From a virus, in IMG/VR virus record IMGVR_UViG_3300045988_177228, positions 1 through 64,000 of that record: DNA of 64,000 nt; one strand, given 5' to 3'. Shown here piece after piece: positions 1-64,000 of the stretch (its first letter is position 1; the number at the start of each line of letters is the position of its first letter). A program made the position numbers and the translations under genes. The notes beneath the pieces were generated by a model. It was not told the DNA's origin, made no database searches, and saw nothing but the letters and a program-made list of their open reading frames with translations.

Positions 1-29
1 GGAAGGAACAGCGAGAGCATAATCGAACG

Positions 30-167
30 CTACATAGACGAACAACAACAGGCAGGGCGATTCATCCGCGACACTGAAGATGACGCGGCTTTCTCGCCAA
101 AACAAAAAAGGTAAACGAGGTTGGCAGTCCACTTTTTGGTAAGACTGTTGATTGCGTCGTTGTCCAT
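30..167 (-). CDS. small hypothetical protein (46 aa)
   Basis: ATG at 167 follows M1-box 191-212 and RBS-like agaaggagaaacc. ORF runs to 30. Odd Cys-rich C-terminus, so weak. Confidence 0.3.
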   Translation of the reverse strand: MDNDAINSLTKKWTANLVYLFCFGEKAASSSVSRMNRPACCCSSM

Positions 168-190
168 GGTTTCTCCTTCTCGGCATATCT

Positions 191-212
191 TGTGTGAACA
201 ATTCCAGTATAG
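191..212 (-). promoter_or_regulatory. M1-box copy (tgtgtgaacaattccagtatag), 25 nt upstream of the gene starting at 167
   Basis: Near-identical 22-mer recurs at least 15 times in the window, always 5' of a gene and in the gene's orientation. Contains a TAnAnT -10-like hexamer. Confidence 0.7.
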
Positions 213-327
213 CCTAAGTTGAGATAAAACACAACACGCAACCAAGCCAAAACGAAGACGCAATCCCCGCCCATACGAAAAAAAGGAATACGCCCACATG
301 ATTTTCCTGCGGGCGTATTCCCATGTT

Positions 328-636
328 TTAGTTCAGAAGTCCGGAGCGATACAGAATCCTGCGGATATTGATGCTGTGGACGAAAGCGGTGTCAGGCTGT
401 CCAACGAAGTCGGCAAGCTGCTCGTCGGAGCAAGTCTCGTCAACGGCGGCATCCAAAACCACCTCGGTCGGAGAGTCGAACATCCTACAGCCGACGCCGT
501 CATGCCCCTCAATGTGCTCGAACAAGGCGAAGTATGTCATGTTCTCGTCTGCAACACGCAACATGACATAGGAGGTATTGCCGTTGTGGAAGATGTTGTA
601 GTCTGCTGCGCCGAATCGTGCGAAATACTCGTTCAT
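328..636 (-). CDS. hypothetical protein (103 aa), paralog of 6129..6443
   Basis: ATG at 636 with RBS after M1-box 658-680. Shares FGA(A/E)DYNIF(H/A)NGN(T/K)SYVM...LFEH(I/V)EG with the 6129..6443 product. The longer track ORF reads through the motif. Confidence 0.6.
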   Translation of the reverse strand: MNEYFARFGAADYNIFHNGNTSYVMLRVADENMTYFALFEHIEGHDGVGCRMFDSPTEVVLDAAVDETCSDEQLADFVGQPDTAFVHSINIRRILYRSGLLN

Positions 637-657
637 TTTGGCTCTTTCTCTCATATT

Positions 658-680
658 TGTGTGAACAATTCCAGTATAGC
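658..680 (-). promoter_or_regulatory. M1-box copy
   Basis: tgtgtgaacaattccagtatagc, upstream of gene start at 636. Confidence 0.7.
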
Positions 681-813
681 ATATTTGAGAGAAAGAGCAA
701 AAACACAAAACACAAAAAGCCGCGCAAACGCAAAAGCATCCACACGACTCGATATTTTTTCACCACTATACGGAGGGCGGTGCGGTTCCCTCCGCCGCAG
801 TAGGTGCTACCGA

Positions 814-1110
814 TTAGTCGTAGTCCGACGGTTCACCATTGACATAGTTCCAAAACTGGTCGAAGGCATATTGCGCGGTATCCTCATACCGGCATGGCTT
901 CGGCTGTGCGTTCTTTTCCTGCTCTTTCTGCTCTATCAACTGGTCTATTTGGCTTTGCTCATTGCGGTGCTGCCATGAAAGTGGTTCGTTGCCTTGGGCT
1001 AGGTTCTCATACACCGTGTATTCGTGCCCGCGATAGCTGTAGACAAGATAGACCATATGTGCGTCGTATCCGTGCCCGTAGTATTTTCTGATAAATGTCG
1101 CTTTTCGCAT
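814..1110 (-). CDS. hypothetical protein (~98 aa)
   Basis: ORF with internal ATG at 1110 preceded by gaaaggga RBS, 11 nt after stop of the upstream gene (1122). Codon usage consistent with neighbours. Confidence 0.45.
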   Translation of the reverse strand: MRKATFIRKYYGHGYDAHMVYLVYSYRGHEYTVYENLAQGNEPLSWQHRNEQSQIDQLIEQKEQEKNAQPKPCRYEDTAQYAFDQFWNYVNGEPSDYD

Positions 1111-1121
1111 TGCTATCCCTT

Positions 1122-2042
1122 TCAACCAATCTCGCGCTCGGCACGCTCCCAAATCTTCCGGCGAATCTCACTATCCTTGGAAAACATGGAGCCAAGCTCC
1201 AACACTTGACGGACGGCTTCGCGGTATTCCTCCAAACGGTCATGCAAGGCCATATACGCGTCGCTTTCGAAAGCCTGATTGATGAACGAGTCCGGCATGT
1301 CACGCATGACCTTGACCAGCCTGTAACGTCCCACCTCGTCCGCGTTCTCCCAAGCGTTCATGACACGCTCACAAGTGGCCCACTGCGGCTTGCAGGCCAG
1401 CACATGCGCCACATCCTGCGGGTTAAGACGGGACAACACTTCATCCACCTTGCCGTCTTCGGTCAGAAGAGCCGCCTGAACGCGAATCTGACTGTTGGGA
1501 TTGTCCAGCCAATGTTCGACACATTCCTTATCGAAGTTATGGTTATAGATAAGGGTTTTGACCACACGCTCGTCCGACTCCTCGAAGAAGAGGTGAGGGT
1601 CTGCGTTCTTTGCCGCCATGAGTCGAATCTGATAATCCTCGTCGTGGGACAAACCGTTCGACGTTTCCTTGTCGAGCTTGCTGAACTTGTTGAGCATTGT
1701 GGCCGCTTTCTTGCGAATCTCGGCGCTCCTGTCATGTAGGGCCACTTTGGATAGTTCCTTGACGGGTAGTTTCTTTTCGTCGTATACGCGCCAGTCGAAG
1801 TAGTAGTTACGGACTTTCAGGGGTAGTTCGGAGAGTTTGCCGGAGTTGAAATGCTGTCTGATGTTGGCGAGTTCGTCTTCGCCTGTTTGGGTGAGAGTCC
1901 AGTCGCCCGTCTCGTTTTCCTGAATGAGTCCGGCTTTGGCGAGTTTGGTGATGTCGCGGTCGGGGAATACTCGGCGTTCGGGTTCGCGCTCGAATCGCAT
2001 GAATTCGTAGACTGCGGTTTCGTTCCAGTTGATGTCGCTCAT
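1122..2042 (-). CDS. HEAT/LRV-like helical repeat protein (~307 aa)
   Basis: Long ORF. ATG at 2042 with AAGGAG RBS immediately after M1-box 2079-2100. Repetitive helical DExxxIRxxAA motifs. No catalytic motif recognised. Confidence 0.6.
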   Translation of the reverse strand: MSDINWNETAVYEFMRFEREPERRVFPDRDITKLAKAGLIQENETGDWTLTQTGEDELANIRQHFNSGKLSELPLKVRNYYFDWRVYDEKKLPVKELSKVALHDRSAEIRKKAATMLNKFSKLDKETSNGLSHDEDYQIRLMAAKNADPHLFFEESDERVVKTLIYNHNFDKECVEHWLDNPNSQIRVQAALLTEDGKVDEVLSRLNPQDVAHVLACKPQWATCERVMNAWENADEVGRYRLVKVMRDMPDSFINQAFESDAYMALHDRLEEYREAVRQVLELGSMFSKDSEIRRKIWERAEREIG

Positions 2043-2078
2043 TTTTTGCTCCTTGGCTTCCATATTTTTGTGTGAACA

Positions 2079-2100
2079 ATTCCAGTATACAATTTGCTTG
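2079..2100 (-). promoter_or_regulatory. M1-box copy
   Basis: tgtgtgaacaattccagtatac directly 5' of the gene start. The track ORF N-terminus MSKQIVYWNCSHK is a translation of the box. Confidence 0.7.
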
Positions 2101-2185
2101 GACAAAACACGCTACAAAACAAAAAGCGGGAACTACAGCAACAAGAGTGTGATGCAAGGCTTCCTTTCTTTTTGCCGAATATGAG

Positions 2186-2224
2186 AGAAGTAGAAGGAAG
2201 TAGTAATACGGCAGTCTTCCAATT
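2186..2224 (-). repeat. 39-bp conserved element R39, copy A (reverse orientation)
   Basis: Reverse complement aattggaagactgccgtattactacttccttctacttct matches 28802-28840 and 56102-56137 at about 36 of 39 positions. Confidence 0.7.
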
Positions 2225-2234
2225 TTAGCGTGGG

Positions 2235-2531
2235 TCAGAGGATTCGGGTTCCCTTGCGGGTGACGAGCATGATTCGGTTTTCGTGGCGGTTCTCGAAAAC
2301 GTCCCAGTTGCCGCTCAGGACAGCCAAGCACGCGTTGCCTTTGATGAGGTTCCAACGTTCGTCGCAGTTGGATACGACGTGCTTCCAGTTGGTTGGGTTG
2401 GGCTTGTGGTGGGAGGTTTCCACGATGGCTTCGGTCATGGGCTTGTCGGCGTAGGCGTGGTCGTAGGTGTTGTCGCTTGCGACGATGCTGATGGTGCCGT
2501 TGTCGAATGCGATTGGCTGGATGGTGTTCAT
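2235..2531 (-). CDS. hypothetical protein (98 aa)
   Basis: ATG at 2531 with aaaggagaaaac RBS. Degenerate M1-box at 2580-2602. Confidence 0.55.
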   Translation of the reverse strand: MNTIQPIAFDNGTISIVASDNTYDHAYADKPMTEAIVETSHHKPNPTNWKHVVSNCDERWNLIKGNACLAVLSGNWDVFENRHENRIMLVTRKGTRIL

Positions 2532-2579
2532 GTTTTCTCCTTTTGTTGTTGTGGGGACGAACCCTTTTTGTGTGGACAT

Positions 2580-2602
2580 GACCACTATAACACATGGTCT
2601 GA
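2580..2602 (-). promoter_or_regulatory. degenerate M1-box (tgtgtggacatgaccactataac)
   Basis: 17 of 23 match to consensus, same position relative to gene start. Confidence 0.3.
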
Positions 2603-2701
2603 AATATCACAATACGAAAAACAAAAAATGCCGACCAGCGCCTAGAAGCGGAAGACCAAGCCGCAAAAGCTAAACCCGTCGAATCCAACGGGTTTGGAAT
2701 C

Positions 2702-3025
2702 TCAGGAAATCAGTTGCCAAATCAGCCAGCCGACCAACCCCCACAGTACGAGCACCCCAATCGCATACATCCACGTGCCCGCGTATCCGCCCGCGAGGAA
2801 CGCGCTCATCCGACGTTTCCGTTGCTCCAGCAGTGCGTACCATTCGCTCTCGCAACGGTCGAACATGTCCGCGTCCATGCGGGTGCCGCCGTACATGTCG
2901 AGCCAATCGCGCACGGTCGGCATGGGACCCAACGGGTCACGCAGACGGGCGTGCGGTATGAGGGCTATTTTCAACCCCTGCCACATGCCCTTGAGGAAGA
3001 ACGCGGGTAGCCTGTCCCCGGTCAT
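2702..3025 (-). CDS. hypothetical protein with C-terminal transmembrane helix (108 aa)
   Basis: ATG at 3025 overlaps the stop of the upstream small gene (ATGA). Hydrophobic C-terminus IGVLVLWGLVGWLIWQLIS. Confidence 0.5.
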   Translation of the reverse strand: MTGDRLPAFFLKGMWQGLKIALIPHARLRDPLGPMPTVRDWLDMYGGTRMDADMFDRCESEWYALLEQRKRRMSAFLAGGYAGTWMYAIGVLVLWGLVGWLIWQLIS

Positions 3026-3190
3026 GACAGCTCCCCGCATGGTTCGACGGTTTGCCTCAGCCCCCGTTCGACCAGTGCTCTCACCGCCGCGTTCCACGTG
3101 AGTTCGTTATCGTCGGCGTATTGCATGGTCTGCCGGTACAGGTCGGCGGGCATCTGTATTACTCGGCTTACGTTTGGCGTCTTCAGCATT
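3024..3190 (-). CDS. small ribbon-helix-helix-like protein (55 aa)
   Basis: Not in ORF track (<60 aa). ATG at 3190 with taggagacaacc RBS. Product MLKTPNVSRVIQMPADLYRQTMQYADDNELTWNAAVRALVERGL resembles CopG/RHH antitoxin-type DNA binders. Confidence 0.45.
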
Positions 3191-3202
3191 GTAGGTTGTC
3201 TC

Positions 3203-3379
3203 CTATCGGAATATGCGGGCGAGCGAGTCCGCGTCTATATATCGGCGGTGCATGACCTTGTAGGTGCGGATTCGTCCTGCCTTGATGAGGTCGTACACGT
3301 GCTGGCGGGAGCAGTGCAGGTACACCATGGTGTCCGCGATGGTGAGGATGGTGGGCAGTTCCTTGTTATTGGCGCTCAT
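3203..3379 (-). CDS. excisionase-family / MerR-like HTH DNA-binding protein (58 aa)
   Basis: MSANNKELPTILTIADTMVYLHCSRQHVYDLIKAGRIRTYKV is a typical HTH_17/Xis-type helix-turn-helix. Start overlaps stop of 3376..3684. Confidence 0.6.
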   Translation of the reverse strand: MSANNKELPTILTIADTMVYLHCSRQHVYDLIKAGRIRTYKVMHRRYIDADSLARIFR

Positions 3380-3684
3380 GACCTGACCCCCAGTGCCGTG
3401 GCGACGGCCATGTGCAGGCGGTCGGCGTCCAGCTTGTCCAAGGTCTGCGGGGCGAGTGTGGCGGGCATGGTGTTGGCCGCGTCCGGTGTGTTGTAGATGC
3501 CGCCGGTCCACAGGTGGCGTCCGTCGGGGAGGGGTTTTTCCTTGGCGGTGTAGAACCATACGCCTTCGCCCAGTGTGAAGGTGATGTTGACGCCGTTGTG
3601 GTCGGGGGTGGGTTCGGCGTCCTTTATGCGGGGGTCGTCGGTGAGCTGGTCGAAGAGTCGTTCGTAGATGGTTTTGCGAATCAT
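3376..3684 (-). CDS. hypothetical protein (102 aa)
   Basis: ATG at 3684 with aaaggagaaaagc RBS downstream of M1-box 3717-3739. Confidence 0.6.
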   Translation of the reverse strand: MIRKTIYERLFDQLTDDPRIKDAEPTPDHNGVNITFTLGEGVWFYTAKEKPLPDGRHLWTGGIYNTPDAANTMPATLAPQTLDKLDADRLHMAVATALGVRS

Positions 3685-3716
3685 GGTGCTTTTCTCCTTT
3701 GTTGCGTCAACTCTTT

Positions 3717-3739
3717 ATGTGAACAATTCCAATATAGCA
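3717..3739 (-). promoter_or_regulatory. M1-box copy (tatgtgaacaattccaatatagc)
   Basis: Motif recurrence. Confidence 0.65.
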
Positions 3740-3816
3740 CGTTTGGATAAACATACAAAACAAGACACGTCCACACAAAAAGCCCCGCCAAAACGACGGG
3801 GCCACAATCCTGAAAA

Positions 3817-4017
3817 CTAACGATTCATACTCAATCGAACTTCAACCGCGACGGTCAGCAACACCACCGTAATGGCGCACACGGATACGATACCGAACGT
3901 GCGGCCAAACGTGAACAGCCAAGTGCCGAACGAGTAGATGCCGAACGCGACTGCGGTTGCCACCCCACCGAAAGCGATGGTGACAAGCGTCATAAGCAGA
4001 ACATCCTTGATATGCAT
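3817..4017 (-). CDS. small membrane protein (66 aa, two TM helices)
   Basis: ATG 4017 with aaaggagaaaa RBS after M1-box 4057-4078. Hydrophobic throughout. Confidence 0.5.
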   Translation of the reverse strand: MHIKDVLLMTLVTIAFGGVATAVAFGIYSFGTWLFTFGRTFGIVSVCAITVVLLTVAVEVRLSMNR

Positions 4018-4056
4018 TTTTTCTCCTTTTGGTGATGGGTTTTACGAACCCTTGTT

Positions 4057-4078
4057 TGTGTGAACAATTCCAGTATAC
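4057..4078 (-). promoter_or_regulatory. M1-box copy
   Basis: tgtgtgaacaattccagtatac. Confidence 0.7.
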
Positions 4079-4150
4079 ATCATGTTGGGTACGACACGCC
4101 AAACAAAAAGCGCCCCACCCATCCAAGGGAGAGGCGCTAAAACCCGACGG

Positions 4151-4528
4151 TCAGAACTCATACTCGCAATCGGAATCGAGATACCATTTGTCGCCGTAAC
4201 CCCAAAGAACACGACGGATGGTCGCAGGGTCGTTCAGCTCAACGAACTTGGACGCCAGTTCATCCACCGACTTGGCGGAAAAAGCCTTGCCGACGGAAGC
4301 GTAGAATTCATCCCATTCCGCCTGTTCGGCGTCGGAATCGACCAGCTCACGGAACCGTCCGGCAAGCTTCTCGTCCGGTAGTGTCGCTTCCGCAAAATTC
4401 GTGTCCTCTATATCCGACCAAGCGCCGAAACACTTGTCGGCCAACGATTCAACCGGAATGGTGAGGATGCTGGAATACGTGCCCTTCCAAGCGTTCTTCT
4501 TGAAGAAGCTAACGTCTCGTGCCTTCAT
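4151..4528 (-). CDS. acidic hypothetical protein (125 aa)
   Basis: ATG 4528 with aggagg RBS. Strongly acidic (D/E-rich). Confidence 0.55.
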   Translation of the reverse strand: MKARDVSFFKKNAWKGTYSSILTIPVESLADKCFGAWSDIEDTNFAEATLPDEKLAGRFRELVDSDAEQAEWDEFYASVGKAFSAKSVDELASKFVELNDPATIRRVLWGYGDKWYLDSDCEYEF

Positions 4529-4541
4529 TTTCCCGTTCCTC

Positions 4542-5036
4542 CTATTCTTCCTCGCCATCCGCCTGACGGAGTGGAACGATACGGTTCCACTGTTCCGTGT
4601 ATTCATTCTCCACATCCTTGGAACCATTGTCCAGCAGTTCGTTCAAAGTGGCTCGTCCTACGTCGCTGAGACGGCTGATGCTGCGGAGAATGCTCGCCAC
4701 GTCGTCGGCTTCGTATAGTTTATTGCGATTGTCCGACAGTTCCTGATACTTCGAGTCGGTGAGGTTCCAAACATAGTCTTCCAGCAGTTTCCAGTCCTCC
4801 TTTTCGGCAGAGGGTACTGGAATCGGCTTGGTGAGCCGCCAATCTTCGAGAATGTCCGCCCAAAGGTCGGTCTTGACATTGTATTCGCCAAGGTCTTCCT
4901 CGTGGGTGAGTTTTTCGATTCGCTGTTCTTCGCCATCCTCGTCCAAGTAGTCTATTGTGAGATATTCCCTATCCACTGACAAGGTGGAGAGTTCGCGTAG
5001 TTTGGTGATTTTGAGGTTGACGATTGTGTTAATCAT
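4542..5036 (-). CDS. very acidic hypothetical protein (164 aa), candidate DNA-mimic/anti-restriction-type protein
   Basis: ATG 5036 with caaggagg RBS after M1-box 5068-5090. About 30% D/E. The ArdA-like idea rests on size and charge only, no motif match. Confidence 0.55.
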   Translation of the reverse strand: MINTIVNLKITKLRELSTLSVDREYLTIDYLDEDGEEQRIEKLTHEEDLGEYNVKTDLWADILEDWRLTKPIPVPSAEKEDWKLLEDYVWNLTDSKYQELSDNRNKLYEADDVASILRSISRLSDVGRATLNELLDNGSKDVENEYTEQWNRIVPLRQADGEEE

Positions 5037-5067
5037 TTTTTGTTCCTCCTTGTTGGAATCTATTTTT

Positions 5068-5090
5068 TGTGTGAACAATCCCAGTATACC
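5068..5090 (-). promoter_or_regulatory. M1-box copy
   Basis: tgtgtgaacaatcccagtatacc. Confidence 0.7.
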
Positions 5091-5150
5091 ATGTTTGTTG
5101 TGAAAAACAAAAACAGCCCACTCCCCAAAGCAAGGAAGCGGGCTGAAAAG

Positions 5151-5975
5151 TCAGGCATTCAGCAAAGCGTGGGACGAAACACCCATTTCAGACAAACCCA
5201 AACCCACATTGTTCGCGTCACTCACACCACGGGCAAAACCATCCTTGCTACCACGAGCAGTGGCCGCATGACCCGACACCAGCTCAAGCTTGTCAAAATA
5301 CTCGTTCAGACGCTGACTCTTACATGACACCAGCTCACGACCGGAAGGAATGGCGAGACTCTGCTTGCGAAGCTCCTCGAAACGTTCGCTCAAACGTTCG
5401 TTGAATCCACCGCGATAACCATAGTAGAACTTGGCGCGTGGATAATCACGACGCATGTACTGTTTGCATTCCGTCAGCGTCGGATAGGATTCATGTCTGT
5501 AATGCGTTTCGACGTATTCCTTGTTGTTCTCATAGTACGCTTTGGCGTGCTGGTCAATCATGTCCGCGTAGCTGGTGCGGGCGTGGATTGAGCAGTATAG
5601 GTCGATGCTTTGGAAGAGAATGACTGCGGCGTTCACATCGTCCTCCTCGCCTACGAACATGACGGCACGTTCCTCAATCCTTCCGCCACACCGGCTTTCG
5701 TGAAGGTAGGTGCGGCATTCGTTAGCTTGGGCGATGATGGTCGCAAGGTAGCCTTGCTGATGGTAGATGGTGGTTTTGCTTACGTTCACGCCACGTTCGA
5801 TGATTGGCTTGTTCGTGCGGGTGCGGTCGCGTTTCCAGTCTTCGATACGATATTCGTTAATGAGTTTCTGTGCCCGCTCGAACGCCATTTGCGCCTCATT
5901 GTCGCTGGAAGCTTCGTTTTCGGCTATTGCCATGAGGTTGTTGATGCGTTCGATGATGCTGTCGATGTTGCTCAT
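5151..5975 (-). CDS. DUF2786-like protein (274 aa)
   Basis: ATG 5975 with caaggagc RBS after M1-box 6006-6027. N-terminus IIERINNLMAIAENEASSDNEAQMAFERAQKLINEYRI matches the DUF2786 signature (..KLLALAEST.NE.EA.AA..KAQELM.KY.I) seen in phage and plasmid proteins. Confidence 0.55.
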   Translation of the reverse strand: MSNIDSIIERINNLMAIAENEASSDNEAQMAFERAQKLINEYRIEDWKRDRTRTNKPIIERGVNVSKTTIYHQQGYLATIIAQANECRTYLHESRCGGRIEERAVMFVGEEDDVNAAVILFQSIDLYCSIHARTSYADMIDQHAKAYYENNKEYVETHYRHESYPTLTECKQYMRRDYPRAKFYYGYRGGFNERLSERFEELRKQSLAIPSGRELVSCKSQRLNEYFDKLELVSGHAATARGSKDGFARGVSDANNVGLGLSEMGVSSHALLNA

Positions 5976-6005
5976 TTTTTGCTCCTTGGTTTTCTTTTAT
6001 CTCTT

Positions 6006-6027
6006 TGTGTGAACAATCCCAGTATAC
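6006..6027 (-). promoter_or_regulatory. M1-box copy
   Basis: tgtgtgaacaatcccagtatac. Confidence 0.7.
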
Positions 6028-6128
6028 AGCGTGTGAAAAAAACGACACACCCAAAAACTATAAACAACCTCTGAAAAAACAAACCCCTCCAACCTATAAG
6101 GGAAGGAAGAGAACTGTTACAGAATCGC

Positions 6129-6443
6129 TCAGGCGTCCAAGTGGGAATGACGCAGAAGCCTACGAACATTGATATTGTGGACAAACCTATCCTGACCGAC
6201 AATCCTCGAAGCAAACTCCCTATCGGTATATCCACCGTCGGAAACACCGTCCAAAACAGTCTCGGGAATATTGTCTAACATGTAATAGCTGACGCCGGTC
6301 TGACCCTCGACATGCTCGAAAAGCATGTAGTAGACGCCCTCGGGGTCGTCGATGAAACGGCTCATGACATACGACTTGTTGCCATTGGCGAAGATGTTGT
6401 AGTCCTCTGCGCCGAACTGCTTGAAGTATGCGGGCTTATTCAT
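6129..6443 (-). CDS. hypothetical protein (104 aa), paralog of 328..636
   Basis: ATG 6443 with caaggagaaaaaa RBS after M1-box 6473-6494. Paralogous to the 328..636 product. Confidence 0.65.
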   Translation of the reverse strand: MNKPAYFKQFGAEDYNIFANGNKSYVMSRFIDDPEGVYYMLFEHVEGQTGVSYYMLDNIPETVLDGVSDGGYTDREFASRIVGQDRFVHNINVRRLLRHSHLDA

Positions 6444-6472
6444 TTTTTTCTCCTTGGTTTTTCAACTTTTTT

Positions 6473-6494
6473 TATGTGAACGATTCCAGTATAC
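6473..6494 (-). promoter_or_regulatory. M1-box copy
   Basis: tatgtgaacgattccagtatac. Confidence 0.7.
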
Positions 6495-6729
6495 TCCAAG
6501 CGTGGAAACAATACAAAAAAAGAGGAACGGAAACCGAAACGGGAACCGTCCCTCAATGCCTTTTAGAAAGTGACCTATTATCTCAAACAAGATTATCTTG
6601 ATTACTTCTGTTTAGGCTGTCAACCTCTACTTTCGACAAATCCCACCCATTATCGAACTCAGCCCTTTAGTACATGCTTTTTTAAAGTATTATACTTATT
6701 ATAATTATTATAAAATCAAGGAAACAGAC

Positions 6730-7887
6730 ATGACCAATCCGTTCAAACCAACCGCCGGACGTATCCCGCCGATACTCGTCGGACGAGAAGAAATCATCGA
6801 AGACTTCGACTATGCGCTGAAAGACGGTGTAGGAAGCCCCGGACGGCTGATGTTCCTCACCGGAGCCAGAGGCGTAGGAAAAACAGTCATGCTGGACACG
6901 TTAGGAACACACGCGCAGAAGCAAGGCTGGAAAGTCTATAACGAAAGCGCCGATAGAGGTTTCACCCAAAGACTGGTGGACGCACTTACCGGCAAGGACA
7001 CGACTCGCATATTCGCCTACGACATGCCTAGCGTCGGATTGAAAGGTGATGTAGGGAATCTGGAACTGAGTTTGGGGAGAATCGAACTCGAACACAATGA
7101 GGAACGTTCCTTGACGCTACGTCAAGCGGTCGGCAAACGTTTGGACAAGATAAATGAAAGCAAGCAGGGCATTCTCATCACGTTGGATGAGGTGCAGTCC
7201 GGTTCCATGGACGAAATCAGAGCACTGTCCACCGCAGTGCAGCATCTCATCCGGGAAGGACGGAACATCGCGTTCGTTTTCGCCGGACTGCCGTCCGCAG
7301 TGAACGACGTGCTGTCCGACAATGCCATCACTTTCCTGCAACGGGCGGAACGATACCATTTGGGGTCTGTCCCCACGGAAAAGGTATTGAAGGCGTTCGA
7401 GGAATCCTTCAGCGGCGAGAAGAAAGCCGGAATGGAAACGCTGATACGGTTGACCAACGCCACTCACGGTTATCCGTTCATGATTCAGCTGGTGGGCTAT
7501 TGGGCTTGGCGGATGTCCGAAACCAACGGTCATGTGAATCAAGTGACCGAGGAGGACGCGGTCAAGGGTATCGAAAAAGCCCAAGCCAAACTAGGGGATA
7601 TGGTTCACGCCCCAGCATTGCATGGCTTGCCATCCCATGCGGTGAACTATCTACTTGCCATGTCGGTGGATGATACGGTGTCGAATACAGGTGAAATCGC
7701 CCGTCGGTTGAACCGTTCGCCACAGTTCGCCAACGTGTATAGAACCAAGCTGATTGAGAACGATTTGATTGAGCCGGTCGGTTACGGTGAGGTCGCTTTC
7801 AAAATGCCGTATTTGCGGGATTACTTGCGTGAGCATGGGGCTTATTTGCAGATGCGGGAGAATATCAGCGAACGCTCGGAGAACTAG
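6730..7887 (+). CDS. AAA+ P-loop ATPase with C-terminal winged-helix (ATPase_2/DUF234-like)
   Basis: Walker A LTGARGVGKT, Walker B ILITLDEVQ, C-terminal wHTH-like region. AT-rich promoter tataattattataaaatcaaggaaacagacATG. Confidence 0.8.
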   Translation: MTNPFKPTAGRIPPILVGREEIIEDFDYALKDGVGSPGRLMFLTGARGVGKTVMLDTLGTHAQKQGWKVYNESADRGFTQRLVDALTGKDTTRIFAYDMPSVGLKGDVGNLELSLGRIELEHNEERSLTLRQAVGKRLDKINESKQGILITLDEVQSGSMDEIRALSTAVQHLIREGRNIAFVFAGLPSAVNDVLSDNAITFLQRAERYHLGSVPTEKVLKAFEESFSGEKKAGMETLIRLTNATHGYPFMIQLVGYWAWRMSETNGHVNQVTEEDAVKGIEKAQAKLGDMVHAPALHGLPSHAVNYLLAMSVDDTVSNTGEIARRLNRSPQFANVYRTKLIENDLIEPVGYGEVAFKMPYLRDYLREHGAYLQMRENISERSEN

Positions 7888-7960
7888 GTTTTGTTGTTCT
7901 GGGCGGTTTAGCATGGACAAGCTGGAAGAATTCAATCCCGACACCATGTGACATTTACTG

Positions 7961-7992
7961 AAAAAGCCCCTCAGTCGAGGGGCTTTTCTTTT
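7961..7992. terminator. bidirectional intrinsic terminator
   Basis: aaaaagCCCCTCagtcGAGGGGcttttctttttg between convergent genes. Confidence 0.7.
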
Positions 7993-7994
7993 TG

Positions 7995-9002
7995 CTATCC
8001 CTTGTGCGTTTTCTCATACCATTCCACGAATCCCAGCATGGCTTGCTGGAATGATGGTTTGAATTCGCCGTTTACGGGAATGTTTCTGTTGAGTGGTGTG
8101 GTCTTATAGTTTTCCGGTAAGGGTGTGGCGCACCATTCGGGTGGTATCCGGTCGGTGAATGGTTCCTCGCAATCGTCGCTGAACATGAGTCCTACGGGCT
8201 TGCCGTTGAGGAGGATTGTTGCGTGGGGGCTGATTTGTCCTTTCGCCAACCGGTATTCTCCTCTTGTCGTGTGTATTGGATAGTGGAAGGTTTCAGGTAG
8301 TCCTCCCCGCCGGTATTCGTCGCGTAATAGTCGAATCGGATTATAGAAGCGTTCCAATGCGGGGTATGCCCATTCGCATCCGCTCCAACAGTCGCGTACC
8401 CTGTCCATTCCGTCCCAATGTTCTTTCGGATTGGGTTGGATGCTGAGTTTGCGGTATCGGTCGGTTTGGCACCAGCGGGTGGGATTGTTCAGGGCATAGT
8501 TCGGCGTGGTTTGTTCGGCTAACCGTATGAGAGTGCCGAGGGTGCATGAAGCATAATGTTGCTTGTCGTATCGTGCGACAAGCCGATACGGGTCGGCATC
8601 ATCCTTGTTAAACACAGGCTTCAACACGCGTAAATGTTCCTCCGTTACGGGAATATCAAGGTCGGCTGGTAAACCCAACACTTCCATCCAACCTCCAAGC
8701 CTGTTCGTATCCCACTTGTAATCCTTGCAGTATTGCGCTTGCAACAGCCAAACCATCCAACGGCGCACATTCCGCATCAGTACGGGATGGGACGCGAATT
8801 CGAGAGGACGCCCCAGCATGTCATGATTCACATTATCCGGCGTGGTAATACTGGTTCGATTACCGTACTCGTCCACTGCCGTCACGACGATATTGTGTCC
8901 GGCGTCCACAGCCTTGAACATGTCGCTGATGTTGTCTTCCACGAACGTGGGCGGAATGAGACGCGACTGGACTTGACCATTAATCGGCACGGAGAGCATC
9001 AT
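7995..9002 (-). CDS. hypothetical protein (335 aa)
   Basis: Long ORF, GC3-rich coding pattern, start overlaps stop of the upstream gene (8999/9002). Confidence 0.65.
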   Translation of the reverse strand: MMLSVPINGQVQSRLIPPTFVEDNISDMFKAVDAGHNIVVTAVDEYGNRTSITTPDNVNHDMLGRPLEFASHPVLMRNVRRWMVWLLQAQYCKDYKWDTNRLGGWMEVLGLPADLDIPVTEEHLRVLKPVFNKDDADPYRLVARYDKQHYASCTLGTLIRLAEQTTPNYALNNPTRWCQTDRYRKLSIQPNPKEHWDGMDRVRDCWSGCEWAYPALERFYNPIRLLRDEYRRGGLPETFHYPIHTTRGEYRLAKGQISPHATILLNGKPVGLMFSDDCEEPFTDRIPPEWCATPLPENYKTTPLNRNIPVNGEFKPSFQQAMLGFVEWYEKTHKG

Positions 9003-9610
9003 TCACCATCCTCACTATTAGAGGCGAGTCGGGTTCGGAGTTCCCTCAACCGGCCTAACCGTTCCTCCATAGCCTGAATACGAACGTCAACCGCAGTCAA
9101 CGTGTCACCATCCGGCTCAGACAACTCATACTTGCCGGACGACAGTCGTTCCAGAAAACTGGTTGGAACATCCCATACCAATAATCGGAGTTTGTCGGGA
9201 CTGAGATTCAACCCCGTGTACAAGCCGGTTTTAGGCCACATGCCATCTACGAGAGCCACATTCGGCATCATGCGCGGTGGACGGTCGGGCTGATATTTTT
9301 CGACTAGGATTCGACCAGCGAACCAGATAATGTCGCTATCCTGCTTGGAGTACGCGTACAAGTAGTCGTAGGGGTCGATGGTGACTGTGACACGCTTTTC
9401 AGCGTCCACGCCCTTATGCCACCAGAAGTATTTGTCTAAAGCTTCGAACACCAGCCTTTCCACACGAACATTGAACGTCCAAGTCTTCAACTTGTCATCA
9501 AACGTTCCACCCAACGCGCGGGAGCGACGGGCGAACAACGGATTATACGGAGCCTTAACCTTCAAACGGCCATCACTGCGAGTGACCGTAATATCATCAA
9601 AACCTGCCAT
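8999..9610 (-). CDS. hypothetical protein (203 aa)
   Basis: ORF with aaggaaactgtcATG RBS at 9610. Confidence 0.65.
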   Translation of the reverse strand: MAGFDDITVTRSDGRLKVKAPYNPLFARRSRALGGTFDDKLKTWTFNVRVERLVFEALDKYFWWHKGVDAEKRVTVTIDPYDYLYAYSKQDSDIIWFAGRILVEKYQPDRPPRMMPNVALVDGMWPKTGLYTGLNLSPDKLRLLVWDVPTSFLERLSSGKYELSEPDGDTLTAVDVRIQAMEERLGRLRELRTRLASNSEDGE

Positions 9611-9854
9611 GACAGTTTCCTTTCACTCAAACGGCATACTCTGACCAATGCGCTGATAACCTCTAAAGCCCCACATGGGCGAAGTCCCGAGGAAGGAAAT
9701 GCAAGTAAACCCAGTGTAACACCAAGCCGGGAAGAAAAACTAGCCGACAAGCATGCCGATGTGAAATACGATGCAATCCAAGCCGCACGAAATCTCATCC
9801 AACGCTTCCAGCAGATTACGCCCCTCCACCACACAATCTGGAAAGTCAGGAATA

Positions 9855-11009
9855 TCACGGGTGAAAAGCCAGCTTCCGCATTTCACAATGCCTCCGATAC
9901 CACGCTTTCTCCCGAGCGCACAGTCCACGACGGTGAGTTAGACCCGACAGTGTGCTCTCATGGCTCGTCCAAGAATCCTGAACTGTCCGCAATCCCACAT
10001 GCACGCCATCATATGAGCGGATAAGGTTACGCGCATGCCGTCGGCTTGCACGCAACGCCTTATGGTGCATGCGGATAAGAATACTGCCGTCATCCTGTAC
10101 ACTGTATACGCGTTTCAGGAATGTGAGTTGACCGGTATGACAGTCCACTATGCGGGTCTTATGCTTGTTCAACCGCAATCCCAATTGATTGACACGCCAC
10201 TCATAACCGGCCAGCACACGTTCAGCCTGTTCACGATTCTTGCAGAAACAGTAGGCATCGTCCATGTACCGTCCGTAGAATCCTTGCGACATGCACCAGT
10301 GGTCAACCTTGTTCAAATACCAGATAGCCATGGTTTGGCTCGTCTGATTACCTAACCCTAAGTGAGGTTCGTCCAATACGAAGATTCTCAATACGGTTAG
10401 AATCCGTTCCACATCCTGCTTCTCCCGTCCGGTGCGGGCGATGCTCCGGTACAGGGTGGAAATCATATCGAACGCGCGTTGGGAGCTGATACTGCCGAAA
10501 TAGTTGGAACAGTCGAATATGACAGCATACGGATGCTCCCATTTACCCAAAGCCCGCTTATAGTGTAGTTCAAACCGTTTTCGGGCGAACGATGTTCCAC
10601 GTTTCGGAAGGCTCGCCGCATTATCATATATCAGTTGGCTTTCCACGATGGGGACGAGACTGTTGTCGCATAAGGCGCGTTGCACCACCCGGTCTCGGAA
10701 GGATACCGCGCTGATGTGGCGGAGTTTGCCTCGTTCGGAAATGTCGAATCGGATTGGCGCTCTCTTCTTGTATGTGCCGTCCTCTAATTCTTGTGCGAGT
10801 TTCCAACAGTTGACGGCACGCCTATTGTCGAAGTTCAACGCTGTGTTTTTCCACGTGACGCCGCGTTTGCATTTTCTTGCGGCTTGGTAGAGCGCGTCGA
10901 ATCCGAATGTTTGTTGGAAGTCGATGTAACGGTGGAGCTTCCTGTACTTATCATCCGAGCGTTGTTGCAGTCTGCGTTGGCGTCTTCTACGTCTTTGACT
11001 CGCATTCAC
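9855..11009 (-). CDS. diversity-generating retroelement reverse transcriptase
   Basis: RT motifs including YMDD. DGR-specific LGLGNQTSQ in place of QGxxxSP. Likely GTG start at 11009 with gaaggaag RBS (longest ORF reaches 11084). Immediately 3' of TR. Confidence 0.85.
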   Translation of the reverse strand: MNASQRRRRRQRRLQQRSDDKYRKLHRYIDFQQTFGFDALYQAARKCKRGVTWKNTALNFDNRRAVNCWKLAQELEDGTYKKRAPIRFDISERGKLRHISAVSFRDRVVQRALCDNSLVPIVESQLIYDNAASLPKRGTSFARKRFELHYKRALGKWEHPYAVIFDCSNYFGSISSQRAFDMISTLYRSIARTGREKQDVERILTVLRIFVLDEPHLGLGNQTSQTMAIWYLNKVDHWCMSQGFYGRYMDDAYCFCKNREQAERVLAGYEWRVNQLGLRLNKHKTRIVDCHTGQLTFLKRVYSVQDDGSILIRMHHKALRASRRHARNLIRSYDGVHVGLRTVQDSWTSHESTLSGLTHRRGLCAREKAWYRRHCEMRKLAFHP

Positions 11010-11278
11010 GATTTTAATGCTTCCTTCACTAGGGAAAGAGAAAAGAATGGTTGAGGGCAGGTCGTCGGCAACAACCCAAGACATGCAATGATGTTGGACG
11101 CCCAGCTTAAGGGGCGAGTATCCGTCGTTTCCGACAGTCTTAATATCTCCCTCAACCTATTTCACACGCAACCCATTTTTCGAGGGGCCGCGCATTCGAC
11201 CATATCCCCTTCCCCTTCGGGAGGCTTTCACCCATTGGGCTACTGGCCTATCTGATGTTAGTTTTTGGTAAGAGGAAT

Positions 11279-11430
11279 CGGGGACAACGGAGTAGCGATT
11301 GTTAGCATTGTTGTTGTAGCTGGGGTCACCGTTCGAGTTCACTTGGAGGAAATTGCCGCTGTTGTTCGGGTTGGGCGAACGCTCCCACCAATTGTTGTTG
11401 TTGGCACCGGAGGGTGCTGAACCGGAAACG
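11279..11430 (-). repeat. DGR template repeat (TR)
   Basis: 152 bp, identical to 12069-12220 except 14 positions, all T on the plus strand (A on the coding minus strand). Coding strand rich in AAC/AAT codons. Confidence 0.85.
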
Positions 11431-11465
11431 GAAACACCATTTTGGATATGGCCGGTTTTGTTTAG

Positions 11466-11987
11466 TTATATTTGGGGTTGAACCCAAGTGTCCATTCTAG
11501 TGGTGGTCTTTGACTCGACGGTTTTGGCTTTCTTCAACTGGTCTCGCTCGTATCGGACTGCCCCCGTGAACACCCCCATGGCTTTGTAGAGTGTGCCCGC
11601 ATAGTTGACAAATTTCTTCTCCTTGATTACGGGATTGTAGGTGGGGTCGCCTTCCTGACTGTTCTGGTAGGCTTTCATGTCGCGTTCTCGTGGTGGATAG
11701 TCTATCCAGTCGTCTACGAGGCCGGAGAGTGCGTTCAGCATTCCTTGGGCCTTGCATAAGAGTTGCAGTTTCATCTTATGCTCTTCGAGGGTGCTCGCGT
11801 AGATGGTGTCGGCGCTGTAGGCGGCTGTGTACATGTCGTAGGCGATGTGCATGACGTGTATGGTTTCGATGTTGTCTCGGCTTTTGGGCCATTTCCGGAA
11901 GAGGTTTCTGGTGGCGTAGAGTACGATTCTCGCTTGGTTCGCATATTCGCTTTTTGCTTTTGTCCGCTTGCTGGCGGGTACTGTCAT
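11466..11987 (-). CDS. putative Avd-like accessory variability determinant (173 aa, basic, helical)
   Basis: Position between target VR and TR as in canonical target-avd-TR-RT cassettes. Lys-rich helical protein. No direct motif proof. Confidence 0.45.
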   Translation of the reverse strand: MTVPASKRTKAKSEYANQARIVLYATRNLFRKWPKSRDNIETIHVMHIAYDMYTAAYSADTIYASTLEEHKMKLQLLCKAQGMLNALSGLVDDWIDYPPRERDMKAYQNSQEGDPTYNPVIKEKKFVNYAGTLYKAMGVFTGAVRYERDQLKKAKTVESKTTTRMDTWVQPQI

Positions 11988-12053
11988 AGGGGCTTCTTTC
12001 GTGTGATGTTTTAGCGGGGGTGGGGATGAACCCCACCCCCTAAAGATGGGGGA

Positions 12054-13019
12054 TTAGAAGGAGAAAGCGGGGACAACGGAGTAGCGATAGTTAGCATAGT
12101 AGCCGTAGCTGGGGTCACCGTTCGAGTACACTTGGAGGAAACTGCCGCTGTTGTCCGGGTCGGGCGAACGCTCCCACCAACGGTTGCTGCCGGCACCGGA
12201 GGGTGCTGAACCGGAAACGGTTTCGTAGATTCCAGACAGAATATTATTGTTTGAATAGTTGTGCATCACCTTGCCTTGGAAATACTCGTATTGGCTTCCC
12301 TCCTGACTTAACGCTTGGAATCCATTAGAGCTTTTCCACCCGTCGTATATGGTTGGTACGAGTTCCCTGTAGGATACGAGCCATACCTTGTCTGCTGTGG
12401 CGGATGCGGCGGAGCCGGAAGTGTTTCCGTAGTCCATGTTGTTGGTTTGTTTCAATACGGTGGTCACGTTGTTTTGGAAGTCGGTGGGGAATTGGTTCCA
12501 GATTTCCCCATTGTTCATCCATTGACGGAGATTACTGTCGCGCCATCCGCCCTTGTTGGTGTAGCCGTTCGTGCAGGTGGTCGTGTTGTCGGTTGGCATG
12601 ACGCCGTTTATGCAGTACGCTTTCGGTAACGCGTTCCATGCCATGAACGTCAAGCCAGCCTTTTTGCCGCTACCATCAGCCTTGTCGTCGTGGAGGATGC
12701 CGATGAGCCGGAATGGAAGATTGGAACCGTCCGACAGTGTGAGCGAGCCTTGCGTGCCCTTAGTCAGATTATCCTCCATTTCCGCATAGTAAGCGCTTCC
12801 CTTGCCCTTGTCGCTCAAATCGTCGGCAATCTGCTTCAATCCTGCGGCGTTGTAGCCCGCATAGCAGACCTTGTCCACGCCGGTCGAACATTTGGCCGGT
12901 TCCGAAGCGATGGCGCTACCGGTGATGAGTCCGCCGCAGACCGCCGCCACGATGGCGAGGGTGGCGAGGATTCGTTGTCCCAAGTGGCGGTTCACACGGT
13001 TACTGGCGTGCATGCCCAT
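12054..13019 (-). CDS. DGR variable target protein, secreted/surface (signal peptide, C-terminal VR)
   Basis: ATG 13019 with aaaggaac RBS (GTG at 13034 overlaps adhesin stop). Hydrophobic N-terminal signal LATLAIVAAVCGG. C-terminal 50 aa encoded by VR ...QVYSNGDPSYGYYANYRYSVVPAFSF. Confidence 0.8.
   Translation of the reverse strand: MGMHASNRVNRHLGQRILATLAIVAAVCGGLITGSAIASEPAKCSTGVDKVCYAGYNAAGLKQIADDLSDKGKGSAYYAEMEDNLTKGTQGSLTLSDGSNLPFRLIGILHDDKADGSGKKAGLTFMAWNALPKAYCINGVMPTDNTTTCTNGYTNKGGWRDSNLRQWMNNGEIWNQFPTDFQNNVTTVLKQTNNMDYGNTSGSAASATADKVWLVSYRELVPTIYDGWKSSNGFQALSQEGSQYEYFQGKVMHNYSNNNILSGIYETVSGSAPSGAGSNRWWERSPDPDNSGSFLQVYSNGDPSYGYYANYRYSVVPAFSF
12069..12220 (-). other. DGR variable repeat (VR) at 3' end of target gene
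   Basis: Aligned to TR it shows 14 substitutions, T to A, C or G on the plus strand, all at TR adenines of the coding strand. Flanks diverge at both ends (IMH-like 3' boundary at 12051-12068). Confidence 0.85.
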
Positions 13020-13030
13020 TTTTGTTCCTT

Positions 13031-16000
13031 TCACTTACGGTCTTCCTTTCTCAACAGGATGATTGCGGTGACGAGTCCCAGAATGCTGACGAGTATGAGG
13101 ATTGGCAACAGTAAGCCCATGCCGGTGTGGGGCATGCTCATCATCCATGTTTCTGGTAGGACGCCCGCGTCCACATTCTCCTTGTCCGGCTTATCCTGTG
13201 TGAGGATGATGGTGAACGTGGATTCACCGTACTTGTCGTCGCTCGTGTTCGCGTCGGAGTCGGTGGAACTCGCGTCATTCGGAATGTCCATGTCGTTCGC
13301 ATCCGGCTTGGTGAACTCTTGGTGGGTGACGCGGCTGAATTGGATGGTGTACTGGTCGCCGTCCGCGTCCAAGTGTTCGAACTTGTACTTGCCGTCCTTG
13401 TCGGTCTTGGTGGATGCCACCTGCTTGCCGTTCTTGTCGTACAGGATTACGGTCTGGTTGGCGAACCGGTTCGACTCGTTGTCGCTTCGAATACCGTCCT
13501 TGTCCGTGTCCTCCCAATACAGGCCGCTGATGGTGCCGAGTTTCTTCGCGCTGGTGGTTGGTGTGATGATGGTGCCGACTTGGTCGCAGGAGTCTTCGTC
13601 GCTGGTGCTGAACCAGTGTTGGTGTCCTTCCTCCGTATAGTCGGTGTCGGTGCGGCATGTCGGATTGCCGGTCACGTCATTCGTGTTCGTATCCAGTTTG
13701 GATGCGTTCGGAGGGTCCGGCTTGGTTTTGCCGCTTGCATGTGGCGTGCCTGAGTATGGCGTGTGTTCGGAGGTGAACCATGCTTGGTTGAGAATGGTCT
13801 TCGTATTCTTCTTGACCCACTCGTCTTTCTCAGTTGGAGACCACTTGGTAGTATCCGCAGTTTCACGGTCAACGGTGCCAGTGAAATGGTAGATGACATA
13901 GCCGCCCGACTCAATCGCATACGGCAGATTGTACGTGCGGGTCGTCAACCCCTTCTCCGTGGACTCGCTCAACGGTTCGACCGGTACGGCGGTCGGGTCG
14001 GACGATACGACCATTCCCTTCAAACCGGTGGAACGTGCGCCACCCGTCTTGCCGTCACCATACGGGTCGAAGCCCGCAATCATGACCTGCTTGCCGACAA
14101 TGAGCACGTCACGGTCGCCGCCCGCAACGTCGGATGCGGTAATGCCCGTATCGATTGGCGTGGAAACAATATCCGCGTTGCCGCTCGTACTGCCGTTGGT
14201 CCAATACCTGCCTGTACCGGTCTTACCGTTCGCTAATTGGCCGTCACCATTCCAGCCAGCCGCCCACAAGTGTTGGTTCTTGTCGATGGCGTAGAAAGTG
14301 TTGTATCCGCCACCGATACGGGTGATGTACCTCAGATTAGACACATTGGACTGGCCGATACCGCTATCACCTCCGCCGACGAGCACTATCACTGTACCCG
14401 CGTCAGTCAACCCGTAGGCGTTGCCGAATGAGGCGACAACTTGCGTGAAACCAATAGAGAAAAACTCGTCGCCGTCCACCACACAACCGCCGTAGGACGT
14501 CAACGCGACCCACCTGTACGTGCTGGCGCTGACCTGCGTGAACGTCTTACCCGACTGGATTTGCGTCCACGTTGAATACGAGGTGGAACTGACTTTTCCG
14601 ACCACCCACAAGGTGCCGTCACTTGCTATCGCCACAGTGAACTGGTTGCCGCACGCCACGTCAACAAACGTCTTATCTTCTGCGACTAGAGTCCACTGGT
14701 CACGATTATCCGTATCACCCGTACCCAATTGGCCTTTACCGTTCCAACCAGTCGTGTACAAGTGGCCGTCCGTGCTGATGGCGGCGGAATGCTTGCCACC
14801 GGCGGCGACTTTCAGCCAACTACCGTTGACGATGGTCGGCTTGTTCACGTTCGTTGGGGTAGCGGTATTCGTCGTGTCAGGCTTGAAACCTAATTGACCA
14901 TACTGGTTGTTACCCCACGCATACAACAAGCCCTCGTTCGTCAACACAAACTTATGGTCGCCACTCGTCGCAACCTGCTTCGCACCACCAGACTCGATAG
15001 AAACCGTACCGGCGGTAGCGGAAACATCATGCACGTCGGCGCTCATACGGTCAGAAACGACACTGGAAGTATCAAAACGACTAGTGCCAGAATTCTGTAC
15101 TTTGACATCCCAGTTGATGACGCATTTCGTATCGGTGCAACTGGTGCCGGTGACGGTTTTGTCCACGGTGGCTTTCGGGTCTGGTTTCGCATACCCGTAG
15201 TCCACGTTCTTCTGGTCTGCGCCGATGCCTAGGTGGATGTCGTCGGACGTGTCTTTCGCGTTGGACTTGATTTTGTTCGACCAGCTTCGCGTGTTCGTCA
15301 CGTTTTCGAGCTTGCCATAGTAGGTTTTGACCTGCGTCTGCACGCCATCACCCGTACTGGTGCCAGTGTTGCGTTTCACCGAAGTACGGTAGGTGCCGGA
15401 GTGGAGCAGGTTGAACTCGTAGTAGCCGTCCTTGTCGGTCTTCACCGTTTTGACGGCCTGCCAGCCGCCGCTTGAATCCTGCTTGCCGAGGGTGACTTCC
15501 ACTCCTTCGATACGTTCTTCACTGTCACCGATGAGCGTGTTCTCATCCTTATCCCACCAGACGGTGCCGCTGATGCTACCGGCCACTACCTTCGCCACGT
15601 CAGGCCACGGCTGGTTGCCCGCCGGTTTGTCGGAAGCGTCGGAATAATAGTTACGGCCAAGCCACAGCGTGTACTTGTCGTCTTTCACATTGTCGGATGG
15701 GGTGAGCGTGATGGCGCCGTTCACCGCCGAATAGGACAGTTTATCGTCGGACGCGACGACTGTGCTGGTCAGTCGGATGGCGATGATGTTCTTCTTCTCG
15801 ATGGAGGACAATTCATCCCATGTCTTCCACTCGTAGTCAGCCGGATTATCCGACTTCTTTCCGGTGGTGGTTGAATAGTAGACGGTCGTACTGGTCGAAT
15901 TGTCCATATTGACCGTGACGGGCTGGGTCAGTTCGTAGGAGCCATGATAGTTGCTGTATCCACGCTCATATTCGACCAGCTTGTCCTGCACGTACTTCTC

Positions 16001-18421
16001 ATCACCATTCGCAGGAAGCAGTAGCATGCTATCCATGGTGCCGGTATGTCCGCCGCCCTTGCCGTACACGTTGAACTCCCAAGTAAGCGGGTCACTGATT
16101 TCAGCCTTCGTGGTCTTCACACGCATGATGCCACTGTTGGTTTCCGCATTGGAGACAGGGAATGGGACGCTGGGCGTATTGCTTTTGATGGTTTGGGCTT
16201 GCAATGCGCCGTTCTCGTCAACGTCCACGCTCATATTCGCACTGGCGGTCACAGTCCCGGTGGCGAGATTGGATACGATGCCACTGAAATGCAGGTCAGG
16301 CAAAGTGGCCGACCCCATACGGTCTACTTCCGGCGTGACTTTGCCGGAACGTGGCGTGAACACGAGATTATTCCCGTCCACTTTCATCTGCCAGAACGAA
16401 TCATCACAGGTCGGATTGTACAAGCCTTTCGGTTTCGGCACCGTGATGGTCGGCGTCATGCTCGTATTGGACAGGAGAATGGTGCGCAATTGTTCCGTGA
16501 CCGTATAATCCACTCGCATGCCGGGAGTCAAATCGACTGCGCTTCCGGACGGGTGATTGGAACTGTTGTTCGCATACACTTGATTGCCTTCACCATCGTA
16601 GGCTTTTAGACTGATGTCGATACTGGTGGTCGGGTCTACCGGCTTGGCAATCCACACCCAATTGGTGACGCTCGCCTTATCGTCTTCGGTAAGCCATGCG
16701 GTCAGCGTATCCAAAGCTTCCACATTGCCTTTGGACACGTCGGCTATGGCGAGCGTGTTGAACGTGACCTGAACGTTCGGCGCACCCTTTCCCAAAGTCA
16801 AAGTGTCGGGGTTGAACGTCACCCGAATCTTCTTGACGTTCGGAGCGTCTGTGTCGGATGGTTCCCCGTCATGCCAATTGTCTTTGCTATCATCCCATTG
16901 AACTTTGTAGTCGGAAACCGGAGCGCCGTTCTGGGTGACTTCCAAGCTTCCATCCCACCGCATGCGCGTATTATCCCACTCGTCCTGCATGGTCGGCGTA
17001 GTGTTTTTAAGCTTGTCCGCCGTAACGTTCGCCGCATACATTTCCAAAATGGTTTTGACTTGCGTTCCACGGGACACGGTGTCGCCGGAACCGTCGGAAT
17101 AGTAATGGTAGATGTCAGCTTTGCCTTCGGCGGCGTCGAACGTCAGATTCTCCTTGTCGAACATGGTCTTGGACGCAGTGTTAGGACGTTGCAGTCCTTT
17201 GCCGAACAGTGGAATCTTGCCAGCTGGAGTCGGCTTGAGCCGTTGGATGATGGCTCGTGACCAGTCATTGTTCGCATACGGGTAGCCTACGCGGGCACCC
17301 GTATCCTTGTCGTAGGTGCTCTTGTCCCGTCCAATGTTCCAGCCGGGTTCGCCGCCCTTGCCCATGTTCAACAGTGCGTCGCCGTTATCGTCTTTGACAC
17401 TGAACACGGTTTCGTCGGGAACAAGGTGGACATCGTAATATTTGACGTCTCCTTCTTTCATGTTTTTGAGCGCGTCGGTTCCGGCGGGAATCCTGTAGCT
17501 GATTGTCGCCGCCGCACCGTTTTTGCCACTGGATACGGTCAAATACTGTTCTTTATCACTGTTACGGGTAATCCGCTGACCGCCTACAGTCCACACGGTG
17601 CCCTGCGGGAAGTCGGAAATATCCACTTTGGTCGTCCAATCGATGCTGGTGGACGCGCCCTTCGTGGACGAATAACCCGGATAGGTCAACGTGTCGGCAC
17701 GAATAGTGAAATCGCCGGTCGCGTCGGTGTTCTGACTCCAATAAGTACGATGCTCATACGAGTATTGGCCTTTCACCGGATTGCCGCCATTGTCAATGAC
17801 CAAGTCAGCCGCCGGAGCGGATACTACAGTCAACTCATCCGTACGATACGTGGTTGACGTTCCACCTTCGCGGGCGACGACGATTTTCGGAATCTGACCC
17901 GGCTTGACCAAGCCTCCCGTGTCTTTTGCTTTCAGATAGAAGGTTTGGGTCATGGTTTCCACGCCACCGGCTGGAACCGTGTAGGAGCAGGAGCCGTCAC
18001 TGTTTTTCTTTGCGGTGACGAGTTGTCCCGGCTGGCAGAAGCCACCACCGTCAGCAGTCTGCAAATACGGTGCGTCGTCCAAGTCGAACTTCACGTTGAT
18101 GGTGCGTTTGCCCGCCGCGTTGAAGTTCAACGTCAATGAATATTCGACCGTATCACCGGATGCGACCACGCCATCGGTAGGGGAATCATCGCCCGTGGCG
18201 AACCCGTTCTTCGAATTCACGAACGTTTGAGAACTCGTGCCATGCCCCGTACCGTCGGCTTTCTTAACGATTTTCGCAGTAGCATACGCGGGTTTCAACT
18301 CGTCCGCATGCGCTGTCGGAGAAGCCACCGGATTGGTCATGCATGTCAGGCCGGATGCCAGTGTGGCGATTGCGGCCAATAATGCTACCGGATGTGCCAC
18401 ATGCTTTTTGAGAATACTCAT
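13031..18421 (-). CDS. large cell-wall-anchored adhesin (1796 aa) with RCC1-like propeller repeats and Cna-B/SdrD-type domains
   Basis: Signal peptide. RCC1 repeats (WGNNQYGQLG, GWNGKGQLG). SdrD-B/CnaB-like DKDGYYEF and DKDGKYKF. C-terminal sorting signal MPHTG plus hydrophobic stretch plus RKEDRK. Confidence 0.85.
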   Translation of the reverse strand: MSILKKHVAHPVALLAAIATLASGLTCMTNPVASPTAHADELKPAYATAKIVKKADGTGHGTSSQTFVNSKNGFATGDDSPTDGVVASGDTVEYSLTLNFNAAGKRTINVKFDLDDAPYLQTADGGGFCQPGQLVTAKKNSDGSCSYTVPAGGVETMTQTFYLKAKDTGGLVKPGQIPKIVVAREGGTSTTYRTDELTVVSAPAADLVIDNGGNPVKGQYSYEHRTYWSQNTDATGDFTIRADTLTYPGYSSTKGASTSIDWTTKVDISDFPQGTVWTVGGQRITRNSDKEQYLTVSSGKNGAAATISYRIPAGTDALKNMKEGDVKYYDVHLVPDETVFSVKDDNGDALLNMGKGGEPGWNIGRDKSTYDKDTGARVGYPYANNDWSRAIIQRLKPTPAGKIPLFGKGLQRPNTASKTMFDKENLTFDAAEGKADIYHYYSDGSGDTVSRGTQVKTILEMYAANVTADKLKNTTPTMQDEWDNTRMRWDGSLEVTQNGAPVSDYKVQWDDSKDNWHDGEPSDTDAPNVKKIRVTFNPDTLTLGKGAPNVQVTFNTLAIADVSKGNVEALDTLTAWLTEDDKASVTNWVWIAKPVDPTTSIDISLKAYDGEGNQVYANNSSNHPSGSAVDLTPGMRVDYTVTEQLRTILLSNTSMTPTITVPKPKGLYNPTCDDSFWQMKVDGNNLVFTPRSGKVTPEVDRMGSATLPDLHFSGIVSNLATGTVTASANMSVDVDENGALQAQTIKSNTPSVPFPVSNAETNSGIMRVKTTKAEISDPLTWEFNVYGKGGGHTGTMDSMLLLPANGDEKYVQDKLVEYERGYSNYHGSYELTQPVTVNMDNSTSTTVYYSTTTGKKSDNPADYEWKTWDELSSIEKKNIIAIRLTSTVVASDDKLSYSAVNGAITLTPSDNVKDDKYTLWLGRNYYSDASDKPAGNQPWPDVAKVVAGSISGTVWWDKDENTLIGDSEERIEGVEVTLGKQDSSGGWQAVKTVKTDKDGYYEFNLLHSGTYRTSVKRNTGTSTGDGVQTQVKTYYGKLENVTNTRSWSNKIKSNAKDTSDDIHLGIGADQKNVDYGYAKPDPKATVDKTVTGTSCTDTKCVINWDVKVQNSGTSRFDTSSVVSDRMSADVHDVSATAGTVSIESGGAKQVATSGDHKFVLTNEGLLYAWGNNQYGQLGFKPDTTNTATPTNVNKPTIVNGSWLKVAAGGKHSAAISTDGHLYTTGWNGKGQLGTGDTDNRDQWTLVAEDKTFVDVACGNQFTVAIASDGTLWVVGKVSSTSYSTWTQIQSGKTFTQVSASTYRWVALTSYGGCVVDGDEFFSIGFTQVVASFGNAYGLTDAGTVIVLVGGGDSGIGQSNVSNLRYITRIGGGYNTFYAIDKNQHLWAAGWNGDGQLANGKTGTGRYWTNGSTSGNADIVSTPIDTGITASDVAGGDRDVLIVGKQVMIAGFDPYGDGKTGGARSTGLKGMVVSSDPTAVPVEPLSESTEKGLTTRTYNLPYAIESGGYVIYHFTGTVDRETADTTKWSPTEKDEWVKKNTKTILNQAWFTSEHTPYSGTPHASGKTKPDPPNASKLDTNTNDVTGNPTCRTDTDYTEEGHQHWFSTSDEDSCDQVGTIITPTTSAKKLGTISGLYWEDTDKDGIRSDNESNRFANQTVILYDKNGKQVASTKTDKDGKYKFEHLDADGDQYTIQFSRVTHQEFTKPDANDMDIPNDASSTDSDANTSDDKYGESTFTIILTQDKPDKENVDAGVLPETWMMSMPHTGMGLLLPILILVSILGLVTAIILLRKEDRK

Positions 18422-19326
18422 TAGTGTTCCTTCTTTGCGTGGTTTTTTCTACGGATGATGAGAATGGTGATGATGATTACCGCAAGCCAGAAGCCGCCGA
18501 CGTACAGTATGAGCCATTGGTTCGTGTGGTCTTTCGGCGCGTTTTCGGGTTTGGGTGCGGGGTGTGGCATGCTGGCGCGCGTGCCGGTCACTAGGAGTCG
18601 CTTGTTGTTGATGCCGTATGGCGTGCAGGTTAGGAGTGTGGCGAGGTCTTTTCCTGTGACGATTTTCAGTTTAGAAAAGTCGGACGGGTCTACCACATTG
18701 ATGCTCGTGACCTTGTAGGCGAGCGTATGTCCGGCGGTTATCAGATAGAAGACGTCACCTTTTTTGGCTTCACTGCCGAAGCCGCGTAGCTTGTCGAACA
18801 TGAGCTGGTCGGCCAAACCCGTATGCGCGGATATGACAGTATGCGTGTTCTTGCCGCCGACGGGGAGACTGGAACCGTATAAGTGTCCGGCTCCAGCGGC
18901 CAACACGTTTTGCGACGTGCCATGCCGGATGGGCAGGTTGATGCCCAAGCGTGGATATTTGATGGTAGCCATGACCCCATCCTTGGGGGTGGATAGTTGC
19001 TTCCGATACGTGTTGTCCGTTTCGGACTTGTTGACGCCCGTCCAAGGGTCTTCCGCCTCACCAAGAATGGGCTGACCCTCCTCGTATAGGCGTTGATTGT
19101 AGGCTTTCGCGTCCGCATACTCTTGGGCGATTCGTTTCACGTCAGTGTTTTCCACGGCTTGCGCGTGGGAGTCAGTCAACCGGTTGGATTGGCTGCTATT
19201 CGAAATCATGAGGATGAATGGGATGGTTCCGGACAGGGCGGATAGGATTAGGCAGAGGAGTCCCGCTATGGCTCGATTTCCCAAGCCTTTCGGTTTCGCC
19301 GTATGTTTTCCCAAAACCCCTCCCAT
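18421..19326 (-). CDS. class C (pilus-specific) sortase
   Basis: TLLTCTPYG catalytic Cys motif, conserved His region, N-terminal signal/TM and C-terminal TM anchor. Confidence 0.85.
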   Translation of the reverse strand: MGGVLGKHTAKPKGLGNRAIAGLLCLILSALSGTIPFILMISNSSQSNRLTDSHAQAVENTDVKRIAQEYADAKAYNQRLYEEGQPILGEAEDPWTGVNKSETDNTYRKQLSTPKDGVMATIKYPRLGINLPIRHGTSQNVLAAGAGHLYGSSLPVGGKNTHTVISAHTGLADQLMFDKLRGFGSEAKKGDVFYLITAGHTLAYKVTSINVVDPSDFSKLKIVTGKDLATLLTCTPYGINNKRLLVTGTRASMPHPAPKPENAPKDHTNQWLILYVGGFWLAVIIITILIIRRKNHAKKEH

Positions 19327-19443
19327 GCGGTTATAAAGAATCTAAAAGGTGGCGTGTCGATATTTGGGTTCCCGACACGCCAAGCGGAACATTTCATGCT
19401 TTTCCAGCCGTCAAACGGTCAGAAAAGTTTTCTCATACGACTC

Positions 19444-21135
19444 TCACGCCTTGCGACGAAGCAGCAGGGCGGAAGCGCCAGCCAACAGGACGGTCATCAC
19501 GCCGAAGATGGACAGCCAGACCGCACCGGTCTTCGGCATGTCGGCAATGTTACGGGCGTTGATGACGGTCACACCCAGATGGTCGGCGTTCTCGGAAGCC
19601 AGATTGTTGGCGTCCTTATCGAACTGACTGAGCGTGTAGGAGCCGTTCGATTGGTTCACCTTGATGGTCAGGGTGAACTGCGGCAGGATGGAGCCATTGA
19701 ACGGACTCTTTGTCTCCTTGACCGTGTACTTGCCGTCGAGACCAGTCAGAGTGAGCACGCCATTGCTAGTAGCGACGCTGGTGACGGTGTCGGTGGTGCC
19801 GGTGCTCTCGGTCAGGTCGGCCTTACGGTACGTATTGTCGTTCACCTTGATGAACTTGACCGGAGTGGCGGTCTGGTTGCCCTCGTACACCTTGAACTCA
19901 GCTCCGGCGAGCGGCGCGTTGTTCGTGTCGTGCTTGGTGAGGGTGAACTTGCCGACGTACACCTTGTCGGTCTGGCCCGGAGTGGTCTTATGGTCGGTGA
20001 CAGTGTTCGGGTTGTGGGAGTATTCGACGTTGTTGGTGTTGGTGTCGGCGGTGCCGGAGACGGCGTTCTTGTTCACATACATGTCGTAAGTGACTTTGAC
20101 GGCGGCATCGACCGGGAACTTGGCTTTCATCGCCACGATGTCGGATGCGGTGGTGGAGTCACCGGTGGTCGGAGCGAAGATGATGTGGAACTTGCCATCC
20201 TCAGTAGTGACCTTGTAATCGGTGTCGCGGATGAGGGTCTTACCGTCCACGGTCACGACCATGTTGTCCTTGGCCGCGTCATAGGTCAGGCCCTTGGAAT
20301 ACGTATCGTTGATGGCGTAATAGTACTTGTCGTAGCCAGTCCAGTTCGGCACTTTGCTGGTCATTTCGAAGCTGACCTTCTTGCCGATAGCGGTTTCGGC
20401 GGTCGCGCCACTGTTTTCGACGGTGCCGTTTTCGGCGGCGGTAATCTTCTTCGTGACGGTGGTGCTGTGTACCTTATAGTTCACGGTGCCCAGTGTGTAG
20501 GTCTTGGCGCCGTTCTTCAACATAGTCTTGCCGTCGATGCCAGTGCCGTTGAACATGACGATGGATGCCTCGCCCTTGACGGTGGTGTCCACTACCGCAT
20601 ATACGCCCGGACGGACGGATGCGGTCATGTGCTGGGCGTCGGCGCCCTTGGCGAACGCGGTGCCCTTGTCGCCGGTGACGGCGGTCTCGTTCTTCAACTG
20701 GTCGAGGAAGTCACGAAGCTTGCCAGCCCACGGACTGTTCTCGGAATCAAGCAAGTTCTGTACGACCCACACCATCGGATTGGACGCATTATAGTCGTAT
20801 CCGGCAGTCTGGTCTTTCTTGGACTTGGTGTCGATATTGGCTTTAGTCAATGCGTCAGCGATAGCAGAAGCCTTGCCCGCGTCAATCAAGTCAAAGCCAG
20901 TAATATTAGTACCATCAGTCTGCGCATACGAATAGTAGGCGAGCGGCACAGCCTTCAACGTGCGATTGCTAATATCACCATTAGCAGTGACGGTCAACGT
21001 CTGACGAGCAGCCGCACCAAGCTTGGATGCGTCAACACGAGCATCAGCCGCCATGGCGGAGCCGACTCCAGCCAAACCCATGGCACCGGCCACAAGCGTG
21101 GCGACCGTTGCCTTCAACAGGTTTTTGGTTTTCAC
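19444..21135 (-). CDS. sortase-dependent major pilin (SpaA/FimA-like)
   Basis: Signal peptide. E-box YTVKETKSP. C-terminal MPKTG plus hydrophobic plus RRKA sorting signal. GTG start with ggaaaggaaaac RBS. Confidence 0.8.
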   Translation of the reverse strand: MKTKNLLKATVATLVAGAMGLAGVGSAMAADARVDASKLGAAARQTLTVTANGDISNRTLKAVPLAYYSYAQTDGTNITGFDLIDAGKASAIADALTKANIDTKSKKDQTAGYDYNASNPMVWVVQNLLDSENSPWAGKLRDFLDQLKNETAVTGDKGTAFAKGADAQHMTASVRPGVYAVVDTTVKGEASIVMFNGTGIDGKTMLKNGAKTYTLGTVNYKVHSTTVTKKITAAENGTVENSGATAETAIGKKVSFEMTSKVPNWTGYDKYYYAINDTYSKGLTYDAAKDNMVVTVDGKTLIRDTDYKVTTEDGKFHIIFAPTTGDSTTASDIVAMKAKFPVDAAVKVTYDMYVNKNAVSGTADTNTNNVEYSHNPNTVTDHKTTPGQTDKVYVGKFTLTKHDTNNAPLAGAEFKVYEGNQTATPVKFIKVNDNTYRKADLTESTGTTDTVTSVATSNGVLTLTGLDGKYTVKETKSPFNGSILPQFTLTIKVNQSNGSYTLSQFDKDANNLASENADHLGVTVINARNIADMPKTGAVWLSIFGVMTVLLAGASALLLRRKA

Positions 21136-21257
21136 CTTTGTTTTCCTTTCCTTACTAGACCCGGCGCGCGTTCATTCATCGAACGGGGTCAATATCGGAT
21201 TACATTCCTAATATACCGCACGCACCCCATTAAAAACCTTCGAAAAGGACTCTTTCA

Positions 21258-21299
21258 GCCTTTGAAAAATAAAGGAGGGCATGGCTTCCCATACCCTCC
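21258..21299 (-). terminator. intrinsic terminator downstream of the flotillin/DnaB operon
   Basis: On the minus strand GGAGGGTATGG-gaag-CCATGCCCTCC followed by TTTATTTTTC. Confidence 0.5.
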
Positions 21300-21317
21300 A
21301 ACATGCCCCTGAGCAGG

Positions 21318-22715
21318 TTAGTTTCCGGACTGTTCGGAACCTTTCCCACCTAGTGCGGAACCGGCGGCATGACCGGCCACCATACTGTTCAGTATGGCTT
21401 TCAAATCGATGCCCAAGGATTGAGACAATCCCTCACTCAACTGGCTCACACTGTTCACCGTGTCGCCCACGAGCTTCGTGCTGTTTCCGTCGCCATACAT
21501 GGTGATGTGGTCTACCTTGGTGAGCGGTTCGGCGGCGGCTCGAACCATGTCGGGGAGAATCTGAATGTACTGTTGGGCGAGGATGTACGTGTTGTTCATC
21601 GAGTTGTACGCCTCGCCCTGAGCGCGGATTGCCTCCGCCTCGCCCACGCCCTTGGCCTGTGCGGCGGAGCCTTCAGCCTTGCCTTTGACCTCGGTCGCGT
21701 GCGCGTCCGCGTCGGCGGTGGATTGGGTGGCCTGAGCCTCCTGCTGGCGTAGATACAGTTCCGCATCCGCATGCTTGCGGGTCGTGTACACTTGCGCGTC
21801 GGCCTGCTGTTCGGCGGCGTATCTGTCGGCGTCGGCCTTCTTGCGGATGGTCGCGTTCAGTTTTTGCTCTTCGATTTCGGCGTTCTTCTGTTCGAGGACT
21901 GCCTTCTTTTCGGCGGCGGCGATTTCCGCCTCCTGCTCCTTGACCTTGAGGGTCTTGGACTGTTCGGCGGCGGTGATGCCCTTCACCGCGTCAGCCTCGG
22001 CCTGCGCCTTGTCGGAGATGGATTGGAGTTCGGCTCGTTTCAGGTCGAGCTGGTTCTGACGGACGGCCACATCCTGTTCCGCGTTGATGGACGCGAGCTT
22101 CGCATTCCGGCTGATTTCGGCGGCCATTTCAGCGCCCATGTTGGCGATGACGTTCTGACGGTCGGTGAAGTCTTGAATGTTGAACGTGGTCAATTGAAGG
22201 CCAAGCCGTTCCATGTCCACGCGGGCGGATTCGGCCACGGTCGCAGCGAACGTGTCCCTGTTCTCCATGAGCTCCTTCAACTCGGTCTTGCCGATGACCT
22301 CGCGCAGCTTGCCCAAAAGCACCTGCGTCACGTCCTTCTCCATGCGCTCCTTGGACTGGTTCAGATAGTTCTTGGCGGCGTTCTCCAACGCCTTCACCTG
22401 TTTACCGTTCTCGTCCACGGTCATGGTCTCGGATGCTATCTGGAAGTTCGCGACGGCGTTCACGTCGATGAGGATTGCGTCCTTCGTCGGAATCGGCGTG
22501 TCGGTTCTCAGGAGCGACTGCACCGCTCCGAGGGAGAGCCAGTCCACGCGCATGATGAACGGTATGATGAACGCGCTTCCGCCGGAGACGAAGCGTCGTC
22601 CGCCCGGCCCGGTGATGACCATGACTCGGTCGGCGGGGCAGACCTTGTAGCTTGCGGTTGCGAGCAGGATGATGAGTATCGCCACTGCCGCGACGATTAT
22701 CAATGTTGTTGGCAT
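21318..22715 (-). CDS. flotillin/SPFH (band-7, YqiK-like) membrane protein
   Basis: N-terminal TM, SPFH domain, long Ala/Glu/Gln-rich coiled-coil. Confidence 0.8.
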   Translation of the reverse strand: MPTTLIIVAAVAILIILLATASYKVCPADRVMVITGPGGRRFVSGGSAFIIPFIMRVDWLSLGAVQSLLRTDTPIPTKDAILIDVNAVANFQIASETMTVDENGKQVKALENAAKNYLNQSKERMEKDVTQVLLGKLREVIGKTELKELMENRDTFAATVAESARVDMERLGLQLTTFNIQDFTDRQNVIANMGAEMAAEISRNAKLASINAEQDVAVRQNQLDLKRAELQSISDKAQAEADAVKGITAAEQSKTLKVKEQEAEIAAAEKKAVLEQKNAEIEEQKLNATIRKKADADRYAAEQQADAQVYTTRKHADAELYLRQQEAQATQSTADADAHATEVKGKAEGSAAQAKGVGEAEAIRAQGEAYNSMNNTYILAQQYIQILPDMVRAAAEPLTKVDHITMYGDGNSTKLVGDTVNSVSQLSEGLSQSLGIDLKAILNSMVAGHAAGSALGGKGSEQSGN

Positions 22716-22766
22716 TGACTTTTTCCTTTCTTTTTTGTGGGAGTGCCCACTATGATAGAACTTGTT

Positions 22767-24107
22767 TCAGAACTCGTTTTCGAAGTCTGCGGCCATGTCC
22801 GCGAATTTGGAGCATTCGCCCATGAACGCGAGATTGAACGTTTCGGTAGGCCCGTTGCGATGTTTGGCGAGAATCACGTCGGCTTCGCCCGGACGTTCCT
22901 CACGGTCGTAGTATTCGGGACGATGCACGAGAAACACCATGTCGGCGTCCTGTTCGATGGAACCTGATTCACGTAGGTCGGACAGTTCCGGCTTCTTGTC
23001 GGCACGCTGTTCCGCATTACGGTTCAACTGGGACAGCACGACCACTGGGCATTGCAGTTCCTTGGCGAGCATTTTGCATTGGCGGGAGAAGTTCGACACT
23101 TCCTGCTGACGGTTCTCGACGGTTTTACCGGAGGACATGAGTTGCAGGTAGTCGATGACGATAAGCTTCAACCCGTTGACCTTGCGGCTGAGCGCGCGGC
23201 ATTTCGCACGGATGGTGCTCATGTTGATGATGGCGGAATCGTCAACCCACAAGGGTGCCTTCTCGACCTGATAGCAGAGCGCGTTAAGCTTGTTCCAATC
23301 ATTCGAGTTCAGATTCTCGGGATGTTGGAATGATGCGAGACGGATGCCCGTTTCGGCGGCGAACATGCGTTGCATGAGTTCGTGACCGCCCATTTCCAGA
23401 CTGAAAATCACAGTCGGCAGACCCTTGTGTAGTGCGGCGTTGCGTGCGAAGTCCATACCCAACGTGCTCTTGCCCATGCCCGGACGACCGGCCACGATGA
23501 CCATTTGTCCGGCTTGCAGTCCGTGCGTCAACGCGTCGATGTCGCGGAAGCCGGTGGGTGTTCCGAACTCGGTTGGGTTCTGTGACATTTCATCCAACTG
23601 TTGGAGCATTTCGTCGGACAGGCGGTATGCGGTCTTCAACTCGTCGTCTTCGGAACGGCTTGAATCCTCCAACGAGAACGCGGCCTCCAACGACTTGCGG
23701 AGCACGTCTTCGGCGGAAGCGTCGGACACGTTGCTCATCTGTTGCAACTGTTGTCCGACCACGTTGATGTGGCGGAGGATTGCCGCGTCACGAATCTGCT
23801 TGATGAAATAGTCACTGTTGTTCGACGTGGGCGCGGAGCCGACAAGCTGGGCGATGTAGTCGATGCCGCCGACCTGTTCCAGCTGTCCGTTGTCCATCAT
23901 GTGTGAGGACAGCATTTGCGCGTCCACACGGTTATTGTCTGCGGCCAGTTCCTTTATATTGTGGAAGATGGTTTGGTTGGTCGGCTGGTAGAAGTCCTCT
24001 TCGGAAAGTTGGCCGATGACCTTGTCCAACGTTTCCGAGTCTTGAAGCATGGCCCCCAACAATACTTGTTCGGCCATATCCTTGTGGATTGGTGTGGGGA
24101 CGCTCAC
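22767..24107 (-). CDS. dnaB: replicative DNA helicase DnaB
   Basis: N-terminal DnaB domain, Walker A GRPGMGKST, RecA-like C-terminal domain LVHRPEYY. Confidence 0.9.
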   Translation of the reverse strand: MSVPTPIHKDMAEQVLLGAMLQDSETLDKVIGQLSEEDFYQPTNQTIFHNIKELAADNNRVDAQMLSSHMMDNGQLEQVGGIDYIAQLVGSAPTSNNSDYFIKQIRDAAILRHINVVGQQLQQMSNVSDASAEDVLRKSLEAAFSLEDSSRSEDDELKTAYRLSDEMLQQLDEMSQNPTEFGTPTGFRDIDALTHGLQAGQMVIVAGRPGMGKSTLGMDFARNAALHKGLPTVIFSLEMGGHELMQRMFAAETGIRLASFQHPENLNSNDWNKLNALCYQVEKAPLWVDDSAIINMSTIRAKCRALSRKVNGLKLIVIDYLQLMSSGKTVENRQQEVSNFSRQCKMLAKELQCPVVVLSQLNRNAEQRADKKPELSDLRESGSIEQDADMVFLVHRPEYYDREERPGEADVILAKHRNGPTETFNLAFMGECSKFADMAADFENEF

Positions 24108-24472
24108 TTGTCGCTGTTCTCCTTCTTGCCGGTGTTGGTCTGATTCTTGTTCAACGTCTCATACAGGCGGTGTTCCGCTTGCCAACGTTTGACACGGGAT
24201 TTGCTGGGATGGTTGACCCACCGGTATACGCAACGTTCTATGCGCTTGTATCCGAGGACTTCCGGCCCGAGATTGTGACTGCGGAATATCTCCGAGGGAC
24301 GTTCCCCTTGCAGATATCGGAGGGTCACTTCGTCTTGGAATTGGGTGGTGAAGATTACCCACCATCCGTGCTTGTTTTTCATGACGTTGACGACTTCCGG
24401 TCGTCTTCCCAAGGCCAAAGCCTCGTCTGCGGTCAGAAGCTTCGCCGGGGATGTGTTCGGTTTTTCGACCAT
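24104..24472 (-). CDS. hypothetical protein (122 aa)
   Basis: ORF with ATGA overlap to dnaB start, in operon. Confidence 0.5.
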   Translation of the reverse strand: MVEKPNTSPAKLLTADEALALGRRPEVVNVMKNKHGWWVIFTTQFQDEVTLRYLQGERPSEIFRSHNLGPEVLGYKRIERCVYRWVNHPSKSRVKRWQAEHRLYETLNKNQTNTGKKENSDK

Positions 24473-24494
24473 GCTTTGTTCGTCCTTTCCAAGG

Positions 24495-24964
24495 TCAGAT
24501 TGCGTCGGGGAACTGTTCGTTCGGAGAGAATTTGAGGAGTTTCACGGTCGCTCCCTCACGCCACTTGTTCCACGCTTTGATGGTGATTCCGACGATGCGT
24601 CGGCGGCTTGTACGGTCGCTGTGCGCCCCACGCTTGTTGATGTCGAACAGCGTGTTGCGGAGTACGAGGATGGGGCTTCCCTCATTGAGGTTAGCGCCGG
24701 AGGCGAGCATGTCGAAGAACCGTTCGCACGCCTCACCGTCGATTTCGTTGAACGTCCAGTAGAGGAGCGCGGCCATGCTGATGGACATGAGATGGCTGCT
24801 TTTCGTGTAGAACGTGCTGGCCTGTCGTAGCGTATCCTCCAATTGCGGAGTGCTTTCGATGAACGTCAGCAGTTCATTTCGGGTCGGTGACATGTTGTTG
24901 ACGCATGCGGCTTCCACACCCAACTGTTCGCTCAGATAGATGGAACGGGCCACGGTGGAAGCTG
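24495..24964 (-). pseudogene. C-terminal continuation of the ParB-like gene in a different frame (apparent frameshift near 24955-24975)
   Basis: Frame 2 reads QLQTASTVARSIYLSEQLGVEAACVNNMSPTRNELLTFIES... with protein-like composition and stop at 24495. The first ~130 codons of the track ORF 24495..25310 are His/Arg-rich junk. Confidence 0.4.
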
Positions 24965-26257
24965 TTTGGAGTTGTTGCGGCCTTTCAGTTCGAGCACGTT
25001 CGCCATGGTGCGGCCCTTGCCTGCATCCATGGTCTCCTGCGTATCTTCGGGTAGTCCGCGAATGACCAGAGTGCGGAACGGAACGCCGGATTCGACGCAT
25101 GCGAGGAGTCTGTGCTGGCTGTCCAACAAGCGTCCCGTGTTGCTGAATTTGATGGCTTCGCCGTTCATTTTCCAAGCCTTCTGCGCCATGGTTCGGGCGA
25201 ACAGTTCGACCTGTTTGCGGCTCACGTTGCGGTTGTTGGTGTTCACGCCGAGCATTTCCTTGGCAACGTCCGGAGTGATGGTTTCGACCCGTCCGGTGAT
25301 GCTGTCCCAATCGTATTCGTCGGTTTCATCGGCATAGGATGGCGTGGCCTTGGGTGCTGGCTCTTCCGGCTTCAAATGGATAAGCAACGTGGTTTTCGGA
25401 GCGCCGGAATGCCTTCTGATTTCGGTTTTCGGCGGCTTCACTTCGACCGTCTCGTACTGTTCGGATTCCTCGACCTGATTCATGGCGAACGCGAACGCGG
25501 TCATGGTGAACGCGAGCATGAACCTGTCCACGCTTCGTTTCGGAGGGAACCGTTTCATCCCGTCGATGATGCGGGTGGCGTCCGAATGGGTGATGTATGG
25601 GCAGTGGTTCACGACCGTGTCCAGTCCGCCCTCGTATTCCTTGTGGGTGAGGAAGACGAATGGTGCGAGGGGAGTACGCGCCTGTGCCATTCCCTTGAAG
25701 CATTGGCCGACCTCATTGTAGATTTCACCAACCTGACGGTAGCGTGAAACAGTGTCGATGCCGTACTCGTCCACGGGATTCGTGTACTCGTATTCGTTGC
25801 TTTTGAAGATGCGTTCGTTGTATCGGCTGGCTTCGCGTAGTCCGGGGCAACGTCCGAAACCGAGCGTGGTTCCGTTGCCTTTCGTACCGTCAGTCCGTTT
25901 CAGATTGTCCTTGCTTAGCCAGTAGGCTTCCATGTCCGCGATGAATGTTTTCGCCGCGACTTTCTTGGTGAGGTTTCGTCCGGTCATACGTGCGAAGTAT
26001 TCGCCTTCGACGCCGGTGAGTACCGGCAGTCCGGTTCCGACGAACAGATTATCAGGCAGGAGGCCGTACCATTCGGGGTTGATTTCATGGTCGCTCATGT
26101 AGGAGAGAATCCGTCCCACGCTGTCACGGTCGATGAACACGGTTCGCGCGTTGGCGAACGGGTCAACGTCGAGATTCAACGCCTTGCATGTCGGGAGGAG
26201 GTCTTTTTGAATCATGGTCATGAACCGTGGTTCGGTTTTGATGTCTTTGTTAGGCAT
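24932..26257 (-). CDS. ParB-like nuclease-domain (ParB/Srx) protein
   Basis: ParB N-terminal domain with DSQHRLLA motif. ORF ends at 24932 but a second frame continues with a plausible C-terminal domain to 24495. Confidence 0.7.
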   Translation of the reverse strand: MPNKDIKTEPRFMTMIQKDLLPTCKALNLDVDPFANARTVFIDRDSVGRILSYMSDHEINPEWYGLLPDNLFVGTGLPVLTGVEGEYFARMTGRNLTKKVAAKTFIADMEAYWLSKDNLKRTDGTKGNGTTLGFGRCPGLREASRYNERIFKSNEYEYTNPVDEYGIDTVSRYRQVGEIYNEVGQCFKGMAQARTPLAPFVFLTHKEYEGGLDTVVNHCPYITHSDATRIIDGMKRFPPKRSVDRFMLAFTMTAFAFAMNQVEESEQYETVEVKPPKTEIRRHSGAPKTTLLIHLKPEEPAPKATPSYADETDEYDWDSITGRVETITPDVAKEMLGVNTNNRNVSRKQVELFARTMAQKAWKMNGEAIKFSNTGRLLDSQHRLLACVESGVPFRTLVIRGLPEDTQETMDAGKGRTMANVLELKGRNNSKQLPPWPVPSI

Positions 26258-26801
26258 GGTTTCCTTCCTTCAATCGTTTCAGTATCCGGTAGGTTTTGGG
26301 GGCACAACCGGATGGATTGTGTTCCTCTTTCCGATACTGTTTTTCGAGTTCGTCCCAATGGTCGATGATGGTTTTCCAATCGTCCGACACGTCGCGCATG
26401 AGACTCAGATAGGCGCGTGCGGTTGGCACCATGTCGAACATTTCGAGTATCCGACGTAGGTCTCCGGGGTCTTTCGGAGTGTCCTCGCAACCATGTTTGC
26501 GCGTGCCGTTCACGGTCATTGTGATTCCGGTGAGCCGTTGGACGATGGCGAGCGAACTGAGGCCCACGTCGCCGTTGGCGAGCCATGCGGCGAACATTTC
26601 CAAGGGGAGTCTGGGATTGTCCGTCATGCCGTCGGAGGCTGGGTTGAGGTTGGCAACGAGCCTGTTCTTCGGAACGTCCGCGATGATGTCCGGCTGGGTT
26701 TCGGAGTCGGGCATCCGACCGTAGACGAGATGGTTGTTAACAAGTATGGACGGCTGTCGGCCACCATATACGCCGATGGTGCAAACTGTGTCTTCGACCA
26801 T
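26250..26801 (-). CDS. hypothetical protein (183 aa)
   Basis: ORF with 8-nt overlap to ParB-like start, in operon. Confidence 0.6.
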   Translation of the reverse strand: MVEDTVCTIGVYGGRQPSILVNNHLVYGRMPDSETQPDIIADVPKNRLVANLNPASDGMTDNPRLPLEMFAAWLANGDVGLSSLAIVQRLTGITMTVNGTRKHGCEDTPKDPGDLRRILEMFDMVPTARAYLSLMRDVSDDWKTIIDHWDELEKQYRKEEHNPSGCAPKTYRILKRLKEGNHA

Positions 26802-26804
26802 GGT

Positions 26805-27029
26805 TCACGCTTCCATCCAGTGGATGCTTTCGTTAAGGAAGTCTCTGATTTTGCGGAGGGTTTCTATATCTTCGATGGTGATGCTGGTCGCGGTGTCGTC
26901 GTCGGTGATGGTGAACATGAGTTCCTTCCCGAAGCTGGGGGATTGGAGGATTGTGAGTTTGTTGGTTCCCTCGTTGCCGATGACTTGGAGTGCGGATGTG
27001 TTGCCGTTGTCGTATTTGGTTGCGCTCAT
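26805..27029 (-). CDS. hypothetical protein (74 aa), first gene of the minus-strand operon
   Basis: ORF ending 4 nt before the next start. Divergent promoter region upstream. Confidence 0.45.
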   Translation of the reverse strand: MSATKYDNGNTSALQVIGNEGTNKLTILQSPSFGKELMFTITDDDTATSITIEDIETLRKIRDFLNESIHWMEA

Positions 27030-27148
27030 TGTTTCTGTGGTCTTTTCCGTTCCTGTGGAATGTTTTGTGTGGGCGAGGTCAGCTTAACACACTAGGTGGG
27101 GGTATGCAAGCGTTCGGAGATTCGCGGTCGGATGACTTGCGTTCGACT

Positions 27149-27170
27149 ATACCCTTTGTTATACTGGAAA
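27149..27170 (+). promoter_or_regulatory. M1-box copy, plus orientation (ttatactggaaacgtccacaaa)
   Basis: Reverse-complement orientation of the box, 60 nt upstream of ATG 27230. Confidence 0.65.
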
Positions 27171-27229
27171 CGTCCACAAAAAAGGGAGTCGCACACCTCC
27201 CCAACACGCCAGAACAAAAAGAAGAAACC

Positions 27230-27406
27230 ATGAGCAAGCAGACAGAAAACAACATCAACCTGACACTGACACTCATCACAATCGTCAGCGCACTCCTCAT
27301 GTGGAGACAGGATTACGGACACGCGGTAATGGCAACCACCAGCATCACATTCCTACTCAGCTCCGCCGCCCTGCTCGCTCACTTCCTCAACGGATTGGAC
27401 GCCTAA
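27230..27406 (+). CDS. small membrane protein (58 aa)
   Basis: ATG 27230. Two hydrophobic helices. Confidence 0.45.
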   Translation: MSKQTENNINLTLTLITIVSALLMWRQDYGHAVMATTSITFLLSSAALLAHFLNGLDA

Positions 27407-27476
27407 CAAAAAAGAATGCCCCAGCCTGAAAAGACTGGGGCATAGGCATGTCACCACACAGAAAAAGGCAACACAC

Positions 27477-27857
27477 ATGGAAAACGAAACCAAAACGGAA
27501 CAGAAACCGAAAACCAAACTCGACCTACTCCTAGAAAAAAACGAACGCATGCAGTACGCACTGCTCGACCTCAAAGACATGATAAGCCGAATGATTGGAG
27601 AAGGCAGACTGCCAAACGACGGCGAGACCCGACAGTGGCTCGAAGGAATCGACAACAGACTCGAACACGAACACGCAGACCGTGACGTTCTACTGTTCAA
27701 CCATGGTTCGATGACCACCATCGTCCCACCAGCAACGGAACGATACCAGCCGGATTTGGAAGTCCGCTATCAGGAACTCGCATCCACCATCAACGAAACG
27801 TATGCGGATTCAGACCGCAAGTACTGGCTTGGACGTATCCGTCAAGCCGGACTGTAA
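27477..27857 (+). CDS. hypothetical protein (126 aa)
   Basis: ORF with aaaaaggcaacacacATG start. Confidence 0.55.
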   Translation: MENETKTEQKPKTKLDLLLEKNERMQYALLDLKDMISRMIGEGRLPNDGETRQWLEGIDNRLEHEHADRDVLLFNHGSMTTIVPPATERYQPDLEVRYQELASTINETYADSDRKYWLGRIRQAGL

Positions 27858-27887
27858 AAGAAACCAGAAGGAGACCACGGGAGAACG

Positions 27888-28229
27888 ATGTCGGAGCAGG
27901 TGCAGACATACCATCCAACGTTCGAGAAGACCAAGAAGCTCTTCAACCTGCGTAAAAGATTGTGGGAGATAGCCGACGGTAAAAGCGACGGAACAATCTC
28001 ATATGAGGAGGCGAACCATCTCGCCGTGGACGCGGTGGCGACCGCCAACGGAGGAATGCCACGCGCCACGAGCGGCCCCATGGTACGACTCTGCAAGCTT
28101 TGCACCAACGGTTGGATTCGTGAAGCGGCAAACGAGATGGGCTTGGTTTACCCGGACTTGGACTATCCGGAACGGTGGGACAAACATCGAGACCATAGCC
28201 GTAAAAAGGAAAGGAAGGCAACGGTTTGA
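27888..28229 (+). CDS. hypothetical protein, NGWIREA-motif family member 1
   Basis: ggagaccacgggagaacgATG start. Shares K(L/N)C(T/K)NGWIREA...YP(D/Y)LD(Y/H)P(E/D)(R/L)W with the next gene. Confidence 0.6.
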   Translation: MSEQVQTYHPTFEKTKKLFNLRKRLWEIADGKSDGTISYEEANHLAVDAVATANGGMPRATSGPMVRLCKLCTNGWIREAANEMGLVYPDLDYPERWDKHRDHSRKKERKATV

Positions 28230-28567
28230 GCAGCAACGGATTCGGCAAGGAAGACATAAGCAGAACAGCCATTCCGGCACGCCCATACGCCAAGGATATG
28301 GCCGTCATCAACCGGCTGTTGTCACGGTTGCAAACCATTTCGAACGATAAGGCCAAAGGGAAAATCACATTCCAACAGGCGAACAAGAAGGCTGTGGAAG
28401 CAATCCACAAGGCTCGGAACACCAAGTCGAAGTCCCTGCAACGCAAGCCATTAGATTATTTAGAACATATCTGCAAGAACGGTTGGATTCGGGAAGCTGT
28501 GCGAAAGATTCCCGAACTGTACCCGTATCTCGACCATCCAGATTTGTGGCTTCGTAAAGGCGCCTGA
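28226..28567 (+). CDS. hypothetical protein, NGWIREA-motif family member 2 (tandem paralog)
   Basis: TTG start overlapping previous stop. Paralogous over full length. Confidence 0.55.
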   Translation: MSSNGFGKEDISRTAIPARPYAKDMAVINRLLSRLQTISNDKAKGKITFQQANKKAVEAIHKARNTKSKSLQRKPLDYLEHICKNGWIREAVRKIPELYPYLDHPDLWLRKGA

Positions 28568-28797
28568 TGTATTCCAAAGAGCAGATATGTTGCATGGTTT
28601 CTCTCATAATATTGTCGGCGTTGAGCTTGACCGCGCTGGTGCATTACGCTCGACTGTCGATAGGAAGAATGAGTCGGATGCCTGACGAGAAATCCCGTTC
28701 AGACCTGTTCAACTATCGGCTGATGACCGTCGTGTCACTGCTGGTGTTGTCGGTTTCGGTGGGTTCCATCATCGTCTACGGTTCCTCTCTCAAATAG
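28567..28797 (+). CDS. small membrane protein (76 aa)
   Basis: ATG overlapping previous stop. Two TM helices. Confidence 0.45.
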   Translation: MYSKEQICCMVSLIILSALSLTALVHYARLSIGRMSRMPDEKSRSDLFNYRLMTVVSLLVLSVSVGSIIVYGSSLK

Positions 28798-28801
28798 ATT
28801 G

Positions 28802-28840
28802 GATTGGAAGACTGCCGTATTTATACTTCCTTCTACTTCT
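28802..28840 (+). repeat. R39 element copy B
   Basis: gattggaagactgccgtatttatacttccttctacttct, 55 nt upstream of AAA ATPase start. Confidence 0.7.
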
Positions 28841-28894
28841 CAAACATTGACCATAACGTTACAAAAATCATTTTCAGAAAGCAGGAAGGTCAGT

Positions 28895-29851
28895 ATGTTA
28901 AACAGCACGGAAATGCTTCGACTGGTCAGAGCCGCATGCAACGGAGACCATTTGAAACTGGCCCAGCAAATCGACTTGCTGGCCGACTCGGTGGAGAAAG
29001 CCAAGCCGACCGCCTACACTACGAATCTGCGTCGGCTGGCAGAGTCGGAACGCGAGAAAGGTCTGGCTGTCAACACGAATCTGGCACCGGTTGACGGGTT
29101 GACCGAACCGTTGCTCCCACCGGACGGGACTCATAAGCCCGTATGGGATAAGACCGTGCGGGGATTGTTGGATGGGCTGGTTGCCGAATATGGGAAACTG
29201 GATGTCCTGACCGCGCATAATCTCGCTCCCCGTAATCGAATCATGCTCACTGGAGCGCCCGGCACGGGTAAGACCACCTTTGCTTCCATCCTGTCGGAGA
29301 GGCTTGGGTTGGATGGGGTCATCCTTCGTGCAGACCGTGTTATCAGCAGTCAGCTCGGTAAGACGTTAACCAATATCGCCTTGGTGTTCGACCGGCTCCA
29401 CATGGAACGAAAGCTCCTGTTCATAGACGAATGCGACATGCTTCTGGCCAGACGAGACAATTCCCATGACGTTGCTGAAATGCGTCGGGCAACCAATCTC
29501 ATGTTACGGAAAATAGACCTGCTTCCGGAGGATTGCATTCTCATCTGCGCGACCAACATGGACGGTCTCATCGACCGTGCCGCATGGCGTCGGTTCGACG
29601 TTCGAGTTCGCATGACACTGCCCGACAAGACTACGACAAGGCTTATTATCATGCACCGGCTTAAGGAGTTGAATATCCAAGCCGACGTTCGACCATGCGA
29701 CATCAATGTGGAGAACATAAGTCCAGCCCTTATCGTCCAAACCGTGGACAATCTGGCCCGCAAGACTTTGATTTCCGGTTCGGAAACCATTCCGACCGAC
29801 CTGTTCGTCAATGCTTTCAACTCTCTGAAGATGGAGGTTTCCAACCAGTGA
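28895..29851 (+). CDS. AAA-family ATPase
   Basis: Walker A LTGAPGTGKTT, Walker B LLFIDECD, AAA lid-like C-terminus. RBS aggaaggtcagtATG. Confidence 0.8.
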   Translation: MLNSTEMLRLVRAACNGDHLKLAQQIDLLADSVEKAKPTAYTTNLRRLAESEREKGLAVNTNLAPVDGLTEPLLPPDGTHKPVWDKTVRGLLDGLVAEYGKLDVLTAHNLAPRNRIMLTGAPGTGKTTFASILSERLGLDGVILRADRVISSQLGKTLTNIALVFDRLHMERKLLFIDECDMLLARRDNSHDVAEMRRATNLMLRKIDLLPEDCILICATNMDGLIDRAAWRRFDVRVRMTLPDKTTTRLIIMHRLKELNIQADVRPCDINVENISPALIVQTVDNLARKTLISGSETIPTDLFVNAFNSLKMEVSNQ

Positions 29852-30114
29852 ACCGTGACGGATACAAGTTCGATATCAATGTCCGCAGAAACGGTTTCAT
29901 GTCATATCTGTGGAGCGCCGAAGTGGAAGATGAAGGATTCTTCACTCCCATTGCGAACGGTACTGCCCACACTCTCAACGGCGGCAAGAAAGCCGCTATG
30001 AAACAAGCGAGAAAGTGGGCGCAACACCAGCTCGCCCACCCCAGTGAAAAGGAAAGGTGGGCGGAATGTGCGACGATGAGCAACACCAAAACCAGACACC
30101 GGCGAAGTCACTGA
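29848..30114 (+). CDS. hypothetical protein (88 aa)
   Basis: GTG overlapping AAA stop. Low confidence because it overlaps the next ORF by 58 nt. Confidence 0.35.
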   Translation: MNRDGYKFDINVRRNGFMSYLWSAEVEDEGFFTPIANGTAHTLNGGKKAAMKQARKWAQHQLAHPSEKERWAECATMSNTKTRHRRSH

Positions 30115-30365
30115 AACGTTCCGGAAGGCAACCGAAACTATCCGACGTCGTCATGCTCGACCGGGGTTGTCAACTGTGGATTCGTGAAGCCCGTAAAGGG
30201 AACATCACTGACACGTCGAAGACCTTGGAGAAGATTCGATACCAGCTTCGATTGGAACGTCGTGTGGCCGGACAATCCGGTTCTGGACTTCGTAGACCTG
30301 TGGGTAGGGATAAAAAACCCGATACGGATGGGAACGGTTCAAAGCCGGATAGGAAAGACTTATAA
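30057..30365 (+). CDS. hypothetical protein with WIREA motif (third family member)
   Basis: aaggaaaggtgggcggaATG RBS. Contains RGCQLWIREARKG resembling the motif in 27888 and 28226 products. Confidence 0.35.
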   Translation: MGGMCDDEQHQNQTPAKSLKRSGRQPKLSDVVMLDRGCQLWIREARKGNITDTSKTLEKIRYQLRLERRVAGQSGSGLRRPVGRDKKPDTDGNGSKPDRKDL

Positions 30366-30489
30366 CCCATCAGGGTGCCGGTAGACGGTGCTGTCAACCG
30401 GCACCTTTTGGTATCCGACCTCACAATACTGGGGGTATCATTGTGTTATCGACGGAACCACACGCCCGTCATTTTTATAAGGAGACACA

Positions 30490-31254
30490 ATGAACGAAGG
30501 AACCTATGGGCTGGAGACCCTGAAAGCCGACTATCATACGATACTCGGCTACGATATCGGCTATCTCACCGCGGAATCCTATCCGCTGTTCGCACCCTAT
30601 CGTGCGAAAACCAAGAACAGTTTCTCCGGTAGGGTACCGCGACTGTTGAGCGTAATCATCACCACTCTCGTCAACACGCCAAGCCGCGAATGGGATGCGG
30701 AAACCCGCGCGCTCACCATCGGTGACGACTTCTTCTTCCTCGCCAACAAATGCGGGTTGAACAGTGGAGGAGACGGACGCACTACCGTCCGGAACCAGCT
30801 TCTCATGCTTTCGTCAATCCAGTTCACCGGAGCGGACGGAGTCAAAGTCACGCCGGTCGAACACACCGAAATCACCGCCGACAGTCTCACTATCGAGCAT
30901 CGGAAAATCACGTTCACGGAACCGTTCGTAAAAATGATGACAAGGAACGTCCGGCAGATGCCGTTGAAGTGTCTGTACCCCAACGCGGGTAGCGCCATAG
31001 CGATAGACCTGCTCGCATTGGCGGCATTGTACTGTCCGAACGACCATAGGCTCATCATCGAACGGGCAGACCTTCCATCACTGCTTCCAGCAAGCAGGCA
31101 AAGCCTCTCCAAGCAGAATCTTCTAAATAGATTCAAGGAGTTGAACGACAGTCAGAACGAGTGGACGTATCGTATAACGAAATACAGCGTGACCATCAGC
31201 CCGTTCGGAGTGTACTCGTCCGAAGACGCTTTGAGATTACGTCGCAGACAATAG
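30490..31254 (+). CDS. hypothetical protein (254 aa)
   Basis: taaggagacacaATG RBS. No recognisable motif. Confidence 0.65.
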   Translation: MNEGTYGLETLKADYHTILGYDIGYLTAESYPLFAPYRAKTKNSFSGRVPRLLSVIITTLVNTPSREWDAETRALTIGDDFFFLANKCGLNSGGDGRTTVRNQLLMLSSIQFTGADGVKVTPVEHTEITADSLTIEHRKITFTEPFVKMMTRNVRQMPLKCLYPNAGSAIAIDLLALAALYCPNDHRLIIERADLPSLLPASRQSLSKQNLLNRFKELNDSQNEWTYRITKYSVTISPFGVYSSEDALRLRRRQ

Positions 31255-31267
31255 TTCGAGTATGAAA

Positions 31268-31300
31268 AGAGGGGAGCCGACCGTAAGGCCGACTCCCCTC
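31268..31300. terminator. stem-loop between convergent genes (putative bidirectional terminator)
   Basis: aGAGGGGAGccgaccgtaaggccgaCTCCCCTC. Confidence 0.45.
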
Positions 31301-31320
31301 AATGATGTCGGAATGGGAAC

Positions 31321-32043
31321 TCAGATTTTCAGCTCATCGATAACGGAAAGGTCAACACCGTCACCCCAATTATCGACAATCTTGCTCAGGTTCTTACGCA
31401 TTCCGGCAGGAGACTGGTCGTCAACCGGACGTCCGAAATTCTTCTCCGGCGCGACCGCGTTCAGCACGGAGAACAGCAGGTTGGTCATATCCTTGCCCTG
31501 CGCGAACACCAACGTCACCTCTGCGGCAATCATGCCCGGCTCGGCTGTAGCCAACCCTTCCAACGCGGACGCGAACTCGGAGATTCGACGTTGGTTCTTC
31601 GGCTCGGTCAATGCGTCCAGCACTGCTTCCGGAGTGCTCTTCTTCGTATCGGTCAACGCCTTGGCAAGAGAAACCACACGCTCGTCATCCAACGATTTGA
31701 CAAGAGGAATCAGCTTCTTGCCGAACTGTTCCTCGATGTGCGGCATGGTCTTTTCACGCGGTTTGCGATTAGAACGGCCCTTACCTTTCCCCTTCGGCTT
31801 GTCTTCGGTTTCAGTGGACTCAGCGTCCACGTTCATGTCCTCACCATCAGCCGGTGCGGACACGTCAGCGACAGGCTCCGAACTCTCCTGATTAAGAGAA
31901 TCGGATTCCGTCTGCGACTCCTCGACAGAAGACTGCTCCGGTTCAGCATAATTGTCGGAACCGTAACCATTGTCCTGCTCCGACTGCTGGTTGTTGTTGA
32001 ATCCCCAATTGGTGAAGTCTGGCATCATACCTTCTTTCGTCAT
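31321..32043 (-). CDS. hypothetical protein with highly acidic N-terminal half (240 aa)
   Basis: ORF. N-terminal 80 aa D/E/S-rich, KGKGKGR linker, structured C-terminal domain. Confidence 0.65.
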   Translation of the reverse strand: MTKEGMMPDFTNWGFNNNQQSEQDNGYGSDNYAEPEQSSVEESQTESDSLNQESSEPVADVSAPADGEDMNVDAESTETEDKPKGKGKGRSNRKPREKTMPHIEEQFGKKLIPLVKSLDDERVVSLAKALTDTKKSTPEAVLDALTEPKNQRRISEFASALEGLATAEPGMIAAEVTLVFAQGKDMTNLLFSVLNAVAPEKNFGRPVDDQSPAGMRKNLSKIVDNWGDGVDLSVIDELKI

Positions 32044-32149
32044 ATCCAGCGAACACTCCGGTCGTACAGGCTGTTAACAGTCGGAACGAGGTGTTCTGTA
32101 TTTTCAATTCACGAGTGTAGCGCCCGACGGCATCCCTAAACGGGGAAAA

Positions 32150-32930
32150 CGGGGAAAAACAATTCCCCGCGCCACCCGCGCCGGTAGTTCCAACAGAAAA
32201 GCGGAACCAAAAAGAGTCCCCAACAAATATGAAAAAAGGAACAGCACCCGACCATTATCAGAAAAACCATGAAAACCATCCAGTCCACGCCGGTAGGTCA
32301 ACATGAATAGCAGACTCAAAAAAAGAGAAAAACCAAAAATCAAAAAGACTAAAAGAAAGGAAGCACTACCCACCAAAAATCAGAAAAAGAAACCAAACAC
32401 CATCACACCAAAAAAAGAAGAACCAAGAAAATCAGAAAGAAAAGAAAAACCAAAAGGAAGAAAAGGAGAATATAAGAGAAGCAATCTTAATCAAATAGAA
32501 GCAACAGAAGAACAGGACAATAAAAGAAGAAACACCTACCCCTAAATCGGGAATACAACGTATAGAAGCAACAGAAGCAACGCAACCATCCACCAAAAGA
32601 ACAACATATCAACCCATATGACATACAGGACAGAAGAACAACAGCACCCAACACCCCAAGAAACAAGAAAAGCCAAGCAACAGCACCACAAGGCAACAGG
32701 CCAAGCAACAGCACCAGCACAAACAACAACCAACAGCCACTACAACAACAAAAAAACAACAAAAAGGTCAATAGTCTCACTAACAAGGTCAACGGCAATC
32801 AGAACAAGGTAACATCAATACAGGAACAGCCAATGCAACGAAAAAAGCAACAGCAAAACCAACAAAAAACTAAATATCAAAAAACTATAAATGCCAGAAC
32901 TCGGACAAAACCGTAAACGTTCCGATGAGA
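32150..32930. repeat. ~780-bp low-complexity A/C-rich, G-depleted region (plus strand) between divergent genes
   Basis: Runs of aaaaag/aacaac/caacag. Extreme strand asymmetry unlike the rest of the window. Track ORFs inside are K-rich or Q/T-rich artefacts. Confidence 0.6.
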
Positions 32931-32940
32931 ACAACGGAAC

Positions 32941-34155
32941 ATGACCCATCAGGAGGCGGTCTTATTGGAAAAACGAACGATTTCCCTGATAATCGGCTCC
33001 GGAGGGCTTCTCACAACCATCAAAAAGGCCCTTACGAGAGCCGGAAACATGCGTTGGCAGGTGCCCGCCGCAGACAATATTCAAGCACAGGCCGACTATC
33101 TGGTAAGACATCCGGTGCCCTCCGGGTTCAAAGGAATCATCTTCACCGACAGGGCTGGAAACTGGCTTCCGATAGCCAACGCCGGATACATGGTCTACTG
33201 GTGCAACACCGGTCAGATACCGGTCGGAGCCATGGGCATGAGCGAACAGATGTTACGCATGAGCGTGGCTGATTTTGTACGGACTTATTGGGGAATCCAG
33301 CTTGCGGACAAGCGTCTCGTAGTTGATATCCTCCAAAACAAAGTGAAGGAGACTGCGGTTCTCCTACCCATCACATCCAACACCGGAGGAGTGGGGAAGA
33401 CCACGTCCAGCCGACAGTTGGCAGACCGTGCGTCGCAAGCCGGATTGCGTGTTCTACTCATCGACGGGAACATTCGGCAGTCCAGCCAACGTAGTTTTTT
33501 CGACCCGAGACAGGACAAGCCATTGCATACGATAGCCGACTGGCGACCGGGCATGCAGGTGCAGGTCGGGGCCAATCGAGGACGTGACCTTGGGGTTCCA
33601 TACGACATCTGTTTCGCACCTCCAGCAGGCGTCGGAGTGGACTGGCAGATATACCGTCAGTACATCCAAGCGGCACGCCGACTGTGGGATTTCGTCGTGC
33701 TCGACCTTGACCGAATCAGCGCGGACGATTTGGATGATAGGGAGAATATCGCCAACGGTTTACTGCTTCCATACATTCAATCGGGAGACCCTTGTCTGGT
33801 TATCGTCAAGGCTGGAAGGCAGACGCAGATTGACGCGTTGAATCTGCTGACGGCATTGGCGGAACATCATCTTCCGAAGGAACTCATCGGCATCAAGGAC
33901 ACCGTTCCGGTCGGATTGCAAGGTTACAGACGACTCGACTATACGAGATACGGAACGTTTCTCGGGACCGAATATCAGACGGTCGAGGCAAGCAACCATA
34001 TCGCCAACGGTGATGTCAGATGGGATGACCCCGGTCTTGCTTTTGCTAGGGAGAACATTCTTAACTGGGCTTTGCCCGACCGTGGTTTCAATCCGGAAAG
34101 ATTCAATCCGAACGCTAAGAACAGTGAAGGAAAGAAAGGTCGTGGGCGTAAGTGA
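32941..34155 (+). CDS. ParA/MinD-like P-loop ATPase with N-terminal extension (CpaE/TadZ-like)
   Basis: Deviant Walker A ITSNTGGVGKTTSS, LLIDGN Walker A'-like, FVVLDLD Walker B. Confidence 0.7.
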   Translation: MTHQEAVLLEKRTISLIIGSGGLLTTIKKALTRAGNMRWQVPAADNIQAQADYLVRHPVPSGFKGIIFTDRAGNWLPIANAGYMVYWCNTGQIPVGAMGMSEQMLRMSVADFVRTYWGIQLADKRLVVDILQNKVKETAVLLPITSNTGGVGKTTSSRQLADRASQAGLRVLLIDGNIRQSSQRSFFDPRQDKPLHTIADWRPGMQVQVGANRGRDLGVPYDICFAPPAGVGVDWQIYRQYIQAARRLWDFVVLDLDRISADDLDDRENIANGLLLPYIQSGDPCLVIVKAGRQTQIDALNLLTALAEHHLPKELIGIKDTVPVGLQGYRRLDYTRYGTFLGTEYQTVEASNHIANGDVRWDDPGLAFARENILNWALPDRGFNPERFNPNAKNSEGKKGRGRK

Positions 34156-35348
34156 CATTCGATGACCGTTTTCTTTTCGACCCGAACGACGAGAATCTTT
34201 GGAAGACCGGAAGCATTGCCGACTGGTATAAAGGCAACGACATGTTCGAGATGGAGCATCCCGGATTGTTCGCGCAGACCCACCCGTGGTTCGTTGCGAA
34301 CAAACTGTTCGCGGAGACAATGGTGAAAGCGAACAGCGAACTCGTTTCGAGTATCCTCGGCGCATTGTTCACTTGGAAGACATGCACGGTTGACCAACTA
34401 CGTGCGGGACTTTCCATCAAAGGCGCTCCCGCTTTCGAGCGTGACGAACCGAACCTGTATGGTGCGATGAACCGTTTGGGAATCATCAACGTCGGTTTCA
34501 GTCAGGCGGAACGATTGTACGGTCAGACCGTGAATCATGTTTGGCTTTCACCGTCGAACAGTCCACGTCTTATCAACCGTGCGATGAAATTGTACGGGAT
34601 GGAAAAGTGGATGCGTGAGACGATGGCGGTTTCCTATTACGCGGGGAATCGTTTCCATGTTCGGCATAACACTTATGCGGCGCACGCGGGATTGATGTTG
34701 GCACGCGATTCACGTGTGAAATTCTCATCCGGTGATGGTTGGGGAAAATTCCGTAGTGTTGACCCACAGGCTGTTGCCGAGTCGAAGGTCGGCAAGGCTT
34801 GCGCGACCGACGTGGTGACGTTGTGCCGGAACAATGTGTTGGCGGGTATCGAAATCCAAACGTCGAACAGCGAATTGGATAAGAAGATGCAGAACTGGGC
34901 TAAGATGCTCGCCTATTCTCCGATGAAGCGTCGCGGACTCATCTGCGTATGGTTGCAGATACCGAAGGCAAACGAAGGTTACGAATCGTTCAACGCGGTG
35001 ATACAACGCACGCAAGGCATGACGGAAATGGTCGTGGGCAATCCTACCGTGTCGCAACGAATGGGAATCGCGGTCTGGGATGAATGGTTCGAGCATGGGA
35101 TGCCGACCGACAGGTTCGGTGACTATACGGATATGAGTGGAACACGGCGCAACATTTTCTCCGACGAGTGGGCGCAATACACTCCGCAGGTTCGTGACGT
35201 TCGCAAAGTCAGCGAATGGGGTTGGGACGTGACGCGAGACATCATAAAGAAGGATTGGGGTTGGGATGTTTCCGGTTGGACAATGCCGGAAGCGTACCGT
35301 GGCGGTTTCTACGGTTTCATTGGAAAGGATTGCGATGGTCTCCACTGA
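34152..35348 (+). CDS. hypothetical protein (398 aa)
   Basis: ATGA overlap with previous gene. No confident motif. No HUH relaxase triad recognised. Confidence 0.65.
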   Translation: MTFDDRFLFDPNDENLWKTGSIADWYKGNDMFEMEHPGLFAQTHPWFVANKLFAETMVKANSELVSSILGALFTWKTCTVDQLRAGLSIKGAPAFERDEPNLYGAMNRLGIINVGFSQAERLYGQTVNHVWLSPSNSPRLINRAMKLYGMEKWMRETMAVSYYAGNRFHVRHNTYAAHAGLMLARDSRVKFSSGDGWGKFRSVDPQAVAESKVGKACATDVVTLCRNNVLAGIEIQTSNSELDKKMQNWAKMLAYSPMKRRGLICVWLQIPKANEGYESFNAVIQRTQGMTEMVVGNPTVSQRMGIAVWDEWFEHGMPTDRFGDYTDMSGTRRNIFSDEWAQYTPQVRDVRKVSEWGWDVTRDIIKKDWGWDVSGWTMPEAYRGGFYGFIGKDCDGLH

Positions 35349-35775
35349 GGAATCATTCCAACAGACGCAGGACGCGTTGGATGTAGCAAGATTGGAACGT
35401 GCGCGGGCTTTGCAACAGGTTCAGACATTATGTGAGACGGGACGTAGACATTTGGTCATTCCGTTTCTGATGGCGAACATGCAACGTGTTCCCGCATTAC
35501 GGAAGATACGACTCTGGCAATTGGACTCGATAATGTTCAACACTTCCCGGCGGATTGCGAACAAAACAATCCGCGTCATGCGTGAAACCATCAACGATGA
35601 TTCGAGCGTGAACGACGGTTACGTGACATTGGGTTGGGCTTTGGAGTCGAAGGAGAAAACCGTCCGTATGACTACATGGCTTCTCCAATTGTCGTTACGT
35701 GAGAAGCTTTCCACTTTCCAGAAGCCGGAAGGTTTCCCATACGCGCAGTTGTATCAGCAGAGCACGAATGATTAA
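35335..35775 (+). CDS. hypothetical protein (~146 aa)
   Basis: ATG 35335 overlapping previous stop. Confidence 0.5.
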   Translation: MVSTEESFQQTQDALDVARLERARALQQVQTLCETGRRHLVIPFLMANMQRVPALRKIRLWQLDSIMFNTSRRIANKTIRVMRETINDDSSVNDGYVTLGWALESKEKTVRMTTWLLQLSLREKLSTFQKPEGFPYAQLYQQSTND

Positions 35776-35800
35776 ACAAAAAAGGAAAGGAAGGTAAAAC

Positions 35801-38461
35801 ATGGGTAATCCGAACTGGTATCAGATAACCAGAACGTTGCAACAGTTAGACCCGGACGAGCAACGTTCGAAAATGGAAAGCATTCCAGCCGAACTGGATG
35901 GTTGCACCCTTCTCCTCATCAAGAAGGGCGAGGAGCCGGTCAAGGAATATATTTACGGTGACGGCGAGGGAATCGTCAACGCCGGACAGTTGGCTGGTTT
36001 TGACGCGAGACTGGTCGAAGATGATGAGGAACCGGTGTTGCCGGATGGCGTGAACAGTGCGGCACATCCTCTTGTACCATTCCGCGCCCGGTTGAACTCG
36101 AAAAGCAACATGGAGAAAATGCGGACGAACTATTCCGGCGTTCGTACAAGTATCGAAAAAGTCATGCCGCCGGACAGTTACGTGAGCATCACCCTTCGCA
36201 ATCAGGGATACTTCGAGCAGATTCGTATTCGCAATTGGATTAGCGACGAATACAATGCGGTGGAGGATTCAAGCGAACTCGCTTCAACCAACACGATGTG
36301 CGCCCGTGTGAGTTTCGGTTGCCGTCAGGCTTCCCGTAACCGACAGCTTGCGCAGAAGATTGGTCAAATCATCTGTCCGCTCATGTCCAACATGTCCAGT
36401 CATGCGAGCCGTCCGAAGTTCGGGTTGCTGTTCGTCAGCATGCTGTTGGAAGTGTTGTCCGTGATTTGGAGCGTGTGCGGTCTTGCAAGAGGATACGTGA
36501 TGGATGGGATTTTCCCATTATTCCATTCCGCTTGGGGTTTCGGAATCGCACTTCCACTGCTTGCTGTGACGTTGGTCGTGTTCCTGTTCCTCATGCTGTT
36601 GTCGTGCATTCCGTTCGTTTACATTCCAAGACCTCAGATTGCCGGTGGCTCGGTGGCGCTCATGCTTTACCTGCTGTTGGGGTTGCTTCCGCTACCGACA
36701 TTCATTCCTGTTCTTTTCGTTCCTCTTCTTGTATTCGCGTTCATCCGTTGGAAGAATTGGACGTTGTGGGATGACATTTTCCAAACGCCACGCAGATATT
36801 ATGCGATTGCGAACGACCGTGGCGCGAACGAGTCCGATAATCAGACCCGTCTTGGCGTGCGAACTCATAAGGAGCGCGTGTCGGCTTATGGTGCGCAACG
36901 TACCACGTTGATTCTTTCCCCGATTATCGTAAGTTCCGTGTTCACTCCGGTCACTCAGGGAGTGGCGATGAAACAGGAGTTACATCCGGTTCCGGAAGTA
37001 TTGTCGCATGATGGAATCTTCCTCGGGAAAGACGATACGGGACGTAACTGTTATCTCGACCCGTCGCAATTGTTCGGCGGCATCGCCATCAACGGCGAAG
37101 CCGGTTCTGGTAAGACCGTGCTCACCCATGGCATCAGCCAGTGGGCAATCAGCGCACGAGAAACCACCAGTCCGAAAATCTGGGGACACGACTCCCGTAT
37201 CATCCATTTTTGGATGAAGGATGATACCGGTGTTAACGTGTTGGAACGTTACCGCAAACGTCACGGTTTCACCAGTCCGCAGCGAGTCGTCTACTTGGCA
37301 GACCCGAACAGCGTGTGCTTGGACATGTTTGGCATGAAGGATGGGAACAATGCGATGGAGACTGCGGCGAGCGTGGCGAAGACAATGCGCTACTCGTTCG
37401 ATGACGGTGATATTCTGAACGACTCGCAGAACATCATCACCCAAGCGTTGACCATCGGCGTGGCAGTTGACCGTTACGTGCAGGAGGAACGCAAGCATAA
37501 TCCTGAATCCGCGAACAAGGATTGGGAAAGCGAGATTGTGAAACGTTGCCACCAGCTCGAACAATCGTATCCGGGTGCGGAACAGTTGCGAATGCAGTTG
37601 AGTCCAATCGGATGGGCCGTCGTCGCATTATGCGGTTCCGACGGTCAGGCCGGTTCCGCGAAAGCGTTGGGCCATGTGTGCCGCGCGTTGAGCATGGAGT
37701 TGAAGAGTGGCTACATGTTCGAGGAGATGACGCATGCGGCTCGTGCGGCTGAACAATTGTATGGCCGTCCGGACGCGGCTGGTCATACGGTTCGTTCCGA
37801 CCGTGACATTCTTGCGAAGACGAACGCTTCGTTGAACAAGGTGAACCAGTTCCTTCCCATCGAACACATGTTCACGGCACGTCGCGGCAAGGTGACTTGG
37901 ACGAACATTCTCGACCATGCGGGTGATTATCACATTGTGCTCGCACCGCATAACGGGTATTCGTTGCCGGAACGTATGGATAAGATTCTCGGCGGCTGGC
38001 TCATGTACCGTTTCTGGAATACGGTGTTCGCGCATTGCAAGGATTGGGACAAGGCTGGCAAGTGGACGATGCTCGTGTGTGACGAGTTGAGCCTGTTGGC
38101 TAACGGCAATGATGGCATTATGCCCGCGTTGCGTGAGCAGGGTCGTTCGTTCGGTCTGCTTCTCGTGTTCGCCACCCAGTATCCGACCCAGTTGTCCGAC
38201 GCGATGTTGGATTCGTTCATCGGCTATTCGACGTTCATTACATACAATACGACGATTCCGCGTATTGCCGATATGACGGCGAAACGTTTGACGAACAATG
38301 ACGGGGAGGATGGTTGGCGTTCAGGTGCGGTCATGAATCTTCCACGTTATGCGGCGGCTGTTCGCACTCGAACCCAAGAACAGTTGCAGCCGACGTTCCT
38401 TGTTCATGTGAACGATTTCGATAACGGTTATCGCAATGGTGACATGGATAATGATGACTAG
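35801..38461 (+). CDS. membrane-anchored FtsK/HerA/VirD4-superfamily ATPase (putative conjugative coupling protein / DNA translocase)
   Basis: aaggaaggtaaaacATG. About 5 TM helices at residues ~200-330. Walker A GEAGSGKT, Walker B MLVCDELS, GRSFGLLLVFATQYPTQL (FtsK/VirB4-like ATQ motif). Confidence 0.75.
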   Translation: MGNPNWYQITRTLQQLDPDEQRSKMESIPAELDGCTLLLIKKGEEPVKEYIYGDGEGIVNAGQLAGFDARLVEDDEEPVLPDGVNSAAHPLVPFRARLNSKSNMEKMRTNYSGVRTSIEKVMPPDSYVSITLRNQGYFEQIRIRNWISDEYNAVEDSSELASTNTMCARVSFGCRQASRNRQLAQKIGQIICPLMSNMSSHASRPKFGLLFVSMLLEVLSVIWSVCGLARGYVMDGIFPLFHSAWGFGIALPLLAVTLVVFLFLMLLSCIPFVYIPRPQIAGGSVALMLYLLLGLLPLPTFIPVLFVPLLVFAFIRWKNWTLWDDIFQTPRRYYAIANDRGANESDNQTRLGVRTHKERVSAYGAQRTTLILSPIIVSSVFTPVTQGVAMKQELHPVPEVLSHDGIFLGKDDTGRNCYLDPSQLFGGIAINGEAGSGKTVLTHGISQWAISARETTSPKIWGHDSRIIHFWMKDDTGVNVLERYRKRHGFTSPQRVVYLADPNSVCLDMFGMKDGNNAMETAASVAKTMRYSFDDGDILNDSQNIITQALTIGVAVDRYVQEERKHNPESANKDWESEIVKRCHQLEQSYPGAEQLRMQLSPIGWAVVALCGSDGQAGSAKALGHVCRALSMELKSGYMFEEMTHAARAAEQLYGRPDAAGHTVRSDRDILAKTNASLNKVNQFLPIEHMFTARRGKVTWTNILDHAGDYHIVLAPHNGYSLPERMDKILGGWLMYRFWNTVFAHCKDWDKAGKWTMLVCDELSLLANGNDGIMPALREQGRSFGLLLVFATQYPTQLSDAMLDSFIGYSTFITYNTTIPRIADMTAKRLTNNDGEDGWRSGAVMNLPRYAAAVRTRTQEQLQPTFLVHVNDFDNGYRNGDMDNDD

Positions 38462-38627
38462 CTTTTAGCGTTCATCATATTGCTTTTCAGAATCCGTTCG
38501 GAACTTTCAACTTCCGGACGGATTTTTTATACCTAAAAACCTCGCTACGACTGGAAACAACCGCGTAGGTTGATAGGATGAAAAATGCAGGAGAGTTCCG
38601 TTTGGAAAACGAAAGGGAACTCAAAAA

Positions 38628-38972
38628 ATGGGTGGAACCATTACCTTGGCTGGAAGCAGCCTTGAGAGCACCTATCATAAGATGTTCGACACCATTTTGA
38701 GCAGTAGCGCAGGAACCGTGTTGACCAACATCGGTCTTGCCGCAGCAGTGCTTCTCGCACTCGGCCTTATCGTCGGTAGCATTTGCAAGGCATTGGGACG
38801 CCAAAACAAGCTCGTGCAGATGTTCTGCCCGAACATCGGACGTATTCTCGTCGTCCTCGCAGTCGGATTCATTCTCGCTGGCCCGACCTTCACCATTCCG
38901 GCAATTCTTAAGTTGATTGACTGGTTCGTTGACGCGGTTGGCGGCAGTGGAAAGACCTATCTGGGAATCTGA
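38628..38972 (+). CDS. small membrane protein, possible T4SS pilin-like (VirB2/TrbC-type)
   Basis: aaagggaactcaaaaaATG. Two long hydrophobic helices. Followed by a strong hairpin. Confidence 0.45.
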   Translation: MGGTITLAGSSLESTYHKMFDTILSSSAGTVLTNIGLAAAVLLALGLIVGSICKALGRQNKLVQMFCPNIGRILVVLAVGFILAGPTFTIPAILKLIDWFVDAVGGSGKTYLGI

Positions 38973-38985
38973 CATCCGCAGAAGG

Positions 38986-39048
38986 AAAACCGGAGTGGAT
39001 ATGCGAAGAGGACCTTTCCGGTTCTGTTCCCACTCCGGTTTTCTTTTA
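38986..39048 (+). terminator. long hairpin (attenuator/terminator) after the pilin-like gene
   Basis: AAAACCGGAGTGG ... CCACTCCGGTTTT followed by CTTTT. Confidence 0.45.
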
Positions 39049-39077
39049 AGAACCTTACGTACGAAAAGAGTTGAATC

Positions 39078-39500
39078 ATGAGCGATGAGGAAGACGAAGG
39101 ATACAAAGGCCCCTTGCATCCGAGGTTGACGATGGACGACATCACGGAAGTGTCCGGCCCGGAGGAAATCGAACGGAAGAACACGTTCCAGATAACCAAG
39201 AACACTGAGGCCCGTTCCAAAACCGTGTTCTCCGTTATCGTCGGCGCATTGGCGGGCTTGGCTCTTTGCCTCATATTCGCCCCGTTGCTCGGATACATGT
39301 TCAGCTCGTTCTTCGTACTGTTGGGCGGAATACTGGCTCCGTTCTTCGCAGTCGGCACCATTAGAGACCGCACCCAACAGACACGGTGGAAGAGAACCTT
39401 GCAGGATATGAAGAGCCGCAAGATTGAAGGGCAGGTCTTCTACCCGAATTCCACTCAGCCGGAAAACATTATCGACCTTCAAGAAATGGAAATCCGTTGA
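39078..39500 (+). CDS. membrane protein (140 aa)
   Basis: aagagttgaatcATG. Acidic N-terminus then two TM helices. Confidence 0.5.
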   Translation: MSDEEDEGYKGPLHPRLTMDDITEVSGPEEIERKNTFQITKNTEARSKTVFSVIVGALAGLALCLIFAPLLGYMFSSFFVLLGGILAPFFAVGTIRDRTQQTRWKRTLQDMKSRKIEGQVFYPNSTQPENIIDLQEMEIR

Positions 39501-42500
39501 ATACAAAATATCGAGACCCAGTGAAACGGGCGGGTAGAAGGAACCTGCTCGTCATTCTGATGTTGTGCGTGGTCATGACATTGTTCGTCTTGCCGTCCAG
39601 CGTGTTCGCCGCACAGGTCAACGATTCGACCACGACGATAACATGCGCCAACGGCGGGACTGACAGTGCTACATCAGACATCTCTAGTTGTCTTCCTTCC
39701 GGACGTTGGGGAAACTACGTTGGGGAAATCACTTCGCGTACGGAACCGTACAGTGGCAGCGATGTCGCCGGTTGGTTCTCGAACGTCAAGCAGACCATCA
39801 GCTCGCAGACCCATATCGTCCTTCCCAACATTCTGATGCAGTTGACTCAGGTCTGCTGGTCTTCCGCATTGTCCATCAGCCAGTTCGCCGCTTCGTTCGA
39901 ACCGATGAAACAGGCTGGTGCGAACATCGACTCCGCAGTGTCCACCATGGTGACGAGTCTGATGGACGGTGGTATCCCCGCCACCATCGCAGTGCTCGGC
40001 ATCGTGGCTTGGGTTGGCGCGGCTGGATTCCAAATCGGCACCGTCAAAGAGGCGAGCAAACGAATCGTCATCATGGTTCTCTGCTTCGCTTCAATCACGA
40101 TGCTTGGAGCTGGAGCGGCCAAAACCGGAAAGAACGCCACAGAACCGGCGACCGGAAGCCCATGGTGGGTCGTGCAGACAATCAACAACACCATCAACAA
40201 GCTTTCGGTCAACCTCGACCTTGACGGCATGGCAGACAGTGATAAAAACATGATGTCCTACCATCATGCGGCGAACGGTGCGAAAACCAATTGTCAGGAT
40301 TACCTGTACTTCATGCATCAGGCGTATGACGAACAGGCGAAGTCCAACGGCAATCAGGATACAAGCAACGTCACCAAGGCCATCAACCGTATTTGGGAGG
40401 AGACCTCTCTTCGCTCGTTCGTGACCATGCAGTACGGAAACCCGCAGACCACCGGAACATCCTCGTTCCGTATCGCGGAAAACGCTCGGCAAGGTTACTG
40501 CCACGTGTTGGAGATGAAAGCCAACACGAACACGACCATCCAGAAGGATTTGACCAACAAGGCCATGGCGTTGCACATCAGCGACCAGCGAGCCAAATGG
40601 TTGTTCTCCGTGGACGGTTGGGTAGACCCGCGTAATCCTTACTTCACCGACAAACCGTTGGAAAGGGAGAACGCGACATATCTCAGCCGTGCGGGCGTGT
40701 TCTGGGAAACCTGTGGCACGAAACGCAATCAGGAAATCTACGCGCGAGCCGGATGGGCGACACTCATCAACAACCTCGGTGACACAGGAACCAAGAACAT
40801 CAAGAACGGCAGTACGAAAGTACGTGTCAAGATTGACGACTTGGACAATGTGAAACCGACCAACGGTGGCAAAGGCGTGATGGACGCGAAACAAAACGGC
40901 AGTGAAGACGAAACCATCCAACAGACCACTTCGGTCTGCCAGACGATTCTCAAACAGGGTTCCGTAATCTTCTCCCGTTCCACCGATATCAACAAGGAGG
41001 ATGACGGAACATATAAAGACCAGCAGAACGACACCAACTGGGGCGACTCCGCTACGGTCGGATGGCGTTTCGACGTGCCGAACGTTTCCGGAACTTGGAG
41101 TGAGGCGAATCTTCGTGACGCTCAGGATGATTCCACTGTCACGGGCGGTGCGAAGAAAACCATCGACTACATGTATGGCAACAACAACGTCGATACGTTG
41201 GGTGCTTGCGGAACACTTATCGGAGGCATCGTCAATCTCGTGGTCTGGGGATTGTTGAGCCTTGTTCTAATACTGACGAAGCTCATGCTGATAATGATGG
41301 CGTTGTTCCTCGTGGTCACGTTCCTTGTCCAAGCGTTCCCGATTGGCGAGAAGCCGAAGAACGCGTTGAAGAACTGGGCGACGTACACCTGCCAGTTGAG
41401 TATGGTAGGAGCGTTGTACGGTGCGCTCGGTACTCTCGCAACATTCATTTGTGGCCTGACGTTGAAGTTCACCTCTGCCAGCAGTGGTTCGTTCACCTAC
41501 CAGTTGATTGCGGGATTGAGTCCGGTGTTGGCTCTCGCCGCAATCGGCATGTTCTGTTCGAAAGTGTTGAAGTGTGGTAATCCGTTCAGCGTCAACGCTC
41601 TGATGGGCATGGCGGGTGGAACCGCAATGGCGTCCGGTCTTCGCAAGGGAATGCACATGATTGGACAGTACCGTATGATTCGCGCCATGCGTGGCGGATT
41701 CCGTCGTGGCGGCAATGGTGTCGGACGTTTGTCCACGAACGGTACCGGCGCTGGCATGGCCCATAACGGAGCACGTCAAAGCGAGACTGTCCTAAGCAAG
41801 ATGAGCCGCGCGCAACAGGATTCGTTGAGTCAGGGCGATAGGAATCTGATGAATCGTAACGCCAAGGAGTTCGAGGCGATTCAGACGCGTGGACGCGGAA
41901 GCAAGAACTGGGCACGAATGGACAAGAGCACGGTGAGAGGAAGTCTTGCCGGTGCGAAACTCCATTTTGAGGATTCCACGGGCAAGTTCAAGGGACGGTT
42001 GAACAAAGCCGTTTCCAAGTTCCATGGCGAGGACAATACGGAGGCGTTCGCCCATAGTATCGCCCAACGTCACCCGGGCATGTCCCTCAACGATGTGCAA
42101 CGCAAAGCGCAAAGGATGAACCATCTGAACAATGCCGGACGCAAACTCCAAGGTGCGGCAAGAGTCGCCGGAGCCGGAGCCGCAATGGCCGGTGCTGGTC
42201 TCGCTTTCGCCGCACGAGCCGCGAAGAGCGCTCCTTTGCGTAACGTAGCCGCACGCGGAGCGAAGGTCGCCGCGAAAGCCGCTGTCGCAGGAGCTTTGTT
42301 CTCCAATCCGATTACCGCACCGTTGGGATTGATTGCCGCAGGAAAGCTGGCTGCCGACCGTAACCTCCATCATGGTCTAGCGGTGGGTGCGGGAGCCGCG
42401 ATGGATAAAATCCGCGACATCAGGAACGCTGCTCCCGGCAGTATGAGAGAACGCGACCAGTGGCGTCGCGACGTGTTGGGCATGGCTAATGGTGACGCTC

Positions 42501-43504
42501 CGTTGTCGTCTCCGTTCTCCGGCGCCGGTGACGGTGGTTCCGACAATGGTAACAGTCCTATGCCTTCTCCGTCGGCTCCGAATCCGGATGTCCCAACCCA
42601 AACCGGTGGTGTCGGTGGCGCGTCCCCGATTCCGACGGACGCGCAGACCGAGACGATTCCGATTGGCGCTCCGACTGGTCCGATTCCAGCGGACGCCCAA
42701 GGACAGCAGACTCCGGTGTTGACTGAACAGTCCGCGTTCAATCAGGTTCGTGAGGGAATGATGGCAGACTTCACGAATAACCAGCACATGTCTCAAGAGG
42801 ATGCGGAACAGGCTTTCCAAGAAGCCGTGGCCTCCGGTGAAGTCGATGATTCTGTCCAAGCGTATATGAGCCAGAACAATCAATCTCCTATCGAGAATGT
42901 GACGGCTCAACCTGAGATGAATGCCAATCAGCCGGTGTACAACACTGAGACAGGTGAGATTGTTGGTGAGACCCTACCCTCCGGGACGATGGACGCCGCC
43001 GTGTCCTCCGCCTCCACTTGGCAGAAGGCAACCGACAATGCGACTCCGATGCCTGAATCGGTGAACAATTCACTGCAACAGGCGTACATGCGCGAGAATC
43101 CGGTACAGCAGTCTCCGGAGGAACATTTGCGGATGGCGCAGGAGGAGTGGACTAGGACGACTGGTCTTCCGAGCGATATGATGCCTGCGAGTGCGGAACG
43201 TGCCATGAATCCGAATGGAATTCAGCCGAGTAGAGAATTCACGGTTGATTCCGGTCAGACGCAACAGCAGGGTTCGGTACAGGCGCAAGCTCCGCGACAG
43301 CAGTCTCAACCGCAGCCACAAGCTCAGGTGAGGCAGCAGCCGTCGGTTCGAATGCAACCGCCAACCACACCGTCACCGACCGTCAAACAGCCAGTGGACG
43401 CCAACCCGTCAAACCTGACAGGTTTCCCCTCCGTAGGCAATCTTCACATGAAGAAACCGCCGACCGGAGGACAGCCGACACCCAAACCGCCGTTCATGAA
43501 GTGA
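39497..43504 (+). CDS. 1335-aa polytopic membrane protein with Pro/Gln-rich C-terminal tail (VirB6/TrbL/TcpH-like candidate)
   Basis: ATGA overlap with previous gene. Signal peptide. Many TM helices in two clusters. Ala-rich and PQ-rich low-complexity C-terminus. Confidence 0.7.
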   Translation: MNTKYRDPVKRAGRRNLLVILMLCVVMTLFVLPSSVFAAQVNDSTTTITCANGGTDSATSDISSCLPSGRWGNYVGEITSRTEPYSGSDVAGWFSNVKQTISSQTHIVLPNILMQLTQVCWSSALSISQFAASFEPMKQAGANIDSAVSTMVTSLMDGGIPATIAVLGIVAWVGAAGFQIGTVKEASKRIVIMVLCFASITMLGAGAAKTGKNATEPATGSPWWVVQTINNTINKLSVNLDLDGMADSDKNMMSYHHAANGAKTNCQDYLYFMHQAYDEQAKSNGNQDTSNVTKAINRIWEETSLRSFVTMQYGNPQTTGTSSFRIAENARQGYCHVLEMKANTNTTIQKDLTNKAMALHISDQRAKWLFSVDGWVDPRNPYFTDKPLERENATYLSRAGVFWETCGTKRNQEIYARAGWATLINNLGDTGTKNIKNGSTKVRVKIDDLDNVKPTNGGKGVMDAKQNGSEDETIQQTTSVCQTILKQGSVIFSRSTDINKEDDGTYKDQQNDTNWGDSATVGWRFDVPNVSGTWSEANLRDAQDDSTVTGGAKKTIDYMYGNNNVDTLGACGTLIGGIVNLVVWGLLSLVLILTKLMLIMMALFLVVTFLVQAFPIGEKPKNALKNWATYTCQLSMVGALYGALGTLATFICGLTLKFTSASSGSFTYQLIAGLSPVLALAAIGMFCSKVLKCGNPFSVNALMGMAGGTAMASGLRKGMHMIGQYRMIRAMRGGFRRGGNGVGRLSTNGTGAGMAHNGARQSETVLSKMSRAQQDSLSQGDRNLMNRNAKEFEAIQTRGRGSKNWARMDKSTVRGSLAGAKLHFEDSTGKFKGRLNKAVSKFHGEDNTEAFAHSIAQRHPGMSLNDVQRKAQRMNHLNNAGRKLQGAARVAGAGAAMAGAGLAFAARAAKSAPLRNVAARGAKVAAKAAVAGALFSNPITAPLGLIAAGKLAADRNLHHGLAVGAGAAMDKIRDIRNAAPGSMRERDQWRRDVLGMANGDAPLSSPFSGAGDGGSDNGNSPMPSPSAPNPDVPTQTGGVGGASPIPTDAQTETIPIGAPTGPIPADAQGQQTPVLTEQSAFNQVREGMMADFTNNQHMSQEDAEQAFQEAVASGEVDDSVQAYMSQNNQSPIENVTAQPEMNANQPVYNTETGEIVGETLPSGTMDAAVSSASTWQKATDNATPMPESVNNSLQQAYMRENPVQQSPEEHLRMAQEEWTRTTGLPSDMMPASAERAMNPNGIQPSREFTVDSGQTQQQGSVQAQAPRQQSQPQPQAQVRQQPSVRMQPPTTPSPTVKQPVDANPSNLTGFPSVGNLHMKKPPTGGQPTPKPPFMK

Positions 43505-43519
43505 CGTCGGTTTGACCAT

Positions 43520-43575
43520 CCGGCGTCGAATGTTTTGAGCATCTTCCACAGCATTCGACGCCGGTTTCCCTTTCG
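43520..43575 (+). terminator. putative intrinsic terminator
   Basis: CCGGCGTCGAATG-17 nt-CATTCGACGCCGG then tttccctttcg. Confidence 0.5.
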
Positions 43576-43605
43576 TAAACCTTCCAACGTCAAGGAGATT
43601 AGAAA

Positions 43606-43959
43606 ATGGAAGAGGTAGGAAACCAAGCCGCTGACACTGCGGGACGAACGTTGGGTGACGTGCTCACTGTGTTCTTCTCTTGGGTGTTCACGCCGACGGG
43701 CGCAATCCTCACTTTGTTGATGATTATTATTTGCGCCGGTAGTGTCGTGTTCGCAATCTTGCAGAAAAGCACCCGCGCGTTGATGACCGCGTTGACCATC
43801 TGCGCGTTCCTGTTGTTCGTGTGGATTATCACCGGTGTCTTGGAGGTCATGGGTTTGCCCGTGCGTGAATGGATGAAGGATATCGCGGCCCAGATGCCTG
43901 ATATCGGTTCACTGTTCATGGAGTTCCTTCGCAAACTGGTGTTCACTGCTACCGAATGA
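43606..43959 (+). CDS. small membrane protein (117 aa), TrbC/VirB2-like candidate
   Basis: aaggagattagaaaATG. Three hydrophobic helices. Confidence 0.5.
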   Translation: MEEVGNQAADTAGRTLGDVLTVFFSWVFTPTGAILTLLMIIICAGSVVFAILQKSTRALMTALTICAFLLFVWIITGVLEVMGLPVREWMKDIAAQMPDIGSLFMEFLRKLVFTATE

Positions 43960-44196
43960 TTTTTGTTCGGCGGTAAAAACAAAAGAAGGCCGTATCCGTT
44001 TCATCGCGGACGCGGCTTTCTGTTTTTCTGTTCCGCCTGTAAACTTGTACGCCGTTCAACTGTTTTACTGGAATGTTTCTCCGAACGGTTTTCTGGTTCG
44101 GCGTGCCGACTTTTCGCCGTTGTTATCATCGAAACAAAAAGACATACCCCCACCATGATTCCGTCCACACCGGAAGCAGAAAAAGGAAACCAGAAC

Positions 44197-44859
44197 ATGA
44201 GAGTCAAAAACCATACGGTCATCATCACCGTCGCAATCATCAAAGGCGGTTCAGGAAAAACAACCACATCAATGGCATTGGCCGAACTATTGCACAAACG
44301 CGGGGAACAAGTCACAGTCTTGGACTCCGACAACACGGGCGGCGCGACCATGTGGGAAATGTACGTCGAACAGGAAAACCGCAGACGCAGACAGGACAAT
44401 CCGGACGCGGAACCATACACGCTCGGCTTCCCCGTCGTGCAAACCAACGAAGCCGTATTGAACAATCCGGAACTCATCCGCGAAAAATATTCAGGCTGGG
44501 TCATCATCGACACCCCACCGTCCGACGCGGGAGTGGTGCAGGCGGCGATAAACGCGGGCGACGTGGTGATAATCCCATGCCAGCCATCCGTATCCGATTT
44601 GACCCACGCGGGACGCACATACGCGGCGGCACGCAACGGCATCGTCCTGTTGACACGCGTGAAGCCGAGAACGAAACTCGCCCGGAACAGCATCAGCGAA
44701 CTGGATGAGGAAGGCATCGCACGGTTCGAAACCGTCATCACGGAACGTGAAGCCGTCAAGAACATGTACGGCACGACGGAAATCGACAACAAGGAGTATT
44801 CCAGCGTCGTGCAGGAACTCATCGACTATCTGTCTGAAATCAATCTGGTGGAAGAATAA
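44197..44859 (+). CDS. parA: ParA-family plasmid partition ATPase
   Basis: Deviant Walker A KGGSGKTT, VLDSD, IIDTPP. Real start inside track ORF 43963..44859. Confidence 0.85.
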   Translation: MRVKNHTVIITVAIIKGGSGKTTTSMALAELLHKRGEQVTVLDSDNTGGATMWEMYVEQENRRRRQDNPDAEPYTLGFPVVQTNEAVLNNPELIREKYSGWVIIDTPPSDAGVVQAAINAGDVVIIPCQPSVSDLTHAGRTYAAARNGIVLLTRVKPRTKLARNSISELDEEGIARFETVITEREAVKNMYGTTEIDNKEYSSVVQELIDYLSEINLVEE

Positions 44860-44889
44860 AAACAGGAGCAGGGGAGTAAGTAGGCAATC

Positions 44890-45345
44890 ATGGTCAAGAA
44901 CATCAAACGCAACGCTTTCGCAACAGGAATGCAGGACAAGCGTGACATGCGCCCATTGGAATCACCGGAAAACATTAGCGAACCGAACACGGAGCAGGAA
45001 CCGACACAGGCCATTCCTGAAACGCGGGAACCGTCAGACCAGTCAGTCCAAACGTCCGCCGACATGCATGCCCAAACGCTCACGGAGGAAGAAGCCGACC
45101 GTCGGGCACGGCTCATCACCGACATAACCCATCCTGAAACACCGGCACCATCCGAAACGCATCAGCCGCCGAAAGAGAAAAGAATCGGCAGCAACGTCAC
45201 CGTCGAAAACTGGCGGGCATGGAAGATGAGAAGCATCGAATACGGGACGAAGCAGGCTGTATTGTTGAATGCCGCGATGGACTACTGCTTCCAGCAGGGG
45301 CACTTCGACCAGACGCTCATCGACAAGTACGAGCAGAAGGATTAG
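44890..45345 (+). CDS. small partition protein (ParG/ParB-like, RHH-type C-terminus)
   Basis: Immediately follows parA. Acidic linker. C-terminal SNVTVENWRAWKMRSIEYGTKQAVLLNAAMDY RHH-like. Confidence 0.5.
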   Translation: MVKNIKRNAFATGMQDKRDMRPLESPENISEPNTEQEPTQAIPETREPSDQSVQTSADMHAQTLTEEEADRRARLITDITHPETPAPSETHQPPKEKRIGSNVTVENWRAWKMRSIEYGTKQAVLLNAAMDYCFQQGHFDQTLIDKYEQKD

Positions 45346-45453
45346 GCTCCGGTATACTAATATTCGGATGAACAAAAAGATTTCATCGAAGTCTTCCAGA
45401 TGGGGCGACGCTCATATCAGAGCGTACGCCCCATTGGTTTTTCTAAAACACAG

Positions 45454-46323
45454 TCAGGATACGAACGGGTTCATTGGCTCGTTATCGTCTGCCACGCCCG
45501 CGTCCGTGTCGGCATCATCGTTAGCCGACTGGATGGAAGGGAGACTGGGGCGGACTATGACGCCGGTTTCCGTGATTTCGACTTTCAGCTCCGGCCATGC
45601 GAGCTGAATCTTCTCCAACGCTCTCTTGAACTTGCGTTTGAATTCACGTATCGGATACCCGTCATACTTGAACTGCATCAACAGAGCTTCCCATGTTACG
45701 CCGGTTTCACGTCGGGCACCGTTCGCGCGGAACGCGAGCCATTGGTAGATATCCAAAGCGAGGGCGTCACTGCGAAGCTGACGGACGATGTACGGGTTGA
45801 GTGGCACGCAGTTCTCGGTCAGCAGCGCCCACATCTGTGGGGAGAATTCTATGAACGACTTCTTGTTTTCGTCGGTCACGTAGTTGAGCGCCACGGTGTT
45901 GGCGACGAAGAACGAGTGGGCTATGAATCCGTCTGCTGACCAGTTTTTGAGGATGATGGAAGTGGTGGCTAGATTCTTAACCATCTGCATCACATTATCC
46001 TTGCTGGACCCCGAATAATGGATTCCGGCATTCTTGCAAAACGAGTTATACGTGTCGTCCAAGTAGACGGTGTGACGCTCCGCGTCCACGCAGTCGCTTC
46101 CATTCTTGATGAGCGAGCGGATGTGGATGAGGAACATTCTGGGGGCCGCACCGTAAGCCCATTCGCCATTAGATGCCGAAACTGTGATTGACGAGCGTCC
46201 GTTGGTTTTCGTCACGCTGGGTGTAGTTGGTTTTGTCTGGGGGAGGAAGCTCAGCTTCGACATCACGGACGGCGTATAGCGGTATGAGTTGTTGTTGTCT
46301 GCGGGGACGATATCATGGTTCAA
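45454..46323 (-). CDS. plasmid replication initiator protein (iteron-binding Rep, winged-helix type)
   Basis: ORF directly downstream of iterons and AT-rich stretch. DIYQWLAFRANG...VTWEALLMQF resembles Rep_3-type initiators. Confidence 0.65.
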   Translation of the reverse strand: MNHDIVPADNNNSYRYTPSVMSKLSFLPQTKPTTPSVTKTNGRSSITVSASNGEWAYGAAPRMFLIHIRSLIKNGSDCVDAERHTVYLDDTYNSFCKNAGIHYSGSSKDNVMQMVKNLATTSIILKNWSADGFIAHSFFVANTVALNYVTDENKKSFIEFSPQMWALLTENCVPLNPYIVRQLRSDALALDIYQWLAFRANGARRETGVTWEALLMQFKYDGYPIREFKRKFKRALEKIQLAWPELKVEITETGVIVRPSLPSIQSANDDADTDAGVADDNEPMNPFVS

Positions 46324-46476
46324 GTGACCATAGCTCCTTTATGGTTGCCAACGCCCCGGCTGTTGACCCAGCGCGGGGTTTTCTTTTTCTTCGATTCTAA
46401 CCGGTGCTTCTGACCTTCCCGCTGTTGTATTCAACCTTTCGGGCGTGCGTGAGAAAGTGACACACAGAACATGAAA

Positions 46477-46565
46477 AAGTTGGCACTTTCGACACGGAAA
46501 GTTGGCACTTTCGACACGGAAAGTTGGCACTTTCGACACGGAAAGTTGGCACTTTCGACACGCTT
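46477..46565. repeat. iterons: 4 tandem copies of a 22-bp direct repeat (aaagttggcactttcgacacgg)
   Basis: Perfect head-to-tail repeats at 46477, 46499, 46521 and 46543, plus partial ctttcgac. Confidence 0.85.
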
Positions 46566-46599
46566 TCGACCCGAAACGCCTACTCCCATAAGGGATTCC

Positions 46600-46800
46600 G
46601 ACACCTGCAAAAGGTATACAAAAGGTTACAAAATATATTAATAACCCTTATATTCCCTTCTTTTTAAAAAAAACAGGTTTTTTCAAAAAGAAGCAAAAAT
46701 CAAAAATCAGAATAAAACCATTTTTCGGATTCCATGTTTGGTCAGGTCTAAACCCGCTCACAGGGTATCCTCAATGCTTTTAGAAAAAATCAAGTCAACG
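46600..46800. other. AT-rich stretch next to iterons (candidate DNA-unwinding element of oriV)
   Basis: ttaataacccttatattcccttctttttaaaaaaaacaggttttttcaaaaag etc., far more AT-rich than the window. Confidence 0.5.
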
Positions 46801-46991
46801 TGAACGTTTAGGCATGTCCGAATGCTTTCGAAGGAAGAGAGAAAAAGAAAAGTTCCGGAAAAAGAAAAACAGAGAAGCCGACACCGGCGGCGGACACTTT
46901 TCTGAAAACCTCGAAGACGGTGAAATCAACCTCCGATGAACGGTAGACTGGAGGATGCAAGTCAGACGAAAAACGGATTCGGAGCGGGACT

Positions 46992-48272
46992 GTGTTCGGA
47001 AGCAAGAAAGACAAGAACGGCAAACAGCCGATGGGTCAGCAGAAGGCGAAGCAGAACCCGAACAATGAGACCGACCTGTTCGCTGACGAAAAAGAACGCA
47101 AGGACGAGATAGAACTCACCGCGTGGAAGAAGGCGTTGAAGAACACCCAGAAGTGGAAGGTTCTCATCATCCTGTTCATCTGCACCGGTCTGGTCGCTCC
47201 GATGGTTTCCGTCCGCGCAATCAACACGTTGAACGAAATGGGTTCCTACCTGACGGAGAAGTACAAGGAAATCAGCGGCGACAAGCCCGGCAAGCAGGTC
47301 GCATTGCAAGCCGTGTACAGTTGGCTGGATGATGACAAGGGCGCTTTCCAATACGGGTATGCGAACCTGTGGTGGAATGGTGCCACCGAGGTCAGCACAT
47401 CCACTTCGGACGATTCCAACGGTTCTATCACCCAGTATTGGAGCCATCAGATGTCCCTCACCGATAAGTCGGATGGAAGCACGAGGGATATCACCCAGCT
47501 TGTCGCCGTCACCGACGGAGTGGCTACTGCGGTGGGGACGCCGACCGTGCTTCCAAAGACCGTCACTTCGAACAGCAATACGGACACGTACCGTCCCGAC
47601 GATTACATTCAGCTTGACCAGAACACGAGCCTGACGAACGTGGTCAGCGCTTGGTCTAAAGCGTACATCGGCAAAGACTCCAACGCTTTGACGGTTCTTG
47701 TCGGAGACCCGAACAGCGACCACATGTATCAACCCGCAAGCTTGGGTTCTTATCTGAACTCGTCCCTCGACTGGCTTGTGCAATGCACCAAGGACGGCAA
47801 GACCGTTGACAAGCAGAACAAGTCCGACAATCCCGAATGGGCGGCGGCGAGCGTCAGCATCTCGTTCAAACCCTACGAGAAGAAGGTTGATGCAAGCACG
47901 GCCAACGACCCGAACGCGGACACTGGTTCAACGAGCGACGTGGAGACGAGCGTCACCGTCCTCATCCATAATCCGACCCGTGGTAGCGCGAAAATCGTTG
48001 ACTGGGGCGCCGAAGGCAGTCTGACCACGTTGAAGGCGTTCAGCAATGCCATTGACCGTTCGCTGATTGGCTCTTCCAACAGTGATGACGATGATGATTC
48101 TTCCGATTCCAGTTCATCGGATTCCGATAGCGGTTCCGGTGATGACGGTTCCGACAATGACGATTCCGACTCCTCCGATTCGGATTCGTCAGACAACAAC
48201 AGCAGTAGTTCATCCCAGAATTCCGATGACGGTTCCGTAACCGGCGACCCCAATGAGGGTCCGAACGACTAA
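46992..48272 (+). CDS. membrane-anchored protein with Asp/Ser-rich acidic C-terminal tail (426 aa)
   Basis: N-terminal TM VLIILFICTGLVAPMVSV, extracytoplasmic body, C-terminal DDDDDSSDSSSSDSDSG low complexity. Confidence 0.65.
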   Translation: MFGSKKDKNGKQPMGQQKAKQNPNNETDLFADEKERKDEIELTAWKKALKNTQKWKVLIILFICTGLVAPMVSVRAINTLNEMGSYLTEKYKEISGDKPGKQVALQAVYSWLDDDKGAFQYGYANLWWNGATEVSTSTSDDSNGSITQYWSHQMSLTDKSDGSTRDITQLVAVTDGVATAVGTPTVLPKTVTSNSNTDTYRPDDYIQLDQNTSLTNVVSAWSKAYIGKDSNALTVLVGDPNSDHMYQPASLGSYLNSSLDWLVQCTKDGKTVDKQNKSDNPEWAAASVSISFKPYEKKVDASTANDPNADTGSTSDVETSVTVLIHNPTRGSAKIVDWGAEGSLTTLKAFSNAIDRSLIGSSNSDDDDDSSDSSSSDSDSGSGDDGSDNDDSDSSDSDSSDNNSSSSSQNSDDGSVTGDPNEGPND

Positions 48273-48290
48273 TCCGAAAGGAAAACTAAA

Positions 48291-48425
48291 TTGACAGGAC
48301 ATAACAAGCCCAGTGAGGGTGACAAGTTCGCCGAGTTCATCAACAGCAATGGCCCGTTGACCGGTGCGATTATCGCCATCGCGTTCATCGTGTGTCTCGT
48401 CATCAGCATCATCTTGAACCTGTGA
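48291..48425 (+). CDS. possible small membrane protein (44 aa)
   Basis: TTG after aaaggaaaa RBS. One TM helix. Below track threshold. Confidence 0.25.
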   Translation: MTGHNKPSEGDKFAEFINSNGPLTGAIIAIAFIVCLVISIILNL

Positions 48426-48469
48426 AGCGGAACTTGTTTTTTGGAGCAGGAAATGGTTGAGGACATGAT

Positions 48470-49780
48470 GACGATAGTTCACACCTACTCGTGCAGGTTG
48501 TACGGGCTGCGCCGTTACAGGAAGGCGTTCGACCTTATCGGCAAGGACGGCACATGATGGCCGTCATGCGCCGCGCGTTCAAAACCCGATTGAACGTGAA
48601 CAACAAGACAGGGAATATGCTCGCACGCTGGTGCGGCATCTCCAGACTGGCATACAACATCTGCCTGATGAAATGGAACATGGACTATCGGGACGGCGTG
48701 GCGAAACACAACTACTACAGCATCAAGAAATGGTTCAACAGCGTCAAGTACGAACGGTTCCCGTTCATCAAAGAATGCTCGAAATGGGTGCCGGAAGCGG
48801 CAATCAAAGACCTGCAAAACGGTTTTACGAACCTGTTTCAACATCGTGGCAACCATCCGAAACTACACCGCAAAGGACATAACGACTCGTTCCGTATCGA
48901 CGGCAGTGTTGTCAAAATCGACGGTCGGACAGTACGGCTGCCCAAAAAACTCACCATAAGAATGATGGAAAGGATACCCCATGAACGGAGGATAACGAAA
49001 ATCAACAACATCACAGTTAGCCATAAGGCGGGCCTATGGTTCATCAGCGTCAACTACGAAACCGATATGAGCGTGTGCGAAAACCAAGCCACGGGAGTTG
49101 TCGGAATCGACTTGGGGGTGAAGACCTTGGCGGTCTGCTCGGACGGTCTGACGGTGAAGAACCCGCACGTCCTACGCAAGCGCGAACGACGCAAGAAACA
49201 CTTGCAACGCATCGTCGCACGCAGGAGGAAAGGCTCCAAGAACCGTCGCAAGGCCGTAGCGCGTCTCGCACGCTACGAATACCATACGGCTTGCAAACGT
49301 CGTGACTGGCTACACAAGGCGACACGGACGATAGCGGACGAGAACGCCGTATGCTTCATGGAAGATTTGAACGTGAACGGCATGCTCAAAAACCACCGTC
49401 TCGCCAAATCAATAAGCGACGGCAGCTTCAACGAATTCAAACGCCAACTCTCATACAAGACGCAGGTGCGGAACATCGACCGCTGGTATCCCAGCAGTCA
49501 AATCTGCTCCCGCTGCGGCATGAGGAAACCCATGCCGTTACCCGAACGCACTTACGAGTGCGAACGATGCGGACTCACTCTCGACAGGGATTTGAACGCC
49601 GCGTTGAACATTCTTCAAGTAGGGATTGCGAACTATCCCGAACTTATGCCTGTGGAGGGTGACAACCACCTGAACGCCATCGGCGCGACCGATGTTGCGA
49701 CGGCACCCCGTGAAACAGGAATCGACCATCAAAAACTGCATGAGCAGCTATGAATAAGAATCGAAAGGCAGGTTTCCTAT
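48470..49780 (+). mobile_element. solo IS200/IS605-family IS1341-type element (tnpB only)
   Basis: tnpB with no adjacent tnpA. Ends approximate. Confidence 0.55.
48554..49753 (+). CDS. tnpB: TnpB (OrfB) RNA-guided nuclease
   Basis: N-terminal wedge/helical region, RuvC-like motifs, C-terminal zinc finger CSRCG...CERCG. ATG at 48554 (MMAVMRR). Confidence 0.85.
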   Translation: MMAVMRRAFKTRLNVNNKTGNMLARWCGISRLAYNICLMKWNMDYRDGVAKHNYYSIKKWFNSVKYERFPFIKECSKWVPEAAIKDLQNGFTNLFQHRGNHPKLHRKGHNDSFRIDGSVVKIDGRTVRLPKKLTIRMMERIPHERRITKINNITVSHKAGLWFISVNYETDMSVCENQATGVVGIDLGVKTLAVCSDGLTVKNPHVLRKRERRKKHLQRIVARRRKGSKNRRKAVARLARYEYHTACKRRDWLHKATRTIADENAVCFMEDLNVNGMLKNHRLAKSISDGSFNEFKRQLSYKTQVRNIDRWYPSSQICSRCGMRKPMPLPERTYECERCGLTLDRDLNAALNILQVGIANYPELMPVEGDNHLNAIGATDVATAPRETGIDHQKLHEQL

Positions 49781-50804
49781 GGCTAAGAAGAAAGGCGGCA
49801 TGTCCGCCGGTTCGTTGATTGGCGGCATTCTGGTCGTGTTGACGGCCATGGTGCTCATCGTGAATCTGGGATTGTGGACTCCCATGTCGAAGATTTTCGG
49901 ATTGCCGGAAATCAATGACTTGTCCCAGTTGATGCCGGGTGAGGATTCCAAGGTGAAACCGGATGTGAAATTGGGGTTGAAGGAGCCTTCCTTGAAGTCG
50001 TCCGGCTCCAATTCGCAAACCAATACTCCAGAAGCCACAGAAACGCCCTCAGAAACGACGCAGACACAAAACGGGGATAATTCCTCAAGTCAAGCACAAA
50101 AAGCCTCTACAAGCGTTCCTGAAGGTGCTTTAAGCCCCATCACCACGAAACAGGCGCTTGACAAACTCGCTGACATCGAAACCGCAACCCCGCACACCAA
50201 AGGATACAACCGCAAAACCGACTTCGGCACATGGCAGAACAGCAACCAGCTCTGCGGTTACGGCACCACCCGCGACTACATCCTCAAACGCGACATGACC
50301 GACGTGACCATGGACAAGAACTGCAAGGTGCTCACCGGCACCCTCCAAGACCCATACACAGGCAAGACCATCAAATTCCAACGCGACACCTACGAGACCA
50401 TCAACGGCAAACAGAAGAAAACAGGCGGAGACAGCATGGCCGTCCAAATCGACCATGTGGTGGCGGTCAACGACGCTTGGGCCAGTGGACTGTGGAAGGA
50501 CTCGCGTAAGGGCGACCGCATCACCTACGCGAACGACCCGGAAGTGCTTGTCGCGTCCGAAGGTGAGGCAAACAACATCAAACAGCAGGGCGTGAACCTC
50601 GTGAAGGATGATGCCTTGAACGGTTCCTCGACCAAGTGGAAGGACGCAACGCCCAGCATTTGGCTCCCGTCCAACAAGACGTACCAATGCTCGTATATGG
50701 CTAAACGCGTGTACATCAAAGACAAGTACAAGCTGTCCATGAGCAGTTGGGAGAAGGCCGAAACGAAAACGTTCCTCACGCAATGCGTTGCAGATGAGAA
50801 CTGA
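49779..50804 (+). CDS. membrane-anchored DUF1524/HNH-like extracellular nuclease
   Basis: ggtttcctATG. N-terminal TM, Ser/Thr-rich linker, C-terminal IDHVVAVNDAW His-Me finger-like motif. Confidence 0.55.
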   Translation: MAKKKGGMSAGSLIGGILVVLTAMVLIVNLGLWTPMSKIFGLPEINDLSQLMPGEDSKVKPDVKLGLKEPSLKSSGSNSQTNTPEATETPSETTQTQNGDNSSSQAQKASTSVPEGALSPITTKQALDKLADIETATPHTKGYNRKTDFGTWQNSNQLCGYGTTRDYILKRDMTDVTMDKNCKVLTGTLQDPYTGKTIKFQRDTYETINGKQKKTGGDSMAVQIDHVVAVNDAWASGLWKDSRKGDRITYANDPEVLVASEGEANNIKQQGVNLVKDDALNGSSTKWKDATPSIWLPSNKTYQCSYMAKRVYIKDKYKLSMSSWEKAETKTFLTQCVADEN

Positions 50805-51327
50805 TAGCCTGTTTCTCCATGCGACCCGTCGCCCGTAAAGTATGGTTATAGATTCCATATGAGGGCGGCGGGTTGTCTTTTTGTATGAGAGATAAGGGTT
50901 TGCAATGTCCGATGTCAAAAAAAATTCAGAGTACGAAATTGAAAACTATGACGAACATGTAAACGCGGTAGGAGATAGCTCTGCACCTGTTTCTCTCCTC
51001 TTGGGAATAGGTGTCGGTGGTTTTGACGAAAAAGATTACAGAGATTATCTGGAAGAGAAAAACACGCGTTGAACCCCTTGTCAGAAAAATTTTTCCTGTT
51101 TTTCCGGTTTCTCGCTCGATGAATGTTCGAGGTCGTTTACTGTGACAGTTGAGACCGGGTTTTCGTGGTATATCTTCCACCATCTGGTTTCTTCCCCGGT
51201 CTCTGTGGAAAGCTCCTCTCGGGGAGTGTGTTTCGGGTTCCGCCACCCGTGTGTGGATTCTTTTTTGGGTGGCGGAACCATTTTCTTTCCTAATTGGCAT
51301 TGTGGCGATTCGAGAAGAGAATGATGT

Positions 51328-51349
51328 TATACTAGAAGCGTTCACACAA
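51328..51349 (+). promoter_or_regulatory. M1-box copy (ttatactagaagcgttcacaca)
   Basis: 30 nt upstream of ATG 51380. Confidence 0.65.
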
Positions 51350-51379
51350 TAACAGAAAAAGCCAGCCAAGGAGAAAAAC

Positions 51380-51751
51380 ATGAGCAACTACTTCAACAGC
51401 ATCGAACATCAAATCAACCTCATGCTCGACAGGGAACAAGACCTCCAAGACGAACAGGAACAGCGTCTACGGGACATTCACGACGGCATTGGGGACTACG
51501 TGCTGTTGCCCGAAGGCGACCCGTGGAACATCGATGACTACGAGCAAGACCCACGGCCCACCAACGTCAACAACACTTGCAGTCACGGACTCTATGTTGA
51601 CGAAGGTGTGAAATCTGGAACCATGTATCATCTCAACCCCGACCTTGGACTGTGGGCGGCTTGTGACGACTACGAGGACATAGAAAAAATGGTCAGGGAA
51701 GGCAAGACGCTCACCCAGCCCATTGACGATTACGATTCGAAGCTCGCCTGA
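51380..51751 (+). CDS. acidic hypothetical protein (123 aa)
   Basis: aaggagaaaaacATG. Confidence 0.6.
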   Translation: MSNYFNSIEHQINLMLDREQDLQDEQEQRLRDIHDGIGDYVLLPEGDPWNIDDYEQDPRPTNVNNTCSHGLYVDEGVKSGTMYHLNPDLGLWAACDDYEDIEKMVREGKTLTQPIDDYDSKLA

Positions 51752-51795
51752 GAAAGAATTTTTCCTACAACCTTCCTTGTTTGCGAAAAACTACG

Positions 51796-51819
51796 TTATA
51801 GTGGAACCAGTCACAAACA
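51796..51819 (+). promoter_or_regulatory. M1-box copy (ttatagtggaaccagtcacaaaca)
   Basis: Upstream of TTG 51835. Confidence 0.55.
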
Positions 51820-51834
51820 AGGAAGGTTTCTTTT

Positions 51835-52167
51835 TTGAACACCGAAACGGACATCACGGACAGTCAAAACCAACAACGTTCCCGTCCGCGCAAAGACCTT
51901 GACACCGTAGGCGGATTCCTTGACTCCTGCAAGGACGAGACGCCAATCCTGCTTTACTTCAACACAAACGACGGAATACAAAGAATCCCCCACATCCTAG
52001 GAGACCCGCCTACCGTCGGACAACTCCGACTCAACAAATATCTGCGGCCACTGAAAATCCAACGAAGAGTCCGCTACCAGATTGCCGGAACCAGCGACAC
52101 CGGCTGGGTCATCCGGGTCGATGAACGATTCAAGAAAAAGAAATACGTCAAAGCGTCGAAAGCCTGA
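51835..52167 (+). CDS. hypothetical protein (110 aa)
   Basis: TTG start after aaggaaggtttc RBS. Confidence 0.45.
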   Translation: MNTETDITDSQNQQRSRPRKDLDTVGGFLDSCKDETPILLYFNTNDGIQRIPHILGDPPTVGQLRLNKYLRPLKIQRRVRYQIAGTSDTGWVIRVDERFKKKKYVKASKA

Positions 52168-52192
52168 ATCCTTGGAATATCAGAACAACACC

Positions 52193-52921
52193 GTGAACAA
52201 AAACTGCCTATACTCCAACGGAGACCGGGAAGCGGTCTTGCAGACCATCTTCCGTAGGGGAGTCCTCCCACAGGTCGTGGTGTACGCGCTCGGACTACTG
52301 GTGGCGGTATGGCTCCTCGCATATTCGAACTCCCTGACGGGAGGATGGAAAATCATCTTCCTGTTCCTGTCCATCCTGAACTTCGTGTCCGGAATCCGTG
52401 GACTTGTCAAGGTCGGCGTCAACTGGACGACGCTCCGTGACTGCGCGTATCCGAACATCGACGCGAACGCGGCTGAAACATGGGATTTGGCGGTATGGCT
52501 CGCCAACAGTCCGCAATTCGGAGGAACCCCAATCCGGGATATGCGACAGCAGGAACTACGTGAGGCATTGGATGAGTACGGGACACTGTTCCAAGCGAAC
52601 AATCCCGAAGACGTGACCGTCCAACTGAACCGGTTGGAACGGCTCATGCACGAAGTGGATTGGACGGGCCAATACGTTCATGCGCTCCTTCTATTCCGAC
52701 AGTTGAAAGACTCGCATCTCAAATATTGGAGCCAACTGGACGAAGCCTACCGTCAAACGTTAATAAAACTGACGTCAGGCATGCGTTTGGAAAACCTAAG
52801 CGAAGACGTGCAACTCTCCCCACACCGCATGGTCATCTTGGACGGATTGCAGATTAACTGCGGACTGCATGGTACCGCAGGAAAATACACCGTCGGCTAC
52901 GAGGACGGCGGAGTCCTGTGA
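52193..52921 (+). CDS. membrane protein (~240 aa), start uncertain
   Basis: In-frame GTG at 52193 after previous stop (52167). Alternative ATG 52121 overlaps the upstream gene. Two TM helices then soluble domain. Confidence 0.45.
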   Translation: MNKNCLYSNGDREAVLQTIFRRGVLPQVVVYALGLLVAVWLLAYSNSLTGGWKIIFLFLSILNFVSGIRGLVKVGVNWTTLRDCAYPNIDANAAETWDLAVWLANSPQFGGTPIRDMRQQELREALDEYGTLFQANNPEDVTVQLNRLERLMHEVDWTGQYVHALLLFRQLKDSHLKYWSQLDEAYRQTLIKLTSGMRLENLSEDVQLSPHRMVILDGLQINCGLHGTAGKYTVGYEDGGVL

Positions 52922-53235
52922 ACTATCAGATGCTACGGGACGCTCGCACCGGACGAATCCACCTGTTCTCCAACAATTGTTGGATGCTTAGGGATTGGGT
53001 GGCGAAAAACATCGGATTGGACGAGAACGGCGTAGCTCTCATACGCAGACTCGACCTGTTGGAAATGGAAAAATACTCCACCAAAATGATGGACAATCCC
53101 GAATCGTCCAGTGAGGAATACTGGCAAGCCAAAACCATGCATGACGGCATCGTCAAAACGTTCGAGGAACTATCACCTGTCGCACGAATCGAATACTGGG
53201 ACTGTTTTAACGACACTCCCGTCAACATCCTCTGA
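52918..53235 (+). CDS. hypothetical protein (105 aa)
   Basis: GTG overlapping previous stop. Confidence 0.5.
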   Translation: MNYQMLRDARTGRIHLFSNNCWMLRDWVAKNIGLDENGVALIRRLDLLEMEKYSTKMMDNPESSSEEYWQAKTMHDGIVKTFEELSPVARIEYWDCFNDTPVNIL

Positions 53236-53273
53236 TTTTAGAAAAAAACACAAAACCTCTGAAAGGAGCAGCA

Positions 53274-53717
53274 TTGGACGAACAATCCTCCACCCAACGT
53301 TTCCGTGTTCTCATGGCCGGTATCAGCGAAGGTGAGACCAGAATCCTCTACAACATCGAAAAAGGAAGGTTGACCGCCGACATTCTCAAAAGCAACATCG
53401 GCAGACGACTGCTGGATGCCGGACTCATCCGACGTAACGGGCAATCGGCCCCGTCCCTCACCAAGGATGGCATACGTCTCGTATCCACGCTCGCCCAAGG
53501 CGAGGCAGACCGTCCAATCCGACTATACGAGCGCAACGGCGAAACGCTGCTCCGCCAAGCCGGACAGGGAACGGCCAACGCATACAAGACCGGTTTCGAA
53601 AACGCCGCCATCGAACTGCTGAACGACAAGCTGGTTCGCCTCGACATCGCAACAGGTGCTCTGACGCTGCTTCCTGCGGGACGGGAACTATTGGAACGAC
53701 TGGAGCAGACGTCTTGA
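53274..53717 (+). CDS. hypothetical protein (147 aa)
   Basis: gaaaggagcagcaTTG start. Confidence 0.5.
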   Translation: MDEQSSTQRFRVLMAGISEGETRILYNIEKGRLTADILKSNIGRRLLDAGLIRRNGQSAPSLTKDGIRLVSTLAQGEADRPIRLYERNGETLLRQAGQGTANAYKTGFENAAIELLNDKLVRLDIATGALTLLPAGRELLERLEQTS

Positions 53718-54670
53718 AGCCTTGGTTCCAAGACGACACGCTGACGCTCTATCTGGGCGACGCATCGTCCGTGCTTCCCGATTTGCCCGACGGAAGCGTC
53801 GATTGCATCGTCACCAGTCCGCCGTACTACGGGTTGCGTCAATACACGGATTCCGAACTGGAAATCGGACGCGAACCCACACCCGGCGGCTATGTGGAAG
53901 ACCTCAGCAAAGTATTCCGCGAATGCAGACGAATCCTAGCCGATGACGGCACGCTCTGGCTGAACTTGGGTGACACGTACTCCACGCCGAACCTGTGGGA
54001 CGGCGGCGACGAGTCGGAGACCAGCATCGGATTGCACGGACATGCGCAGAAACCGAACGGCAGAAAACGTCCAGACCGTCCGGCGAAGAACCTGCTCGGC
54101 ATCCCGTGGAGAGTGGCGTTCGCATTGCAGGATGACGGTTGGATATTGCGCTCGGATATCATTTGGGGAAAAACCAATCCCATGCCGGAAAGCGTGAAAG
54201 ACCGTCCAAGCAAAAGCTACGAGCATATTTTTCTATTCTCCAAAACCGAAAAATACTATTACGACTACCAGTCCGTAAGACAACGGCAGTCGGAGAAAAC
54301 CATTGAGGATTTAGCTCACCGGCATACGCTCGGCAACAAAAGCGCATATGGTGGCGTCCGCGAGGATTTGGGAAGAGACCGTAGGGAATACGTGGCATCG
54401 GACGGCAGACGAAACCTACGCGACGTGTGGATGTTGCCGACCCGCCCGTATGCGGGAGCGCATTTTGCGGCTTTTCCGTTGGATATTCCCCTCACATGCA
54501 TTCAGGCCGGTTGCAAGCCGGGCGGCGTGACGCTCGACCCGTTCAACGGTTCCGGTACCACCGGGTTGGCGGCTGCGATGCTGGGGTGTAGGTATGTCGG
54601 TGTTGATTTAAACGAACAATATTTGGAATTGAGTCTGCGAGACCGTCTGAATCAGCCTGCGTTCGTATAG
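53714..54670 (+). CDS. DNA methyltransferase, beta-class amino-MTase (N4-C or N6-A)
   Basis: Motif IV VTSPPYYGL before motif I LDPFNGSGTT. TTG overlapping previous stop. No adjacent restriction endonuclease recognised. Confidence 0.85.
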   Translation: MKPWFQDDTLTLYLGDASSVLPDLPDGSVDCIVTSPPYYGLRQYTDSELEIGREPTPGGYVEDLSKVFRECRRILADDGTLWLNLGDTYSTPNLWDGGDESETSIGLHGHAQKPNGRKRPDRPAKNLLGIPWRVAFALQDDGWILRSDIIWGKTNPMPESVKDRPSKSYEHIFLFSKTEKYYYDYQSVRQRQSEKTIEDLAHRHTLGNKSAYGGVREDLGRDRREYVASDGRRNLRDVWMLPTRPYAGAHFAAFPLDIPLTCIQAGCKPGGVTLDPFNGSGTTGLAAAMLGCRYVGVDLNEQYLELSLRDRLNQPAFV

Positions 54671-54684
54671 GAGATTGGAAAAAA

Positions 54685-54888
54685 ATGCTGTCGTTATTAT
54701 CACAACAGAATGTGCTTATCGCATTGGCTGTGGGAGCTATCATATTGGCGCTCATGTTCCTTGTGTCCGCATTGGAAGACTTGTTGGGTAGTGATACGAG
54801 ACTAGGGGAGTTGTGCGGTCGCAGGAACCTGAGATGGGCTGTGGTCATTCTGACCATCGTGGCGGTTCTCACGGTAGTGGTCATCTGA
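54685..54888 (+). CDS. small membrane protein (67 aa)
   Basis: gagattggaaaaaaATG. Two TM helices. Confidence 0.45.
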   Translation: MLSLLSQQNVLIALAVGAIILALMFLVSALEDLLGSDTRLGELCGRRNLRWAVVILTIVAVLTVVVI

Positions 54889-54896
54889 CTTTTCTG

Positions 54897-54926
54897 ACTG
54901 GGGCGGCGTCGAGTCGCCCCTTTTTT
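54897..54926 (+). terminator. rho-independent terminator
   Basis: GGGGCGgcgtcgagtCGCCCC followed by TTTTTTATTTT. Confidence 0.75.
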
Positions 54927-54975
54927 ATTTTCGGAATCGTGGATTTGAGTTTTCAGGCAATCACTTAACCTATGC

Positions 54976-54997
54976 TATATTGGAATCGTTCACATAA
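54976..54997 (+). promoter_or_regulatory. M1-box copy (ctatattggaatcgttcacata)
   Basis: 20 nt upstream of ATG 55017. Confidence 0.65.
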
Positions 54998-55016
54998 GCA
55001 GACGTAAAGGAAAACC

Positions 55017-55274
55017 ATGAACCAAAAAGTCCTCATCGCTCTCAACAACGGAGCGAAACGTATCGTATACCGTGACGACCTCTGCCACGAGCTGGCCGAC
55101 CTGCTCCGGCTCTACCTGCACGCCGACGCGTTGCCGGGAACAGGGGAACGTTGGGAACTGTTGAGGACGCTTGCATCCACTCTCATTGGTCGCGCTGTCG
55201 AAAAAGGGCTTTTTGAGGACTGCGCCCGCGTGAACGTGTATCCGGTTTCTTTTCAAATGGTTCAGCCTGATTGA
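55017..55274 (+). CDS. hypothetical protein (85 aa)
   Basis: aaaggaaaaccATG. Confidence 0.55.
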   Translation: MNQKVLIALNNGAKRIVYRDDLCHELADLLRLYLHADALPGTGERWELLRTLASTLIGRAVEKGLFEDCARVNVYPVSFQMVQPD

Positions 55275-55293
55275 CGTATTCAACAAACTGAGT

Positions 55294-55317
55294 TACAGTG
55301 GAACTGTTCACACATAT
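55294..55317 (+). promoter_or_regulatory. M1-box copy (ttacagtggaactgttcacacata)
   Basis: 22 nt upstream of ATG 55339. Confidence 0.65.
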
Positions 55318-55338
55318 AGACCCAAAGGAGAAAACCAA

Positions 55339-55602
55339 ATGACCGTCAACGAACTCATAGAACAATTGAAGAACCTACCCAAGGAAGTATGCGAACAACC
55401 CATCATGAACGGCAAGCCGAACGTAGGCTACCGGCTAGCCGGTCTTCACGCAATTTCAGCCGCCAAGGTCATTGTATCCGACGACGGCGTTTGCAACGTG
55501 TACGACCCGGAGCTTTCCGACGAGGAAAACGTAACAGAGTTGGAAAACCGATATGGCATGCCAATGCATGTCGAGCATCGAGTGCTGGCGTTCTTCGATT
55601 GA
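55339..55602 (+). CDS. hypothetical protein, MTVNELIEQLKNLP family member 1 (87 aa)
   Basis: aaaggagaaaaccaaATG. N-terminus paralogous to the 57386 and 57610 products. Confidence 0.6.
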   Translation: MTVNELIEQLKNLPKEVCEQPIMNGKPNVGYRLAGLHAISAAKVIVSDDGVCNVYDPELSDEENVTELENRYGMPMHVEHRVLAFFD

Positions 55603-55612
55603 GAAAGGTTCT

Positions 55613-56074
55613 ATGAAAATGGACGCGCACACTCCTATCAATATTCCCATCCGTCTCGAACAGTGGCTCAAAGGCGACAACGTTTTAGATGTCGAAACAA
55701 TCATCATCGACGCCCGGCCAATCCTAGACGCAACCGATTTCGACAATCTTCCCGAATGGGAGGATTGGGATGCGGACTTCATCGCGGAGGACGCTCAAAG
55801 AATCGGACTGCTGAAAATGTGGTCTGGGCCATTCACGGTCGAACTGTTTAATTGCGACGAGTATCCCGACTATCTCGAATGGCGTAAAACCCATAAGACC
55901 ATTGAGGGTGCCGCAGAACATATCCTCGACTTGAGCAAGAAGGAATTGCAACGGCGAATCGAAGAAACCAAGAAGCAACTCGACAAGTATGTTAGCCAAT
56001 ATGAGGCATTATGCGAGGAACAGTATCCGCGTCAAACTTCTGGAACGGAACTGGTTGGCAGACTACTCGTCTAA
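55613..56074 (+). CDS. hypothetical protein (153 aa)
   Basis: gagaaaggttctATG. Acidic. Confidence 0.55.
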   Translation: MKMDAHTPINIPIRLEQWLKGDNVLDVETIIIDARPILDATDFDNLPEWEDWDADFIAEDAQRIGLLKMWSGPFTVELFNCDEYPDYLEWRKTHKTIEGAAEHILDLSKKELQRRIEETKKQLDKYVSQYEALCEEQYPRQTSGTELVGRLLV

Positions 56075-56101
56075 CATCCGAAGGGAAAAAGGAAAGCCAA
56101 A

Positions 56102-56137
56102 GATTGGAAGACTGCCGTATTCATACTTGCTTCTACT
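56102..56137 (+). repeat. R39 element copy C
   Basis: gattggaagactgccgtattcatacttgcttctact. Confidence 0.7.
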
Positions 56138-56195
56138 CTGTTGGACATGGCCCGCGCCATGGGTGGTCACAGCTACGACGAGATGTGGCGGGCCA
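56138..56195 (+). other. duplicated fragment of the 5' end of gene 56512..56880
   Basis: tggacatggcccgcgccatgggtggtcacagctacgacgagatgtggcgggccaacg is about 85% identical to 56556-56612 (tggatatggcccgtgctatgggtggctacggctacgacgagatgtggtgggctgacg). Confidence 0.6.
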
Positions 56196-56252
56196 ACGCT
56201 TTGCCGGGCATAATCGGGTCGGCCTGTACGACGAACAAGGAAAGGTTTTTTA

Positions 56253-56510
56253 ATGTCGGTTGATTCGATTCTCTCATTGGTGGGCCTGCTGTTCGCTGTT
56301 CTGGGTGTGCTGGCCACTCTCATCTCCTACGCCTTCGGTTTGGAGTGGGCGGACGTTCTAGTTCCGTTCTGTTTCTTCGTTCTGCTGGTCTGTCAGATGG
56401 TGCGACTTGTCTGCTATCGGGAAACCGACGCGCTGGCTCCCATGGCGACAGCAGGATTTGCCGTCATCATCTGGCTGGTGGCTCTCACGCGGCGGAACGG
56501 AGGTTCTTGA
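56253..56510 (+). CDS. small membrane protein (85 aa)
   Basis: Three hydrophobic helices. Stop 1 nt before next ATG. Confidence 0.45.
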   Translation: MSVDSILSLVGLLFAVLGVLATLISYAFGLEWADVLVPFCFFVLLVCQMVRLVCYRETDALAPMATAGFAVIIWLVALTRRNGGS

Positions 56511-56511
56511 A

Positions 56512-56880
56512 ATGATTGACATGCAGGACACTGAGGAAAATCGTTGGCTACTGCTGGATATGGCCCGTGCTATGGGTGGCTACGGCTACGACGAGATGTG
56601 GTGGGCTGACGTTTTTGAGCCGGACGAATTGGAGTATTCCGCTCCCGACTTGTATGAGAAGTTCGTCAACTCGTCCGACTATGACCCTGCCGCTCACTGG
56701 TTCCGTCGTAAGGAATACGGTGTCGGTTTCAAGTCGGTCACGGACGAGAGCCTGTTGGCGGATGCTTGGCATATGCGGGATGATATTGTCGAATTGGCTT
56801 CTCGTAGGGATGTGTGGCTGAATATTCCGGATATCGATTTTGTTTCGTGTATTCGGAAGCTTGGGGTTGTGGTTTCTTAG
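56512..56880 (+). CDS. hypothetical protein (122 aa)
   Basis: ATG 56512 (MIDMQDTEENRWLLLDMARAMGGYGYDEMWW). Its 5' coding segment is partially duplicated upstream. Confidence 0.55.
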   Translation: MIDMQDTEENRWLLLDMARAMGGYGYDEMWWADVFEPDELEYSAPDLYEKFVNSSDYDPAAHWFRRKEYGVGFKSVTDESLLADAWHMRDDIVELASRRDVWLNIPDIDFVSCIRKLGVVVS

Positions 56881-56905
56881 GATTATTTCCCTGAATATTT
56901 CATGC

Positions 56906-56927
56906 TATACTGGAAACGTTCACAAAA
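56906..56927 (+). promoter_or_regulatory. M1-box copy (ctatactggaaacgttcacaaa)
   Basis: 21 nt upstream of ATG 56948. Confidence 0.65.
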
Positions 56928-56947
56928 AAGTTTTCAGAAGGAGCAAA

Positions 56948-57382
56948 ATGGGCAACATCGAAACACTCGTCACACCCATCCCAAAGGGCCAGACGAAAAA
57001 TGCAACCACGGAAAAGGCCATCGTCATCTCCTACAGTTCGAACGGCCACTACCGTGAGCGAATCTTCTCCAAGGAATCCTATACAAGTGGCAGTTCATGC
57101 TATCGGAACGGAGCATATTATCTGGATGCACTTCTCGGCGGACAACTCGACTGGGAGTCCGTGGAAGCCGCAGGTTTCGACTCGACAGCCGGATTGAAAG
57201 CCTACGCCATCAAGGACGGAGTTCCCTTGTGGCATTGGGTTCTGACTGACGGCACCGTCATAACCTCAATACAACAGTTCGAATACTGCAAGTTCTCAAT
57301 GGCTAAAATCAAAACATTGGATGGCCGGAATGTAATCCTGAACATGTCGAACGTCCTGTACGCGACCACTGACGAGAAGTGA
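56948..57382 (+). CDS. hypothetical protein (144 aa)
   Basis: gaaggagcaaaATG. Confidence 0.6.
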   Translation: MGNIETLVTPIPKGQTKNATTEKAIVISYSSNGHYRERIFSKESYTSGSSCYRNGAYYLDALLGGQLDWESVEAAGFDSTAGLKAYAIKDGVPLWHWVLTDGTVITSIQQFEYCKFSMAKIKTLDGRNVILNMSNVLYATTDEK

Positions 57383-57385
57383 GGT

Positions 57386-57601
57386 ATGGGAATGACGGTG
57401 AACGAGCTTATAGAAAAACTCCAAAAACTCACGCCGGAAGAACGAGAACTTCCCGTATGCAACTATTCGTTGCTTGACCCATATGCCATCAACGAATTCG
57501 AATACTATGACGAAATAGTCGATGAAGTGCATGTGGACGAGATTACTAATCCCGCTAATTCAGAACTGACGGTGGGTGAAAAAGCCGTGTTTTTAAGGTA
57601 G
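57386..57601 (+). CDS. hypothetical protein, MTVNELIE family member 2 (71 aa)
   Basis: gaggtATGggaATG. N-terminus MTVNELIEKLQKLTPEERELPV. Confidence 0.5.
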   Translation: MGMTVNELIEKLQKLTPEERELPVCNYSLLDPYAINEFEYYDEIVDEVHVDEITNPANSELTVGEKAVFLR

Positions 57602-57609
57602 GAACAAAA

Positions 57610-57828
57610 TTGACCGTGCAAGAACCCATCAAAGCGCTTCAAAACCTTCCAGCAGAATCCCAGAACCGTCCGGTCTGTGTGGCCGTAGCCTCGAACGACC
57701 CTAACGGTATCCCCTATTCGGAATACCGTCTGGGAGATTCCTCGAAAGTGGAGGAACGATATTCCGAATGCGGGGGAGGGAGAACCGCAGTGGTTCTTCC
57801 CGCAGTGATGGACGAGGTTGTTAAATAG
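57610..57828 (+). CDS. hypothetical protein, MTVNELIE family member 3 (72 aa)
   Basis: TTG start. LTVQEPIKALQNLPAESQNRPV. Confidence 0.4.
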   Translation: MTVQEPIKALQNLPAESQNRPVCVAVASNDPNGIPYSEYRLGDSSKVEERYSECGGGRTAVVLPAVMDEVVK

Positions 57829-57951
57829 AGGATTTGTTGACGACGACAGGAGGGAAGACAAACATGGTCGAGGAATACTGGAAACGTCTTTGCCGCTCGT
57901 TTAACAAGAAATACGTTCGTGAAATAGAGACGAGATTGCAGGAGAAAAACC

Positions 57952-58170
57952 ATGATGGTGAACGTCGTCATACTTGAAGACCAGTATGCGCCGGAGGAAT
58001 ACGAGATTGTCGGCGTATGTGATGACACGCATCTCAGGAACACATATGCGGAAGCTGTTAGAAGACATGTCGGGAACCCTGTTCTCGAATTCGAGCGACA
58101 TGACCGTGAGCGGGAAGCGCACTCGTACATTCATGTCACACGAATCGAAATGAACAAAACGAAGGAGTAA
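57952..58170 (+). CDS. hypothetical protein (72 aa)
   Basis: caggagaaaaaccATG. Partial M1-like sequence gaatactggaaacgtc at 57876-57892 upstream. Confidence 0.5.
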   Translation: MMVNVVILEDQYAPEEYEIVGVCDDTHLRNTYAEAVRRHVGNPVLEFERHDREREAHSYIHVTRIEMNKTKE

Positions 58171-58172
58171 CC

Positions 58173-58874
58173 GTGGAAAACCACTATTATGCGACGTTAG
58201 GTCACGCTAATGCCGACATATTGCCACTCGTGCAACAGTTCGATAGTCGGCGGCGGAGAGACCAGTGGGTTCAGCATTCCCGACTAGCTGGTTCCGATAT
58301 TGAGGTGCGACCGGTCACGGCTAGACAGGCTGATTCGTTGACCCGTAGACTGGTTCACCGGCTCGACCGGTATCTTCTGCAAGCTCCGGAATACGAGCCG
58401 TTATCGGACATGAAAGACGAATACTATCTGCGACGTAACCCGTTCTGCCATCATGACGGCAATTACGACGCGCCACTGTCCACAGTCAACGGCTCCTACC
58501 GTCCCTACCTGCAATGGCGGGAAAGCAACACGTGGGAGCATGAAGTCTGGTACTGGGGGGTACTATTGGCTTCTGCTGCGGATAGGATGCTTGCGGAGAA
58601 GTTTAGAAAACATTTGAGCGAACTGCACAGTCGGGAGGACTGTCGGGATATTCAACGCATGACTGCGGAAATCAAATGGTTCACCATCCCCGAAGTCAAT
58701 CTCATGGCAGAGACCGGGGACTCACAAAACTGGTACCCTCGCTACTCGCATTCAGACATGAACGACAATATTCGTCTCCGCTTGAACAAGGCGATTGAAA
58801 CCACCGACTCTGAGGAATTCGTGGACATTGCCTACAAGCTGGGACTATTCCTCCCGGAAGGGGAAGACGATTGA
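58173..58874 (+). CDS. hypothetical protein (233 aa)
   Basis: aaggagtaaccGTG start. Confidence 0.55.
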   Translation: MENHYYATLGHANADILPLVQQFDSRRRRDQWVQHSRLAGSDIEVRPVTARQADSLTRRLVHRLDRYLLQAPEYEPLSDMKDEYYLRRNPFCHHDGNYDAPLSTVNGSYRPYLQWRESNTWEHEVWYWGVLLASAADRMLAEKFRKHLSELHSREDCRDIQRMTAEIKWFTIPEVNLMAETGDSQNWYPRYSHSDMNDNIRLRLNKAIETTDSEEFVDIAYKLGLFLPEGEDD

Positions 58875-59497
58875 GCGTCGAAGAAACAGGAGTTTGGACG
58901 GAAACTTATCCAAAAGAACCTTGCCCATTCTGCGGAAAAACGGTTGCTATTCGAATCAGCGAGATTCTTATTGTGGACAAAAAATACTGGAAAGTCCGTA
59001 TTTTCGACGATAGTGGTTGCCCGTTGTCCGCAATGTTCGAGCGGGGCTTGCGAATGGGGTCAGCGGGGGAAGTGTGTGCCGTTCTTAAAAAGGATTGGCA
59101 TGAGATTGTGGAAACCGTTTCCAATATGCCGGTTTGTCCTGAATGTGGACGCTCTCCGGTTTGTCGTTATTCCAAGAACCTCGACCGTTGGATTATCCTT
59201 TGCGAAAAAGGACATTTGAGAACGGATGAGGCTTTCGTTCTCTCTGCCATGAGGAATTGGAACAAGAAAGTCGGTCAATATGTTTGCGACAATCAGAACC
59301 AACGACTCGGTCAATGTCTGACGGAGTTTTGGTATCAAGGGGATACGTCGGACGAGAATCTTCCGGAATTCATGAGGCAAAGCTGGCGTGAACGAAAACG
59401 TGAATTACCATCCGCTCCGCCGTTGCGTCATCTGCAACGAACTAGTGGAGGCCGACGACCCGACATGCGCGGTCTGCGGACAACCGGCTTGCAGTGA
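58871..59497 (+). CDS. Cys-rich (zinc-ribbon-like) hypothetical protein
   Basis: TTG overlapping previous stop. CPFCG...CPECG pairs. 3' end overlaps next ORF by 110 nt. Confidence 0.45.
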   Translation: MSVEETGVWTETYPKEPCPFCGKTVAIRISEILIVDKKYWKVRIFDDSGCPLSAMFERGLRMGSAGEVCAVLKKDWHEIVETVSNMPVCPECGRSPVCRYSKNLDRWIILCEKGHLRTDEAFVLSAMRNWNKKVGQYVCDNQNQRLGQCLTEFWYQGDTSDENLPEFMRQSWRERKRELPSAPPLRHLQRTSGGRRPDMRGLRTTGLQ

Positions 59498-59747
59498 CCA
59501 CGCTTACGATGTGGGTGGCGGCGAATGGTATTGCACCGACTGCTGCCACGGAAAAACTCACCCGTGTGCGGACTGTGATGCGCCCTCCCATTGGCGGTGC
59601 AAGGATTGCGGCAAATGGGTTTGCGAAAACCATTCGACATTCGTCACGGTTCAAGGTGAGGAATTCTATACTCTTTTCGGCTACTACTGCGATACTGATT
59701 TACGGTGGGAACTAGCGGAAGAACAAGCTAAGGAGGTGACGTTGTGA
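59388..59747 (+). CDS. Cys-rich zinc-binding hypothetical protein (119 aa)
   Basis: CVICN..CAVCG..CTDCC..CADCD..CKDCGKWVC: multiple CxxC pairs. Confidence 0.45.
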   Translation: MNENVNYHPLRRCVICNELVEADDPTCAVCGQPACSDHAYDVGGGEWYCTDCCHGKTHPCADCDAPSHWRCKDCGKWVCENHSTFVTVQGEEFYTLFGYYCDTDLRWELAEEQAKEVTL

Positions 59748-59941
59748 GCGAAAAAACCAGACGGGATAAGACGTTGAAGCTTATCGAGGACGGCGAAGAC
59801 GATGAGGTCATTCGAGTCCTAACCGGATACCAGCCGTCGGTAATCCAAATGCTCAGAAAGGAAGCCATATGCAACATCACAAAACCCGATAGAGGGGACT
59901 CCTCTGATTCGGATTTGGAAGTGCAAGGCGACCTGTTCTAA
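59744..59941 (+). CDS. small hypothetical protein (65 aa)
   Basis: GTG overlapping previous stop. Confidence 0.35.
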   Translation: MSEKTRRDKTLKLIEDGEDDEVIRVLTGYQPSVIQMLRKEAICNITKPDRGDSSDSDLEVQGDLF

Positions 59942-59981
59942 TATTTCGGCAAAAACAAGCACTAACCCAAAGGAATAAATC

Positions 59982-60236
59982 TTGACCGTTGAAATCAGCG
60001 GCATGTACACCGCCAACATGAAACGCCGGGCGAACCTATATCTTTGGCGGGGCAATATCCCCATCGTGGACTCCGTTCAGGATGTTCGGCGGGAGGATAT
60101 CGGCACTGTTGTAGAAAAGCTCCGAATGTTTGTGGGTGCTCTTATCGACGCCGGATACGGCGGGGATAACGTGTTGGGTTGGCGTAATGACCCGGTTTGT
60201 GTGAGAGGAACAAGCTGGTTCACGCTTGAGTTTTAG
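59982..60236 (+). CDS. hypothetical protein (84 aa)
   Basis: aaaggaataaatcTTG. Confidence 0.4.
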   Translation: MTVEISGMYTANMKRRANLYLWRGNIPIVDSVQDVRREDIGTVVEKLRMFVGALIDAGYGGDNVLGWRNDPVCVRGTSWFTLEF

Positions 60237-60288
60237 CCGCTCCTTTTCTGGGAGTGGCTTTTATTTTCCCATCCAGATGTTATAGTGG

Positions 60289-60310
60289 AATTGTTCACAA
60301 AAAAAATGGT
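60289..60310 (+). promoter_or_regulatory. M1-box copy (ttatagtggaattgttcacaaa)
   Basis: 14 nt upstream of RBS/ATG 60324. Confidence 0.65.
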
Positions 60311-60323
60311 TAAGGAGAAAAAT

Positions 60324-61052
60324 ATGAGCGACAAAAACACCACACCAAAACTTCCCAAGTACAAGAAGACCATCGACACCACCGGGTTCGGACTATCCTG
60401 CGTCACCGAATACGGGTTCGATGACGCAGGGCTGTTCCACCACTCATACACGTACGACTACAAGAACAGGAAGGCCGTCATCCAAGTGATGGGAAGCCAG
60501 CAGCCCGCCGACTGGCATACCCGCCAAAGCGCCTACGCCTCCTACTATGAGGATGGGAAACAGGTAGGCCGAACCCGTGCCTATAACATTCTTGAAAACG
60601 CTCAAATCAAGGCAGTCCGTTGGATTATGGGCTTCGGCTCGGATAGCAAGGCGGAAGAAGCCTATCGTGCCGTTCGACTGGAGAAAAGCCATCGCAATCA
60701 GCAAATCTGCCGTCGCATCCCCAAACCATTGCGCATGGAAGTCGAGGGGCTTGCAAATAAGCTGGGTTTGAAAATCCACGGCGACGAAGACAACAGCATT
60801 GTGGAAACGTTCGTGAACACGTATCTCGCCACTGCGGAACAGAATGGTCTGATTGAACTGAGAGAACGTCAATACGGTTACGAAAAGTCGATGACCGTAT
60901 GGCTGGACGGGGATGCGAGCCGCAAAACCGAAGACGCCCCCGACTGGGAGAAGTTCAAGGAAACCGTCGTGGAAATCGTCCCACTCTATTTGGAATGTAG
61001 ACGGAAAACGGCGGAAAGCGTTGGTCTGGGGGAGAAGCTGGCTGAAAACTAA
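60324..61052 (+). CDS. hypothetical protein (242 aa)
   Basis: ttaaggagaaaaatATG. Track ORF N-terminus MELFTKK is box read-through. Confidence 0.6.
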   Translation: MSDKNTTPKLPKYKKTIDTTGFGLSCVTEYGFDDAGLFHHSYTYDYKNRKAVIQVMGSQQPADWHTRQSAYASYYEDGKQVGRTRAYNILENAQIKAVRWIMGFGSDSKAEEAYRAVRLEKSHRNQQICRRIPKPLRMEVEGLANKLGLKIHGDEDNSIVETFVNTYLATAEQNGLIELRERQYGYEKSMTVWLDGDASRKTEDAPDWEKFKETVVEIVPLYLECRRKTAESVGLGEKLAEN

Positions 61053-61531
61053 TCCTGATGGTTGGGACAGAAAACTGCTCCAACCATTTTTGTTGCGTTC
61101 TCCAATATCTGCCTATAATCCTCAAGGACACCTACTGTCACGTTTAAGTCCACGGCCATTGGGAAAAGCTCACCCTCATAGATTCGTTCGGATTGGATAT
61201 ATTCGAACGGATTGATAAGCAGTATCGCCGTCTCCTTACGAACGTATGATTCAGCCTTGTCATCGTATTGTTTCCAGCAACAAGTATCACCGTGAGTCCA
61301 ATGGAATAGTTCATGCGTTAACGTGCATCGTTTCTGCCGCTCGTTCAACCGTGGGTCTATGACGATTATTCGGGTTTCCTCGTCATATACGCCGTTGATG
61401 TTTTCCGGAAGTTCCTCCTCGAAAACGTATGGCGCTTGACGTGCGAGTCCTACCATCCGTTTTATCTCTTCATAGCACATTCGCCGGTCGATGGCGACGC
61501 TTCTGTTGTCTACTGGGGGATGTTTCAGCAA
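61049..61531 (-). CDS. ImmA/IrrE-family zinc metallopeptidase
   Basis: HEXXH (THELFHWTHGD). Co-oriented immediately downstream of the XRE HTH gene with 7-nt overlap. Confidence 0.8.
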   Translation of the reverse strand: MLKHPPVDNRSVAIDRRMCYEEIKRMVGLARQAPYVFEEELPENINGVYDEETRIIVIDPRLNERQKRCTLTHELFHWTHGDTCCWKQYDDKAESYVRKETAILLINPFEYIQSERIYEGELFPMAVDLNVTVGVLEDYRQILENATKMVGAVFCPNHQD

Positions 61532-61896
61532 CCGTCCTCGCTTTCCGATTCCGCTTGCTTGTTGGGGTCGTGGTTTGCGGCCAATGTGAGGTCGCCGGAA
61601 TTGATTTTACGCAGGACGGCTTGAAGCTGCTGTTCCACGACGGATTGCGTGGAATGGTATCCGTTGTGTCCGGCGATGAGTTCTTCTGGGGTCATGTTCC
61701 ATGCGTGGGCGAGTTTTTCCACGTCGGCGGGGAGCCATTCGACCGTTTCGTTGTATCGTGTGGTGACGTAGCTGGGGCTTTTGCCTAGTTGACGCGCGAT
61801 GTCCCGTGCGGAGAGCCGTCGGATTCCGGCTTCCGCTAGGATGCGTTGGTTGATTCTTCTGTTGAATTCGCTGGTTTGGTTTTTTCTTTTTCCCAT
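61525..61896 (-). CDS. XRE-family helix-turn-helix transcriptional regulator
   Basis: HTH LSARDIARQLGKSPSYVTTRYN. Divergent AT-rich promoter region upstream. Confidence 0.75.
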   Translation of the reverse strand: MGKRKNQTSEFNRRINQRILAEAGIRRLSARDIARQLGKSPSYVTTRYNETVEWLPADVEKLAHAWNMTPEELIAGHNGYHSTQSVVEQQLQAVLRKINSGDLTLAANHDPNKQAESESEDGC

Positions 61897-61957
61897 GTTT
61901 TTTCATGATAACTGATTTTTAACATGAAACGCGTGGTTTTAGATTTGATAGCATACT

Positions 61958-61979
61958 TTTATATGCTATTGTCTGTAAT
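61958..61979. promoter_or_regulatory. perfect palindrome ATAGCATA-N6-TATGCTAT (candidate operator of the XRE regulator)
   Basis: gatagcatacttttatatgctattg in the AT-rich divergent intergenic region. Confidence 0.4.
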
Positions 61980-62217
61980 TACGAACACTTGTTCACTTGA
62001 AGAAACAGGAAGTCAATGCATAACATGAGTTACGACAAGGCACGGACGCCCTTGTGGACAGTCGGGTAGACACCTCCAAGAAACCCGTCCCACACACCCC
62101 GCCTCAAAATTGGAGGAACACACCCCCAATTTTGTGAATACGCCCAGTATGACTAGAATAAAAAACGTCCACACAATATAAGCCAGACTCCATACAGGCC
62201 AGACCAAAAGGAATGTT

Positions 62218-63789
62218 TTGAGAAAGACAATAGACCAGAAAATCCTCTTGGATAAACACTTCACAAAATTGGACATCCTAGGCCAGCACCTATGGATGAT
62301 GCTCCAACTGCATCCGAAGACCAATGCTCTCGGCGTATGTGATTGGACGTTTGGAAAAATCAACGCTTACACTCACGGAAACACTCCCACCCTATTCCAA
62401 CAGGCGGGCCGGGAACTCGTAAACGAAGGACTACTGGTCATAGACGAGGACACCGAAGAAGCACTCCTCCTCGACCACATCGACCCCACGGCGGACTCCG
62501 GAACCATCGAATCCGCATACCTTGGAACCGCCAGCCCAAGACTGCGCAGAATCCTAGTCAGTGAACTGAACCGAACCCTCCGACAGGGAAAGCACTTCTC
62601 GTTCGAGTGGGAGGAGATTCATGACATCCTCAGTGAATCGAATGCCGACTCCGACGAATATGAGGAGCCGCATCCAAGCGTGGAACCCGTCGAGGATGAT
62701 TCCCTAAACACCTCCCAGACAGATAATTCCACCTCCAAAAAGGAAAAAGAACCCGCCAAGCAGGACGATACCGAAACCTCAAGCGTGAAACCCGTAGAAG
62801 CGGAAGACAAGCCTGTCGGGAAGCGTCGTGGACGGCCACGTAAGAATCCACTCCCTCCGGAAGGAGAAGACAAACCGAAGCGTCGTCGCGGTCGCCCCCG
62901 CAAGTACAAACCCGAACCGGTCGAACTGATGGACGGAACCATGGAGCCTCCGTTCGAGGAGCCGATGACCATGGAACAGGTCGAGGTTCTGCCCCAATAC
63001 GATTCCGACACCCCAATCGACGTGGATGATGACGGGGAACCCAAGTATTTGCAGTGGGATGAAATCCCGCAACAGCTTTGGTTCTGGCATCCACTGCCCG
63101 AAGACTGGTCTCCGACCGAGAAAGCATCGAAACTGTACAAGGATTTGGGTGGTGGAAGCAAGATGACCATTTTGCAAGCGGCTGACTCGTTCCGTAAGGT
63201 CTACGATTCACGCTTGTACGTGAAACGTGACAATGGTTTCAAGGCCGCTCCGCTTTCGCCTGACCGACTTTTCATCCAGCAGTTGCTTCACTGGCGTAAG
63301 GAAAAGGACGAGGAAAACGAACGCAAAGCCAAGGAAAAAGCCGAGCGGGAAGCGTTTCTCGATGAAGAACCGACAATCGACGTAGACCCCATCTGGGGAA
63401 ACCCCGAAGACTTGGTTTCCGCCAAAGTGGAACAGGAAAATCCCCAACAGGAGGAAGTGACCCCACTGATTCCAGACGAGGAAGTACCGAAAGTCCGCCA
63501 CTACAAGCGGATGGTGCCGAAGGATTGGAAACCGAACCAGAAGCACATCGACCGAGCCAATGAACTGAACATCGACGTGAACACGGAAGCCGAGAAATTC
63601 TACAACTACAGCCATTCCAATGGCAAGAAATACTTGGACTTCGACCGCGCCTTTGACAATTGGCTTCTCAATGCCGACAAGTTTAACAGGAACGGTCAGA
63701 GCAGACGCAAAACCCGTAGCGAGGAAGGATACGAGCACAACATGAACATGCTGAAAGAATCCCTCGCCCAAGCCGGATGGGATGAATGA
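62218..63789 (+). CDS. hypothetical protein with two AT-hook motifs (GRPRK) and acidic linker (523 aa)
   Basis: KRRGRPRKN and RRRGRPRKY AT-hooks. C-terminal region with F(D/Y)NWLLNA resembling DnaD/replisome-organiser C-terminal motif (weak). Confidence 0.65.
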   Translation: MRKTIDQKILLDKHFTKLDILGQHLWMMLQLHPKTNALGVCDWTFGKINAYTHGNTPTLFQQAGRELVNEGLLVIDEDTEEALLLDHIDPTADSGTIESAYLGTASPRLRRILVSELNRTLRQGKHFSFEWEEIHDILSESNADSDEYEEPHPSVEPVEDDSLNTSQTDNSTSKKEKEPAKQDDTETSSVKPVEAEDKPVGKRRGRPRKNPLPPEGEDKPKRRRGRPRKYKPEPVELMDGTMEPPFEEPMTMEQVEVLPQYDSDTPIDVDDDGEPKYLQWDEIPQQLWFWHPLPEDWSPTEKASKLYKDLGGGSKMTILQAADSFRKVYDSRLYVKRDNGFKAAPLSPDRLFIQQLLHWRKEKDEENERKAKEKAEREAFLDEEPTIDVDPIWGNPEDLVSAKVEQENPQQEEVTPLIPDEEVPKVRHYKRMVPKDWKPNQKHIDRANELNIDVNTEAEKFYNYSHSNGKKYLDFDRAFDNWLLNADKFNRNGQSRRKTRSEEGYEHNMNMLKESLAQAGWDE

Positions 63790-64000
63790 TGACAGCACAG
63801 GCTCCAACACAAGGAACGTTGACCACGGCACAGGCCAGCAATGGCAAACAGCATTACCCACGCGCCTTCGAACGCCCGTGCGCCATCGCGCTGTTGACTC
63901 AAATCAACAGCCATTACGGCAACAAGCCGTTGGATGACGCGCAGGTGGATAACTTCGTCAACGAAATCGACCATACGATTAAAGCCGACGAAGCCCGTCA
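63786..64000 (+). CDS. hypothetical protein, 5' partial (truncated by window end)
   Basis: ATG overlapping previous stop. ORF open to window edge. Confidence 0.4.
   Translation, partial: MMTAQAPTQGTLTTAQASNGKQHYPRAFERPCAIALLTQINSHYGNKPLDDAQVDNFVNEIDHTIKADEAR

Follow-up and report, generated by a model that had tools for sequence, protein, structure and literature searches.

A conserved RepA-type Rep–iteron module beside the partition genes of a Bifidobacterium megaplasmid lineage, tentatively an auxiliary replicon

Genes and features of the rep–par locus

Herein, the window is the whole stretch of DNA that was analysed, 64,000 nucleotides in length. The module lies between a par operon and a divergent gene encoding a protein of 426 amino acids. 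The following features were located, listed by position in the window.

44081..44130, no strand: candidate par operator/centromere, a conserved block upstream of parA with short repeats of the CGCCGTT / TTCGGCG type, read by eye
44197..44859, plus strand: parA, a small ParA/MinD-type ATPase with the deviant Walker A motif KGGSGKTT
44890..45345, plus strand: ParA partner and candidate centromere-binding protein, 151 aa
45402..45444, no strand: GC-rich hairpin with a T-run between the partner gene and rep (fold -29.3 kcal/mol, z = -5.6)
45454..46323, minus strand: rep, an open reading frame of 289 aa, RepA-type initiator-family protein (PF04796)
46311..46392, plus strand: candidate antisense RNA (ctRNA) of ~70 nt covering the rep start, Shine-Dalgarno sequence and leader, from fold and covariation
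46394..46399, minus strand: putative rep promoter -10 element TAGAAT, placed by alignment with pMP7017, giving a leader of ~70 nt
46476..46563, no strand: four tandem 22-bp iterons, from Tandem Repeats Finder and pattern search, with homologous arrays in all relatives
46563..46573, no strand: extra half-iteron CGGGTCGAAAG, abutting the array on the AT-rich side and present in most relatives aligned
46579..46594, no strand: 16-nt motif CCTACTCCCATAAGGG between the iterons and the AT block, read by eye
46605..46725, no strand: AT-rich block and candidate unwinding element, from AT content in 50-nt windows and conservation

Plasmid identity and synteny

About 30 kb of the 64-kb window is colinear with the conjugative megaplasmid pMP7017 of B. 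breve, and the synteny holds except for the position of rep. By this comparison the window is DNA of a large Bifidobacterium plasmid (megaplasmid), and the first-pass annotation had been correct in calling it plasmid DNA. Relatives with 59-88% Rep identity and an unchanged layout were found on plasmids of the B. adolescentis/pseudocatenulatum type, in contigs of 200-260 kb; the contigs of the window's own lineage end at about 111-123 kb. The identical Rep is present in samples such as ERZ28576379. A search of PLSDB for DNA nearly identical to the window gave 0 matches, and the lineage is absent from that plasmid database. Scanning the GTDB species-representative genomes for Rep gave 20 pattern hits, 0 of them confirmed. 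The Bifidobacterium megaplasmids concerned are common in the human gut.

In every member of the lineage rep adjoins parAB. Such relocation of rep beside par is the typical arrangement of a basic replicon and would fit a larger role than the gene has in pMP7017. The megaplasmid also encodes its own DnaB.

Partition genes

ParA is 52% identical to pMP7017 ParA and matched the AAA_31, CbiA and MipZ families above their cut-offs. Against the NCBIfam ParA_partition model it scored 107 bits (7.7e-31), below the equivalog cut-off of 180. The motif-bearing parA and the small adjacent partner gene of the first-pass annotation were both found in place, and both genes converge on rep as described there.

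The partner has a conserved N-terminal tail of 27 aa and, after a P/Q-rich linker that varies, a C-terminal domain of ~55 aa that is helical and conserved; it shares 31% identity with the product of the gene that follows parA in pMP7017. In the monomer model, three helices follow an unstructured RIGSNVTV segment, which could form a strand in a dimer. Its assignment as an RHH/ParG protein is a guess, with no match in Pfam, a PDB-sequence profile search or Foldseek. Type Ib ParF-ParG systems likewise pair a small ParA, lacking an N-terminal DNA-binding domain, with a small protein encoded next, and the partner there likewise joins a flexible conserved N-terminal tail to a compact C-terminal domain; similarity of the partner at this locus to ParG or any other RHH protein was, however, not detectable. 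The hairpin at 45402-45444 is likely the terminator of the par operon.

Rep is a RepA-type protein

The Rep-like gene that had been noted on the minus strand beside the repeats is the 289-aa open reading frame, 153 nt from the array. Family assignment by HMM, the check proposed at that time, placed the product in an initiator family, with a PF04796 (RepA_C) match of 40.2 bits against a cut-off of 26. The start codon is TTG in this lineage and ATG in the relatives, as the start-codon comparison showed. The C-terminal tail is acidic and ends in an invariant NPF. Among relatives the dN/dS of rep was 0.08-0.24, and the rep module is under purifying selection.

A profile search of Rep against PDB sequences returned nothing meaningful, and no sequence similarity to solved structures was detectable. 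The AF2 model (pLDDT 68) matched domains 2-3 of RctB at E = 1.6e-7, and also matched RepE and an MSBI1.176 WH1 domain. By Pfam match and modelled fold, Rep is a twin winged-helix, initiator-family protein of the iteron-initiator kind, a fold shared with F RepE, R6K pi, pPS10 RepA and RctB of Vibrio chr2. PF04796 proteins of other plasmids, annotated as replication protein RepA, were 20-28% identical to Rep over 70-89% of the protein. These plasmids, from many Proteobacteria, the Ralstonia megaplasmids and Corynebacterium, carry very distant members of the same family and were compared by protein alone; a 2.9-kb and a 7.2-kb plasmid are among them.

Rep is 33% identical to pMP7017 RepA (152 bits) and 25% identical to pMP7017 RepB (77 bits). 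Judged by these similarities, Rep is the counterpart of RepA, the "second" Rep of pMP7017, and not of RepB. When the 64-kb window was searched by tblastn with both pMP7017 proteins, the rep locus was the sole match and no RepB-type gene was found. On the 111-kb scaffold, continuing past the window to 73.8 kb, no RepA_C gene was present. The open reading frame at 30490-31254 was considered as a second Rep, having a weak GxxPRL-type stretch in common with Rep; it was rejected as it gave no RepA_C match even at E = 10 and is a homologue of an unrelated hypothetical gene of pMP7017.

Iteron array

Tandem Repeats Finder reported one array at 46476-46562 with a period of 22, 4.0 copies, 100% matches and the unit AAAGTTGGCACTTTCGACACGG (CGTGTCGAAAGTGCCAACTTTC in the rep-ward reading); no other strong tandem repeat occurs in the window. 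The pattern search over 64 kb found exactly four copies, with 0 matches expected from shuffles; the fourth copy ends ...ACGC, which is one mismatch. Of the earlier description of four perfect 22-bp repeats at 46477-46565, the copy number stands, while the coordinates are off by 1-2 nt. The array lies upstream of rep, and the iteron spacing equals two helical turns (in-phase).

The arrays of the relatives hold 2-6 copies, all with a period of 22 and at a fixed position upstream of rep, which always lies between them and par. The sequence of the 22-bp unit differs between Rep clades while the period stays 22. Since position and period are conserved and the sequence is clade-specific, the comparison supports the view that these repeats behave as the cognate iterons of Rep. 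Classical iteron plasmids have the same elements, with directly repeated iterons of 17-22 bp beside an AT-rich region and the rep gene, and pPS10 has four 22-bp iterons too. Compared with those plasmids and with RctB, the module here differs in having no DnaA box and an additional predicted antisense RNA.

AT-rich block and flanking motif

The GC content is 31.5% in 46600-46799, compared with 50-57% elsewhere. The AT-rich stretch previously placed at 46600-46800 was therefore recovered in composition, although its true core is shorter, reaching 78-80% AT in the 50-nt windows that cover ~46625-46724. Three repeats of ~11 bp (TTTTGTAWACC) occupy 46608-46633 of the AT block. The window and its relatives L024 and L028 have this three-repeat core in identical form, and in the other relatives it is almost identical, even though the most distant of them are saturated at synonymous sites. 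The divergent 426-aa gene may have its promoter in the AT block, and the conservation of the block could reflect that function. A promoter-like site is seen within it at 46625-46654 on the plus strand. The motif CCTACTCCCATAAGGG has a 15/16 match in pMP7017, in a palindrome upstream of repA and in the opposite orientation relative to rep (by eye).

No DnaA box of the form TTWTNCACA was found in the origin region, and no site with fewer than two mismatches to the E. coli, actinobacterial or 'Bifidobacterium' consensus was present in the region. DnaA boxes are common in iteron origins, though not universal. The GC skew showed no extremum or informative switch at 46.5 kb.

A predicted antisense RNA over the rep leader

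No sigma-70-type rep promoter was convincingly placed by the promoter search, and no inverted half-iteron operator was identified at the rep promoter. A possible 3-codon open reading frame in the leader was discarded; in the relatives, the conserved (A/G)TGGTC(A/G)C is what separates the Shine-Dalgarno sequence from the ATG of rep.

On the strand opposite to the leader, a candidate -10 element TATCAT was found at 46311-46316, of which TATNAT is conserved and is formed by NAT-NAT-A codons. It is followed by a first hairpin, in which 46324-46330 pairs with 46342-46348 and the anti-Shine-Dalgarno sequence CTCCTT lies in the loop. In a second hairpin 46354-46362 pairs with 46369-46378, and a T-tract at 46379-46392 comes after it in a terminator-like match. 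The fold of the element has z = -3.3. In an alignment of 7 lineages including pMP7017, 96.6% of cells were paired and 6 pairs showed compensatory change, a pairing reached by none of the shuffles (0/500). The strand test gave 113/117 paired cells on the antisense (+) strand versus 100/117 on the sense strand, with strand-specific G·U pairs. An Rfam search gave only sub-threshold noise. Over the rep leader we predict an antisense-RNA-like element that is conserved and had not been reported before.

Antisense-RNA (ctRNA) control of rep translation is a feature of Gram-positive plasmids of the pSK41 and pMV158/pIP501 types. The element shares with them a predicted short countertranscript, complementary to the leader and Shine-Dalgarno sequence, that carries a hairpin and ends in a GC-rich terminator plus U-tail. 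It differs in having no sequence relationship to them or Rfam match.

Comparison with the pMP7017 replicons

The best plasmid match of Rep is pMP7017 RepA, which has the same PF04796 domain, and the modules of the two share most of their elements. Upstream of pMP7017 repA lie direct repeats with a GTGTCRRAA core at about two-turn spacing (GTGTCARAATTCTA at 20-21-bp spacing), resembling the architecture in the window, and AT-rich DNA in which a TTGTA-type repeat occurs three times. The repA start site was mapped 71 nt before the start codon (PMC8313286), and this leader of ~70 nt, at about record positions 97,216-97,290, is alignable with that of the window. The same two antisense-strand hairpins and the TATNAT element are present. 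The differences are in layout: the window has one array of four 22-bp repeats, whereas pMP7017 has 4+4 repeats of 15 bp; the array here lies at least ~76 nt upstream of the putative -10 element, whereas the pMP7017 repeats overlap the promoter. Rep also lacks the extra C-terminal segment of ~80 aa of pMP7017 RepA, and whereas the module here adjoins the par operon and the gene for the 426-aa protein, that of pMP7017 is ~55 kb away, beside FtsK-like genes.

The cloning test that the first-pass annotation had proposed has been carried out on the homologous fragment of pMP7017. This fragment, with repA and its repeats, gave no autonomous replication in plasmid-free B. breve (Dineen et al. 2021, PMC8313286), and repA could be disrupted and is thus dispensable (PMC8313286). 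RepA binds the upstream repeats cooperatively with a Hill coefficient of ~6 and forms multimers, it shifts a probe containing the repA promoter and repeats, and the promoter is repressed in trans by the plasmid (PMC8313286). RepA is more conserved than RepB; the authors suggested that the dispensable RepA might be a dysfunctional remnant (PMC8313286). The origin of pMP7017 is RepB with its downstream iterons, validated as the minimal replicon (PMC8313286). This replicon resembles the module here in the Pfam family of its Rep, in being of the iteron type and in the 22-bp spacing of its essential iterons. It differs in the identity of its Rep (25%) and in having 17 irregular 20-mers downstream of repB, beside tRNA/tmRNA genes and secE/secG. 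The cumulative GC skew of pMP7017 has its minimum at repB (119,121) and not at repA; this simple skew reproduces the repB origin but not the published terminus at 37.4 kb.

A RepB-type gene was found together with the RepA-type gene on relatives' contigs of 202,302 and 126,676 bp, matched by record name. In a third case, of 262,271 bp, the contigs were paired by equal length alone. For the window's own lineage, the counterpart of this gene, seen in the relatives, would lie outside the 64-kb window. The two genes are ~103 kb apart on the 202-kb contig, roughly opposite each other if that contig is a full circle. Downstream of the relatives' RepB-type gene, irregular ~20-mers and secE/secG synteny were found, as at the validated pMP7017 origin. 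The pMP7017 RepB iteron consensus had no matches beyond chance in the window or at the relatives' RepB-type loci, which carry 20-mers of their own.

Role of the module

These comparisons indicate that the module is probably not the main origin, since it is of the RepA type and its only tested relative neither drives replication nor is needed for it. The reading that we tentatively favor, with confidence slightly short of even, is an auxiliary, tightly regulated RepA-type Rep–iteron replicon of a Bifidobacterium megaplasmid lineage of ~200-260 kb, distinct from the primary origin. Rep would bind along one face of the helix, at the half-site as well as the four iterons, and the complex would repress rep and, conditions allowing, melt the neighbouring AT block. 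Helicase loading, with the plasmid's own DnaB, would follow. The supply of Rep would also be throttled by the ~70-nt countertranscript pairing with the leader and Shine-Dalgarno sequence. Vegetative replication would proceed mainly from a RepB-type origin ~100 kb away, and ParA and its partner would segregate the plasmid independently of the iterons. The negative result for the sole tested homologue, 33% identical, counts against an auxiliary origin. Further points against this reading are that the RepB-type gene was seen in relatives and not in the window's own lineage, that DnaA box and skew extremum are missing, that the AT block could owe its conservation to a promoter function, that the antisense RNA is predicted from 7 sequences, and that the place of rep beside par would fit a larger role.

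A Rep-derived DNA-binding module that no longer initiates, with Rep coating the iterons for another purpose, is possible but on balance unlikely. It would agree with the behavior of pMP7017 RepA, which is cooperative, multimeric, dispensable and unable to support replication, yet more conserved than RepB (PMC8313286). The distance of ~103 kb between the RepA-type and RepB-type genes and the lack of an origin-like GC-skew signal point the same way. However, the conserved AT block with phased 11-bp repeats beside the iterons is a replicon trait, the dual control of the Rep level by operator and predicted antisense RNA exceeds the needs of a simple repressor, and the pMP7017 test lacked plasmid factors in trans. 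Such a module could serve autoregulation only, act in incompatibility or exclusion, handcuff sister plasmids, or provide, across the circle from the RepB origin, a barrier to forks or an organising site.

We also consider, as an unlikely and speculative proposal, that the RepA-type protein, phased iterons and antisense RNA form no vegetative origin and are instead a conserved system, derived from a Rep, that does other work in bifidobacterial megaplasmids with two Reps. It could, for example, be an origin used only when a conjugating plasmid enters its recipient, or a Rep–iteron complex by which replication from the RepB origin is coupled or limited. The module would be roughly opposite the RepB origin on the circle, and is beside the partition locus.

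Across deep divergence, the comparison shows that selection maintains the protein, the iteron array, the AT block and the predicted antisense RNA. The role of the module is therefore a concrete, testable question. If it can be activated, this iteron- and antisense-controlled module is a candidate compatible second replicon for Bifidobacterium vectors.

The first-pass annotation had taken these features to define the theta replicon of the plasmid. A self-sufficient primary theta-type replicon, with rep, iterons and unwinding element beside a partition system, has the anatomy of a complete iteron origin in its favor, as well as the strong conservation of the module, the constant junction of rep with parAB, and the RepA annotation of PF04796 proteins on many plasmids, including the two small ones of 2.9 and 7.2 kb. 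It is nevertheless improbable: the protein is the paralogue of the RepA type, the corresponding pMP7017 fragment gave no replication and pMP7017 could do without repA (PMC8313286), and RepB-type replicons with origin-like repeat fields are on the relatives' contigs. The missing skew extremum and DnaA box also count against it. For annotation, a locus of Rep, iterons, AT-rich DNA and par in Bifidobacterium megaplasmids is not necessarily the replicon.

That the 22-bp repeats are the centromere of the ParA/partner system and not sites for Rep is highly improbable, although they are near the par operon and type I centromeres typically consist of tandem repeats. In pMP7017 such an array accompanies repA and is missing around the homologous par operon; the arrays always avoid the par side of rep; and parA has a distinct conserved repeat block on its upstream side, where centromere sites are usually found. 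The binding by pMP7017 RepA of a probe with the repA promoter and repeats (PMC8313286) also speaks against a centromere.

The rep locus

The 289-aa Rep protein matched Pfam PF04796 (RepA_C) above the gathering threshold in the HMM family check that the first-pass annotation had proposed. The locus belongs to pMP7017-type bifidobacterial megaplasmids and is an iteron module of the RepA_C family; its features, within 43.9-47.1 kb, are listed below.

Features of the rep locus
44197-44859, + strand: parA
44890-45345, + strand: gene of the 151-aa partner, directly after parA
45402-45444: strong hairpin and T-run
45454-46323, - strand: rep, 289-aa ORF with TTG start
153 nt between rep and the repeats: leader and promoter region of rep
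46476-46563: four tandem 22-bp repeats (iterons)
46563-46573: half-repeat adjoining the array
Beyond the array: AT-rich block, then a divergent 426-aa gene from 46992

Tandem Repeats Finder gave the array a period of 22, with 4.0 copies and 100% matches; no other strong tandem repeat occurs in the 64 kb. A pattern search for the repeat unit returned four copies, the last with one mismatch, versus zero in shuffled sequence. The GC content was 31.5% in 46600-46799 versus 50-57% elsewhere, and AT peaked at 78-80% in 50-nt windows spanning about 46625-46724. These measurements therefore confirm the earlier observation of 22-bp repeats upstream of a Rep-like gene and beside an AT-rich stretch, with coordinates shifted by 1-2 nt. 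Four copies were found for the window lineage in two independent assemblies. Six Logan contigs (L004-L009) stop exactly 182 nt upstream of rep, within the array, and two ENA scaffolds (L002, L003) have N-gaps inside it. Assemblers often break or N-gap the array, so copy numbers from short-read or metagenome assemblies are uncertain.

An AlphaFold model of Rep was built on 15 relatives (pLDDT 68). Its best PDB matches included Vibrio RctB domains 2-3 (E = 1.6e-7), the RepE dimer 2z9o, the MSBI1.176 WH1 replication domain, and protein–DNA "isoreticular co-crystal" scaffold entries, which we take to be built on RepE54. The modelled fold is the twin winged-helix of iteron initiators. No solved structure matched Rep at the sequence level. 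The Rep C-terminus (45454-45520) carries an acidic variable tail and then an invariant NPF at or near the end in 15/15 aligned relatives. One possibility is that this tail docks onto a replication protein of the host or the plasmid. It is absent from pMP7017 RepA and RepB and bears a loose resemblance to the acidic C-terminal tips of SSB proteins; the pMP7017 SSB ends in ...GTDPEF. The rep start codon (46323) is TTG in the window lineage, which may lower Rep translation, and ATG at the same position in all relatives examined and in pMP7017.

Relationship to pMP7017

No near-identical DNA was found in PLSDB, and the window lineage was not found in the literature searched. The best plasmid protein match of Rep by tblastn was the gene annotated RepA (34% identity) on pMP7017, a 190-kb conjugative megaplasmid of Bifidobacterium breve; after it came hundreds of distant PF04796 RepA genes. 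Identical Rep is present on metagenome contigs, the longest of 111 kb. Relatives 83-88% identical to it are named RepA of B. pseudocatenulatum or B. adolescentis and come from 194-262-kb contigs.

At the protein level, 22.7-52 kb of the window is colinear, inverted, with 60→35 kb of pMP7017. The common genes are dnaB, a CobQ/ParA-like gene, those of an 886-aa ATPase and a 1335-aa protein, a 117-aa gene, parA, the partner (31% identity), the 426-aa gene and a GmrSD/DUF1524 gene. The window is therefore megaplasmid DNA, bearing out the earlier call of plasmid DNA, and its lineage is a relative of pMP7017 but separate from it. Only rep and its repeats break the synteny: the pMP7017 partner gene lies directly against a 399-aa gene, and repA is elsewhere, at 96 kb.

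Two PF04796 proteins are encoded on pMP7017. Rep is closer to RepA (33% identity, 152 bits) than to RepB (25%, 77 bits), and the non-coding region at rep is built like the repA upstream region. In the latter, GGTGTCARAATTCTA repeats occur eight times, as two sets of four with 20-21-bp spacing, and they share a GTGTCRRAA core with the CGTGTCGAAAGTG... iterons of the window. Both regions also contain three TTGTA-type repeats of about 11-12 bp and a 16-nt motif that is identical at 15/16 positions in opposite orientation. The A-run, hairpin and Shine-Dalgarno leader are clearly alignable.

The RepA-type assignment matters because of the findings on repA by Dineen et al. (PMC8313286). RepA bound cooperatively to its repeat and promoter region, repA could be disrupted, and an 1829-bp fragment with repA and the repeats did not replicate in B. 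breve. The real replicon of pMP7017 was RepB with 17 downstream 20-mers (PMC8313286).

RepB-type genes in relatives

No RepB-type gene was found within the 64-kb window. A search with pMP7017 RepB returned 55-57%-identical proteins on the same contig records as the RepA-type relatives. ERZ15609937 NODE_43 (202,302 bp) has a RepA-type gene at 45.5-46.4 kb and a RepB-type gene at 149.6-150.6 kb, and ERR8477316_59 (126,676 bp) has them at 27.6 kb and 124.5 kb. The longest contig is 262,271 bp for both a B. adolescentis RepB-type protein and P0005, an 86%-identical RepA-type relative. At least seven irregular ~20-mers (GTGGCYTTTCRRGCACC) lie downstream of the relatives' RepB-type genes, with secE/secG neighbours, as at the validated pMP7017 origin. 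Bracketing from these relatives indicates that a RepB-type origin is very probably present on the window's plasmid too, at a distance of about 100 kb. In pMP7017 the cumulative GC skew is lowest at position 119,121, where repB lies; in the window, no skew extremum occurs at 46.5 kb.

The distance between the two genes is about 103 kb on NODE_43 (L034 and L024), versus only 22 kb in pMP7017. The genes would be roughly opposite if that contig is a complete circle.

Conservation of the module

Every relative, with Rep 59-88% identical, shows the same gene order: GmrSD gene, ~420-aa gene, ~650-bp spacer, rep, and convergent partner and parA. Each also has a tandem array with a period of exactly 22 and 2-6 copies, placed some 150-250 nt upstream of rep. 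Copies inside one plasmid mostly match almost perfectly, and the arrays differ between clades (CGTGTCGAAAGTGCCAACTTTC, CGTGTCAGAAGTTCCAACTTTC, TGGTTCCACTTCTTCCCACTTT, CCGTTCCACTTTCACCAACTTT). Conservation is confined to the CCMACTTT half of the unit, the other half being clade-specific, as would be expected if one of two DNA-binding domains co-evolved with its half-site. The AT-block core, three TTTTGTAWACC repeats, does not differ between the window and relatives L024 and L028 and is nearly identical in other relatives, even in comparisons with saturated synonymous sites. The dN/dS of Rep was 0.08-0.24. Judged by these sequence comparisons, the rep module is clearly maintained by selection and is not a relic.

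A predicted antisense RNA over the rep start

An element that the first-pass annotation missed was identified opposite the rep start.

Features of the antisense element
46311-46316, + strand (antisense to the rep start): TATNAT hexamer
After TATNAT, + strand: 7-bp hairpin with loop CTCCTT, complementary to the Shine-Dalgarno sequence
46354-46392, + strand: GC-rich 9-10-bp hairpin, then a T-tract

The hexamer corresponds to two NAT codons plus A, whose encoded residues vary (N/H/Y/D), and the xATxATA pattern is kept in 6/7 lineages, pMP7017 included. The window element folds with z = -3.3. In the comparison of seven lineages, pairing holds for 96.6% of cells and compensatory changes occur at six pairs, statistics matched by 0/500 shuffles. 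Paired cells number 113/117 on the + strand versus 100/117 on the rep-sense strand, owing to 14 G·U cells. The + strand element has the form of a ~70-nt countertranscript predicted to control rep translation. It had no Rfam match, and no countertranscript over the rep leader is mentioned in either of the two pMP7017 papers.

Possible roles of the module

By binding the half-site as well as the four phased iterons, Rep would form a complex that represses its own gene and could melt the adjoining AT block; the antisense RNA would further limit Rep supply. Such an auxiliary origin may depend on plasmid factors supplied in trans; a DnaB of its own is encoded on the plasmid. The combination of iterons with a conserved AT block and two layers of control over Rep dosage is a replicon trait, and an auxiliary origin, with the RepB-type locus as the main origin, is therefore favoured, if tentatively. 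A Rep-derived function other than an origin is somewhat less likely: repA can be disrupted in pMP7017, but these same traits belong to a replicon and not to a mere repressor. The primary replicon proposed in the first-pass annotation is doubtful. Its iterons, Rep family and AT block stand, so that this interpretation is partly supported, but failure to replicate autonomously was the outcome named against it, and the repA fragment, from the closest characterised homologue, has thus already failed. This locus is unlikely to be the main origin, but selection clearly acts on the "dispensable" RepA module, which has a predicted antisense RNA. A par centromere is the least credible reading, and another candidate site lies upstream of parA.

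Partition genes and other features

The parA gene adjoining rep was recognised correctly: its product contains KGGSGKTT and matches ParA/MinD-type families. The partner begins with 27 conserved residues, continues through a variable P/Q-rich linker and closes with a conserved C-terminal domain of ~55 residues. Its monomer model has three helices, and it had no match in Pfam, PDB sequences or the fold search; the earlier "RHH/ParG-like" label is a guess from position. CGCCGTT / TTCGGCG-type short repeats at 44081-44130, upstream of parA, are kept in relatives with 59-88% Rep identity and form a candidate par operator or centromere.

The plasmid-encoded replicative DnaB helicase (22767-24107) is 54% identical to that of pMP7017, which bears on whether either Rep recruits the plasmid helicase rather than the host helicase. 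A 254-aa ORF (30490-31254) has weak local likeness to the N-terminal half of Rep (GxxPRL... stretch; pairwise BLASTP E = 6e-5) and no RepA_C Pfam match; its pMP7017 homologue is an uncharacterised gene at 54039-54818. An unusual non-coding stretch of ~800 bp (32100-32940), strongly A/purine-rich with many imperfect short repeats, lies upstream of a 404-aa CobQ/ParA-like gene (32941-34155). An IS605-family TnpB gene (OrfB_IS605 and Cas12f1-like TNB; 48491-49753) lies between the 426-aa and GmrSD-like genes. It is missing there in L003, which has identical Rep, so the insertion is recent. A reverse-transcriptase (RVT_1) gene (9855-11084) and a nearby STAND/AAA_16 ATPase gene (6730-7887) may form a defence module.
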